Below are positions 1 to 64,000 of a DNA stretch of 64,000 bases, piece by piece. The notes under the pieces were generated by a model. The model had not been told where the DNA came from, ran no database searches, and worked only from the letters and a program-made list of their open reading frames with translations. The translations under genes were made by a program, and so were the position numbers. The stretch is from Paramecium tetraurelia (Eukaryota). The stretch covers positions 1-64,000 of the forward strand of contig CT867997.1 in NCBI GenBank assembly GCA_000165425.1, written 5' to 3'. Every line of letters starts with the position of its first letter. The stretch's first letter is position 1.

Positions 1-699
1 CACACGGATAAGACTCAGGCAGAACGAGTCAGGCGGGTATCCGCCATATGTCTGGACGAGGCAGAACGAGTCAAGCACACAACCAATTGGGCTTCCACGC
101 CCGGGCACCTTCACCTACTTAGCTAGCAAAAATAGTGAGATGGGTATTCTTCCTCTAGGAGAGCCGGGATTCTTTGCCTTCGCGTAACTGTCTATTTCTT
201 TAGAAATACGTAGATAGGGGTGGCTTTACCAAACCCAAACATTAATTTTTGGCTAACCCTCAAATTAAAAAGATAATTAGTGATCATAATATCAAATACA
301 ATGCTAACCTCAAACCCAAACTTGAAGGGTATTTACAACGAAATTCCTTAAAGTTTTAGCGAAACTTAATTATGAAAAAAGTACTTGGTGAATATATGAA
401 TGCCAAAGCCATTATTTTATTCCAAGAACCTGAATTCCTTGAAGAATTGTAAGACCCTATGTAATAATTATCATCCAGAAAATCTAATTGGGATAGGAAT
501 AATCAGACGGCTTAAATAAAGGATAAAATTTTAAGGATTGACCACATTATGCTAATTTTAAAGTTTTTTTAAAAATATATTCTTCATATTGAATCGTATT
601 CTGAAATTGATGAAGATTTTTGGATTCTATGGGCTTTACTAAATAATAGGTTTCTTAGATTTTTTCTGCCTTTCCAAATTTAATTTGAAATTTTAATGT

Positions 700-3600
700 A
701 ATATCTAAATTAATAAGAAGATTTAACTATACCTTTATTATTATAATATTATAATTCTTTTGGGTTTTTCTCAATGGCTAAATCATGATATTTCAATGCT
801 TCTTGCAAATCTATTCAGATGTTATAAAGTAATAGCTATTTATCATACAAATGTATTTTACCTTTGTTATTATAAAACCCAGATTCTTCTGGATTTTTCT
901 CAATAGCAAAATCATAATATTCCAAAGCTTCTTCAAATTTATTCATTTTATCCAACATAAATGCTATAATAGTATGAAGAGTTGAGTTTACCTTTGCTGT
1001 TATAATAGTCGGATTCTCCAGGGTCTTTCTAAATAGCTAAATCATAAAATCTCAATGCTTCTTCTTATCTATTCATGCCTTATAAAGTAATAGCTACAAC
1101 AGTATGCCAATTTGATATTACCTTTGTTTAAATAATAGTTTGATAATTCTGGGTTTTTCTCAATGGCTAAATCATAATAATTCAATGCTTCTTCAAATCT
1201 ATTCATGTTTTATAAAGTAATTGCTGGAATAGTATGAAGATTTAAATTTACCTTTGTTGTTAAATAGGTCAGATAATTCTTCTGGTCGTTTCTAGATAGC
1301 TAAATCATAATATTTCAATGCTTCTTCAAATCTATTCAAGTGTTGTAAAGTCATCTCTATCATAGTATGCAAATTTTGGTTTACCTTTGTTGTTATAATA
1401 ATCTTATAATTCAGTTTTTTTCTTAATAGCTAAGTCATAATATTTCAATGCTTCTTCGTAACTATTCATTTAATTTAAAGCCAATGCTAAATTTAGAAGA
1501 ATTATACCTTTGATATTGTAGGTATCTGCAATTCTTAGTAGTTTATCAAAATATTTAAATCACAAATAGCAATTACTTCTTGCGAATCTCCTCATATTAT
1601 ATAATGCAATTGCTAAAATATATCAAATTAGAAAATACCTTTATTATTATAGTAGTCAGAATCTTCTGGGTTTAACTAAATTGCTAAATTATAATTTTTC
1701 AATGCTTCTTCGAATTCATTAATTTTATCTAAGATTAATGCTATGGTTATAATTTGGTTTTTCTACCTTTGTTATTATAAAAGGTTGAAACTTCTGGACT
1801 TTTCTATATTGCTAAATCAATATATTCTAATGCTTCTTCATTTCTACCTAACAATTCTAAAGTGTCGGCTAGTACATTACGCTATTCAATTATACCTTTG
1901 TTTTTGTAATACTATGGGTTTTCAGGATTTTATTAAATAGCAAAATTATAGTATTCCAAAGCTTCTAATTATCTATTCATTTAATTTAACATAAATGCTA
2001 TGATGGCATACAGATTAGAGTTTACCTTTTTTGTTATAATAGTCTGATTCTGCTGGATTTTTCTAAATAGCTAAATCATAATATTTCAATGCCTCTTATT
2101 ACCTATTGATGTTACTTAATGTATCAGCTTGTAATTATATATATTGAATTCTACCTTTGTTGTTATAATATTCTGCTTCCTCTGGGCTTTTCTGAATTGC
2201 TATATCATATTATTCTAAAGCTTCAATAAATCTCTCCATTTTATTTAAAGTTAATGCTAGGTTATTTTGATTGATTGTATTATACCTTTATTGTTATAAT
2301 AGTCTGATTCATCAGGGTCTTTCTAAATAGCTAGATCATACTGTTCTAAAGCTTCAACTAATCTATTCATTTTATTGAGTGTTATCCCTGAGTTATAATT
2401 TGAGTTATACCTTTACTCTCAAAATATTTTGATATCTCAGGGTTTTTCTAAATAGCTAAATCATAAAATTATAATGCTTCTTCAAATCTATTCATGTTAT
2501 TTAAAGTCATTGCTACAATAGCATGTAAGATTTATTTTTACCTTTGTTATTATAATAGTTTGATTCATTAGGGTTTTTCTCAATAGATAAATCATAAAAT
2601 TTCAATGCTTCTTCATACCTATTGATTTTATTTAATATTATTGCTAAGTTATTAGATTGATTATATTATACCTTTGTTGTTATAATAATTTGATATTTCT
2701 GGTTTTTTTTCAATTGCCAAATCAGAAAACTCCAATGCTTCTACAAATCTATTCAATTTGATTAATATCATCGCTAAGATAATTTAAAAATTTAACTGTA
2801 CCTTTATTATCATAGTTTTCTGAATCTTCTGGGTTTATCGAAATTGCTAAATCAAAATATTTCAATGCTTCTTCATATCTTTTTAATAACTTTAAAATTT
2901 TAGCTATGAATTATGCTATTTTATTTGCCTTTGTTATTATAATAAACTGATTCATCTGGTTAATTCTCTATAGCTAAATTACAATATTCCAAGGCATCTT
3001 CAAATCTATTCAATGTACTTAAAATAAGTGCTTTGAGTTTAAAAAAAAGTTAATAATACCTTTACGACTATAACATTCTGAATCTTCAGGATTTTTTGAG
3101 ATGGCTTGATCAATTTATTCCAAGGCCTCTTCATATCTATTCAACAATTCTAATGTTCCAGCTATGAAGTTATGCTATTTATGTATATACATTTGCTCAT
3201 ATAATAGACTGAGATTTAGGAATTTTTTTAAATAGCCAAATCATAATATTACAGAGCTTCTACTAATCTATTCATTTTATTCAAAGCCAAAGCTAAATTA
3301 TTTTTGAATTTATACCTTTGGTATAATAATAGTGTGATTCTTCAGGATTTTTAGAAATAGCTAAATCAGAAAATTCCAGAGATTCTTCAATTCTATCCAT
3401 TTCTTTTAATATAATCGCTAACATATCAAGAAAACTTAATTTTACCTTTGTTATAATAATAATCTGATTGTTCTGAGGATTTTTAAATTGCTAATTCAAT
3501 ATATTTTAATGCTTCGACAAATTTCTGAGCATTTTGTAATGCAATTGCTAATATTACTGAAATAATATTACCCTTATAGTTATAAAAACTAGATTCCTCA

Positions 3601-5324
3601 GGGTTTTTCTAAATTGCCAAATCATAATATTAGAATGCTTCCTCAAATCTATTCATTTCTGATAAAGTATTGGCTAGGAGATTATGATGATAAATTATGC
3701 CTTTGCTATTATAAAATACAGGATCTTCAGGGTTAATTTTAATAGCTAAATCATAATATTTCAATGCTTCTTAATGCCTATCCAACATATTTAAAACAAT
3801 CCCTATTTACTGATTTAATTATACCCTTGTTCAAATAATAGACTGAGTCTTCAGGATTTTTCTGAATGGCCAAATCATAATTTTCTAATGCTTCTTCATA
3901 TCTACCTAATCTATCTAAAGTGTCTCCTTTGATTTTAGAATAATTTAAATATACCTTTATTATTATATAGATCTGCATCATCAGGGTTCTTCTAAATAGC
4001 TAAATCATAACATTCTAATGCTTCTTTGAATCTGTTCATTTTATCTAATGTCATGGCTTAGAGAATTTACTGATTTTTCATACCTTTATTATTATAATAG
4101 TCTGATTCATTCGGGTTTTTCTTAATTGCTAAATCATAATATTTCAATGCTTCTTTATGTCTAGCCAACTTATCTAAAGTCATCGCTTAGATATCATATG
4201 ATTTACGTACCCTTGTTACAATAATATTCTGATTCTTCAGGGTTTTTCTTAATAGCTAAATCAAACCATTTTAAAGCCTATTTATATTTTTTCATTTTAT
4301 CTAAACTCATTGCTAAATTATATTGAGACTTAATTTTACCTTTATTATTATAATAGGCTGGTATTTCTGGATTTTTCTAAATAGCTAAATCAAAATTTTC
4401 CAAAGCTTCAATAAACCTATTCATCTTATCCAAAGTATTGGCTTGAATATTATTCTTGGTAAATTTATACCTTTGTTAAAATAATATTCAGAATAATGAG
4501 GGTTTTTCGAAATGGCTAAATTATACAGTTCTAACGCTTCTGCAAATCTATTTATTTTATCTAACGCTATCGCTAAGGAAATGTGCAATTTAATTTACCT
4601 TTGTTATTATAATGGTCTGATTCTTCAATGTTTTTCTAAATACCTTAATCAAATTATTTTTATGCTTCTTAAAAACTATTCATTTTAACCAGGATTTTAG
4701 CTATTTCTATGAAGGAGAGTTACATTTAATTTTTTCATTGACTGATTCTTTTGGAAATTTTTAGAGTTCTAAACTCGAAATGTTTTATTCCTATTTCTCC
4801 AATATATTTGCTATTTAAATTTTACTTAAACTTTTTTGTGAATCATTTACTTGGATCTTATTGAAATTAATAACATCCTCCTCCTAAAATTGCATTCCTT
4901 AATCTGATAATTTTGTCAAATTTTTTAATTACAAAGAATGATCGAGTATTTCCTCTTTGAAGCAAATTTGAAAATTATTGTATGATTCAATCTAAATACC
5001 ATCTTATTCCAAAATTTTCATCTGATTTTTGGAACTCATTTCAAAACATTTTTTTTTTTTCTAATTTAATTGACTTTTTTTCCAAAATTTTTTATATTTT
5101 TGTAAATTTGCTTTATTCTGAATATTTTATGGGTGGGATGTAACTGAATCCTTAGCATGTCTATCCTCAAAATTAATTGATTGTTCATCCAAAATTATTC
5201 GCTAGAGATTGTTAGCATCTTTTAGTTAGGTCAAGTTATAAATAGAACAATTTAGTTATTCATCTTCTCTTTATTGACTTACATCCATTTACTATTTTGT
5301 TTCATTTTCACAAAATTACTTCAT
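700..5324 (-). CDS. Large TPR-repeat protein (~31 tandem 34-aa TPRs, ~32 introns); 3' end degenerate and unresolved
   Basis: ATG at 5324 (MKQFCENETKQQMDVSQQ...). Then repeats like A.TL..MNRFEEALKYYDLAIQKNPE.SDYYNNK, each interrupted at the same point (AAA G|GT...AG|C) by a 21-28 nt intron, period ~125-130 bp. Apparent +1 frameshifts at ~805 and ~1582. Confidence 0.9.
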
Positions 5325-6394
5325 AATTTATCCAAAATGCTATCTTTAATTTATTAATATTAGAAATATCTAAATTTCATTTTTATTAAGATATCAAAAC
5401 AAAATATTGGAGATAAAACAATAAAGTATCTTTATGAAATGGCAAAAGCAAATTTAGGGAATTTTAGACAATCTTATATTGTTTGAAAAGGCTAGGAACA
5501 ATATTTTCATTTGATTATTTTTCGAATTGAAAAAAGACTTTAACCAAAACAAAAATGGAAAATCCTATTTAAATACTTATCCAAATTATATAATAAATGA
5601 ATGATTAAAATCAAATTTTCAGAGACGTTCAATGAATAAGCAGTAATTCTGTTTTAACTAAATAAATTAGATACTTAAGATAGAATAAAATTTTCAAATA
5701 AACCAATTTATTTAAGTTCTGTTATCATCTATTTGTAAAATGATTGTACTAAATAATTAAAGTTAATTGGACTGATTGATAATAATCCATAAGATTTACT
5801 TTGACTTGATATTTGATTGGTTCTCATTAATTTAAATATTATTCTATCTGGTAAATGTGAGAATTTTCTAGGTTAAGACTCAAATGATTGTTGAAGAAAC
5901 CTTTTAGTCAAGGAAAGCTGGATTTTTCAGAATTATTCACTATAATATTTTTTCCATAAAATTGATTAAGCCTGAGTCCTTTATATTAAAGGTGAAGATA
6001 TTAAGAAACTAGATTAAATTCAAATTATTTAAGAATAAATAAGCACAGAAGAGCACAAATAAGAATGAAATGAGTTTTCTGTCTATATCCTTCTTAATTT
6101 ACGGTTTTAGTAGTTATGAATTCAATGTAAAAAATTTCAACTCATTTCAATATAATACTTTATTTTTGACAGAGTAAATCCTTTCATCTAATTTAGACAT
6201 TCCAAATATTCGAACACTTCTAGACTTCAAACATTAATTATACATTTAAATTACGTATTAAAGGCAAATTATAAAGAAAAATTGAATTCTATTTCAAAAA
6301 TTTATCAGAATAGTATTTGTTTAAATAAATAACACTCTATTATTGCATTAAAAAAATAAAATTATTTCTCTGTGTTTTTAATAAAATCTAATAG

Positions 6395-7556
6395 TCAGTC
6401 CGTCTGATCGATAATTGTAATTTGGCTTCCTTTGTAAGCATTAAGTTTTAGGTCGAGCCCAACTTCATCTAAAGTTGTCTATGCTCTTTATCTTGCTGAC
6501 TTAATCAATTAATCTATTTCGTTAAAATCAAATGCAGTGGCTGAATAAACTTATGATTTTATAGCTGAACCTTAGGTATGGAATGAACTAAATTGCGATT
6601 CTAAAAATTCTAAAGCTATTATAATTTTAACCTTTTTATCTTCCAGGAGGATTCAAAAAATGGGAAATATTGTCCGACTACGGTTAAAGTTAATCTTAAA
6701 TTAATAAATAATTTAGACGATCTTAAGGGTGAAATTTTAACATGGAACTCAATAATTATTTAAAAGAGTTGGAAAATTAATGTTTCAAACAAAATTTATC
6801 AATTTGTTAGGATACAAAATCTCTTTTATATTCTAATGTATCCTAATTATAATATTCACCACATCTAATGCCGCTCATTAAACTAACAATCATTAGACCT
6901 AAACAAAACACATTCACTAGTTCTTAATCTGTGCTATCAGTTCTGATTTCTCCTTTTAATAATATTAGTTATTCAGGAGCAATATATTCCAAATCTCTTA
7001 AACCAAAGAGAATCTTAAAATAATTATTGATCTTTTGAGTTTCCAAAAATTGATCAAAATATTTGATATTTCTATTTTCGTCAATTAAAACCTTTTGAGG
7101 GTGAATGTCTTGGATTTCATTTTTTTAATCCTTCATATATTAACAAACATTTGAAATCTCAAAAATAATATATAAAAGCTCTTATTCTGTATAAGTTGTT
7201 CTATGTATTTTTCTTTGTTTAAAATCATTGGATAATGACTCACTGTAATATTCAACTGTTATCGACAAGACCATAAATGAACTACATAAGTCATCAATCT
7301 CTCCCTTTTCATGCTTCTTTATTTTTATTAAGCATCTATGATTCAGTTATTATCTATCAATATTGTTTTCAATATACCTTTTAGTAATACTTTATTCCAA
7401 AGCTTTTGCATCTATATCAGATGATAAAACATGCTTAATTTCAGTAAAGGTAAGGTTATTATTTTTATCTAAATAGACAGCAACCTCTCCATAATTGGGA
7501 TCAAGTTTTCTTTCTAAGAATTCCCTTGACTATTCCTTCTCTTGTTGGTTGCCCAT
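6395..7556 (-). CDS. Protein kinase-like protein (probable pseudokinase) with N-myristoylation-type start
   Basis: MGNQQEKE start. Kinase-fold remnants QDIHPQKVLID..IKYFDQF, EYIAPE, VNVFCLGL. Ends IDQTD-TGA. Confidence 0.75.
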
Positions 7557-7797
7557 AAAAAAATAAATTTAATATTGATAATTAGTATCTAATCGTTTCT
7601 TATTAATTATCTTAAACCCTCAATATTCAAGAATTGAAAAGGTTTAGAAAAAAATTACAAAATTAATGAAGAGTGCTGAATATTAACATTTGTACAATTT
7701 CTTCAAGCTATGCTTTAAGAATGTATGCATTTCTTCCATTTGTTATTTATTTTAGTTTAAATGAATCAGAAGATATAAATTAATTTAATTAGAAATC

Positions 7798-9149
7798 ATG
7801 GATTAAAAAAAGAAAAAAAAAGACAAGATAGGAAAAAAAATTATTGAAACAATATTTCCATTTATGGTAAGGTCTTGATTTAATTTAGTCAAATCAAAAA
7901 GCAAACCAATAAACAATTGGATAAGGAGAATAAGTTTAAAAAAAGGTAGATCCTTACATGGATCTCTGCCAATTTGAATACATCTATTCCTCTATGAAAA
8001 GTGTCAGTGAAGGGTCCATTTCAATCTTCAGCGAATGGTTAAAAATAATGCAAGCAGATTTAATCGATCTCAATAAACTTTCTTAATTGATTATAAATGG
8101 AATTAACGATGAATGTAAAGCATTAAGAGGAGTAACTTGGAGAATTTTACTAGGGTATTTAATAAAGATATATCAAGAGATACCTGACACCTTCAAAAAA
8201 ATAATGGATTAATCGATTAGAAACAAATAAAAAAAATTACATAGCATTAGTTGATGAGCACATTTTATCCACATTAAGAAATAGTAAATAGCCAGCATAA
8301 AATGATCACCCTCTAAATCGGTCAAAAGATTCCTCTTATAACAATCGTTTCGAAGATTTTAATCTGTGGTAAACAATTGAAAACGATACTAAAAGAACTC
8401 GCTAAAGAGAAGGATTTTTTCACATAGAAAATTAAGAAGCCTCTTTATTCGAAGATGTAAAAAAACTTTATATATAGGATTAAGTTGCTATCCTTAGACT
8501 AAAGAGAGTTGATATAGAATATAATTATGATGTGCTGACTCGAATTTTATTTATTTATACAAAATTAAATGGGTAATACATTTAAGGGATGAATGAACTT
8601 GTGGCAATTTTATACTATTGCTTTGTAAATGATGACAGCACTCTTTTGAGGTCTTAAGCAGAAGTAGACACATTTTTTTGCTTTACAATATTATTGAGTT
8701 AATTTAGATACAATTTTTTTTCTAAAGATGAGGCTAGCATTTGCAATGGATTTATTTAAAACAAGATCAGAGTTGTTTAAGAAATAATAAAAAAACATGA
8801 CTTTCGACTTTATGATCATATGCTGGTAATTTATTTAGTATATTATTAGAAAATTAAAATTGACCCAAAATTATTTATGTCCAAATGGTTTATGACTGTT
8901 TTTACAAAAGAATTTAAGTTATATGACACAATAATTTTATGGGATCACATTTTGTGTGAATTAGATGACAAGAATGAATTATTGAATTATATCGCCTTAG
9001 CGATCATACATTGGTTAAGAGAGGACTTATTAAAAGGAGAGTTTGGGGAAGTTATAACTATTCTTCAAAATTTGGAAAATCAAAAACTAAAAGTTATTCA
9101 ACTTATAGAGACTACTTTGATGTATAAAAAATAGTTCAAACTTAAATGA
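7798..9149 (+). CDS. TBC-domain Rab GTPase-activating protein
   Basis: LRGVTWRILLG, IENDTKRT, YIQGMNELVAILYYCF, WFMTVFTKEF..TIILWD motifs, with several short introns. Confidence 0.9.
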
Positions 9150-9282
9150 TTACATGTTCTAATTATAATGAACCTTTTCAAAATGCTATTTTAATTTTAA
9201 TTCATGTTTTTCTGTTTATTTCACATTTTTACTAGATTGATTAATATTAAATTATATTAACAATAAAATTTCTTCAAAATTA

Positions 9283-10219
9283 ATGAAATTACATCATAGG
9301 CAGTTTAAATTAGCATAAAGCAATAACAAAAATGTAACAATTTTGTACGATATAGGAACTGATAAATTTTTAAGGGCAAAAATAAAATAACAACAATCAT
9401 CGATAGAAACTACTATTGTTTGAAAAACCAGATGTAGATTAAGGTTTGCAAACTCAAGAGAAACCTTTAGAAAATAAATTAAAAAAAGTACCCTCATATT
9501 AAATTTAGAAATTGCTACCATAAGAAGAAATTGAAAGTCAACATAAAATGGGATTAAAATAAAACTATTCATTTCGTAGGAAACTAGTTCCTCAAGGGTT
9601 TTAATAATTGATTTCCCCAAGGGTTCAGTCTCCTTATGATTAGAGAGATTGGATAGAGTTTTTATCAAAATAAAACGAAAAATTGTTGGAAGAAAATGAA
9701 ATAAAACAGAAAATAATTAATTAACTTTTAGAATCCCAAACTCAACCACAAAAGATATCAAATTTAAATTCCCCAAGACTTTAATAATTCCCCATCTAAT
9801 AGCCTCCAAAATCAGTAGAAACAAAAAAAGTAACATCACAAATTTCGAGATTACCTTAGATTAAAACTCCTTAACCTAATTTAAAACATAGAATAGAAGT
9901 TAAAGAAACCGATTAAACTCAAGATGAGTCTACTAAGTTGTTTCAATGTTTTTCTCCGCATGTAATGAACTAATAAAATTGGAGCTTTGGAAAATAGTTA
10001 AATTTTGATGATGAAAAGATTGAAGAAAAATAGAATCAATAATAGTAAATAGCACCTTCGAACACTAATTAATTGAAATCTACTTTCTAAAATAAATTCA
10101 ATTAGAAATAGTACTCACATCCAGTTATATAAATAAAAACTAATTTTTCTAAACCTTTACTAAAATTACCTTAAGAATTTCATTTATAAACTTGGAATAC
10201 AAAATAACAATTTATTTGA
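9283..10219 (+). CDS. Hypothetical Q/K-rich coiled-coil protein
   Basis: ATG 9283 (MKLHHRQFKLAQ...), coding-like code-6 frame, TGA at 10217-10219. No recognised domain. Confidence 0.6.
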
Positions 10220-10289
10220 GAATTCAAAATATTTACTTAAAATAATGACTAAATAATAATTAAAAAAACAGAATAATTTTTGTTCATTA

Positions 10290-11675
10290 TCATTTATTTA
10301 TCTCATCAATCTCTTCGATTGAAGCCTCATCATCTACATTTTATTTTTCTTGATTTATATCTTGTGAAATTGATTATTCATAATTTGATAATAAGGATGA
10401 GAAGAAGTCTAAACCGTTTACAAATTATGACTCATCAATCTAAGAATTCTTTAAAAACCAATGAAGAAAGCACTTCTTTTAATACAAATTCTTAAATCTT
10501 GATTAAATATTCTTTAAGGGATTTAATATACGTGTTGAATTAGCCACTAAACAAGCAGTTTTATTTCCTCTTCCTAGTTCTGCATTATGAAATTGGACTG
10601 TACTTTTAGAGCTCATTGCAACTTGATAATTGATGGGTACCCAATCTGCGAAATTAATGCATTTAGAATTCTTAAGTTCATTTATGGTGCTTTGTAAATC
10701 TGAGTAGGGGCAATCTCCTCGATAAAATAAATTCACTCCAAAATATTATGATGGATTAGGAGTAAATTTAATAAATGACCCTGCTTCATTAAACAGGGCT
10801 TAAGAGATTTAAAGTAAATTAACACTTGATGAATTTTATTAGTCTCTTTAAATAAAAGGAGCGTAGGATGTGTGTAAAAATTGCAATTCTGGTAGTAAAA
10901 CAAGATTTTAATACATGTCTTATAAATCTACAAAATTTTCAGAATTAAGTCTTTATGTAGAGGTAATTGATGCTATCATCTAAGCAATCATTTTATTTAA
11001 AATGCCAAAATTAGCCCAATCAATTTCTAATTAGCGCTCACATACCTGGGAGAGCGCTGAGTTATCAATAAATATGTTAAAATTAGAGTATTACTTTAAT
11101 TAATTAATAGTAAAAACTGAGTTATATGGCTCCACAATTGTTGATGTTGAATTCTAATCTGACGAAAGCATGGAAACGGTTGATTTTATTACCTTGGAAA
11201 AATCATCCTCAAATTCATTTAATAAATAGGATGCATAGCTCCCTCCAAAACCACCACTTACAGAATGATATATCATAATCCCTTATAAAGAATCGCATTT
11301 ATCTAATAATTAATGAATTTGATTTCTAAAATTTTCAGAAGCTTGTGCACTTTTATAACTTGAAATCCAAATACTTCCTGAATCTCCTTTAAATTCTTAT
11401 AAAGATTTAGTTGAAAACAATTTCTTAAGTTAACCATTTTTGATTTGATCAATACTGTAATCATCATCATCAGCTATATAAGCTAATGGTACATAGCGAT
11501 TATTTTGAGTCTCAGAAAATAATATTTCACGATTTGTGTCATTCTCTTAAATTTCAGAATTATTTGAAACTGATCCATCCAAATTGATACCATGTTCTAA
11601 ACAATATAACTCCCAAAGTGGACTTGCTAGTTGGGCTCCAGATTATCCAAAATGAAATGAAATGATTTCTCTCAT
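10290..11675 (-). CDS. Divergent alpha-like tubulin (461 aa, intronless)
   Basis: [74 protein letters not shown]; acidic tail EEIDEINK*. Confidence 0.9.
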
Positions 11676-11734
11676 TTAAATAATAAAATTTTTTAATTTA
11701 TGTAAGGATTTTGATATTTTAAATCAATTTAATC

Positions 11735-12410
11735 TGCCTTGCATCCTCTTTCTGACCTAATCTACGAGCTCACTAATTGCTGACTTCTCATAGTCCTTAT
11801 CAAGGAGCAGCTAAATCTTCTATAACCATTTTGAATACTCTTCTTCATTTATTTATACTAATGAATAAACCCTTTTTTGACATATATATGCTCAAATATA
11901 TGATCCAATTTAGAGATCCTTCAGAGATAATTTTTAAATCAGAAATCATGAATAATGATCTAATTCCTCTTCCTAAATCCCCTTCAACCATCAAAGTTAA
12001 TGGCTAATAATTATTTATACCAACTTTAAATCTTGCTAAACAACTAGCATTTTTGCTTTAGTTTACAGTTCATGACTGAATTATAAGTGAATAAGAACAA
12101 CTTAAAATTGAACTCTACGATATGGAACCAATTTTTGAGAGCCTTGATATTTAAAGTCTCATCAAACCTTAAAGATGAGATTAATTAGGTAATCAATCTT
12201 TTAAGTGTAAAGTATAAATTATAAATCAAGTCAACTGAAATACTTTCTAAAACGAACGTCGTTTCCTGCATCTGTTTCAGAAAAATGTTTTAAATAATCA
12301 TTCCTCTTCCTATCCTAGGACTGATATCCTTTTAGTTGAATTCCTCGTTTAGAAAAAACAATTCGAAATACACATTTCCTCTTGGATAACTCCGATTCCC
12401 ATTATCTCAT
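11735..12410 (-). pseudogene. Decayed, internally deleted canonical alpha-tubulin pseudogene
   Basis: Fragments in shifting frames match alpha-tubulin in order: ATG AGA (MR), GVIQ..ELFF..GIQ, FSETDAGNDV (FSETGAGKHV), LISSLRFDETLNI (SLRFDGALNV), LVPYRRVQF (LVPYPRIHF), FKVGIN.YQP...GDL, EDLAA/LDKDYE. Confidence 0.8.
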
Positions 12411-12772
12411 TTTATAAGTTTAAGATCTGACTTAGGAAAAGATTAATTATGGCCATTTTTATTTTGCTTGTTTTAAAAGCATCGATCTATTTGATATATA
12501 GTAGTAATGATATAAAGAGAATATTTTAAAAATTATAGAGCAATTTTAATTTAAAACAATAAACGAAAAATTATTAAATTAAATTTGATAAGAAAAGAAG
12601 TAGTTCAGAATTATAATGTGAATTTGATATTAAGTAATTCTATAATCGAATTGTGATAAAACACAAATTATATAAAGCAAATAGGAATTCTTTAAGCAAT
12701 TAATGAAGAGTAGAATAAATTATATTAAAATATTACGAAAATCAATAAAGTTATCATTAATTTATTTCAATA

Positions 12773-14895
12773 ATGTTCAAACAAGAATTAAATCCGAGCA
12801 AAATAGAATATTAGTAATTTAATTTCCTACAACACGTCAGCTGGGCATTTGAATAAAATGAAGGTACTTATGTTTTTGATAGTCATCAATTGAATCAAAC
12901 ACAAACCAAACTATTTACAACTGTAATACAAGACGATTAAATTAAACATCTTACATGGTTGTTTCGAAAATGTCACAATGAGAGTGAATTACAAAAATAA
13001 AATGCAGCATTTATAGATCTTTAACGTATGATCATACATATTTTTAAATTTCTATTACTATTTGTTAGCAATAAAATGGATGACACAAAATTAAGAACTT
13101 TGATGAACTCAATAAGTATTCTAAACGAAAATAATATTCTCTAAATATACCTACCGGACCCTGATCCAGATATTTTGCATTAAAAATATTCCCGTGATTC
13201 AATATTACGACAAGGAGATGATCAGGAAAAAAACTTTGAAGTCATACTTAATATTTGGTTTGAACTTAAAGATGAAACCATAAAAGATATTATATTACCT
13301 CAATCTGATTTTTAATTTTTATAAGACTTGTAAAGATTAAATGCCTGTTTAAATATGAATTAAAGCAGTAAAATAGCTGCAAAAAATAAGGATAGAGAAA
13401 AGGAAAAAAAAAGAAAGATGGAATTAGAGAAAGAAAAACAAGCTTAAAAAATGTTTTAAAGTTAATTGAGGAAAGAACAACTACATTCTATGAAAATGGT
13501 CAAAATTGCTTACAAAGAAGGATCCCAATCACTTTTTCTATAACCGAATGGAAATATGTATTTATCATATTTTATTTATTAGAGTTAAAGGCAAGGTTTG
13601 GTTTCCATACAATTCTCCTCATCTTTGTCCTTTATGGTTGAGTTCCAAATTTGAAATCTTATCATCATACTTTAACAATAACTTAAATGCAGATTTAAGA
13701 AAATATTGTGGTTTAGTCTCTTATAGCGGTCCTGTAAATGATTACTTTGAACCTCACACATATGATTTTGATAATGAAACAGAAGGAATAATGAAAACTC
13801 TCTCAGATGAGACAACTTATAAAGGAGGATTTAAAAATGGACTTATTGATGGAACAAATAGAGTCTACAATAATGCTAGCACATTATTATATTATGGAGG
13901 ATATAAAATTGGGTAAAAACATGGAGAAGGATATAGCTTGGAATATTATTCTTAATAAAACTAGCCAACATATATGAAAGGTCAGTATGAGTCAAATTTG
14001 AAACAAGGTTTATTTGTTAATCACATACTCGTTGACGGTTCAAAAAGGGAAAAATAATTTTAGAAACAGGGAAGTATATAAGAATATTACAAGAATGGAA
14101 TTAAACATGATAGGCTCCCAGCAGACATCTAATAATATAAGGCCAGTTAAAATCCAAGTTGCTATTTATTGAATTTCAATGAATATGGAATAAATAATTT
14201 TTAATTAGCTTCGCTTCGACCAGGAGGATGGATAAATTCCAGTGTAATTGATATTTTGCTGAAATAATTGTTATTTTTGGTAAACAACTCAAATCTCCCA
14301 AGTCAAAATACTGGTATTTAAAATATGAAAACATGTTTTATAAATTGTAGTCAATTTTAAGATATTTTTGGAAGCATGGTGACAAAAGGTGAAAAAATAA
14401 ACCATAAGTATGATATTCTTTTATTTTTTTAGAATTTTTGATGAAATGAATGATTTACATTAAAGTTATCTAATGAAAGATAAATTAAATGGTGAAAATT
14501 AATTTGTTCAAAATTTTCGGATAGTGTTCTACTTTAACTTAGATAGAAGTCATTTTTTATCAGCTGTGTTTGAAAATGAACGGTTATATTTAATTGACTC
14601 CTTAAGAGATAATCGAAAAGCAGTTGTACACTAAATTACATTATTCTTATAATATTTTGGATTTAAGGTTTAAGAATAAAATGAGAATTTTAGGATCAGT
14701 TAGCAGCAAAACTCTTTTGACTGTGGAGCATATACAATATTTTATGTAAGTTAAATAATAAAACATCAACATTTAACGATAGAATAAATGATTAACAAAA
14801 ATTGCTTCGAAATTTCACAGTCATAAATAAACTATTTAAGATATCTAATTTATTTAAACTTAATAGGCGATGGGGCATCAATCATATAATTGTGA
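12773..14895 (+). CDS. Ulp1/SENP-family (peptidase C48) protease with central MORN-like repeats
   Basis: LASLRPGGWINSSVID, RSHF, LIDSL, QQQNSFDCG give the His/Asp/Gln/Cys set. Upstream MORN-like YKGGFKNGLIDG and YYGGYKIGQKHGEG. Confidence 0.8.
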
Positions 14896-15093
14896 AGATG
14901 AGTTTTTCTTAAAAATAATCAATTAATTACAATATCCTTTATTTTTTTATTTAATTCCAATAATAATCAACATACATATATCCTCTTTCTAATTTCTGGA
15001 ACTATTTGAGTTTTTTCTCTTGAATAAAATTCATCCCTAGCGAATATAATGGATTGTTTAATTATGACATTGAATTATTTATACATAAATAAA

Positions 15094-15986
15094 ATGTTAC
15101 AATAAAATAATCCAAGTTTCCAAGTCAATACAAAGAAAATCTATTATTTTTTATTAGCATTCCCATTTATCTTAGTAGGATCCTTAATTTGTTGCATCTA
15201 TTATATATCTGGAGTATAACTACTGTTTTTGTCATTGTTTGATTAAGTAAGTATAATAATTGATGTAGTGCAAATAAATAAGTTTTCTAGGTGGATTAAA
15301 TCTAACGATGTTGGGAGTTGGTATGATATTATTGATGATGCCATTTGCTCTATTTGAATTTGCGATCGCGTATACTTGTACTGATTATATCACTCCCATT
15401 TTGATCGTTACAGCAGCAAAAATGATAGGAGAATATGCTAGCTTTTTCATAGGCAAGGAATTATCATTTTTCCTCAAAGAATTGCTTAAAGAATTCAAAT
15501 TTTATAATGCAATCGAAAAGTTAACTCAACGTAAGCCTTATAAAACACAATTTTTAATGAGAATGTCTGGTGTTACACCCTAAATAATCATGAACTATGG
15601 AATGGGAGTTTTAAGAACAGTAAGCTTTAAATCATTTGCCATTGTTCAATCAGTTGTTGGATTTCCCAGCACTATATTAGCTGTTTTTATTGGAAAACAA
15701 TTCCATAAAATTAAAGGTATTTGAATAGTATATAATATTAGATATTTTTGATTCCAATAGATCAATTAATAATGAAGGTGTTTTGTATGTTGAAATTGGT
15801 ATAATAACATTTGCAGGACTTAGCATTTCTTTGCTTATATATTATGTTGTTAGAGAATATACAAAAGTATTGAAAGAAGAGGTTTTGGTAGATAAAAATG
15901 AAAACCTAAACAAAGAAATTGACAAAGAGTTATCTAATGATATGGAAAAAACATGGGAAGATATTGAATTATAAAGTGCAATTTGA
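15094..15986 (+). CDS. SNARE-associated Golgi protein / VTT (DedA, TMEM64-like) membrane protein
   Basis: Multiple hydrophobic helices; IGEYASFFIGK and FLMRMSGVTPQIIMNYGMG motifs. Confidence 0.8.
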
Positions 15987-16240
15987 ACATTTGTAAATAT
16001 CAAAAAAAAATAATATAAATTAATAAATGTTATCATAGTCTTTCTTTGTAAATTAAGGACCTATTGTTTCTAAAAATATGGGAGACAAGCTAAAATTCCG
16101 AGATATTTCTACAGAATTAAAGAATATTCTTACATATTGCAATTGGAGAGCATTTTATATTAATTAAGTTAATAAATGATTATAAAAAATGTAGTTACAA
16201 CAATGAACATAATTGCTATTTATTATTATAAATCTACTAT

Positions 16241-17739
16241 TCAACTTTGTTCTTATTATTATGCGTCTTATTTGATCTTTCGTAATAGTTCTGCTCTCTT
16301 TCGTAACTCTTGCTTTTTAAGTTCAAGCTCTTATGCTCGCTTTTAATCAGCCACAAAATCATTCTATCATAAATGTATATTTTAACCATATCAACAACTA
16401 GAGGTCCTTTTTCTTTGTCGTGTAAATCTTAGGCTGGTTTATCTTAATCACCAATCTTATTATAGATATTAAAATTACAGCTTTGTATTACTCAATTTCA
16501 TCCTTTCTTTCCTTCATTTTCTTTTATTTGATTAATTCTCTTTATTATTACAACCTTAATTTCCTTTATTCCAAGGTCTCTTAATCTTATTAGTTCTTCA
16601 TATTTTGCTTAAATGTTTCTTCCTAAAATATTTGATATTTTATTATACTATTTCTTTGAGGTTCTCTTTTAATTGATTTCCCTGATTCATTAATGCTTCT
16701 CTCTCTTAAGCTAAACTCAGTACTTCTTTTTTTTCTTAAACAATCTAAGGCAGAGGATCTCTAACTCTTTATTATTTTGGTTCATTTTTCACTTCTACTT
16801 ATTACTATTGTTATTCAACAACAATTGGTGGATTCTTATCTGGTAATCCATCATCTTCAAATATCAAAATAGATTCGACCTTCTAATCTGGTACTATTGG
16901 TTATTATTATTAAGAGGCTTAAGGCTACTGGTGCAATTAGTTTTGCTATTCCACATTACTTTTTAATATTTCAGATTCTATATAATGCTTCTAATTAAAT
17001 ACACTATTGTTCAAATAATTTTTAACTCATTTTAATTGCTTCTTAAAGTTCTTCCTCTTCTTGAATTTAAAGTTTGCTCTTTTCCTATTCTACAGCAATT
17101 GACATTGCAACAGCATGTTCTATTTCCATTCTCTCTTTTTCCAATTCAGCTTATTTAACCTTGAGATCCATTTCAAGATTTTTTCCTCCCTTAAAAATTT
17201 TAGTGATATATCTTTACGTCAATTTTTTATAACTCTTTCAATGCTTCATATTCTAACTCCTTATTTCTCTTTAACATTAATTTCTTAAAAACTAAGAAAT
17301 TTTCAACAACCAGCAGCTATTCAAAATACTTTTTATGTTTTTTATTTTTCAATCCTATTTCTATTACTTTTCTCAAGTATTCTTCATCATCAACACCTAT
17401 ATCCTACATTAACTATTCCATCATAGCTTCAATCATATTTTTGAATTTCTATTTTTCTTTTTATACATTAGTACCTTATGAATTTCTTAGTAAACAATTT
17501 TGTTCTCTTCTTCATCATCAAAAATGATGCAATGCTCATCCAAAAAGTCTGATATTGGGTTTCTCCAGACAGGCGATGCCAAATATTGTAAAATCAAATC
17601 ATACATCCAATTCTGTAGCATAAATAATATTTCATACATTCTCCTCTTGTGGTTTTCTCTTTGGAGGAGGCTTTGGAGCAGAATTTTAAGGAGGATTTTA
17701 TTTTTTTTAAGCTTTAGCCTTTGAATTATCACTTCCCAT
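16241..17739 (-). CDS. CFAP36: Cilia- and flagella-associated protein 36 (BART/ARL-binding domain plus coiled coil)
   Basis: WMYDLILQYLASPVWRNPISDFLDEHCIIFDDEEENKIVY; LLVVENFLVFKKLM; long E/K/Q-rich tail. Confidence 0.85.
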
Positions 17740-17930
17740 CAATATTATTACTTAATATTTATTATTCAAGAATTTATGATTATTTCTAGGATATATTACT
17801 TCTAGCAAACAACTAAGAGTTTTTAATTAATTGAAATTCTAAAGAATTTTGATTTCATATGCTCAGTTATTGAAATTTGATAAACACTTTACTATCAAAA
17901 TATTTATTGTGTATTATTTATATTAAAATA

Positions 17931-18950
17931 ATGATTCTTATTTGCAGAGGTTAAGACCAAAGATTTTAATTTTTGGACCATGAATAAAGCGGTTTGCAAA
18001 TCTTAGTTAATCTAAACACAATTGAATAGTAATTAGAGGATGGACAACAGGAATATTTGTTAAAAATATTTGAGTAAGTTACTAATTCAGATGAATATAA
18101 AGAAGTTGATTCAGGAGTTAAAAACCAAATAGATTGGGCAAATTCTATGATCCAAAATTATTAAAATAATAATAATGATTAGAAATAATCAGAACTTTAT
18201 GAGTTAAATGCAGAATTAATAAATTAAAGATATCCAGAAGTTCATTAAACAAATAAATTGTTAGATGATAACATTTAAAAAATACGTGCTAGAGTCTAGT
18301 TATTGCAACTGACTGAGTAAAGAAATATTTTGAAAGTAAACTAATTTTTATAATTAGACTAAAAGCCTTGAAAAAAATACACAAAAAGTAATCATTTGTA
18401 AATAAAACAAATTTGAAAAGGAGACTCAAAAGGATAGGTATGCTCGTATATAGAGAGAACAAATTGAAAAAAGAAAAATAGAGATATAAAAGCAAAGAGA
18501 ATTACATTTATAAATTATAGATTAAAGCAAAGGGAGATAAGGAAAAATGTATTATACAAATTTATTTTAAGTGTTCAATAGAGAATTCTTTAGACAAGAG
18601 AATTTAAAACCAGAATCTAATAAGACTTCCATCGAACTATAAGACAAGTCGAAGCTGAAAATTAGAGATCTTATTAAAGAATCAAAAAAATGGAATAAAT
18701 TTAAACAGAGAAAATATAAAAGTTTTTGTTAGATAAATAAGTTTTTGCTTAGAAAAATTATTAAAAAAAAGTCGAAGACGAATTCCAAGCCACAATGTCA
18801 AAACAAGATGAATTAGAATAATTAGAAAAATTAGAATAATAATTACTAGAAAGAATCAAAGTCACATAATAAATGTATTAGGAAAGCTCCTTACGATTAG
18901 AAACAATAAAATAATAGTCATATCGCCTAATAGGCTAATAATAAATGTGA
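17931..18950 (+). CDS. Hypothetical coiled-coil protein
   Basis: E/K/Q/R-rich code-6 reading frames joined by short introns, TGA at 18948-18950. Start uncertain. Confidence 0.6.
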
Positions 18951-18955
18951 TTATG

Positions 18956-20278
18956 TCATTATTATTATTATTACAGATATTCACTTTCCAATACTTTGCT
19001 CCATAACTTTTCCTCAATTTCTGAAAGCCTGCTTTAATAAGAAATAATGCTCTTTATCATGCTATAATATTGATACTACTTTTCAACTTTAAACTTATCA
19101 ATCTCTACATACCCAACTAGTACAGTAAGGATGTCACAGATGAATTGATAACTTTCTATTTCCTTTCCTACCTCAGTAATTTGAAATTATAGCTTAGCAA
19201 TGTTTTCATCCTTTTTCCCTTTACTAAATAAGGTTCTGATAGTAGTCTTGCCAGCTAAAACCTCTTATAATTACAACTCCAGTTCTTTTTAACGTGATTC
19301 TGCATTTGCTTTCTAATACTCATATTTCTCTCTTTCTGAAAATGTTTCAAGAAACGCCTTTGTTTATTATAGTTAATTACCTTCAACTATTTTCCTTCCT
19401 TTCTTACTTCTTAATATAGTTGATATAATTTAGGATCCTTTAATAATTCACACTAAAATATACTACAAAATTACATATTAATCGATCAACCCTTTAACTT
19501 CTTCAATTTATAATATATTAGTAAAAGGAAGTTTTTCTTGTTATTCTACGTATTCTAATAACAGAGTATTTTCATATTATGGAATAACTCTTATTATGAA
19601 GTCAATTAAAATGATTTAATGAGATTATTTGGCTTCTGCGATATTTTTTGCAATTTACTTAAAATTTTAGACCATTGGCTAGACTTTTTTAATAAATGCT
19701 TTAAAATCATTAATTTTCTAAATAATCTCTCTATTAATTTCCCTCTAGACAGATTAATTATTTATAGTTTACTCCTGATAAGTCTTAAAACGTATCTTGA
19801 TATTTATTGATAATCTCATCATTTGTTATTTTAGGAATAGATAACAAAGCCTTTTATGAGATCAAAAATTACTTTTTCAATCTCGCCAGGAGTTTTCAAG
19901 AAAATTTAAAACTCTTCTGAATACCATAAAAATTTAAGAGCTGCTATTCTCTTTAAAAAATCTTCTAACATTGCCCTTCTCTCATCAATAAATTACTATT
20001 CCATATTACCCTAAAGAGTTTTGAAATAATCTTATACAAACGCTTTTTTTGGTGGAACAGGTGGTATATAGCACCCTGGCCATTTAGTCAAAAGAAATTA
20101 TCTAATAGTCTTAAAATCGCTAAATCTTCTCTAAATGTCAAATTATCCATTTTTATCCATTCCCTTTATAGTGTAAACAATGTATTTATTTATTCCTGGA
20201 ATTATTTTTGGATCGCACACTAAAAGAGTTATCTCTCATAATATTTGAAATTACCTCAGCCTCATCTGATTAATTCAT
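18956..20278 (-). CDS. Sorting nexin (PX domain plus BAR-like coiled coil)
   Basis: KYIVYTIKG...RRFSDFKTIRQFLLTKWPGCYIPPVPPKK; FIDERRAMLEDFL. Confidence 0.9.
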
Positions 20279-20736
20279 ATTAATAAATAAATTGATTAAA
20301 TATAGGCATTTGTGTAAAAACTCTTCAATTAAAGATTGTATAACACAGAAGTTTTGGTGGAAATTATGAAAAGGTTGTTACTTTAATAAAAATAAAGAGC
20401 ATTTAACGCATCTGCTTAATACTTTTGATAGAAAATTTAAGATTTTCACTTTTTCAATCATTCTGAAAGCCGAACAAAGTCATTAAAAATTCTTATAGAT
20501 TAAAATCATACATCATTAAGAACTATATTAAATAAGTTAATTGTATAATTGCTTTAAAGGAATCAATAAAAATCTATATGTTGTTGATATGTATAATTCT
20601 ATATTATTTTTGATATTTTAAGATTCTTCCTTGATGCATCACTTCCATTTTCATATTCTTTTTAATTAAAATCCATTAGCTCTTTATTGATTCTATTCCT
20701 TAAGTAAACATCATTTAATTTTTTAATTGGCTTAAA

Positions 20737-21596
20737 TCATATTTTCCTCTAAAATGTACTATGAAGAATTACTGTCAAATTAATAAATTCCCCATTAGAC
20801 AACTCTTTAGCTTCACAATTATTCTCCCCTTAACTCGTACCTTTTGTAAAATTATGAAGCATGACCTTTAGTAATTATTCTCCATTTCTTCAACAATTAA
20901 CTTTGATAGTCGCTAAAGAACTTTGTGTATTTACATTTAAATTCTTTAAAAGGGTTCCTTAAAGTTCTTTTTTTATTCTTTTCGAATTAAATTATAGCAT
21001 CTTTATTAAAATGTTATTTGTCTATTATACTAAAATCGCACCTCCATGTCTAGGTCTATGAATTTTAGATTTCAGGTGCTTTTTAGCTCACAAATTATAG
21101 CTAACCTAAATTCAAAATAATAAGTAATATATTATTGTTCAGCATGCTGAAAGTGATTGAATTTTGATGAAAATCCTTCGGTAGAAAGTGGTAATTTTAA
21201 GTATTAGATATAAATTATTAATAAAGAAAAAAGTCCAATGCTCTCTTCAGATTTCATTAATTTGGTGTAATTTTTTCATCCTTCTTATTATCTTCCCTTT
21301 TTTCTTCATCAATAAACACTTGATGCTTGCTTTCTTCATCACATTTTGTATTCTTTTCCCGTGGTCTTCCTCTACTACCATAATGCTTATCACTTGGTAT
21401 CTATGTGCCAGTAGGAGGTTGGCCTTCATGTTTAATTCTGACATCGAAAAATTAAATACTTCAAGTGAGTATATAATGCAGGATAACTATAATAGCCACG
21501 TCCACAACCACAATGATATGGTCGTGGATTTTGATCCTGTTTTGTACATCTTCTGATACGTTTCTTAGCATTTGGCTGATCTTGCTATTAAGACAT
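20737..21596 (-). CDS. C2H2-type zinc-finger protein with AT-hook-like motif
   Basis: RPYHCGCGRGYYSYPALYTHLK-(intron)-IKH followed by SRGRPR. 3' end ambiguous (see findings). Confidence 0.7.
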
Positions 21597-21633
21597 CACT
21601 ATATTTAATAAATTAAATTTATATATGTAAATC

Positions 21634-22457
21634 TCATAATTATTTTCTTTATAAGTAACGTTCCTTATATTATTTAAGTTTATCCTCTTTTGTCAAAGCC
21701 TCATTTTCTTATTGCTTTTACTCTTTGGTTGATTTCGACCTGGATCTTGATCTAGATTTAGAATTTTCAGCATTTTTCAATTTATTATTGATGTCTTCCT
21801 TATTTTCCTATATCTCTTCTTTTTCTGATTTCTCTTACATATCTTCTTATTGATTAGCAGTAACCTAAGAAGTATTTTTCTATTTCTCCTTCTCAATTAA
21901 AATATTCTCTATTATCTTATACGAATCAACTTAAGCTTCCTAAGATTTTGAATGTTGTCCCTTTTTGGTTTCATTGTCATACAGAGATTTGTAAATTCCG
22001 AGATTGCTTCTCTTCCTACTTTCATCATTTATTTTCTCTTAAATTTATTCAATTTACTCAAATCTCTTAATTTGTTCATGTTGCTGTTTAAATCTAAGTA
22101 TAACATAATTTAATACGATTCAGAAATATAGACTTCTTTTCCTGATTTTATAGCTTCTTTTGCATTCATCCTAGATTTTGTTGCTTCTCTTTCAAATTCT
22201 CTTCTTTTTGATTATTCAAGTATAGAATTTAAGAATTGTGGCTGTTTCGACTTTTTGTCTTCAGTCTACTTTTGTATAACAAGTGCTTTTTCGCTTTTGT
22301 TCTTTTTTGAAACGAATCCATCATAATCATATAATGATGGATCCTCTATTAAATTAGATGAAACTAATTATTATGCCTTTGATGATTGAGATAGTTTTTA
22401 GATTTCCTTGTTAACCTCTTATTTATCCCCTAAATATACTTAATGTTTATTTAACAT
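21634..22457 (-). CDS. Nuclear speckle splicing regulator NSRP1/CCDC55-like (DUF2040)
   Basis: IEDPSLYDYDGF; PQFLNSILEQSKRREFERE; EVYISESY; C-terminal KERYLQRK. Confidence 0.7.
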
Positions 22458-22472
22458 AAATAAAAAAAATTA

Positions 22473-23401
22473 TCATTGATTTTTCCATGCTTCTATCTCT
22501 CTAACACTAAGTCTTGAAAAGAATGGTAAGGATATTGAACTTGACAACTTGACATTTAATTATCTTAAGCAACTTAAGCTCATTCCTTTTTCTTATAAAA
22601 TTTAAGGCAAGACTTCATAAGCTGCTGCCAAAACATTTTATGTAATTTAGTCTGGAGTCTATGCAACTCTGCCAATTTTAAGAGTACTAACATATATTAT
22701 GTATAATTACTATACAGGGCCATTTCCTTATATAAAATAAGTGTAGTTGGATAAATCATTCAAAGTTTCTTAGGTGATGTTTTCACAATTGATGGGAAAA
22801 GGTATTCTAGATATGAAAAATTCAATTACTTTTTTCTGTAATAGAAGATTTTTCCTAATCCCTTTGCTAAATTTCCGTATATCCTTTGATCACAAAAGAA
22901 TTAATCGTATTCATAAAAGAGTTTTCTTTTGTCAGTGTAAGTTGGATATTTTTTATTCAATTTGCCATAACCAATTACTTTTTAGATTAGTGGTATATCG
23001 AATTCACAAATTTAGTCTTTGAATTATCTTTGAGGATTTGTGCTGATTACACAAAACTTGGAATTCATCTCCTAATTGTAAATGGCATTTGGCAATTTAC
23101 TAATTGAAATAGATCATAGTTCTTACATCTAAACAGGTCTCAATGAATAATTGATTGGCATTTTGTTTAAGACAATTTCTAGATAAATAAAATCATCTTT
23201 AATGTCGAGGATGTTGTCAGTGGTAGTAGATTCTCTGTATTTCAATAAAGCATTTATTGCCTTTTTGATTTGTTTTTAGTCTAAAACAACTAGTTTTCTA
23301 ATGGATTTGGCAATTTTGGTGATTCTATTCTTTTTGATTGTTAAAACCTGCTCTTTTGTCTTATTGTTTTCCAATTCTTCTTATTCAATATTTTTGCCCA
23401 T
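22473..23401 (-). CDS. Ribosomal L1 domain-containing nucleolar protein (RSL1D1/Utp30/Cic1-like)
   Basis: QIKKAINALLKY..DDFIYLEIVL; LFCDQRIYGNLAKGLGKIFY; C-terminal SISLPFF. Confidence 0.75.
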
Positions 23402-23550
23402 AATTTATAATTATAATAATATAATTTGTAATTAAAATATTGCATCATAATTTACATTTAATTTATTAGTTCTTTCACGAATAACAGATTTAGTGCGCAC
23501 TTCGATGAACTTATGCTGTAATTTTAATGGGATTAAATGATGTAAATAAT

Positions 23551-24528
23551 ATGTCTGAAACAACATAATGGATTTACAAAGGCAAAGAAATTTTAAAGCC
23601 CGTGTTCGAAACTTAACTAGTGGGAATGTCACGTGCTGTGATAGGTTTACCAATGGATCATATTTTTGATCGCTTTAAGACTCTAATCCAAGCATAATAG
23701 AATAATAGTTTCAGATAGGTATGGATTCAATCCTGAAAGAAGTTGTTTCTCGAGAGTTATAGAAGGAATGGGATCTTTCGTGGCATATTTGCTGGGTTCT
23801 CTTCGCAAATGACTATTTAAATATTTAAATAGTATTATAGGTTCAAATTATAAACAATATCTAGATGGCCAATGATGATCTTCATACCTAAATTTTTTAA
23901 AGAGTAATTACCTCAACCAATTATGGACAGAGTTCCAACTTTGCATAAAGCTTTAACTGGAGTAACAATTGCATTGTTTGAATCCTTCATAACATGCCCA
24001 TTTGAAAGAGTGAAATGTTAATTGATGACTCAAACCGAATCAAAATCTGGTAGATTGATCATTTATTCGTTAGTTCTCAAGTATATGTGGTAGCATGATG
24101 GAGGTTTGAAGGGATTCACTCGAGATCTATTCACAGGGATGGAAATAATGATGCTGAAATAAGTTGTTTCTTGGACAAATTATTTATATTGGGATCATAA
24201 GGTTAGATATTATTTTAAACAACATCCTTAATCCCAACTGAGAATTGAACAAATTGTATTTTGCTCTGTTCTGACTGCTATTCCAAACATTTTAATAGTA
24301 CAACCTTTCGATTCAATAAAAACCTAATTTTAGATGGAAAACAATCAGTAATTTAAAAATCTCACTATTTGGAATGCATTTAAAAAAGTCTATCAAGAGA
24401 AAGGCATATCTGGCTTTTATGCTGGTTGGCAAATGAGATTTTGCTAATTCTTATTTTAAGCCCTACTTACAACTCCCATAATGGATTACCTAGAGAGGTA
24501 ACATGGATTACCCTTAGAAACTTTGTGA
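23551..24528 (+). CDS. Mitochondrial carrier family (SLC25) protein
   Basis: Three carrier-type motifs: HIFDRFKT, CPFERVKCQL, QPFDSIKTQFQ; EKGISGFYAGW. Confidence 0.88.
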
Positions 24529-24560
24529 CCATTATGAATATTATTATATATATATTAAAT

Positions 24561-26070
24561 TCACATCTTACTAAAATCTGGTTTTAACATCATGTAACTT
24601 GATTTGCCTGCAGATTAATAAATTGAAGTAGGTAGACTTTTTCTCAAACCAACACTATTTCGTTTCTTCGATATATACAATGGAGTCAATTGTCTCACAT
24701 AGTCTATTAATTTTTATTGATCTTCAGTGACAACTGATAACGCATTCTATTTTAGCTTTTTCTTCTATTAATAAGCACTTATTCCAGATTTTCCACTTTA
24801 TTGCAATTTGATGTTTTCAATATATTAAGATACAGTCATCAATCCATCTTGCCTATTTAATTTAGCCAATGAGTAGTTAACAAAAACACTCTCAGGTTAT
24901 TTATTTACCTTCTTTAATTGAGTTTAAGATTATGTGTACATTGAACTAGTTCTTATTATTTAAAGAGAAGGTTAAGCTTTTTCAGCAGGGTTCTTAAAAT
25001 TTTGAATGGGCTGTAAATTCATAAATAAAGGATAAGTGGGTTTCATTTCTGGTTTAGGCGGAGCTCGAGGTTTATTAACTTGAATGTATTTAGTTATTGC
25101 TTCACTCTACTTTGAATTCTTTAAGGTGATGTATTCTTGAAATTGTTCAAACAGTTTTTCTAATGAGAAATGAGGATCTTATAATTTAGTTTAATATGCT
25201 TCCACTAAGGAATGAGTTGGTACAAATAACAGATCACATTCCAATGAATAACATTCTGCTAATTCATTTCTATGAGTGACTCTGGTAAATAATTCCATTT
25301 CCCCAAATTATTGGTCCTTGGAAAGAATATTTTGAATGACTAATTTCTTTCGAGACTTTTTTGTATTTGATATATCATCTTGAGATTATGTCTGTAATTC
25401 TACTAATTTCTTAATGCATATCTCCCCTTCTAGTACCAAATAGAATCCTTTTACAGAGTCACCGATTTTGTAAACTGATTGAGCCTTTTATAATTTTATT
25501 CGAGATGATTCGTGGATTAGCATTGATATGAGAACTGATGGTTCTTGTTATAAAAAATAAACTTTGCTCAAGGATTCTAACACTTAATATTCGCATAAAC
25601 TATAATAATTTTCTTTGTTAAATAAAATTTACTATACTTATTATCTATTGTATACGAACATCCTTAATTATGGTTAGAGTGCAATGAGACAAAGCTAAGA
25701 TCTAATAAAATTCCTTATCATTTGCCAAATAATCTAAACCATAATAGAATGGTTAATCTGTCAAAAGTTCTAATTCTTGTATTAATTATTGATTTTCAAT
25801 CTATATTCTCTACAGTTTGGCTTTCCCTTCTACCAAAGTAATATACGATCCAATATATTATCCTTCAGTTAATAATAGTAATACTCAAGCCATCTTCGAA
25901 TTAGTGGATAGTAAGCTTGATTACTACTGTTTACCAGCAAAGCAAACTAAAATCCAATTTCATGAACTTTTCAACATTTAAATTGGGCTTTTTCTGAAGG
26001 ATGATAATTTTAGCTTACTAACAATTTAATCAAAATAACTTACTTCTATGATTGTCTCTTTAGGTAACAT
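24561..26070 (-). CDS. Cyclic-nucleotide-binding domain protein
   Basis: YKIGDSVKGFYLVLEGE...DQQFGEMELF..R..LAECYSLECDLLFVP. Confidence 0.75.
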
Positions 26071-26269
26071 TTATTATAAAAGTGTAATAAATTTATTTTC
26101 ACAATTTCTAATTTTTACAATAGAAAATTTCAACCAGAAAAAGAAAAGGTATGAAACTAAATTTAAGGTTGATTACCATATGATTTAGGATTTTGACTAA
26201 AGGCTAAATCTACTGATTGGATTTGAAGAAATGAAATCTAATTATTTATAATTTAGTATAAATGTGATA

Positions 26270-27199
26270 TCAGTTATTTAAATCATCAAAATAAGCATGT
26301 TTTAGGGCTTCCTCTGCAGTGATTCTAGCATAAGGGTCATAAACAATCATCTTTGAAAGGAGATCTAAGCCCAATGGACATAAATTATTAATGTCCTTGC
26401 CTAAAGTGGCTGCTGAATTAGTGGGAGTTGGCCATCTTGGGAAAGTGCTTTTAAAGTCTGGTAAAGTGCTGACTCCAGGCCAAGTAGATTCTTTAGGAGT
26501 ACCCATAATCTTAAATATCTTAAATAACTAATCGATTTCTGAATCTCCACAAAATAATGGTCTCTTTTGAGCCATTTCAGCAAAGATGCATCCCAATGAC
26601 CAGATATCGACTGGAGTAGAGTATTGTCGTTACCCTAGCAAAATCTCGGGTGCTCTGTACCATAAGGTAATGACTTCGTGAGTATAGGTTTTAAGAGGTA
26701 AACCAAATGCTCTGGCTAATCCGAAGTCTGCAATTTAAGTGTTTTGTTATTTGATATCTACTAGTATGTTCTATGGTTTTAGGTCTCTGTGAATAACTCT
26801 GTTTTGATGACAATAGTTGAGGGCTTGTAACATTTGGTAGATGAACTTCTTCACTTACATTCTATCTAACTAAGGCACACTTTCCATATATTTTTTAAGA
26901 TCCAAATCTACAAAATCAAAAATTAAATATAATCTTGATTCATCATAAACTACGTCTTTCAAGGGAACAATATTTGGATGTTGAACCTATTATATTTAAT
27001 TTATTGTTACCTCTTTCAATAATGAAATTTCTCTAATCGCCGTTGATGGAACACCTTCATCCTCATGATCCATTCTAATTTTTTTTAGAGCCACGATTTC
27101 ACCAGTTTGATTGTCCCTTGCTTTATAGACTAGTCCATAAGTGCCTTCTCCTATTTTTTCTAATTTTTAATATCTTTCTTCGCTTTATGCAAAATCCAT
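26270..27199 (-). CDS. CDC2: Cyclin-dependent kinase, CDK1/cdc2 family
   Basis: [61 protein letters not shown]; one intron near 26985-27011. Confidence 0.97.
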
Positions 27200-27347
27200 A
27201 ACTAACAGTAATTCGTTAATTTTAATATTTATTATTCCCGTATTTATAAACAACTTTAATACTAATTTATTCTCTCGTTGTTAAAGATAGTGTTTATTAG
27301 TCGAATAAATAATCAAGATGATTAAATATAAAATTAAATTAAATAGG

Positions 27348-27575
27348 ATGTTAAGGAGGAATCTCTTTTACTATTGTAAGTTTTGTAATAAAGACACGGA
27401 GGGCGAAGAATTGTACACGAAAAGTGAGATGACCAACCTTTGTTACTTCTTATTATTCCTCTGTTTCATCGTGCCTGGTCTATTTGCAATGACAACCAAC
27501 AAGTTCAGAGATAAACGAATATTTTGTACCTACTGCGGAGCATAAATAATAAAAGAGAAATACACGATATTTTGA
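27348..27575 (+). CDS. Small LITAF-like zinc-ribbon membrane protein
   Basis: CKFC, a hydrophobic segment (CYFLLFLCFIVPGLF), then CTYCG. An upstream ATG at 27318 is also possible. Confidence 0.65.
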
Positions 27576-27672
27576 AATTCTATATATAGTTATTGCCAGC
27601 TATAAAAGTTTAAATCTAGAAGAAATGTATATATTTTAACAATATCTATTGTATTATTAATAAAATAATGGA

Positions 27673-28926
27673 TCAAATTTAGACGATAGCATAACGATTA
27701 CGATATGCTCCTCCTAATTCAAGGACTTTAGCATTTTGATTTTAAAACACAGAGGCAACATCGTTGGTGATAATTCCAGTTGAAAGATCTTCAATTCCAC
27801 CTCCAAAGAACTTCTTTCTGTAATAAAGCTTACCATCCTCAGTTGCAACTACGATGCATCTATAACAACATCCAATATTGGTGATTTTAGCGATTCCTTC
27901 GGGTAGAGGAAATCTGAATAAATTAAATATGAATTTACCTAGCTGGAGAGTATTCAGCTTTGCTGCCAGACCAATAAACTTCATTATTATCTAAGAGTAC
28001 TGCAACAAGATCTTCTGCGACAAAAAAATCTACAATCTTGTTATCTCCAAACTTGTCTCTCAATCCCTAAGTTGGAAAATTGACTGTCTCATAAATTTCA
28101 ACTCCAATCTCATTCTTGGTACCCATTTGGCCAAAGTCATTGCTACCCCATCCATAGAGATGGCCATCACTCATCAAAGCCATTGAATAGTTATTGCACG
28201 ACTTTAATTTAACAATTGAAAGATTTTAAATTTTCTTTAGATAATCCTCAAAGAACTCATTTCTTTTGGGAATGTTGTAAGACTTATTATTTCCATCTCC
28301 AAAGACACCATAATCGCCTTTACCCCACACATATAATTCGTTGTTTTCATTTATGGCATTTGTGAATCTCAATCCTGATTGTACATGTTGAATTTTCTTG
28401 AGTGTTCTTAATGCCTTCACTGGAGTAGGTGTGTATCTATTTTTTGAATCGCCATGACCTAAAGCTCCAACTTATAAAAATAACAAATCCATCATGAAGT
28501 TTTACTCTTTGCCTCCATATCCCCATGTCCACACATCTCCATCATGAGTTAGAGCTACTGTATGATAATCTCCCAGTGCTACTTATTTCACCTTAAGGTT
28601 ATGTTTTGTAAAGAATTCAACCAATTGAGGTGTATTATAATCCTTATCTAATTTGCAATCAGATCAATACCATTATTGTGTCCCAATTATCCGCTATTAC
28701 CAGTCCCCCATGTGTAGAGTTCTCCATCACTTGTGATTAAGGCTGAGTGGTTTTAACCCATTTAGACTTATGCGACATTATTATTAAATCCAGCGACTAA
28801 TTAAGGCATCTAAACTCCTTTCACTTATTATTGACTTCCTACTGCATAGCCTAAACTTCCATTAGATTAGCCCCAAGTGAACAAAGAACCTGTGCTAAAC
28901 AAGTACCTTCTGACACTTTTAAACAT
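27673..28926 (-). CDS. RCC1-repeat protein, probably mitochondrial
   Basis: MFKSVRRYLFST leader; repeated xGxxHxxxLTxDGxLYTWGxGxxGQLG units. Confidence 0.88.
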
Positions 28927-29072
28927 AAATTAATTATTATTTAATTAATTATGGTGAAGTATGAATAATTATTATAATATTAATTTTCTGAACATCTTAG
29001 TGTGGCCATTGTGTATCTTAATTTATTATGATTTTAAAGGACATTAATCAATAATTGGATATTTTTAAAAAT

Positions 29073-30547
29073 ATGATTAAAATACTGCAAAAATTCAATA
29101 GGACACTCTTTCATTTCTCTAAGGAAGTTTAGCTAAAGCAAAGTGAAACTTTGGGCAAAGGCTTTTATCAATAACAAATATTTACAGGATGCTTGGCTGA
29201 ATATGCTTATTATATTGAATCAAACAAAGAGGCCATCATCATCGACCCTCTTAGAGACATCCAACCATATCTGTAAATTAGCTTTATATATTTTTAGCAA
29301 TATTGCAAAAGAGAGAGGAGCAAAAATAAAATATGTCTTATTAACACATTTCCATGCAGATTTCATAGCTGGACATTTGAGCTTGTAGAGAGAAACAGAT
29401 GCATAGATAGTCATGGGTCCAAGGGCTACTGCTCCATTCATCAACAAAGTTTTGAATGACAACGAATTTCTGAAACTCGGAAAAGTTAAGATTCAAGCTC
29501 TACATACTCCAGGACACACCCAAGAATCAACCTGCTTTTTATTGTATGATGAAGAAGGCAAATAGCATAGGTATTGAAATTCCTGAACTTTTTAGCATCT
29601 ACACAGGAGATACATTGTTTTTAGGCGAAGTAGGTAGACCCGATTTGGCAGTCAAAAGCGATGTTACTCAATATGATTTAGCCTCAATGCTCTATGCTTC
29701 CCTTAGATAAAAAATATTGGGACTTCCCGACGAAGTTGTAGTATTCCCTGGTCATGGAGCAGGTTCAGCTTGTGGCAAGAACATCTCAGCTGGTTATAGT
29801 TGCAGTATTGGCAACCAAAAGAAGAACAATTACGCCTTACAAGAGATGGATTAAGAGACCTTTGTACAATTGGTAGCTAGTGATTTGCCCAAGCCCCCAC
29901 AATACTTTTTCTATAATGCAGGCTTAAACAAAACTAATCAATTTCAAGATCTAAATTTGATATTAAAGAAGGCTAATACAAAATTGACTCCAGCAAAAGT
30001 TGTCTCAAAATAAGGAATACAAATAATTGATTCTAGAAATTCTATATCTGATGGATTCATTCCTGGATCAATCAATGTGCCTCTTTAGATTCCATTTGCT
30101 CATTGGGTTGGTACACTTCTACCTCATGACAGAGAAATCGTGATTGTATGTGAACCTGGATTTGAAGAATAAACTATCATGAGACTTTCTAGAATTGGTT
30201 ATGACAATATAATTGGTTATTTACATTTTGAGGATTGGAAAGCAGCAGGAAATTCTATCAGCAAACCAACAGAGTTAGAGGTTTAAGATTTTCTGAAGAG
30301 GAGCAAACTTGCATAAATTGTTGATGTTAGAACCAAAGAAGAATGGGGCAGAGGTATTTTGAAACATGCACAACTCATTACACTTGGTGAATTACCTTAA
30401 AATTTAGAGAAATTAGATAAGTTAAGAGATATTAGCATATATTGTGGAACTGGATAAAGAGCAAAGATAGCTCATACATTATTGGTTGCCAATGGATTTA
30501 CAAGAGTGTAATATTGCAAAGTAGGATATGATGATATCATTAAGTGA
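29073..30547 (+). CDS. Metallo-beta-lactamase-fold persulfide dioxygenase fused to two rhodanese domains (CstB-like)
   Basis: QIFTGCLAEYAYYIES, LTHFHADFIAGH, HTPGHT, TGDTLFLGEVGRPDL, PGHGAGSACGK; rhodanese IIDSR..GFIPGSIN and IVDVR..EW..IYCGTGQRA; two introns. Confidence 0.92.
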
Positions 30548-30627
30548 AGTTTAATATTTATTATAGTGATAAAATCTTTCAGTATGTTTATTTTTTTATA
30601 TAATAATCAGTTTCAGTTCGCAAACCC

Positions 30628-30873
30628 TCATTATTACCTGGCCAACGGTTTATCTGGATTATTCGATATCAAATATTGAGCAATAAAATCAATGGGGTTG
30701 GAAGGTCTTTAATAAATTAAACTAACTCACCTCACTTTAGCGACTTCAGTCATTGCTTAAAGTAGGATTGGAACGACAGTTTAATCCAAATAATTTCTAA
30801 TGGGAAGTGATTGCAATTGCTTCATTCTCTAACATAAATATTAAATCTTGATTACTTCGTCTTCGCTTGACAT
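30628..30873 (-). CDS. DPY30: Dpy-30 motif protein
   Basis: [41 protein letters not shown]; two introns. Confidence 0.9.
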
Positions 30874-30901
30874 GTATTTTTTATTTGAAATTTAATTAAT
30901 A

Positions 30902-32142
30902 TCATTTATTTAATAAAAATGCAATTAGAAATACAACAAATCCAGCCATCGTTCCAAAACTCGAAAAATAATACGGAAAGGCTTAAACCAAATATCTTCC
31001 ATATTCATCATGTCTAAACGGTCGTACAGTTATTTTTTCGGCTATTTTTAAAAATGTATATCCAGGTTTCAAATAATTTATTTTAAATTAAAATACACCA
31101 TAGACATCTGGTATCTAATAACTTATAAATTAAAACATTACTTTAAACTACAATTCATACTTTGCTCCATCTCCTTTTTTCAAGGGGAGTCTGTAATATG
31201 GGTCTAACATTACGAATTCTAAAATGACATCATTATCTGTGGAAACATAAGGGACCCACTTATCCTTTTAGTGATCCCATTCAAAGATGTCAATTGAGAA
31301 GTAGCAATCCTCTCTCAATCTATAATTATAAGGTTTGATATCATCAGAATCTAATCTTCTATGAATCAGATTTTCTGCTTTTAAAATCTTTGATTATCCA
31401 AAACCCCATAGAATGATTTCCTAAGCCAATTCAAAGTTTCCCAAATTGGAATTGTTCAAAAATTCATCACTCAATATTTCCCAAGACCCTGTTGCCACAA
31501 ATCTTGCATTATTTCTCCCTTAAGTTGCTCCAACATAAATAATATTATGACTAAGATTGGGACCTGAAAAGGCTGTTTCTGACCCTCTCACTAAACCATA
31601 CACTTAAAATGTTTCATATGGGGTCATTGCTAATCCTGCTCCTTAATGGGCTACGGGCTTATCTACTTTAAGAATATTCACATTGCTAGTGGTAACAATA
31701 TTTTGATTCCCCTTGATGTTATTGAAATAATCCACCACAGACGAGCCCTACAATAGTCTTTTGATATTACGTATTCATGCATGTCTAAACCAAAACTATT
31801 TAAGAACTTTCTGAAATACTTAGATTGGTCAGTTGATCCCAATAATAAAATATTTCTACCAGAGTCGTAAAAGTCCAATAATTCTTAGGTGCTGACTTTC
31901 AAATCGTTTGTAGTGCTAAATAATACAAGATGATCGTATTGCCACTCTCCAAACAACTACAAATTGAATGTATTTGATTAGATGTTTTTATAATCCACTC
32001 TGAATGATTTATTCAATAAGTTGAAAAATTGCGAATGTGAAACATAAATTGCTGGATTATCAGATAGCACTAGCACTTTCTTTTGATTGTTAGGAGTCCC
32101 AGCAAAAACTAACCCAAGTATTAAAATTAAAAATTTAATCAT
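30902..32142 (-). CDS. OST48: Oligosaccharyltransferase 48-kDa subunit (OST48/Wbp1)
   Basis: Signal peptide MIKFLILILGLVFAG; GEWQYDHLVLF; QGENNARFVATGS; EFVMLDPYYR; PDVYGVFQFK; C-terminal TM. Confidence 0.92.
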
Positions 32143-32159
32143 TATTTTATGAAAGAAGT

Positions 32160-32492
32160 TCATTCAATATCTTAAAGTACATTAAGCTTATTTATTTCAT
32201 CAAATAGTTCTTCGAATACCCAAGATTGGGATTCAGAAATTGCTTTTATTGAAGATAACTATTCCTCAACTTCGACTGCTTCATTTTCCATTTACTCAAC
32301 ATGTTATTGATTATCTTAAATTTTACTTTTTTATTTGGTTCTTTTTTTCTTTAGACCCTTATCTGAAGTATTTTAAATGTATTTTTCCCCTACTTCACTA
32401 ACTATCACTTTACGTATTTTGTTGCATAAATTTTCGATTGAATTTGATGACTCCTCCTGATTTTATTAAGAAACCTTCCTTTTTGATAACAT
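32160..32492 (-). CDS. Small hypothetical charged protein (~110 aa)
   Basis: Open code-6 frame MLSKRKVSQQNQEE...WVFEELFDEINKLNVLQDIE*. Confidence 0.55.
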
Positions 32493-33465
32493 CTAACTAA
32501 TATTAATTATAAATTAATAAATTATTATTATCCTAAAATCATTCTTATTGAAATCAAAATACGATTAAATTAGAATTAAAAATAATCACAAAAGAAAAAC
32601 TTATTATTCATCCGCATCATCTTTCAACAACCGTCTAAGGAAGGTGAACATTCCCGATTTAAAATTTATAGCTAATCAGGATTACCAAATATTTTTACAA
32701 TTTAAGCGAACCATTATAGAAAATCATTTCATTAAATGCATCTTTCTATTTAACATTATTTATGTGAGTTCCTACATCTGATTATTTTTAAATACATTAG
32801 ATAATTTATAAATAATTAGGAGCTTATCTCATTAATGCAAAACAGTAGTTAATATTTAAATGATTAAAATTAACACAACTACTAATATTATTTCCACTAA
32901 ATTTTAGGAGATATTAAACCCAAATTTTATTTTAAAGCATAAAAACAATCATGGTCCAAAGTTATTAAGGTCTATCAAAAAATATATTGATCTTGATTTA
33001 AATAGATGGGCTTTAAATTCAAAAGTTTACTCTTACCAGAAAAAGTGAAGGATTTTTGATATTGTTTTTCAAGAAAATCATTCAATCTCTCAATTTATAT
33101 TTGATTTACATTCATTCTTTACTTCATTTTATCATTCTGAATGCTCAAATTGCCTCATTTTACAAGTATAAATTAAGTTGCCTCTCCATATCATTCACTA
33201 TTGCTGAATACTGAGTAGTGAGATAGTGCAATTAATAAAGATTCTCTTAATTCAGACAAAGGCAATCAAATCTTATTTTAATTCTATTTAAAAAATATAG
33301 CAGTTTTATAGTATTTGGATGAATTTCTCAAATTACCTTTTATTGGTTTCTGCACCTATTTGAAGTGGTTTTCATTTGCAATCCAATTTATTAATATCTA
33401 AAAGTGAATATTATTAATTCTTAATATTTATTTATTCGCCTTTTATATAAATAATGACTTAGTGA

Positions 33466-33598
33466 TTATATGAATTCATAAATTACTTTATCGGAAATTT
33501 TCAGAAGTAATTCATTCATGTTTTATAATAAGGAATTACATGAGTGAATAAAAATTTTATATGAATTCATCAATTACTTTATCGGAAATGTTCAGAAG
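33466..33598 (+). repeat. 42-bp direct repeat duplicating the start of the Vti1-like gene
   Basis: TTATATGAATTCAT(A/C)AATTACTTTATCGGAAAT(T/G)TTCAGAAG at 33466-33507 and 33557-33598; offset 91, 2 mismatches. Confidence 0.9.
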
Positions 33599-34171
33599 CT
33601 ATGAGTAAGACTATAAGGCTCACATGGAATCAGTCATGCATTATCTCCTTAAAATAAGTAATGATAGAAAGGATGACAATAATAAAAGTTTCTCCAAAGT
33701 TTGTGATAGACTTCAATAAGCTGAATAATGTGTAAACTAATTTCAATATATCATTTTCAGATAAAATAGATGGAGTTGGAAGCATCTACTTTATCTGTTA
33801 GCTATAAAAAAGAATTAATGGAGACAGTAAAATAATATAAAAGAGATATGGCTAAAGTTGAAAAGGATTTTAAACAATTATAGTTAGGTCAATAGGAGGA
33901 ATCGAGCAGAGAAAAATTATTTAACGATAGATAAATTAATCAAACCATATTAAAATAAGATGATCGCTTAATTCGACAAACTCTAGAACTAGAAGCAGCC
34001 AAAAGAACTGCTTATTTGACTGAATAATAAGTGAATTAAATATCTATTAATTTACACTCTTAATCAATAAACTTAAGTAATTCAATTAGGAAGACTTAGT
34101 ATATTAGAGAAGACTTGGGAGAATCTAATAGATTAATGAAAATTATGAAAAACAAGAGTTGGTTTTTTTGA
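33561..34171 (+). CDS. Vti1-like Qb SNARE, apparently lacking a C-terminal TM anchor
   Basis: SEMFRSYEQDY, IKQMELEA, KQYKRDM, REKL, LEAAKRTAYLTEQ..ISINLHSQ..LGESNRLMKIMKNKSWFF*. Confidence 0.75.
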
Positions 34172-34220
34172 TTTGGAATTCATTTTTAATTTTTCATAAT
34201 TATAATTAATTGAAAACTAA

Positions 34221-35740
34221 ATGGCGGAACTCTTAGAGGATTTATTAAAATAAAAAAGGGACAACTTTAGAGTTGAAATAAGAAGAAAGGCCACTGAAGA
34301 GCTTTTTAGGCAAAAAAGAAGAATGCTAACTAATAATGATCAAACTGAGTTGACTGATGAAAAAGTACATCTATGGTACAAGAATTTAGTGAACTAAAAT
34401 TATGAGGAAACTTTAGATGAAATTATAAATTACGTAAAGACCTCAAATGCTGAAGTAATAGGAGTTATCTTATTATTAGTTTAGTTTAGGATTAATTAAC
34501 AAACATGAAATATATCCATTATTGTTAAATATTTGGTATAAGCAAGAATTAGATTACAGTATTATTTAAAAGTTGCTTTTTATATTTGCAGATTTGCATT
34601 TCTATAATGTCTTTGATGATTTGAAGTTTTTACAAAATGAATCTATTATGAGAAAATTGTTCGACTTGTTACAAATGGCATCGTAAAAGATTCAATCTCT
34701 AATATTCTTTTTATTAGCTAATCTAGTTGGTATGGATAATGGAATCAAAGCTAGACAATTGGCAGATTATAGATTTTGTTCTTTTATCAGAAAATTGTGG
34801 ATATAGAAACTAATTCACTTCGAAGTATTGTTTTAATATTTATATTCAGGTTGAAAATATCAAAGATTTCTGTTGGTTCTTAAGCAATTTTTTTAAATAT
34901 GATCCAAGCAATGTGGCTGGTTTTACTTTGAGTGAAGTATATTGTCTTTAATTTATAAAGGTAAAAGAGATTGTGCCAATCGTATTAGAATGCATCGATT
35001 AAAATGATAAGGAAATAAGATCATATTCCTTAATGACTCTAAAATATATGTGTTAAGCCAAAGAAGAAGTATATTCGATGATCCTCAAAGAACTCAAGGT
35101 CTTTAACAATTTAATGAATTTGCAGCTGGTAAGTGCTGATGAAGACGTGTAATTGTTGACAACTGAAATCATAGCATCATTTGCTCTGGCAGATGATGAA
35201 ATAACTGCATAGTTGGTGAATGAGTTCAAAATCTTAGATTTCTTTTTATAAATCTACATCCAACAAGGCAGAAACAAATAGAGAGAATTCAAAAAAATAA
35301 TATTATGGGGATTGACTAACTTATGCTCCAATAAAAATGTAGAAGTCTTATAAACTATAATAAAACACAACCTTATTAGAGTTATGGAAATGGATGAAAA
35401 TGAAACTGAAATTATCAAAGATATTCTGGAAGTTATTAGATCTCTTTCACAATTACAAAATACAGATTTACTTGAGTATGTACTAATGAGTAGAAATTTT
35501 GTTGATATTGTTATGAATCAGCTCAAATTAAAGACATCAAAAGCTATTGTTTTGACTTGTTTAGATATTGTATATAACTTTGCCTATCGAATTGGCCAAA
35601 ATACATAAAGCGATGTCAATAGAGCAATTTCAACCTTTATTTCGAAAGGCTTTGATACTATACTTAATCAATTTGATTTAGATTCTGATCCTGACATCAA
35701 TCTTTAAGCTCAAAGAATAGCAGAAGCTTTCCTTTAATGA
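34221..35740 (+). CDS. Divergent importin-alpha-like ARM-repeat protein
   Basis: IBB-like KRDNFRVEIRRKATEELFRQKRR; ARM-like CWFLSN, ILWGLTNL. Confidence 0.75.
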
Positions 35741-35830
35741 TTTGATATAATTAATTCAAATTTACAATTTAATTAACACATAGCTTACATTCTTCATTGT
35801 AATACACTATAATAATGCATTTATTCTTTT

Positions 35831-35874
35831 TTTATCATAATATTCTCCATTTTTATCATAATATTCTCCATTTT
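35831..35874. repeat. Two-copy 21-bp tandem duplication
   Basis: TTTATCATAATATTCTCCATT occurs twice back to back in an intergenic region. Confidence 0.85.
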
Positions 35875-36274
35875 AAAGGGTTTATATCAATTGAGCGGAT
35901 TTTTCTTAATATTACTTATTCATTCTTTACTTTCTGAATAAGAATATAATTATTGCATCAATATGATATAATTTTCATCACTCTTTATGAACAACATCAA
36001 AAACATGTGAAAAAGGTGCCCATCAAGAGAATATACACTTTTTATAATTTCTTCAGGTTACAACAATGTAATCAGTTTGCCTAGTCGAAAATTCTATTTA
36101 TTTTTAGTCAAATCTTAAAGATTGAAAACATAAAAGCATTGTCTTTTTAAGATTAAATTAAAATGTTTTACTAATTTTTTTTCTATCATAAAATATCAGA
36201 CCAAAATTTTAGGGACCTTTGAATTCTCTTAAATTAATTAGACATTAATTAAAAATAAATTAATTTTTAAAAAC

Positions 36275-37778
<1,504 letters not shown>

Positions 37779-37890
37779 TGAGTATTATATAATAATATAA
37801 TAAATCAATTTGATCTTACTTTATATATCTATTTATCATATCAAATTTTTAGGGTTTATATTTTAATAATTATGGAAATGCAAAATTGAA

Positions 37891-39422
37891 TCATAAATAT
37901 TTGCTTAATCCAGATTGATCTTTAAGGCTCAAGTATTCATTTCTTATATTTACCTCCAATTTGTCCAATAGCACTTTATGTACCGTTATAAAGGGCACAA
38001 TTATCAAAGACTAATAGCATGTCTGCATGAAATTCTCTGCAGGATTTGTAAGCATTTACATTCAATTTATTCTGAATATAGGTTGATTATTACTTTGATT
38101 GTTCCGAAATCCATGGGTCTTTTAACAATTTCAAAATAATCACTAATATGATATTCTTTTTAATCAACTGGTTTATGGAAGAAGTAAGCGCCTTTTGACT
38201 TCCATATTTAAGCTAAATTTTTATTAGTACATACCAATTAATCTTTTGGCTAATTTCTCCCAAGTTTCATCTTCTTTGCTTTAGTTTATCATATTATCGT
38301 CAATGACATCATCAGCATTTAAAATCAATTAAGCAATTTCAGGATATTATCTTTGGAACCTTGTAAAATCATCGTTTGTTAATTCTCTTTGTTGTCCCTT
38401 ATCATCAGTATGTAAAATTTTGTATTATTATTTTGGCACATCTTTTTATTTTTTTCTGTTTTGCTTTTATTAATCATTTACTTTGACGACCTCCTCCTTT
38501 TTTTAGTGAACATCTTCCTTTTGCTTTGTCATACTTGCTGTAATTAAGTCAATCACTTCCTTTTTCTAAGATTACTTTGCAAAATACAGAGCAGTCTTTT
38601 TCTTATTATCTTGATGATTAACTGGACAGCCAGCCTTAATATTAGAATTGTAATCTTACTTCTATCAACAATTTACAAGCTTCAAAGTGTCCTTTACTTG
38701 CAGCATAAAATAAAGCCGTTTGACATGATAATGTATCTAGATGAGCCACATCAACACCCAACCTAATGAATCTTAAATGGTTATTTCTTATATTTACTTT
38801 TAAATTATATCCACTCTATTTTCTCTTGATGCATAGAACAATGGAGTCTAACCATAGGAATCAGGATCTGAGATATTTATTTCTTAAGAAATCAAATAAT
38901 CAAACAGTTTAGTTTTGCCATCTCTACAAACATAAAATAAGATCGATTATTTAAGATTATCTTTAAAATTGACATTTGCCCCCAACTCACATAATAGCCT
39001 TAGCAATTGTAAAGAAACTTCCTCATCTGACCCTTATATTGCTATAAATGTAGATATTTGTCTAGTTTATGGATCTATTCTGTTTACTAAATCTACTTCT
39101 GCTTAATATTTATCTAAGAATTTAGAAGGTATTGTGTACTTAAGATCTGCTTTACTTTCTCAATGTGTTGCACATGCAAAGCTTGCTTAAATTCTCCATG
39201 AATTACATAAAGTTATTCAGATGTCAATTTTTCAATTGGAATTTCTTACTCAACTGGCTGAAGCAATTATTGGAACTAATTAATGTCTATATAGTAAATC
39301 ATCTCACCTATTTCAGATATGATTTAAGAGACTATTGAGCGTATCTATGACTCATTATAATTTAAAGCTTGCAAAATGTCTTCAACCTAGATTGAATTTA
39401 CTCTCTCATTATTTGCCGCCAT
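37891..39422 (-). CDS. Ankyrin-repeat plus bromodomain protein (BDP1-like)
   Basis: Ankyrin motifs QSILFYVCRDG, GQTPLFYASREN, QTALFYAASKGH; bromodomain FFHKPVD..DYFEIVKRPMDFGTIK..LVFDNCALYN. Confidence 0.88.
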
Positions 39423-39623
39423 TCTAAATCTGGTTAGAGCAGTTTATAGAAAATTTTATGAAATCATAATTATTAAATTAAATAATAAATGAAATTCTCA
39501 GAAAAATCAACTTAAATTATAAGTATTTGATGTTAAACAATGTGAAATATATTTTGCCATTCCAATTGATATATAAGAAAAAGAAATTAAATATATGCTT
39601 GTTTTTTCAATAGATTATACTAA

Positions 39624-40145
39624 TCAACCACTCCACGCATATTTTAATGTGACATTCTACTTAGCCAAAGACAAAGCTTAAGGCCTTCATTAGCTTTCCA
39701 TAAACACAAAATTTCAATGTTTAATGGGTCGTCCTATAAGGACCTTATGACAAACCATACTGGGGTTGGTGTAGCTCAACAACACCTGAATTTATAGCAA
39801 GATAGATCTGATTTATAATGCTGGTGACCATTTATCTTTTAATACATCCAAGCAAATGTCTTCCCAAATTATCAATATTTGGATGATAAATCTTGAGTAT
39901 TTGAAAACACATTTGGGTGGATGTACTAATCACTTAATGTTGAGTAATATTACCATGGGATAATCATCAGGTAAAAGCAATTCAACATCAAAAACACCTC
40001 CTTCATATGGTGTATTAGGAGGTCCTGATATTATGACAAAGAAATGTTTGAAATTTTGTGGATCTGGAGTCACATCAATTCCTTACACTTTGTCTTTGGC
40101 TAAGTTTTATGTCTCTTTGATAATTCTTGGAGTGGGTTAAGCCAT
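39624..40145 (-). pseudogene. UBC13: Ubiquitin-conjugating enzyme UBC13/UBE2N-like gene with several 1-nt insertions (pseudogene or sequence error)
   Basis: [33 protein letters not shown] and [21 protein letters not shown] are intact, but the KIYHPNID and PNPDDPL segments are out of frame. Confidence 0.75.
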
Positions 40146-41445
40146 AAATTGTTGAAATTATATTTATATTAATATTTAATATTTTTATGATAAACAATAT
40201 TTATACTCATATTCAATTACCATATTCATTTATTAAATCTAATGTCATCAACATTATAGAATTTATCAAATTATTAATGTTAATAACAATTCTCTCAAAA
40301 ATAACATCTAAAAGAATGATGTGTCTCTAGCCTAACTATATTCAAATTCAATCAAAATTCTCCTTTATGATCACTTTTAACCGTAGGGATTCTTTGAAAT
40401 TTCAAATTAGTCAGCATTTAATATTTGTTCTTATCATATATTATTCAAAATAGTCTTTGTAAGATAATATTGTTTTGAGAATAAATTATATTGTTTTTTT
40501 TCAATATTTCAATATTTCAAAATTTCATACAAATGATCAAATTAAAGGTCATGATATCCCGCATTTTATTGTTAAATACCTTAATTAAATTCAAATTCTG
40601 ATGTCTTTTTTGACATTTATAAAAGTCATTCCTGGATAAGCCTTCTTTTTAGGGCATTTCTCTATCTTCTATTGTTTTTGGTCTTTATAACCTTTATTTA
40701 AATTAGTTACATATTTTAAATTATTCTATTCAATAATTACCAAATAAACAATCAAGTTAATTTTATTAATCTTATCTATACTACCATTCAAAAAATAAAT
40801 TCAAATATATTGATTGAGAATCAGCTTTAACCTTATCTACAATTAATTTTAAAAAATCAAAATTATTAACTAATTAAATTCTTATGGAATTATCTTAACT
40901 TAAATTCTCTAGTGATTTTCTATAAATTTCTCAAATTCTATTGAGTAGTAAATCTACATAAATTGATATTATAATTTTTAAAAAATGTAAATAAATTCAT
41001 CCATAATTAACCTAAAATTAACATAAATTATGGAAATTCATCCTTCAAAAACAGAATTTAACTCTTGAATTAATTAGACCTTATGCGATTTCGAATTATA
41101 TCATTATTTGGGAATTAAAATTTGATTTATAAATATAGGAGACTTTAAAATCAATTAGAAGTTAGGTCTAGAAATTATATAACATTTGAGATCTTATAAA
41201 GAATTAGAATTAACACTAATTCCTTAAGGGCTAGCATTAAAAAAAGCAATGCTTATCTATCAACTAAACTCGATCAATATAACTTTATAACTATGGTTCA
41301 AATTATTTGGATATTCTTGCTCATTCCTTAATGGATGACTAAATTTTTGTCCTAAATTTTGTGAAATCATATTAATTATGAAGATGAATATGGAAATCCT
41401 AATTTATTTATTCAACAATTTCATATTCCATTTTAATAATAATAA

Positions 41446-42097
41446 ATGAATCAAAACTCTTATCCATTGAAATTCAAGAATGCATAATTGCACCAAAGAG
41501 ATATCGATTCTTTGAATAATAAACAATGGCTAACAGCTGAAGCCATATATTTCGGAACTCAATACTTGATCAAGGAAATACCAAATGGAATTTCAGTGCT
41601 TGATCCTTCTATTGCCACTTTTCTTATATTTGAAAATGATTTTGAAGATTTAATGTCTGTGTAATAAGAATTGGTAAGAGGAGAAGGCATTATCACAGCA
41701 ATAAACGATTGTTAGAATCCTAATGGCACACATTGGGGAGTGCTGTTATTTTATGAATCTTAATTTTATCTCTTCGATTCAGGATCGAATTCAGATTTAT
41801 AAGTGACACTATAATTTTGATATTTAGAGTAGTGCTGAAATGATTGCTAAAAAAATGTTGGCAATAATAAAAAATGATGAGACATTGATCTAAAAAGACA
41901 TTTCAGTTATCAAATTCAATGGAGTGCCAAAACAAACTAATTCTTATGATTGCGGAGTATATTCAATTGCAATCATTCAGAGATTAGCAGAATGTATAAT
42001 GAAGAAACAGGAATGGAATTTTCAAAATATCACTCCTGATTATGTGACGAATATACGATTAGAATTGAAAAATTCTATTTAATAAATGTTATAATGA
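41446..42097 (+). CDS. SENP8: NEDD8-specific protease SENP8/DEN1-like (peptidase C48)
   Basis: DIDSLNNKQWL; AINDCQNPNGTHWGVLLF..FYLFDS; PKQTNSYDCGVY; ~200 aa single domain. Confidence 0.8.
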
Positions 42098-42109
42098 CCA
42101 GTTTACATA

Positions 42110-42446
42110 TCATATTTGATTCTCATCAAAGAATTGTCTCAGTCGTGATAATAAGTCTTCCTTCACTTTATTTGGAATAGTAGCTTATCCTCTAACATAT
42201 AACATATCTGTCAATTCTTCAATAGTTATTTTTTCAAGTCCTTTTTATCTTATGACTTCCTTACAGTAATCTTTCAGATCATCCCTCCATCTGCATTCAA
42301 TTAGTTTTTATCTCAAATATTCTTCCAATCTAATTCTACATTATTTTTTATTACCTTGAATCCTCTCCTGATTCTCTCAGTTTTTAAGCCAATAAATTTG
42401 TTCTTTGATTGATAAAATCCCCTGCCAATCTCGACTATTGATTCAT
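42110..42446 (-). CDS. ENY2: ENY2/Sus1 (SAGA/TREX-2 subunit)
   Basis: [67 protein letters not shown]. Confidence 0.92.
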
Positions 42447-42472
42447 ATGTAATTAATTATAATTTATAATAA

Positions 42473-43075
42473 ATGAATACTGTTCTAAAGGGAGAATACC
42501 CCTATTTAGAATAACAGAGGAAATCTACAATTAGTCCAGAAACTGGGAAACAAATATAAAATATATTACATAGAAGAATCAATTATTCATAAGCAGATTT
42601 AATTACTCCAATAGCAGTGAAATAGAGCCATAAAAAATAAGCAATTAGTCAAGGATTATAGTAACTGCTTAAATCTAGTCCTTATTCCAGATTAGTATCC
42701 TAAAAGTCTTAGCAATAACTATCATATTAAGACAGTTTTTCTTAATAATATCTGAATGGTTATACTCCAAATTAATAATAATCTTAGTTGTTGTTTAAGC
42801 CTGATGTGAGAACACCCTCTACTACTTCAAGCAGCATTAAACCAAGAATGAGAAATCAGGCTAAGGATGCTGTTTAGAAAAAATCATTTGATTTATATAA
42901 TGCAATGTCTTTTAGAGAAAAAGATAAGTAAACAATATCTTAACTTCAAAACATAATATAAAGAACATCTATTTTATTATTATCATATAAAGAATAACTA
43001 TAAAGAGCCATCTTAGAAAAGTAGGACTTGATAACTTAAATCGAGAATTTAGAATAAAATAGGACAAAAAAATGA
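42473..43075 (+). CDS. Hypothetical S/Q-rich protein (200 aa)
   Basis: ATG 42473 and in-phase TGA 43073-43075, with a short C-terminal coiled coil. Confidence 0.6.
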
Positions 43076-43280
43076 TTAAAAATTATAATAAATTATTGTT
43101 TTTTCTAATTTTACAAGTTGTGCTTCTCAAAGTAATTTAAACAATGTAAACTCATTCTCTTAATAATTAATATCGGGAAAGTAATATTAAGAATAAAATT
43201 TTATCTTAAAATTTGACTAAATACAAAAACACATAGAAAAAGTGATTAATCTTGTATATAATAATAAAGAAGTATATTAG

Positions 43281-43937
43281 TCATTCTTCTACTTCATAAG
43301 AAGTGAAAATTCGTAGTGAATTTTCCAAAATTGTGTTGTCTTATCGACGGATTTCAGCAAAATATTAGTTGATTTTGCTTTTGGCATTTTCTGGGTCTAT
43401 TGCTTAAGTACAATCCTTCAAAACCTTAACCTTGTATCCTAATTTGAGAGCATCGATAACAGTGAAGAGAACACAGTAATCTAAAGCAAGTCCTCCAACA
43501 TAGATAGTGTCCACATTTAAGGATTGAAGCTAAGTTAATAGAACTATAGAATACAATTTAATGTAAGTTGGTTTAGTCTTCTTTACATCCAAAGCCGCTG
43601 TAGCTGTCATATTTATAATTTGTCCCTTTAAGAACAATTATGTCACCTTCTTCAGTTTAGATGTCTTTGTGTAATTCGGCTCCATATGTGTTTTGTACAC
43701 AATGAACTGGCCAAAGATTGTCAACTTCCTCCTTTTTTAATTCATCCAAGTTTGAATGGTTTATTTTGAAAGAGACATGATTTTCAGGATGCCAATCTTT
43801 AGTAAATATAACATGTTTGAAGTATTTTCTGACTTAATTTATCTTAGGGATGATTTCAGAGGATTTTTACACAGGTAGGGATCCTCCTTCACAAAAATCA
43901 TTTTGAACATCAACGATGATGAGGGCTGAATTTTCCA
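43281..43937 (-). CDS. PNC1: Nicotinamidase/pyrazinamidase (isochorismatase family)
   Basis: ALIIVDVQNDFCEGGSL, DWHPENH, WPVHCVQNTYGAEL, DSYSGF, GLALDYCV. Confidence 0.93.
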
Positions 43938-44587
43938 TTTTCTGAATTTGTATAAAAATTGAAAAAAATATTTATTATTATCAGAATTTCTTATTTGCAT
44001 ACTTTTAAATGTTAAAAATAATACATATTAAATTTCATTAGATAAACACCAGAATTAATATAATCTGATATAAATAAAACTGACAACATGAAAAAAAAAT
44101 TACGTATGGAATGAAATTTTTTGATAATTAATTTATCTTAAATCCCGGCAATATATCGTAAATATCTTTTCAAATATCAATATGCATCTTGATAAACATC
44201 CTTGAGTTGATTCTTAGTCTATTAACTTTTATTTTTGAACAATAAATAGTGTTCATTTTTTTGCTGAAATACTTTCTATTTTATCATTCTAATAAGAATA
44301 ACTTATCTGTTTTCGTGAGATCCACACAACCAACCTTTATTGAAACAATCAAAGAGTTTACTTAAACAAATTTTATTTTTTAAAACCAGTTATAAGTATA
44401 TAAACTTGGAGAACACTCTATTATTTATGATCAAAAATTATTGAGGATAAAGTGTAAACAATTAGAGATATATAAACAAACATTTTTATATTATTAAGCA
44501 GCTGAATAGATGCCTTTAATTTTTTATAATCAACTAATTTGGGCATTGAATTTTAAATTATAATATTTTATTATTATTATTATTATA

Positions 44588-44999
44588 ATGCAAATACCAA
44601 ATTACGATAGAGATTCAGTCTGCTCTTTTTTTAAGAAGCTAACAGGAGATATTTTATTTTACTTAGATGAAATGAAATCGGACTTTGCTAAAAATCCTCC
44701 TTAAACCAATATCAAAGACAGAGTGCTTGTAATTATGGTTTCTTAATTAGTTATGGAAAGATAAATATTAATAATCACTCAATCAGTGCATCATGACTTA
44801 TATTATGAAAACAGAGTAAGTTGATGTGTCTTAATTCTAATTTAAAGAATTTTTAGATAAGGTGACTGATGAATATCAAAATGATTAAGAATTTATGGAT
44901 TTATTAAAGTAATGTAATCAAAGCATTGAAAATCTGAAAGACTTCATAAGAACCAATCTAGCCAAAGATCCTTCAATATATGTAATAAAGGATATTTGA
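44588..44999 (+). CDS. Small hypothetical protein
   Basis: MQIPNYDRDSVCSF..., one predicted 22-nt intron, ends PSIYVIKDI*. Confidence 0.55.
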
Positions 45000-45094
45000 T
45001 TTTAATTTCTATTTATGACTGAAATATGAATCATAAATTTACCATAAGAAGGAATATTTAATTATATTTTATAATTTATTAACCATTATGTAAG

Positions 45095-46975
45095 TCACAA
45101 TGATTCTAATGCGCTTTTTGCTTAGTATTTGACTTCTGCATCTTAATCATCACTAAGAGTTTATAGAATTTTTTTCATAGGATCGGCAATATTACCTCCC
45201 TTTTCCTTAGCCAATTATATGGATGTTCTACAAACATTGCTTCTAATGTTAGCAACTGAATCCTTGGCCATCGCTTATAAAATGGGGACTATAGTTTTTA
45301 AAATGTAATCATTGGTTAATTAAGAAGTAATTTGCTAAAATAAAATAAGTTTTATACATTGATTGTGAATAAAACAGTTAATCGATGAAGGTAGTTTTAA
45401 ATTGATTAAAATGCCCATATTTTTGTTAATAGGTTTTTGTCTGCCCAAGCCAATCCAAGAATAGATATCAATTAGGCTGTTTATTATATAGCTGTTTGTC
45501 TAACTGAAGAGACCTTGTCACCCATCCAATCCAATAGCAATTTCAGAACTTTATCAGATAAAAATTCAGGGCCAATGGCTCTTGCGAAGAAACTCAAGAC
45601 TTCGATAGTGGAAGCTCTAATTCTCCAATTCTTATCTTGTGCTAATTCTGTCAAAGCTGGAATAACACTTTGGGATAATGAATCTACACCCAATACGTTT
45701 GTGATTAGACTTAATTTCTTAAAGAGGGTTATTCTGACTTCTGAATCTTAGTCTTTGAGTAGGGTCAAAAAGATTGGCAAGATTTGTTCACTTGTATTCT
45801 TCTTACCAATAATTGGACATAATGCCAAGACTGAAGAGGCTAGAGCGTCTTTTAGGTTTATTAGTATGATAAATTACTTCTAACAAATGCATTTGTATCA
45901 GACTGTATTGTTTTCAAAAGAGGGATTAGTTTGTTTAGGATATCTTCTGGATCCATGAGACCGCTGACTCTTTCGATTTTCAATGCTGCTATTGATTTCA
46001 TTTCAGGTTCAGCATCTTATAAGAACTTGAGATGGTAATTTTAGAAATTCTTTCTGTAGCCATCTTTGGTTACCGCTTCACCTATCTTTAGATTAATGAA
46101 TAGAGTTACCTCAGCCAATTTATCACAAAAGTAGAATCTGACTCTCCATGATTGATCTTCAGCTAGTTATTTAAACATGTTTAGAATAAAGTTTTATTAT
46201 TTTTGGAAGAAAGGAGTTTTGCTTGATTGTATTAATGCATCTACTATGTACATTCTAATGAAGTCTTGTTCGTCTTTAATGAAGGAATTCAATATGTTTT
46301 GGATGAAGGTTTCGTTTATTAATGGGAAATGTTTAACCAAATCCTAAATTTTGAAAAAATTAATACCTGAAAATACATGGATGTGAATTTTCTAACTTGA
46401 GGTATTTGATCCTAAGACAATTTGAGTATGATATTTATTAAGTCATTCTAATTATTCTATGAAACTTAATTAAAGATTGCTGGTATTAAAATTGCTACTG
46501 CATTCTTAGCCATGTAATAATCGCTATCGTTTAATCTCTTTATAATTCCAATTGATAATTCTTCTACTTTCTTTTAGTCTGGAAGTTGAGTTAGACATTT
46601 TTTGATTTGATTGGCAGCCTTCATTAATTATTATTTTACTTTTTCTCTTACTGAAGCATCTTCTACTCTGCACAATGCTTCGAATGTAGGCAGTAGGACT
46701 TATGCTTAACCTCCTACAAGCTCCACAAAATTTCTTGATAGTGAATCTACCAATTCTATCAGTACTTCATCATCATCATCCAGCAATTCTAAATTAGATA
46801 TTTGCATACCTTAAATGAACGGAATGAGTTCATTTTTTGTTCTATCTGGACCTATTGTACTAGCAATTAAATCTAAATGCTTGACTGAATGAATCCTTTT
46901 TCGTATGTCATCACTTTTTAGTTCATCAATAATCAAATTTATTGGCATTCCCGTAGTATTTTCAATTTTGGGCAT
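45095..46975 (-). CDS. PPP2R1A: Protein phosphatase 2A scaffold subunit A (HEAT repeats)
   Basis: INLIIDELKSDDIRKRIHSV..IGPDRTKNELIPF; AEDQSWRVR; LAQDKNWRIR; KDSVANIR. Confidence 0.95.
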
Positions 46976-47042
46976 TTTTTAATTAATTTATTAAATACAT
47001 TATTTTTTCTTTTGATTTTTATTTTAAATATTAACCGTTGAT

Positions 47043-48624
47043 ATGTAATAAGGCTAAGTCAAAGTTATTGGTAATTACAGCTACAACCTAAAGCATTGCT
47101 TAGGAGAGGGTGCTTACGGTAAAGTATACTAGGGACTTGATACCACGACTAATTTAAAAGTGGCCATCAAAAAACTTGATTTACGTAATTTTGAAAGAGA
47201 TAATTATCTTAAACAATCAATCATATAAGAAATCGAAATTCTAAAGAAATTCAATCATAAAAACATAGTCAAATTTATAGATTTGATTTCAACTCAAAGA
47301 AGTCTCTACATCATAACAGAATTTTGTAAAGATGGAGATTTAAGAGAAATTATGAGTAGAAAAAAATACAATGAATAAGATGCTTGGAAAATTATGAAAT
47401 AGATCATCCAAGGATTCCGTGAACTAGTATCCAATGCCATCATTCATAGAGACTTAAAACCAGCAAATATTCTTAGTCATGAAGGAGTATTCAAAATTGC
47501 TGACTTTGGATTCGCTAAATATGTTGATAATTTCACCAATCAATTGCTAAGATCATGTGTTGGATCTCCACTCTACATGGCCCCTTAAATTTTAGCAAGA
47601 AAACCCTATTCTACCAAATGTGATATTTGGTCTCTTGGTGTCATATTTTACGAGATGGTCTTTACTGATGTTCCTTGGAAAGGCAGAGACGAAAGAGACT
47701 TATTGAAAAATATTTTAAGTGTTCCTGTTTCAATCAAAAAAGGATTTCTGACATCCAAATCTGAAGAATTCTTAAGGAAAACATTAACAATTGAAGAAAA
47801 TGATAGAATATCATGGGAAAAAGTATTTGAAATGTTTGAAGTTGTCAATCTCCCCTCTGATTAGAGAATTCAAACATCTCCTAATTTAAATATTAGAGCA
47901 AATAATCATTAGAATTCTTCAAACAATGAAAAGGAAAGAAAGAAGTCTATCTTCTAAGGCCCATCCTAACCACCTGTGCAATAAACATCTGCTCCTGTTT
48001 CACCCATTTCAATTTAACCTCAAACTCCTTCTATTAAGAGTTTAAGAAATGAGATTATTTTTAGGAATTTTGTCTTGACAACTGAATTATTCCCAAGATA
48101 CACTTCTAACAAAAATAGTATTGTAGAAAAAGTTATGATTTGCTTGAGCAAAACTAATATGGCAATGCAAAATGCTTTATATACTTTAGCTAATCAGATC
48201 ATGGTCCCAGCAATAAAGAAAGATCATGATTAGTATGTATAATTTCATTCAGATTTAATTGAAACATTACAAAGAAACGGGTAATTGCAGCATTGTGATA
48301 GAGAATTAGATATAAATTCAAAGGATTAGAATTGCACCGATACCGAATGCGATAAGTTAAATATAACCTTAACTACATTAATTAAATAATTATGGTATTA
48401 ATTTTTTGATTATTTTTAGTTAGGAAATGCTTGAGGAACACAAGAGAGCTCCTTCTAGACCAATCATGTTGTTATTAGACAATTTAGTGGATATCATTAT
48501 CATTCACAAGAAAGTCCAAAGATGTGTGGAGATAGATTACGATCAATTGAATGCTGAGAAGGCTGAAGAAGAAGATCCAAGAAAGATTATGGATGCTGTT
48601 ATAGAAAAGCTCAGGCAAGCTTGA
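47043..48624 (+). CDS. Ser/Thr protein kinase (ULK/ATG1-like)
   Basis: [51 protein letters not shown]. Confidence 0.93.
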
Positions 48625-48936
48625 TTTATTTTTCAATATTTTTCTACCTATAATCATTATGTTTAATGTAACTAATTGCTTAAACTTAATAATTTAATAT
48701 AATTATAGTTATTAAATATAATAATAAATTTCTAAAATTTAATAATATTTCGTAATTTTCAAATAAATAATAATTATATAATTGTTATTATATGAAAGCA
48801 ATTGATGATTCAAATTCGTAAAACTAATGTTCAAAAGATTCTACATTTCTTTTTTATTACTTCTTACTATCTTTGTAAGAAATACTGTCACTCAAGATCT
48901 AACTTTATTTAAATATTATTAAATAATAAATCTGAA

Positions 48937-49704
48937 ATGGGGAGCAATTGTTCGCACAATTCCTAAGCATCAGAAAGAAGTACTTTCAATAAATCAGATT
49001 CTTTTGGTGAGAATAATCAAATTTTCAAACCTTAAATGGATAGTATTCTTGGAGCAAGTTAAATGACATAAATGGATATACCTAATGCTCAATTACCATC
49101 ACCTATTAAGCCTCTCATCTCTAAATACAATGAAATTAAATCTGTTGTGAGAATTCCTACTGAAGAAAGTATATTTTAAAAAGAATTTTATGAAATCAAA
49201 GAATGTAAACCATAAAACCCCTCTAAAACATAGAAAATACTCCAACCTAAAATATAGATAAATTTACAATATTAAAACCTGCGTAAAAACCAATAAAACA
49301 AATAATAAAGTTCTAAATTCTTTACAGCCTCTCCAAAAAAAAAGTAATAAGAAAAGAGCAATTCTTAGTCCCCACTATAAAAACAGTGTCCCACTTTCCA
49401 GAAATCAAGTAAAAAAAGGGAATCTCCAAATTATATTCATGTACAGAAAGACAAAATAGTAACAAATAGAAAATATTCAGATATACCTTAGAAAAAAGAT
49501 AAACATTAAATCATTAGAAGAAAGATAAGTGATATTTGTGTTGATCATACATACATAATTCGATTAGAGAGTCCTACTAAATTTAGATCGTTAACTCCGA
49601 ATTCAATTTTGAAAAGAAAAGATTTAGAAATTCAAACTAATTCTTCCCAAAAAAAGTAGGTAAGATTCAAAAATTCAAGATAAAAGAATTCACCTTGTAC
49701 TTGA
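48937..49704 (+). CDS. Hypothetical low-complexity protein with putative N-acylation (MGSNC) and C-terminal KQVRF motif
   Basis: ATG 48937 and in-phase TGA 49702-49704; S/K/Q/P-rich. Confidence 0.6.
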
Positions 49705-50345
49705 TATGATAATATTAATTCATTTGTTAAATTAAAAAGTTTATGAATTCATTAATTGTAATTAGATTTTTAATAATTATTTTAATTATCTCCTGATGTA
49801 GCTGAGTTTGATATTGAAAATGAAATTAGAGAAGATGCATATCAAAATCCATAATCGGATAAGTATTATACTATAATGTGCTTTCAACTAATATTGCTGG
49901 CTACTCTATCTTCCTAATATTGGTTTTCCTATTCAATGATTCTTTTAAGTAATAGAATAATATACATACTAATTTAAAGGACGATTAACTTATAATGAAG
50001 AATAAATTTTATTTCATCAATTTTCTGATATTTTCAAAATGGGATTAATAAACTTTTTCATATATAATAGTAAAACTACTTTATGAATTGGTTGAATAAA
50101 ATTCAAATGACTTATGATATCAATTGAAGTATTACTCTTAGTTCTTAATTGTTTTGAAAGTCATCTAAGAAAAAGGATTTTTAATAGTCTATTGTTATCT
50201 ATTTTGAAAATCATTTCTAATGAATATTGATCAATCAAATCTTTTACAGGACACTTTTAATTATAAATAGATTAGATGATAATAAATTAAATTAGAACTA
50301 AACTAAAATACTTTAATTTAATATATGATGTGATTATTCTAACAA

Positions 50346-51049
50346 TCATTTTCTAAGGGCTTAGAAAATCTTCAATTTATCCAATTTACCGTGTTATCTC
50401 AATTTTTGTACGTGAGTACCATAGTATTATAATTCATCCTAAATTATTAATTAATGGTATTACATTAGCCTTATATTTGAGATAGTCAGATCTGAAATAG
50501 TTGGTGAATCCCCATTTGGCTGAGACAACAATCTTTTATCTTCCTGGGAACTTATTCTTTCCTCTTCTCAAAGCTTCCATAGCATGATTGATTGAAGCAT
50601 CCTTGCATCTCAAAGAGTAGAGAATGCTGCCGATTTTGACTCTGGCGCACAAACCATTTGGTTTACCGAAGGCACCTCTCATACCGGTTTAAAGTCTATC
50701 TGCACCAGCACATGAAAGCATTTTGTTGATTCTGAGTACGTGCCATGGGTGGACTCTGCATCTAAGATGGAATGCGTCTTTTCCGACTTTCTTAATCATA
50801 TATTTGTTGATGGCAACTCTGCATGCTTCTAAGGCTTCTGATGAGATTTATTCCTTTTCATCTGAAACAATGTGGATGGCAGCCTAATTCATATTAATTA
50901 TTCAATACTGGGAATTCATCAACGTTGGCCTTCTTTCTTCCGACATCATAGATTCTAATTTTAGCATCTGGCACACCTCTGTTGTATCTGGATTTGGGGA
51001 ATGGTTTACCATTACTCACTCTGTAGCATCTTGCTGGTCTTCTGCCCAT
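50346..51049 (-). CDS. RPL10: 60S ribosomal protein L10 (uL16)
   Basis: [51 protein letters not shown]; two introns. Confidence 0.98.
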
Positions 51050-52083
51050 TTTTATTTAAAAAAATATAAAAGATTAAAAATTTTTTGAATTCATTCAATC
51101 ACTCACTTGGAATATATTATATTCAATCTATAATGCCAATTTTGAATATCATACTAATATACACTCAGAGAAGATGATTATAAAGAAAAGATGCTTAATT
51201 AATTAATTAATTTCTTTCATTTGAGGAGCATGAATGATAAAATTTACATACAGTTATAAATGAAGAACATGATTGTTTAAAATTATGATAATTCTTATCA
51301 ATAATATTACCTATAATATCTAATATTGATACAATTCTAAATTAACAATTATATTAACCCAATATCACTACTATCATCTTTTATTTAGTTCTGTTTTACT
51401 CAAGAATTATGTAATTTAAATATTTATTAACAAAAGAGTTGCCATGACGCAAAAGATTTGAAATAACTATTTCAATTTTAAGTAATGAATGCAGTAGTAA
51501 TCGAGTTAACATTTTATCAAGAAGCTTTAAGAATATAAAAGACATAAATTTGGTAAGTAATTATTTTCAAATAACTCATATTTTAATTTTTGATTGAATA
51601 CCTTTTCTCAATTTTAAAAAGGTTAGCATGCGAATATATTTTATTTAGTTTTGGTGAAAAATTGAAGTATTCTTGTAGTTCATTTAGCTAGTTCATCAAT
51701 TATAATGATTGAGTTCCTAATTGTAACCTGTTTATTCAATAGATACAGTATTTTAAATCAATAGTTAAATGATATTATAAATATTAAGTATTCCCATTTA
51801 GAATGATTAATTGAAACTTAAACCAAATAAATCAATAATTTTTATTGGATTTTCTTCAAAAATCAGACTCAATTAATTTAATCCCTCTTTCTAGTCTACA
51901 ATACAGAACAAGCATTTTCATTTTTTAATTTTTCTTATATTTTAATCATTTATTTAACGATAAATAGTTACTTTAAACTAAAAATTTAGTGAAGAAGATT
52001 TTATTTAAATTAATTTAAAAGTATCTTTAATTGATTAAATTATTGAACTCTCATTAATCTGGTATTTAATTAATATCAAAAAT

Positions 52084-54017
52084 ATGTTCTAAAATTCTAC
52101 TTATTTGCCTCAATATCTTCATTCTTAGGGTCCTCATAGATGTAAAATTTTAGTTATTACATAGAAACTCAAAGTATTCTAAGTAGAGGAGGTTTTGAAA
52201 AAAGAAAAGCTATTGATCATTATTCTTATGCTATTGACTAAGAAATAGGTAAGGGATTCAGTAGTAGAGTGTATAAAGGGAGAGACGAAAGAACTTTAGA
52301 GAATGTTGCTGTTAAAGTAAGAAAATATTTTTGTTTAGGTAATTGACATGAAGAAGTTGAAGCAAACAATACATAAACAATTGCTTAAAAATGAGATCAA
52401 TGCATTGAAATCGTTCAATCACTAGAGCATTCTCAAGCTCATTGATGTATGTTAAACCTCAAATAACACTTATATAATCACAGAATTTTGCGATTCGGTA
52501 TAATCATGATTTATGAAGGGAGATCTAGATAAATACTTAAGAAAAAATTTAAAAATAAAAGAACCAGAAGCCATTAGAATATTACAAGCATTAGTTAATG
52601 CTATAAATGAAATAAACTTAAAAGGATTTATTCATAGAGATATTAAACCAGCCAATATTTTGTTAAAAGGAAATGAGCCCAAATTAGCAGATTTTGGATT
52701 CGCTGTTCCTGTTTGGTAAGCAAGAATTTAGCAGAGAAACATCAACGTGGGTACTCCCCTATATATGTCCCCATAAGCCTTGAAACATTAAGACTACTCT
52801 GAAAAAGGGGATGTATGGGCTGTTGGAATAGTTTATTTTGAGATGCTTTTTGGTAAAACCTTATTAAATTTAGTTAGGTAGAACACCTTTTAATGCTTAA
52901 TCAGAAGCAGCCCTACTATCTAATATTCTTAATAAATCTTTAATTATACCTTAAACACCATCTGTTTCTGAGTTGTCAAAAGATTTTATTAAAAAATGCT
53001 TGTAAATTGATGATCATGAGCGACTCAATGTCAAAGCTATGTATGAGCATTAAATTATTTAATCAAAAAATTTTTATTGTTATTTGCAAGATGATTGTTT
53101 CTCACAATTAAAGAAAATCAATACACTGATTAACAATTCTTAAGCAAAAAAGAGCAAAAGAAGTTTAACTCAAAATTTAAAGAGAAATTGTAATTAAGAT
53201 TAAGGTAACCTTGAAAATGATGTAAATGAAGGGAATAAAAAATGTTATGCTTAATAAGATGTTCCCTAAAGGTCATCAAGTTAATATTAATTTTAACTAC
53301 CACAATATAAAATTAAGCATCCGTTGAATATTTAAGCTGAAAATACTAATAGCATTAATTTGTAATAAACGCTCTCCCTCTAATAGGGTGATGGATATAA
53401 AACTAATAATTAAATTCTTATATTTTAGATAAACTATTGTCGATACTTATTTAAGTTTTCATAATATTTAATCAATTCTTAAGCTGTTTAAACAGAGATA
53501 AAAGATAAGATCTTATTTGTATTAAGTAAATGTATTGCTGTAAAAATCAGCCAATTATCTAAAATTCTGGATAAAGAAAATAAGGGAGATAATCAAAATT
53601 AACTTTATGATTATGATAAGTAAAAACAAAGTTAATCATTTAATGGAATTTGTTTAGCAGTTTCTGAATATTAAATTAAGTATATGAACCATTTCTAGAA
53701 AATCTTAAAATTGGCATTAAAAAATAGTAAATTTAATACTCATAATAAGATTTTTCGAATGATCCAATTGTTGGTAGCCTTTGCAATAATTACTTATACG
53801 AGAATAATACTGTTTATGAGATAGCATTGCATTATTTGAATTTAAGTCTAAATAAGTTAACTTAGAATTTAAATCAAACAACGGTAGACAGATATTCTGA
53901 TAAGACGAATGCTGAAGTAAATATTCATTAGTGTTAGTCATAATAATTGTTGTTTATTTTAGAAGGATTGAAAAATTGTAAGGAGTTAATCATGATGATC
54001 TGGAAATGTTAATATGA
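52084..54017 (+). CDS. Ser/Thr protein kinase (ULK/CAMK-like) with Q-rich linker
   Basis: IGKGFSSRVY, VAVK, HRDIKPANIL, KLADFGFA, VGTPLYMSPQ, GDVWAVG. Confidence 0.9.
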
Positions 54018-54069
54018 TTTAATTACATTCTAAAAGGGATATTAAATTGATAGAATAATAGCATTAATA

Positions 54070-54731
54070 CCAGGGCAAGTAAATCATAATTAATCTGAGA
54101 ATAAAATACAATATTATTCTTGATTTTTATTATTTGTATCGATGCCCAGATATTAAATTCAGAATTTTTCATATCTATTTGCTAAGGTTTATTTCTAAAT
54201 AAATGTTATGTAATCTTCTATTTTCATCAATTAATTATATATGCTATATTAATTTTAATATTCCTTTAAACTGCCTAATTCTTTTTTTTACTACTTTGTA
54301 GTATTTTTTTGTAGAAACAATTATAGTTTATTTTAACAATTAGGGGATAGAACTGCAATTTATTTCATCCCTCTTTCCTTAAAGAATATGAGGATAAATG
54401 TTAGAATCACCAGTTACAATTAATAATTGTAATGGAATTAGAGTTAAAGCAAAGTAGATTAAATTCCTTTATTGATTGCGTGACTAAATATTACTTACAT
54501 TTAAGCTAAATATAATACAGTTTGTATTATTATTTATCTTTTGTGCTTCATATAGTTATATGTATCTGAAGTATTGAAGAATCAGGTCTATATTGTCAGC
54601 AAAATAATATAATTTTCACTTGCAGATTGAAGCCTACCTGTTTCTGTATCAAAAATGCTGAGCATGAAGTGTTAAAAGAACTTATGAATTATAGTGATTG
54701 TAAAGGTTGGCAATAATGGTTATTTGTCCAT
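54070..54731 (-). pseudogene. Possible degenerate gene of unknown function
   Basis: ATG at 54731 (MDKQPLLP...), long TGA-free stretches and an intron-like segment, but no clean spliced ORF or recognisable domain. Confidence 0.25.
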
Positions 54732-54766
54732 TTATTATTTTTAATGTACTTTTAATAAATTATTAA

Positions 54767-55288
54767 TCACTTCTTCTTTCTTTCGACTCCGAGTGTTTAA
54801 CCTCCTCTACCAGTGGTTTTGGTGTGTTGTCCTCTGACTCTCAATCCCCAATGATGTCTCAAACCACGATTACACCTTAACTTAATTTAATTGAAATACT
54901 TGATTTTCTTCATTCTTTCTAAATCTTCTCTTAATTTGGTTTCCAATTCGTTTGTTGTGACTTAATAGTTTTTGCCATCCTTGAAATCTCTTTGTCTATT
55001 CAAAAACCATCTTGGAATGTTGTAAGCTTCTGGTGATTTGATGACTTCTGTGATTTTGTGAGCTTCATCATCAGTCAATTCACCAGCTCTCTTTGTGAGA
55101 TCAAGACGGAGGACCTATAGAATGAATAAAATCACATCAAATACCTTGCAAATTTAGATAGCAAATCTTCTGCCAATACCCTTGATACTTCTAATACCAT
55201 AAGCAAGTCTTTATTTTCCATCAACGTTTGTGTTCAAAATACGAATAATGTGTCTGAATGAATCAGCCTTTTCCAACACCAAAGACAT
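54767..55288 (-). CDS. RPS18: 40S ribosomal protein S18 (uS13)
   Basis: [62 protein letters not shown]. Confidence 0.98.
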
Positions 55289-55678
55289 TTATTTGTATAA
55301 AAGATTTAATTTAATTTAAAATTTTAATGGCTGCTCGATTGCATGCAAATATTGCATCCCAGAAACTCATTCATAATTCTAATTTTTATAAACAAACACC
55401 AACTACAAATTACTCTTCATTGCCTCTCATTCATCTTTGATCATTCCTGTTAGTACGAATTCAAAACTAAAATGAACTTAATTAAGAAAGATCATAAGAG
55501 TGCTTTAGTTTTCATTTCATTTAGAAAATATAATGAAATAAATGCTTATAATTATTCTAATAATACCTAAATTAAACTTCATTTAAATTATTTCACAAGT
55601 AGTACTTGGGGAATGACTTAGAAATTGATACAAATTTAAAAAGAGATAATTATTAAAATGCATTTTTAAATACTATAT

Positions 55679-56134
55679 TCACTTTCCCCCAAACTTAACC
55701 TTTTATAATAGATAGTCACACAAGGCTATTGGCATTCTATTTTTGACTTCTTCCACGGTAACCCATCTCTCAATGCCTTCGTCGTGTATATATATCCAAA
55801 ATTCTATTCTTCCATCATTCTTTCTTAAAGACTTTACATAACCCTTTTCTGAGCTTCTCTCCTTGTGAGGAGTAAGTTTCGGTTTTTCAACTTCCATTCT
55901 GTACTTCAGTTGTTCTTCAATTATTTTTGTTATTTTTGTATTGTTCTTTTCAATGGACTTGCCATTCTTACTGTAATGTTCTTGCAATTCCCATTCATTG
56001 ACTAAACGAAGCATTTCTGGTGTGAGTTCAACCATAGGTTCGTAAGTAATTGTACCAGTATTCCATTTTATTTTATATTCTATTCTTTCCTTTACTTTCT
56101 TTTTTAGAATCAAAACAGGATGTTTAATTTGCAT
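55679..56134 (-). CDS. Small HP1-like protein (degenerate chromodomain plus chromoshadow-like domain)
   Basis: ILKKKVKERIEYKIKWNTGTITYEPMVEL..LVNEWE; C-terminal GRIEFWI..WVTVEEVKNRMPIALCDYLLQKVKF. Confidence 0.7.
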
Positions 56135-56202
56135 TATTAATTAATAACAGATAAATAGATTATATATATAAATTATATATAACAGACAAAAAATAATAGA
56201 GA

Positions 56203-57532
56203 ATGTACAAAGATCTAAATTACGCAATTGAAATAATGGAGATAGAGAAATTAAAATTGCATGAGCAAATTGATTATCTGTAAGAACACATATAGCAATT
56301 GACCAATGAATATAGTGATAAGATTCTGGAAAAGGATGAAGAATTAGTTACAGCCTTTATTAAAATGTAATAAGCAGAAAGACTTAATAATGAATTGATC
56401 TAAAAATTATAATCAACAAAAAAAAATGAAGAATAGCTTAATAATGCAAATTATAATTTTATCACACTACAAAAAAAATTGGATCACCAAATTTAAGAAA
56501 ATTAAAAACTTGAACAGAAGGTCAAATTATTAACGGAATAGAGTATGCAATTCCAGTAAAAATGGTAGAGAGTGTCAATGTAATTAAAATAATTCACCAC
56601 TCAAAAGGTAAGTGCCAGAACAACAGAATAATAATTAAGTCTCAAATAAGAAGAGTGCTAGTCACTTAAGGAGAAACTAGTTCAATATTAATTAGAATTA
56701 ACCATTATCAAATAAAGTGATTAAGAGTATAAGCAATCAATTCATTAAAAAATGCAAGCACTCTATCAGGAATTAAGAGATGCTTAATCAAAATTACAAC
56801 AATTTTAATATATTTCTTAGTAACACAAACACGAATGCTAATAATGTGAGTACTTGAGAAATGAAAATGAACAATTGAAGTCAATGATTAATCAAGATCA
56901 GATCTCATAAGAGTAAAATAGAATCAATAGTCAGATTGTATTATATTTTGTCATCATAATAGAATACATAATAGTAGTAGTAAATGAAAGAGTTCCAAAC
57001 TAGGCTTATGGAGTTGGAGTACGAAAATTAAAACTTAAAGCAATAGATTTAATTGCCTGAATCTATAAGCAATCTAAAAAGCAATGATTGTCTCAATATT
57101 AAATCTATACTGAATCATCCTTTATACATCAAGATGTCTAAATTGATTGACCAATTGAGCAATTAGACTTAGTAAGAGTTATTTAGAAAATCATTAAATG
57201 AGTTAGGATCAGAAATTGAACAACGAGAAAACAAAGAATAATAACTTTAGGAATGCAGAACTATGTATGATAGATTATTGATTAAATACTATGCCTTACA
57301 AAAGAGTATCAATAAAATTGAAGAGAATAGTAATGCAAGTTACTATGCTACTTAGTAAATTACGTCATCAAAATAATAAACTCTTCAAAAGAAAACAAAT
57401 TAGTTGGATTCCTTTTTATAAGAATAGGAGACAACTAAGTAAATGAAATAATCAATATTTTCTAACACACCAAAATAGAGAGTCAATAACAAACTAAACT
57501 TAAGTTTAGATAGTTGTTAATTTAAAAAATGA
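56203..57532 (+). CDS. Hypothetical coiled-coil protein
   Basis: Q/E/K-rich heptad frames with at least one intron; TGA at 57530-57532. Confidence 0.7.
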
Positions 57533-57981
57533 TATTTTTATAAATAATATTTTCATATCATTAGCTTTTCCAAAATTTTCAATAAATAATTATAAAATTT
57601 CTATGCGAAATTGTTAGATGACTAATCCTCGATTCTATTACTTTTGATATTGACAAATATTATAAGAATAATTACCAATTACTTAAGACATTATTTTTAG
57701 AAACGAAAAGTATGCAATTTTTATCTAGATATTTCATTATTATAGAGTCTTTAAGTGAAATCTATTTTCATTTCAAAAGTGGAAAGGGGAAGAAAATGAT
57801 TTGAATTAAAATGCTATTATAAAAAGATATAAATTTCGATGGATTTTAAATGAAAAAAATCTCTTATGATTGTTGGGAAATTTAAGGAAATTTTTTGAAA
57901 ACAGACATTAAAAAAAATAGCAAATAAGAGAAATTAAAATAAATTTAATATCTAAAGATAGTGATGATAAGAATATTAACA

Positions 57982-60900
57982 TCATTTTTATTTTTTATTT
58001 TAAAAAAATCGTTACAACTTTTCTTCGATATCCTTATCCAACATTAAATTATTTTTTATTTGAGTAATTTCTACCATTTAGGATTATGCTTAAGTTTTAC
58101 CATCATCCTCTATTTCAGTTTCTAATCTAATATCATCAACGATTTGAACATTATCAGTAAATATTATCATATCATCTTATTGTTCTCTTCTGATCCATGG
58201 AGCTTCAGGTTTATTTTCAACGGACAAAGGCTAAAAATAGGATATTAATTAATTACCCCGATATTTTAAATTAACTATTTATCAAAAACTATTGATAATG
58301 ATGGAGGAGATAATTTGGGCAAGCTAAAAGATAATCTAATTTTAAATCCATCCACATATACAATAGGAACTTAGAAACAAATAATATTTTCTTTGGGTTC
58401 ATCATATAAGCAGATCACTCGTTAGTAATCAATAGATTGTTAATCCTTCAAAAGGATTTATTCAATATGCATTAAGAGAATTTACAAACCTTCTTATTTT
58501 GCCTCATTTATATTTTCAATCAACTATTTACATTTCTCTTTTGCTTTTTTAAATTATTTTAAAATGATTAAGCAAATCAATTCATTAAATTTGATCTCTA
58601 AGATTTCTAATAGATCTGCATCTTCCTCGTCTTCAGTAAGTTCAAAAAACTCTTCGTCACTAAATAAATCAGTTTGGCTTCCTCTCTATCTTAGTCGTTT
58701 TTCTGTTATTGAAAGTTCCTTCTGACTTTTTGCCATTTAGAAATCCTTCAATGCCTCTTCATATTTCTCCAAATGAAACAAGAATACTCCTCTAAATATA
58801 AACGCATGGAACTACTAAAATAACCTTCCTTTTCCTCTTGTTAGTTACTTTAGACTATTGACAGCTCTATTTAAATTATTTTTTAATTCATGTTGCTCAC
58901 TCTCGCTTTCTTCATTAAAATATATTTATTGATCATCCTTAAATACTAATCTCAAGGCTTATAAAATATCCTTATCAAATTCTGCAGTTTAATCTTTAGT
59001 CAATTTATGAAGTCTATTGATATCTTCTTAACAACTGCGCAAATCACTTAAAACCATGTAGCATTCCGATCTTAACTGTAACAACTTAGGGTTATTTTTG
59101 AAATCTTTATTATTGGAGTAGGCTTTGATTGCATCCTCTATGGCAGCATTGGCAAATAAAAAGTTGCCAGCCCAAACATGCATTCTTGGATCATCTTATA
59201 ATATATGAATACATTATTGTAAATCCTGGAAGGCAGAATTGGAATCTCCACTTAAAAAATGACATTTAGCTCTATTTAAATAAGCATCAGGAAGAGTTTC
59301 ATCCAATGTTAAACAGATGCTAAAATCATTTAAAGAGTGATGATATTATTTAAGAATTCCATACACCATTCCCCTAAAATAAAAATATTTAGCAACATTG
59401 TCTTCTGATTTTTGAATGGCTGACTCAATATCTGCCAAAGCCTCATTAGTTTATCCTAAAAAGCACTTCACTATGGATCTCACATAATAGATGTTTGCAT
59501 TCTAGTCATTTAAACTTTGAGCCTTGTCCAACAATTCTAACCCTTTGACTATATCCTTGTATTGATCGCTTTTTTTTTTAAAGGCTTAATTTATCAATGT
59601 AGCTCCCTAATAGAAAGAAGGTTCCATTTTCTTTTGGAAAATCTTTTATGCTTTTTGAAAGAATTCCATGCCAGAATTGAATTGCCCTGCTTAAATTTTC
59701 AAGATGCCCTCACATAAGAATTTATTATAATGAACACTGGATTCAGCTGGTTGAATTTCCAATAAATATTTATAGTCCTCCAAAGCTTTTTGGTGTTTGG
59801 ACAAACAAAAATGACCATAAGCTCGATAAGCATAGAACAAAGGCTTAAGAAAATCATTTAACTAATGATGACTTTGAATTTCTTGAAAATTGTTAAGACT
59901 CTCCTGAAATTTTCTTTTCATCAAATGAATGACAGCCTATAATCAATCAATCAATCTATTACTTCAGTAAATAATCTAAATTTCTCTAAGTAGGTTTTAT
60001 CAGTATCTAAAAGTGCCGATCTATTGAATGTATGAAATGCGGCATAAAAGTCTCTTTATTCAATCTTCATTTTGGCAATTTCATAGAGCGATTTAGTGAC
60101 CGCTTTTTTAGAATTATTATGTTTGATCGCTTATTCAAAACATAATAAGGCTTCGGTAGGATTCTCTAGAATATTCATATTGAATACTTGTTTTTAATCT
60201 ACAAAGTCCTTTAAAGTAGTAGGCTTCAGAATTCGTAGGGTCAGTTTCTAATAGTTTACTTAAATCTATTGCACATTCGTCATATTCTTGACTTTCAAAA
60301 AGAGTTATTGCTTTTTTCAGCAAAGCAGCATTGCCCACAGCCTACTCACAGTTTATGGCCTTTTAATAACATTTAATGGCTTCCTTATATTGGCTCTGCA
60401 TTCTAAAACAATCAGCTTTGCCCAAATAGCCTAATCCTTTTTGAGGACTTAACTGAATGGCCATATTGAAGTCTTATTCTGCTTTATCAATTTAATTTAG
60501 TTTGGTATAGAGTTTACCTCTATAAATAAAGGCATCATAATATCTTGGGAACATTAAGATGACTTTATTCAGAATTTAGATTGCTGAGTCTATCTCATTC
60601 ATTTTTTTATGAGATATTGCTAACAATAAATAAATATTCTTTCTATGTGCAGCATCCTATTAGATTACATATTGAAATTCTGCTATTGCTTTTGAATAGA
60701 GTTATTTACCAAGATAGCCTATACCTAAAAAGTAATGTCCTTCCAATATTCTTATATCGCTTTCTAAGCACTTTTTCAATTGTCTAAAATTATATAGGTA
60801 GAATACTCAATAGCTTCTTCAATTTGCTTCTCTCTTAATAATTGTTTGCCTTTCTCCAAGAATTTAATAGCTCTAGGGTTGTAATCATCGAGAGGTTTAG

Positions 60901-61434
60901 TTGTATCACTCTAGAATCCACTGTGTTCTTAAAGACCTTTGATGAGGTGGTTCTCAAAGCTCATATCAACTGTCTATTATCCCTCCATGCTGTTGTTTAT
61001 TTTGGATTACTTTTTTTGCATGGTTTGGGAGAGCTTTTACTTATTCGGAAGGTACCAATTTTGTATTGGATTACTTTATCTGGTTTACTTCTTCCTATCA
61101 TTATAATATAGATGTACATTTCTTTGCAAAAACTTCCATTGCGCTTTGTACTATTAAACAAAATATTAAACAACTATTTTTGAGCCTTCTTTTCTTAACT
61201 AAAGTTTGAATTCTACTTTTTTTTGAGATTATGTTCCAAGCTTTCTCCACTTGAAATATTGAATGAGGGTTATCTGGGTGGGTAAGGTTACGATTATTTT
61301 TTATAATGTGGAGTTGGATTTTCAGAAACAAAGTGTTCAATATGTGACTTTGCAGGAGAAAAGGTTTATTTTGGAAAGAACGACACCGCTTGATTCTTGA
61401 CTGTTTGAGGAGGCTTGTTTGACCTATATTACAT
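57982..61434 (-). CDS. Large TPR-repeat protein
   Basis: Multiple TPRs (e.g. AYYFKGL, AFIYRGKLY, AYLNRAKC) with only a few introns; acidic C-terminal region. Confidence 0.85.
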
Positions 61435-61488
61435 AAATTTGAATTTTAATATATTCTTATAAGTACATTATTAATTTATTAACTGATA

Positions 61489-61977
61489 ATGATTTTTAGT
61501 GGATCGCTAAGAACTACTACCCCTGAGTAAAAGTCTTAGATAAGAACAAAAAAACACTTCGATTTAAAGCATGACTTAGATGATCAATTACTATCTCTGA
61601 AGTATTTGGACAATTAGAACATCATTTAATCTATTAAAACTAAAAAGCACATCTAACCAATCATCACCGATTAAAATAGCAATATGAGAAAATTGAGGAG
61701 ATCTATTTCTCCTCTATAAAATAGTTAATTGGATAGAAGTCTAGTACCTAAAGTTGATAATGCACCAAAAACACCCCAAAAATCAAGACTTTATGCTAAT
61801 TTATTCAATAATACTTGTTCGTTTGAAAACATTTGTTTGACGTAATGCAACCATTGTAAATCCAATAATAAAGAGAATTTGCGTATATAAACATCTCCTA
61901 TTAAGATGACACAATCCATTTTAAAAATAGAACCTCAATCCTGTCTAACAAGCAGAGGAAACTATTTTAAAAAATGA
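61489..61977 (+). CDS. Hypothetical protein (~162 aa)
   Basis: MIFSGSLRTTTPEQK... with in-phase TGA at 61975-61977. Confidence 0.55.
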
Positions 61978-62211
61978 AAATATATATTATATATATACTT
62001 ATATCGTTAATATTATTTGTGATAATATTTTCGCTACTAAAATGCTTAAGATAACCAATATAATATTGGAGATCAAAATTTTAAATAAATAAATAAAATT
62101 TGTAAAATAAATATATCTCTTTGACAAGATTGGTCTGTATTTTATATTATGCAATGATGGTGAAATAACAGTAAAATGATTTTCGATAATAAATTAACAT
62201 AAATCTAATAA

Positions 62212-63184
62212 TCAATTAAATTTTATTGCTTAACTTTTTATCAATTTATTGAAATACTCTTAATTACAGGATGACTGACGTTCCACAGATTTATTATTTT
62301 AGACAATTGACAATCTATTGACACTGGGTTGGTTTCTTTTGAATTTGATTAATTTTTTAAAGTCTGCATTTTTTTGTAAGATTGCAGTCATCCTGGAACT
62401 TTTTGAAACTCTATTGAGTAAACTTAAAAGCATTGTCAATGTTTCATCCTCACTTAATAATTCTGGATCAAATGTTTTATTTTTTAAAGAGTAAGTTTCT
62501 GATTAAAATGTTTCATTTTTGGGTGAAAATAAAGTGAATGTGGCTCTTGTTTTATTAATTTCAGATTCAAGAATTTATATTTTGGATTTTAATTCAGTAA
62601 TAGATTCTGACTCTTTTTAGTTACACATTTTATTGAATTTTTTTTTATACTCGTTTTCGAGTGACAAATTTTCTATTATCTATTGTTATTGAATATTGAT
62701 TGTCTACAACTGTTAAATCGTCTGGGCATTCATTTATAATTTTTGATTCTTTTCCTGAATTTCATTGGTTAAATTGTCAGTCTGCTTATTCAAAAGTGCA
62801 ATTTGATTGATTTAAGATTCGATTTCCCTCCTCTAATGGTCAACCTACTACTGCAACTAGGAAATTTGATGAAGTAGATTCTTTTATTAGGTATGTTTGC
62901 TAATCTTCTCCTTATTAAGGAAATCCTGAGGCTCATGTTAATTAAAAGCATTCAGGTATAGATTTGCCTTGGTTTAGATGGCTGTTTATTCTTGAGGTTG
63001 GGTCTTTTTAAAGATTTTCATGACTTAATCCTTAGTGATGGAACTCTCTTTCTTGGTCAATCTTGCTGATTATTAAGATAGCGAAGATACTGTAATATCT
63101 GGGACTGGAATACAATCTATAGCTTTGATCAAATCTCGATTCGACTATTGGGAGTATAAGCGATTGTTACTGTTATATATTCAT
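62212..63184 (-). pseudogene. Coiled-coil gene with apparent frameshifts in the 5' half
   Basis: Protein-like Q-rich frames (HQISQLQQQVDHQRREIESQINQIALLNKQ) do not join to the ATG without frame changes. Confidence 0.45.
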
Positions 63185-63211
63185 CCATTGTTAAATTATT
63201 TTAAATTTAAT

Positions 63212-64000
63212 ATGCTTAACGAAAAAGTCATAGGGGAATATGTTTATAAAGTATCTAATGAATGCAAAGTTGGAGTTGGTTAATTCAGCCACTTCTACAA
63301 ACGAGATCATAAGAAGACAAGAAGGAAGTGGTGATTAAGCAGATTCACAAAAAGCAATTACAGCCATTTTTTAACAGATGTTCAGAAACGAAATCATAAT
63401 ATTTAAGCAGCGTAATTATCAGTACATTCACACATATTATTAAACAGCAAACAAATATTATATAATTACTGAATTTTGCGAACAGGTAATGCGCTAATCA
63501 ATAATCTGTAGACATTCTTTAAATAATAAAATAATAAGGTTCTTTGCTTGAAAATACAGTAATCATTTATGTTTTACAAATTGGCGAGGCATTGAAGTAC
63601 GTAAATTCAAAAAGTAAACTTTGACTTTTTAGAGATTGTTCACAGAGATATCAAACCTTCCAATATCCTAATCGATAAAAGAAAGTTAGACTAGCAGATT
63701 TTTTTTGACTTTGCAATCCATTAAGACAGATTTTGAATTGAAGAAAGACAATTCCAGATTGGATCTCCATTTGTATATATATAAAGAAACACTGTTAAAA
63801 AATGAATACAATCATAAAACTAACTTTGGTCCCTTGGTGTACTGTTTTTTGAAATAATTTTTAGTATGCACCCATATGTATTCCAAAAGAATTTTACCCA
63901 TTTATTTAATGGAAATGGATGATTTAGTCAGAAAATTACAAAAAATATCAAAAGGATTATATCTTGATGTTTAAACATCGGTTCTCAGAAGCTTTAACTG
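63212..64000 (+). pseudogene. Frameshifted Ser/Thr kinase pseudogene (runs off the window end)
   Basis: MLNEKVIGEY..VGVGQFS is followed by an early in-frame TGA, with EVVIKQI in another frame. HRDIKPSNIL is intact, the DFG region is disrupted, and GSP.Y and WSLGVLFFE remnants follow. Confidence 0.8.

What the first reader, a model, noticed from the sequence alone, without database searches (positions are those of the whole stretch)
700..4730. TPR gene built from ~31 tandem 'one TPR exon + one mini-intron' cassettes
Seen: each 34-aa TPR unit is encoded by a ~102-nt exon, and every intron sits at the same phase-1 position (..AAC AAA G|GT..AG|C..). I count ~32 introns in ~4 kb, period ~125-130 bp. 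Several introns resemble each other (GTAAATTTAAATCTTCATACTATTCCAG, GTAAACTCAACTCTTCATACTATTATAG, GTAAAATAAATCTTACATGCTATTGTAG), so exon and intron were duplicated as one unit. The other TPR gene here (57982-61434) lacks this layout. Known: typical Paramecium genes have only a few introns, and Tetrahymena has fast-evolving LRR genes made of uniform 90-bp exons. Inference: all exons are frame-symmetric, so unequal crossover, conversion or exon skipping can add, drop or swap binding modules without frameshift. This could be a TPR-based modular receptor-diversification system.
Basis: partly seen in the sequence, partly recalled or inferred. Interest (0 to 1): 0.8.

Follow-up and report, generated by a model that had tools for sequence, protein, structure and literature searches.

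The report
Paramecium TPR gene, one repeat per exon
A Paramecium gene for a long TPR scaffold protein is built from about 31 nearly identical-length 102-base exons, each followed by a tiny intron at the same codon position; the layout is real, but it looks like an old, stable product of tandem duplication rather than an active diversity generator.

Summary
It lies on the minus strand, about 705-5324. A 601-nt N-terminal exon is followed by 31 TPR exons: 28 of 31 are exactly 102 nt in the window, 29 of 31 after differences seen in an independent DNA run. They are separated by 32 candidate introns of 21-29 nt (GTA start 30/32, AG end 32/32). All 32 are phase 1, inside the codon for TPR position 8.

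Exon length is fixed while spacer length varies, and 25 of 32 spacers are not multiples of three, so the TPR frame exists only if they are spliced. Splicing of this gene was not shown: RNA contigs gave no junctions.

Residual intron similarity and the shared position support duplication of exon plus intron as one unit. The units are old: at most 81% nt identity, no decay with distance, and pS>pN in 98.8% of pairs.

Published Paramecium data report no exon skipping. No receptor or signalling domain was found. The diversification-system reading is therefore not supported.

P. tetraurelia TPR genes with "TPR coding exons" are already in print (Vitali 2019). Per-repeat exon arrays are known in Tetrahymena (LRR) and Ectocarpus (TPR). 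This is a new member of a known kind.

The parts
4724..5324 (-). Putative N-terminal exon (ATG at 5324-5322; 200 codons + 1 nt, ends in phase 1). It is Q/K/N/E-rich with no known domain.
   Evidence: ORF under code 6. Codon-usage frame test: +16.7 in frame, -3.2 to -31.9 in the 5 other frames. No Pfam family. 0 homologues among candidates of 350-2000 aa and 0 of 1.84 billion representatives. RNA-seq run X20 has an identical 172-nt contig at 5126-5297. Its being part of this gene is inferred from the phase-1 junction to intron 1.
4701..4723 (-). Intron 1 (23 nt, GTAAC...ATAG), phase 1. It joins the N-terminal exon to the first, degenerate TPR exon.
   Evidence: If retained, the frame reaches TGA after 14 codons.
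733..4700 (-). Array of 31 TPR exons separated by introns 2-31; 28 of 31 exons are exactly 102 nt.
   Evidence: TRF period 130, 30.7 copies. Exon and intron table. Pfam TPR_1/TPR_2. Per-position conservation matches the TPR signature: A8, L11, A20, Y24, A27, P32, Y4.
3674..3700 (-). Intron 9 with a GC donor (GCATAA...CTAG, 27 nt). It is 3n and stop-free, so read-through stays in frame (+9 aa).
   Evidence: The same letters stand in DNA run X1 (record 7, 2854-3771, 0 differences).
2904..2928 (-). Intron 15 with a GC donor (GCAAAT...ATAG, 25 nt). If not spliced, the frame reaches TGA after 18 codons.
   Evidence: X1 contig 2854-3771 shows no difference.
1508..1612 (-). TPR exon 25. It is 105 nt with an in-frame TGA in the window. 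In DNA run X1 it is 102 nt and intact, because three bases are absent at + strand 1529, 1539 and 1582.
   Evidence: (tables 3, 4; record 4). The X1 version reads as a full 34-aa unit. Five T>G differences at 1356-1416 also restore consensus residues (A8, N31, P32, S1). Probably local errors of the window's assembly.
1252..1356 (-). TPR exon 27, 105 nt (35 aa). It is the only in-frame length variant.
733..835 (-). TPR exon 31, 103 nt. One extra base (GCAAGAAGC instead of GAAGAAGC) shifts the frame to TGA at 785-783. This is the end of the CDS as the window stands.
   Evidence: The same extra base in exon 25 is absent from run X1, so this one may also be an assembly error. X1 cover here is too thin to tell.
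705..732 (-). Intron-like spacer 32 (28 nt, GTATAG...TTAG). It is followed by a degenerate TPR-like stretch (DITLKFQIKFGKAEK...). It is inside the CDS only if the frameshift in exon 31 is not real.
   Evidence: The codon-usage test of the tail is weak: +7.2 for 500-702, fading below about 520.

Best explanation
This is a macronuclear gene of a Paramecium aurelia-complex species. An exact window ORF is in NCBI/UniRef, and its 90% cluster mate is from P. octaurelia.

The protein is about 1,240 aa. It has an orphan, low-complexity N-terminus of about 200 aa followed by about 30 consecutive TPRs. Such an array would form a long TPR superhelix, that is, a protein-protein interaction scaffold.

The gene arose by repeated tandem duplication of a roughly 130-bp DNA unit made of one 102-nt exon plus one tiny spliceosomal intron. 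Every copy inherited the same intron position, after the first base of the codon for TPR position 8 in the middle of helix A. That gives a uniform phase 1 and an exon length of exactly 3 x 34 nt.

Selection has since held exon length and the TPR signature residues fixed, while intron sequence and length drifted within the 20-35-nt range that the Paramecium spliceosome accepts. Most introns (25/32) are not multiples of three, so a retained intron runs into UGA and would be visible to NMD.

Shown: the anatomy, the TPR identity, the coding constraint, and the age and lack of homogenisation of the units.

Inferred: splicing of each intron, the scaffold function, and the 5' and 3' limits of the CDS.
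For: - Period and copies.
- Intron position, phase, ends and lengths. Lengths of 21-29 nt lie inside the published 20-35-nt range, in which 99.9% of Paramecium introns fall at a mean of 25.1 nt (PMC5663052).
- Exon length is invariant (28/31 = 102 nt) while spacer length varies (sd 2.2).
- TPR families. Signature positions conserved: L11 29/29, I28 29/29, K7 29/29, Y4 28/29, A20 27/29, A27 26/29, P32 25/29. Variable positions are 2, 9, 12, 13, 34.
- Coding constraint: pN 0.26 against pS 0.53, with pS>pN in 98.8% of 406 pairs. Identity by codon position is 0.715/0.765/0.583.
- Joined exons score +167.7 in the true frame against -145.6 and -191.4 in the others.
- Co-duplication: introns are more alike than shuffles (0.627 against 0.599 +/- 0.004). 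Best pairs are 0.86 and 0.82. Mantel exon-intron r is about 0.15, p about 0.03.
- Retention: 22 of 25 non-3n introns give TGA within the roughly 38 codons examined.
- Family context: the best protein hits are P. tetraurelia and P. octaurelia TPR proteins with the same unit 'KA.TL.KMNRFEEAL..YDLAIQKNPE'.
- Paralogue splicing: RNA contigs of runs X18 and X20, but not DNA run X1, hold a paralogue's intron-free junction ...DYYNGK|ANTLDKMNRF... (table 5c).
- Literature: Vitali et al. 2019 describe 'TPR coding exons' in P. tetraurelia (PMC6771405, Fig. 8E legend read).
Against: - No RNA contig laid on the stretch showed any of the 32 junctions of this gene. Splicing and expression of the TPR part are therefore unproven.
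- The gene's product was not found in public protein sets.
- Two introns have GC donors, which are unusual. I found no statement on GC-AG use in Paramecium (listing only).
- The window carries an in-frame TGA in exon 25 and a +1 shift in exon 31. The first is absent from an independent DNA run; the second could not be checked.
- The Mantel correlation between exon and intron similarity is weak. Single intron pairs are not beyond the best shuffled pairs (the null maximum reached 0.88).
Confidence: 0.75

Rival explanations
1. The array is a decaying or already dead gene (a pseudogene). It would be a former TPR gene near a scaffold end that is no longer expressed as a full-length protein.
For: - The product is absent from public protein collections, although another ORF of the window is present exactly.
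- Two introns have GC donors.
- Exon 31 has a +1 frameshift and exon 25 an in-frame TGA in the window.
- No junction-spanning RNA contig was seen.
Against: - 28-29 of 31 exons keep exactly 102 nt, and all 32 spacers keep AG and a G(T/C)A start. Indels would be expected in a neutral array whose spacers do vary in length.
- The exon-25 defects are absent from DNA run X1, and all 8 differences there restore the consensus or the frame.
- pS>pN and conserved signature residues. These reflect past constraint, not necessarily present constraint.
Confidence: 0.15
2. One reading: an active TPR module-diversification system. Unequal crossover, conversion or exon skipping would continually add, drop or swap binding modules.
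For: - All exons are phase 1-1 symmetric and cut at equivalent structural positions, so any whole-unit gain or loss stays in frame.
- The variable residues are the usual ligand-facing TPR positions 2, 9, 12, 13 (the assignment of these positions to the binding face is recalled knowledge).
- Analogous hypotheses exist for Tetrahymena LRR genes (PMC6564038) and Ectocarpus NB-ARC-TPR genes (PMC3341825).
- The closest exon pairs have pN/pS of about 0.5-1.1. These are 102-nt comparisons and therefore noisy.
Against: - No exon pair is above 81% identical, neighbours are no more alike than distant units, and there are no duplicated blocks. This is the opposite of the young, near-identical exon clades reported in Tetrahymena.
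- Exon skipping has not been observed in Paramecium (PMC5663052).
- Introns of 21-29 nt cannot hold reserve exons as in Ectocarpus.
- No signalling or receptor domain was found.
- The same word content stands in 15 runs of 11 studies.
Confidence: 0.07
3. The spacers are not introns. They would be translated linkers or parts of a non-coding satellite.
For: 7 of 32 spacers are multiples of three and stop-free, so they could be read through. No junction was seen in RNA contigs.
Against: - 25 of 32 spacers shift the frame, and 22 of these lead to TGA.
- The TPR frame is recovered only after removing each spacer.
- The spacers carry the Paramecium intron ends and lengths.
- A paralogue's junction is intron-free in RNA contigs.
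Confidence: 0.02

Closest known systems
Paramecium tetraurelia IES-dense TPR gene family (Vitali, Hagen & Catania 2019, Genome Res, PMC6771405; example PTET.51.1.G1500001)
   Same: Same genus and same repeat type. The Fig. 8E legend speaks of 'TPR coding exons', meaning one TPR per exon. The best protein hits of this gene are P. tetraurelia and P. octaurelia TPR proteins with the same unit consensus.
   Different: [quoted passage not shown] Whether this gene has such IESs cannot be seen in macronuclear sequence. In the passages I read, the paper does not analyse intron phase, exon length or the age of the units. This gene's N-terminus is unrelated to that of the best paralogue P0001.
Tetrahymena LRR genes with tandem arrays of exactly 90-bp exons (Xiong et al. 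2019, PLoS Biol, PMC6564038)
   Same: Both are ciliate genes with arrays of exons of one exact length. Each exon encodes one repeat, with an extreme bias to a single intron phase. Both are interpreted as clonal expansion of an exon-intron unit.
   Different: There it is LRR, not TPR; 90 bp, not 102 bp; phase 2, not phase 1. There are thousands of genes with young, still nucleotide-conserved exon clades and evidence of ectopic recombination. Here there is one gene in the window, and its units are old (at most 81% identical) and not homogenised.
Ectocarpus NB-ARC-TPR genes with repetitive TPR exons (Zambounis et al. 2012, MBE, PMC3341825; Teng et al. 2023 seen only as a citation)
   Same: Each TPR is encoded by its own exon, and a diversification or immune-receptor hypothesis was built on that.
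   Different: The exons there are 126 nt (TPR plus linker); the 102-nt ones are regarded as truncated. They are attached to an NB-ARC domain. Long introns contain inactivated exons, and alternative splicing is reported. Here there is no NB-ARC, the introns are 21-29 nt, and no exon skipping is known in the genus.
Long TPR superhelices such as the O-GlcNAc transferase TPR domain and consensus TPR proteins
   Same: The sequence signature and uninterrupted 34-aa periodicity are shared. The paralogue P0001 matches OGT TPRs (E=2.6e-24) and engineered or consensus TPR proteins (E=2.1e-30).
   Different: There is no catalytic domain here. About 30 repeats is far more than in most TPR proteins. No structure was predicted for this gene, because the spliced protein could not be handed to the folding tool.

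Membership tests
TPR repeat proteins (Pfam TPR_1/TPR_2 clan) | 34-residue repeats that match the TPR profiles | tested here: met
   TPR_1 E=7.8e-13 and TPR_2 E=3.4e-12 on ORF 3426-3788. TPR_14 and TPR_1 match on ORF 1699-2079.
TPR repeat proteins (Pfam TPR_1/TPR_2 clan) | Signature residues at positions 4, 7, 8, 11, 20, 24, 27, 32 (signature recalled from the literature) | tested here: met
   Across 29 units: Y4 28, A8 24 (G 3), L11 29, A20 27, Y24 18 (F 4), A27 26, P32 25. Position 7 is K in 29 of 29, not the usual L.
Paramecium IES-dense TPR gene family (Vitali 2019) | TPR motifs each encoded by their own exon | tested here: met
   31 exons, of which 28 are exactly 102 nt. The family feature is taken from the Fig. 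8E legend.
Paramecium IES-dense TPR gene family (Vitali 2019) | Germline IES near the 5' end of nearly every TPR exon | not testable with these tools
   The window is macronuclear and no micronuclear sequence was available. TA dinucleotides are frequent everywhere (for example position 11 in 24 of 29 units), so they are uninformative.
Paramecium IES-dense TPR gene family (Vitali 2019) | Sequence relatedness to other Paramecium TPR-array proteins | tested here: met
   P0001 (P. tetraurelia) E=2.9e-69. P0002, P0004 and P0006 (P. octaurelia) E=6.9e-32 to 3.9e-14.
Paramecium spliceosomal introns | Length 20-35 nt with GTA...(T)AG ends | tested here: met
   All 32 are 21-29 nt. GTA 30/32 and GCA 2/32 at the 5' end; TAG 24, AAG 6, CAG 2 at the 3' end. 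Range taken from PMC5663052.
Paramecium spliceosomal introns | Removed from the RNA | tested here: inconclusive
   No junction of this gene was seen in contigs of X17, X18 or X20. Only a paralogue's spliced junction was seen.
Tetrahymena-type exact-length exon arrays (90-bp LRR genes) | LRR repeats, 90-bp exons, phase 2 | tested here: not met
   TPR, 102 nt, phase 1. It is an analogue, not a member.
Tetrahymena-type exact-length exon arrays (90-bp LRR genes) | Young exon clades that still share nucleotide conservation, with signs of ectopic recombination | tested here: not met
   Maximum exon-exon identity is 0.81 and the mean is 0.69-0.71. No distance decay.
Ectocarpus NB-ARC-TPR candidate receptors | NB-ARC domain N-terminal to the TPR array | tested here: not met
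   The N-terminal 199-214 aa have no Pfam family at E<=0.01.
Ectocarpus NB-ARC-TPR candidate receptors | Inactivated reserve exons inside introns | tested here: not met
   The introns are 21-29 nt. tblastn with the exon peptides finds nothing else in the window except a weak hit at about 60400.

The most novel reading that the evidence does not exclude
In the germline, each of the roughly 31 cassettes may carry a third element: an IES near the exon's 5' end, as reported for the P. tetraurelia TPR family. Every TPR module would then be bracketed by two independent excision systems, DNA-level PiggyMac excision and RNA-level splicing. Here 7 of the 32 introns are 3n and stop-free, so retaining any of them would stay in frame and escape NMD. 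Environment-dependent failure of either system at single cassettes could then tune or vary the TPR scaffold somatically, without any change to the germline array.
Probability: 0.12. Interest if true: 0.65.

Novelty: new member of a known kind. Interest (0 to 1): 0.36.

Why it matters
With 31-32 introns, against a published mean of 2.3 per Paramecium gene, this gene is an extreme outlier. It is a clean natural example of intron multiplication by tandem duplication of an exon-intron unit in a genome with 25-nt introns.

It gives 32 same-position introns of different sequence, length class (3n or not) and donor type (GT or GC) within a single transcript. That makes a useful internal test bed for how tiny-intron splicing fidelity and NMD surveillance depend on intron features.

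It also warns that the public assembly has local errors here. These errors probably kept the gene out of the protein sets.

It does not provide evidence for a new diversity-generating mechanism.

Tried and rejected
- **RNA evidence.** I laid contigs of X20 (RNA-seq), X17 and X18 (guessed RNA) and X1 (DNA). The RNA contigs covered only 12-13 of 30 bins, and the listed pieces were mostly 31-45 nt that also occur at high depth in DNA (family-wide words). No intron-sized joint of this gene was reported, so expression and splicing of the TPR part remain open. The shares of 0.43-0.54 of words in X17-X20 cannot be read as spliced mRNA.
- **Whole genome.** None is held for this window (error). A genome-wide count of 102-nt phase-1 exon arrays was therefore impossible.
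- **N-terminal exon as a handle for orthologues.** There were 0 hits at 350-2000 aa and 0 hits among 1.84 billion representatives. Repeat numbers in other species could not be compared.
- **Own protein in databases.** It was not found among 545 candidates of 211-2000 aa. I did not search the 'near' or 'shorter' length classes; one protein search was left unused.
- **Earlier findings of this scan.** Three look-ups returned nothing.
- **IES footprints.** TA frequency along the unit is uninformative. The loose ends of X1 contigs at 2584 and 2750 do not look like IES ends and sit at different places in their exons.
- **3' tail after spacer 32.** The codon-usage test is weak, so the true stop is undecided.
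- **Window 1-340.** No Rfam family, no plasmid or vector match, and a fold no better than shuffles (z=-1.0).
- **Literature.** Searches found no paper that analyses the phase or exon length of Paramecium TPR genes. The closest is the Fig. 8E legend of PMC6771405. The supplements of that paper were not opened and may list this gene.
- **Structure.** No structure was predicted, because the spliced protein is a joined sequence and was not handed to the tools.
Full report
**What is there**

The window is AT-rich (GC 0.24-0.34). It reads as a ciliate macronuclear sequence in which only TGA is a stop. One long ORF of the window (10290-11675, tubulin/FtsZ-like) is present letter for letter in NCBI/UniRef/EukProt. 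Its 90% cluster mate is from Paramecium octaurelia. The window therefore comes from a species of the P. aurelia complex.

Tandem Repeats Finder reports one large array, 728-4687, period 130, 30.7 copies, 66% matches. Rows at periods 256 and 393 describe the same array. The coding strand is the minus strand.

**Gene model**

Scripts locate 32 spacers that begin right after ...AA(A/G)G. Their coordinates are listed under the observation check.

- Lengths are 21-29 nt (mean 26.6, sd 2.2).
- 30 begin with GTA and 2 with GCA.
- All end in AG (TAG 24, AAG 6, CAG 2).
- All follow the first base of a codon.

These values fit published Paramecium introns: mean 25.1 nt, with 99.9% between 20 and 35 nt (Saudemont et al. 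2017, PMC5663052, passages read).

Of the 31 exons between the spacers, 28 are exactly 102 nt; the others are 105, 105 and 103 nt. Upstream, an ORF from the ATG at 5324 to 4724 (200 codons + 1 nt) joins the first spacer in phase 1.

Removing the spacers gives one frame that encodes about 30 consecutive 34-residue TPRs. Pfam TPR_1 and TPR_2 match read-through ORFs at E=7.8e-13 and 3.4e-12.

Across 29 full units the TPR signature is kept: L11 29/29, I28 29/29, K7 29/29, Y4 28/29, A20 27/29, A27 26/29, P32 25/29, A/G8 27/29. Positions 2, 9, 12, 13 and 34 vary most.

The exon is out of register with the structural repeat. The intron splits the codon of position 8, inside helix A. Each exon therefore encodes the end of one helix A, helix B, the loop and the start of the next helix A.

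**Why the spacers must be introns**

Exon length is fixed while spacer length drifts. 25 of 32 spacers are not multiples of three. If retained, 22 of those 25 lead to TGA within the roughly 38 codons examined.

The 7 spacers that are multiples of three (introns 4, 6, 9, 10, 21, 23, 26) are all stop-free. If retained, each would insert 7-9 residues in frame.

Joined exons score +167.7 in the true frame on a codon-usage test trained on ten long ORFs of the window. The other frames score -145.6 and -191.4.

**Quality of the window sequence**

As given, exon 25 (1612-1508) is 105 nt and holds an in-frame TGA. A contig of the independent DNA run X1 (1,171 nt, 1309-2482) lacks three bases at + strand 1529, 1539 and 1582. 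It also has G for T at 1356, 1366, 1405, 1415 and 1416.

With these eight differences, exon 25 becomes a perfect 34-residue unit of 102 nt. The five substitutions restore consensus residues.

Fifteen runs of eleven studies all hold the same 0.94 of the sampled words. That is what a few window-specific differences would give. I read the window as carrying local assembly errors here.

Exon 31 (835-733) has the same kind of extra base (GCAAGAAGC for GAAGAAGC), which shifts the frame to TGA at 785-783. X1 cover there is too thin to tell whether this one is real. The CDS therefore ends either at 783 or beyond spacer 32, in a degenerate TPR-like tail whose coding signal is weak.

The two GC donors (3700, 2928) stand unchanged in X1 (record 7).

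**Expression**

RNA contigs of X17, X18 and X20 gave no junction of this gene, and cover was patchy. Splicing and expression of the TPR part are therefore not shown.

X20 (RNA-seq) has an identical 172-nt contig in the N-terminal exon. That exon also has coding-like codon usage: +16.7 in frame, with all five other frames negative.

One joint seen in X18 and X20, but not in DNA run X1, reads in frame ...DYYNGK|ANTLDKMNRF.... This is an intron-free TPR-TPR junction of a paralogue. It hints that the family is spliced at this site.

**History of the array**

Introns are slightly but clearly more alike than shuffled ones (0.627 against 0.599 +/- 0.004). A sub-family (18, 22, 27-30) shares ..CATACTAT..TAG, and the best pairs reach 0.86 (17/20) and 0.82 (28/30). 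Exon and intron similarity correlate weakly (Mantel r about 0.15, p about 0.03). Together with the identical position and phase, this supports duplication of exon plus intron as one unit.

The units are old, however:

- Mean exon identity is 0.69-0.71 and the maximum is 0.81.
- Neighbours (0.686) are no more alike than units 2-12 apart (0.675-0.702).
- No duplicated blocks stand out.
- Among 406 pairs, pN is 0.26 and pS is 0.53, with pS>pN in 98.8%.

There is thus no sign of recent expansion, unequal crossover or gene conversion.

Frame symmetry is real. The proposed routes to diversity find no support:

- Exon skipping was not observed in Paramecium, and is thought to be precluded by the short-intron spliceosome (PMC5663052).
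- The array is not homogenised.
- The introns are too small to hold reserve exons.
- The non-TPR part has no Pfam family and no homologue anywhere, so nothing marks the protein as a receptor.

**What is known**

- Vitali et al. 2019 (PMC6771405 and its preprint, passages read) report that P. tetraurelia TPR genes are the most IES-dense genes: up to 10 IES/kb and 1,135 IESs. [quoted passage not shown]
- Arnaiz et al. 2012 (PMC3464196, passage read) note multi-copy IESs arising from expansion of TPR and WD40 repeats. The one-TPR-per-exon layout in Paramecium is therefore already visible in print and in the annotation. I found no analysis of its phase, exon length or age.
- Analogues are the exactly 90-bp, phase-2 LRR exon arrays of Tetrahymena (PMC6564038) and the per-exon TPRs of Ectocarpus NB-ARC-TPR genes (PMC3341825; PMC11378527). 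The same diversification idea was proposed for both.
- The best protein relatives of this gene are P. tetraurelia P0001 (856 aa, E=2.9e-69) and three P. octaurelia proteins with the same unit consensus. Their models contain non-TPR stretches directly after '..KG' at unit borders. I take these, by inference only, to be unspliced introns at the same junction.
- The second TPR gene of the window has exons with several TPRs each, and only one weak tblastn hit to the array's exons.

**Verdict**

The co-duplication inference is supported. The diversification system is not supported.

The gene is best read as an old member of the Paramecium per-exon TPR family. It encodes a long TPR scaffold and is probably functional. 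It is missing from public protein sets, likely because of local assembly errors and two GC donors. A pseudogene remains a minor alternative.

Noticed in passing
window 1356-1582: The window differs from an independent DNA contig (run X1) by five T>G substitutions and three extra bases, all within 230 nt. All eight changes restore the consensus or the frame in the X1 version, so the assembly probably has a low-quality patch here.
   Followed up: yes
window 1-340: The first ~240 bases are much more GC-rich than the rest. They contain GGCAGAACGAGTCA twice (about 18-31 and 60-73). They are followed by telomere-like CCAAACCCAAAC at 229-240 and CAAACCCAAAC at 313-323. There is no Rfam family, no plasmid or vector match, and the fold is no better than shuffles. 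The origin is unexplained; it may be a scaffold-end artefact or an unknown element.
   Followed up: partly
window 3548-3571, 3674-3700, 4057-4083, 4313-4339, 2128-2154, 1869-1895, 1487-1507: Seven of the 32 introns are multiples of three and contain no in-frame TGA. Their retention would be invisible to NMD and would insert 7-9 residues into helix A.
   Followed up: partly
table 5c (joint 4051|12 letters|1646): RNA contigs of two studies (X18, X20), but not DNA run X1, contain a TPR-TPR junction without an intron (...DYYNGK|ANTLDKMNRF...). It belongs to a paralogue, which shows that relatives of this gene are expressed and spliced at the same codon.
   Followed up: partly
window 58167-61300 (minus strand): A second TPR gene has large exons (ORFs of 584 and 223 aa, several TPRs each). 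It is unrelated in layout and only weakly similar to the array.
   Followed up: partly
window 10290-11675 (minus strand): An intron-free 461-aa tubulin/FtsZ-GTPase-like ORF is present exactly in public protein sets. Its 90% cluster mate from P. octaurelia is 495 aa long.
   Followed up: no
window 26270-27469 (minus strand): This ORF carries a PSTAIRE-type motif (…[13 protein letters not shown]…) and looks like a cyclin-dependent kinase. The label comes from recall of the motif, not from a family search.
   Followed up: no
proteins P0001, P0004: Public gene models of paralogous Paramecium TPR proteins contain non-TPR stretches starting right after 'KG' at repeat borders. These look like unspliced or mis-spliced mini-introns, which suggests the family is systematically mis-annotated.
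   Followed up: no
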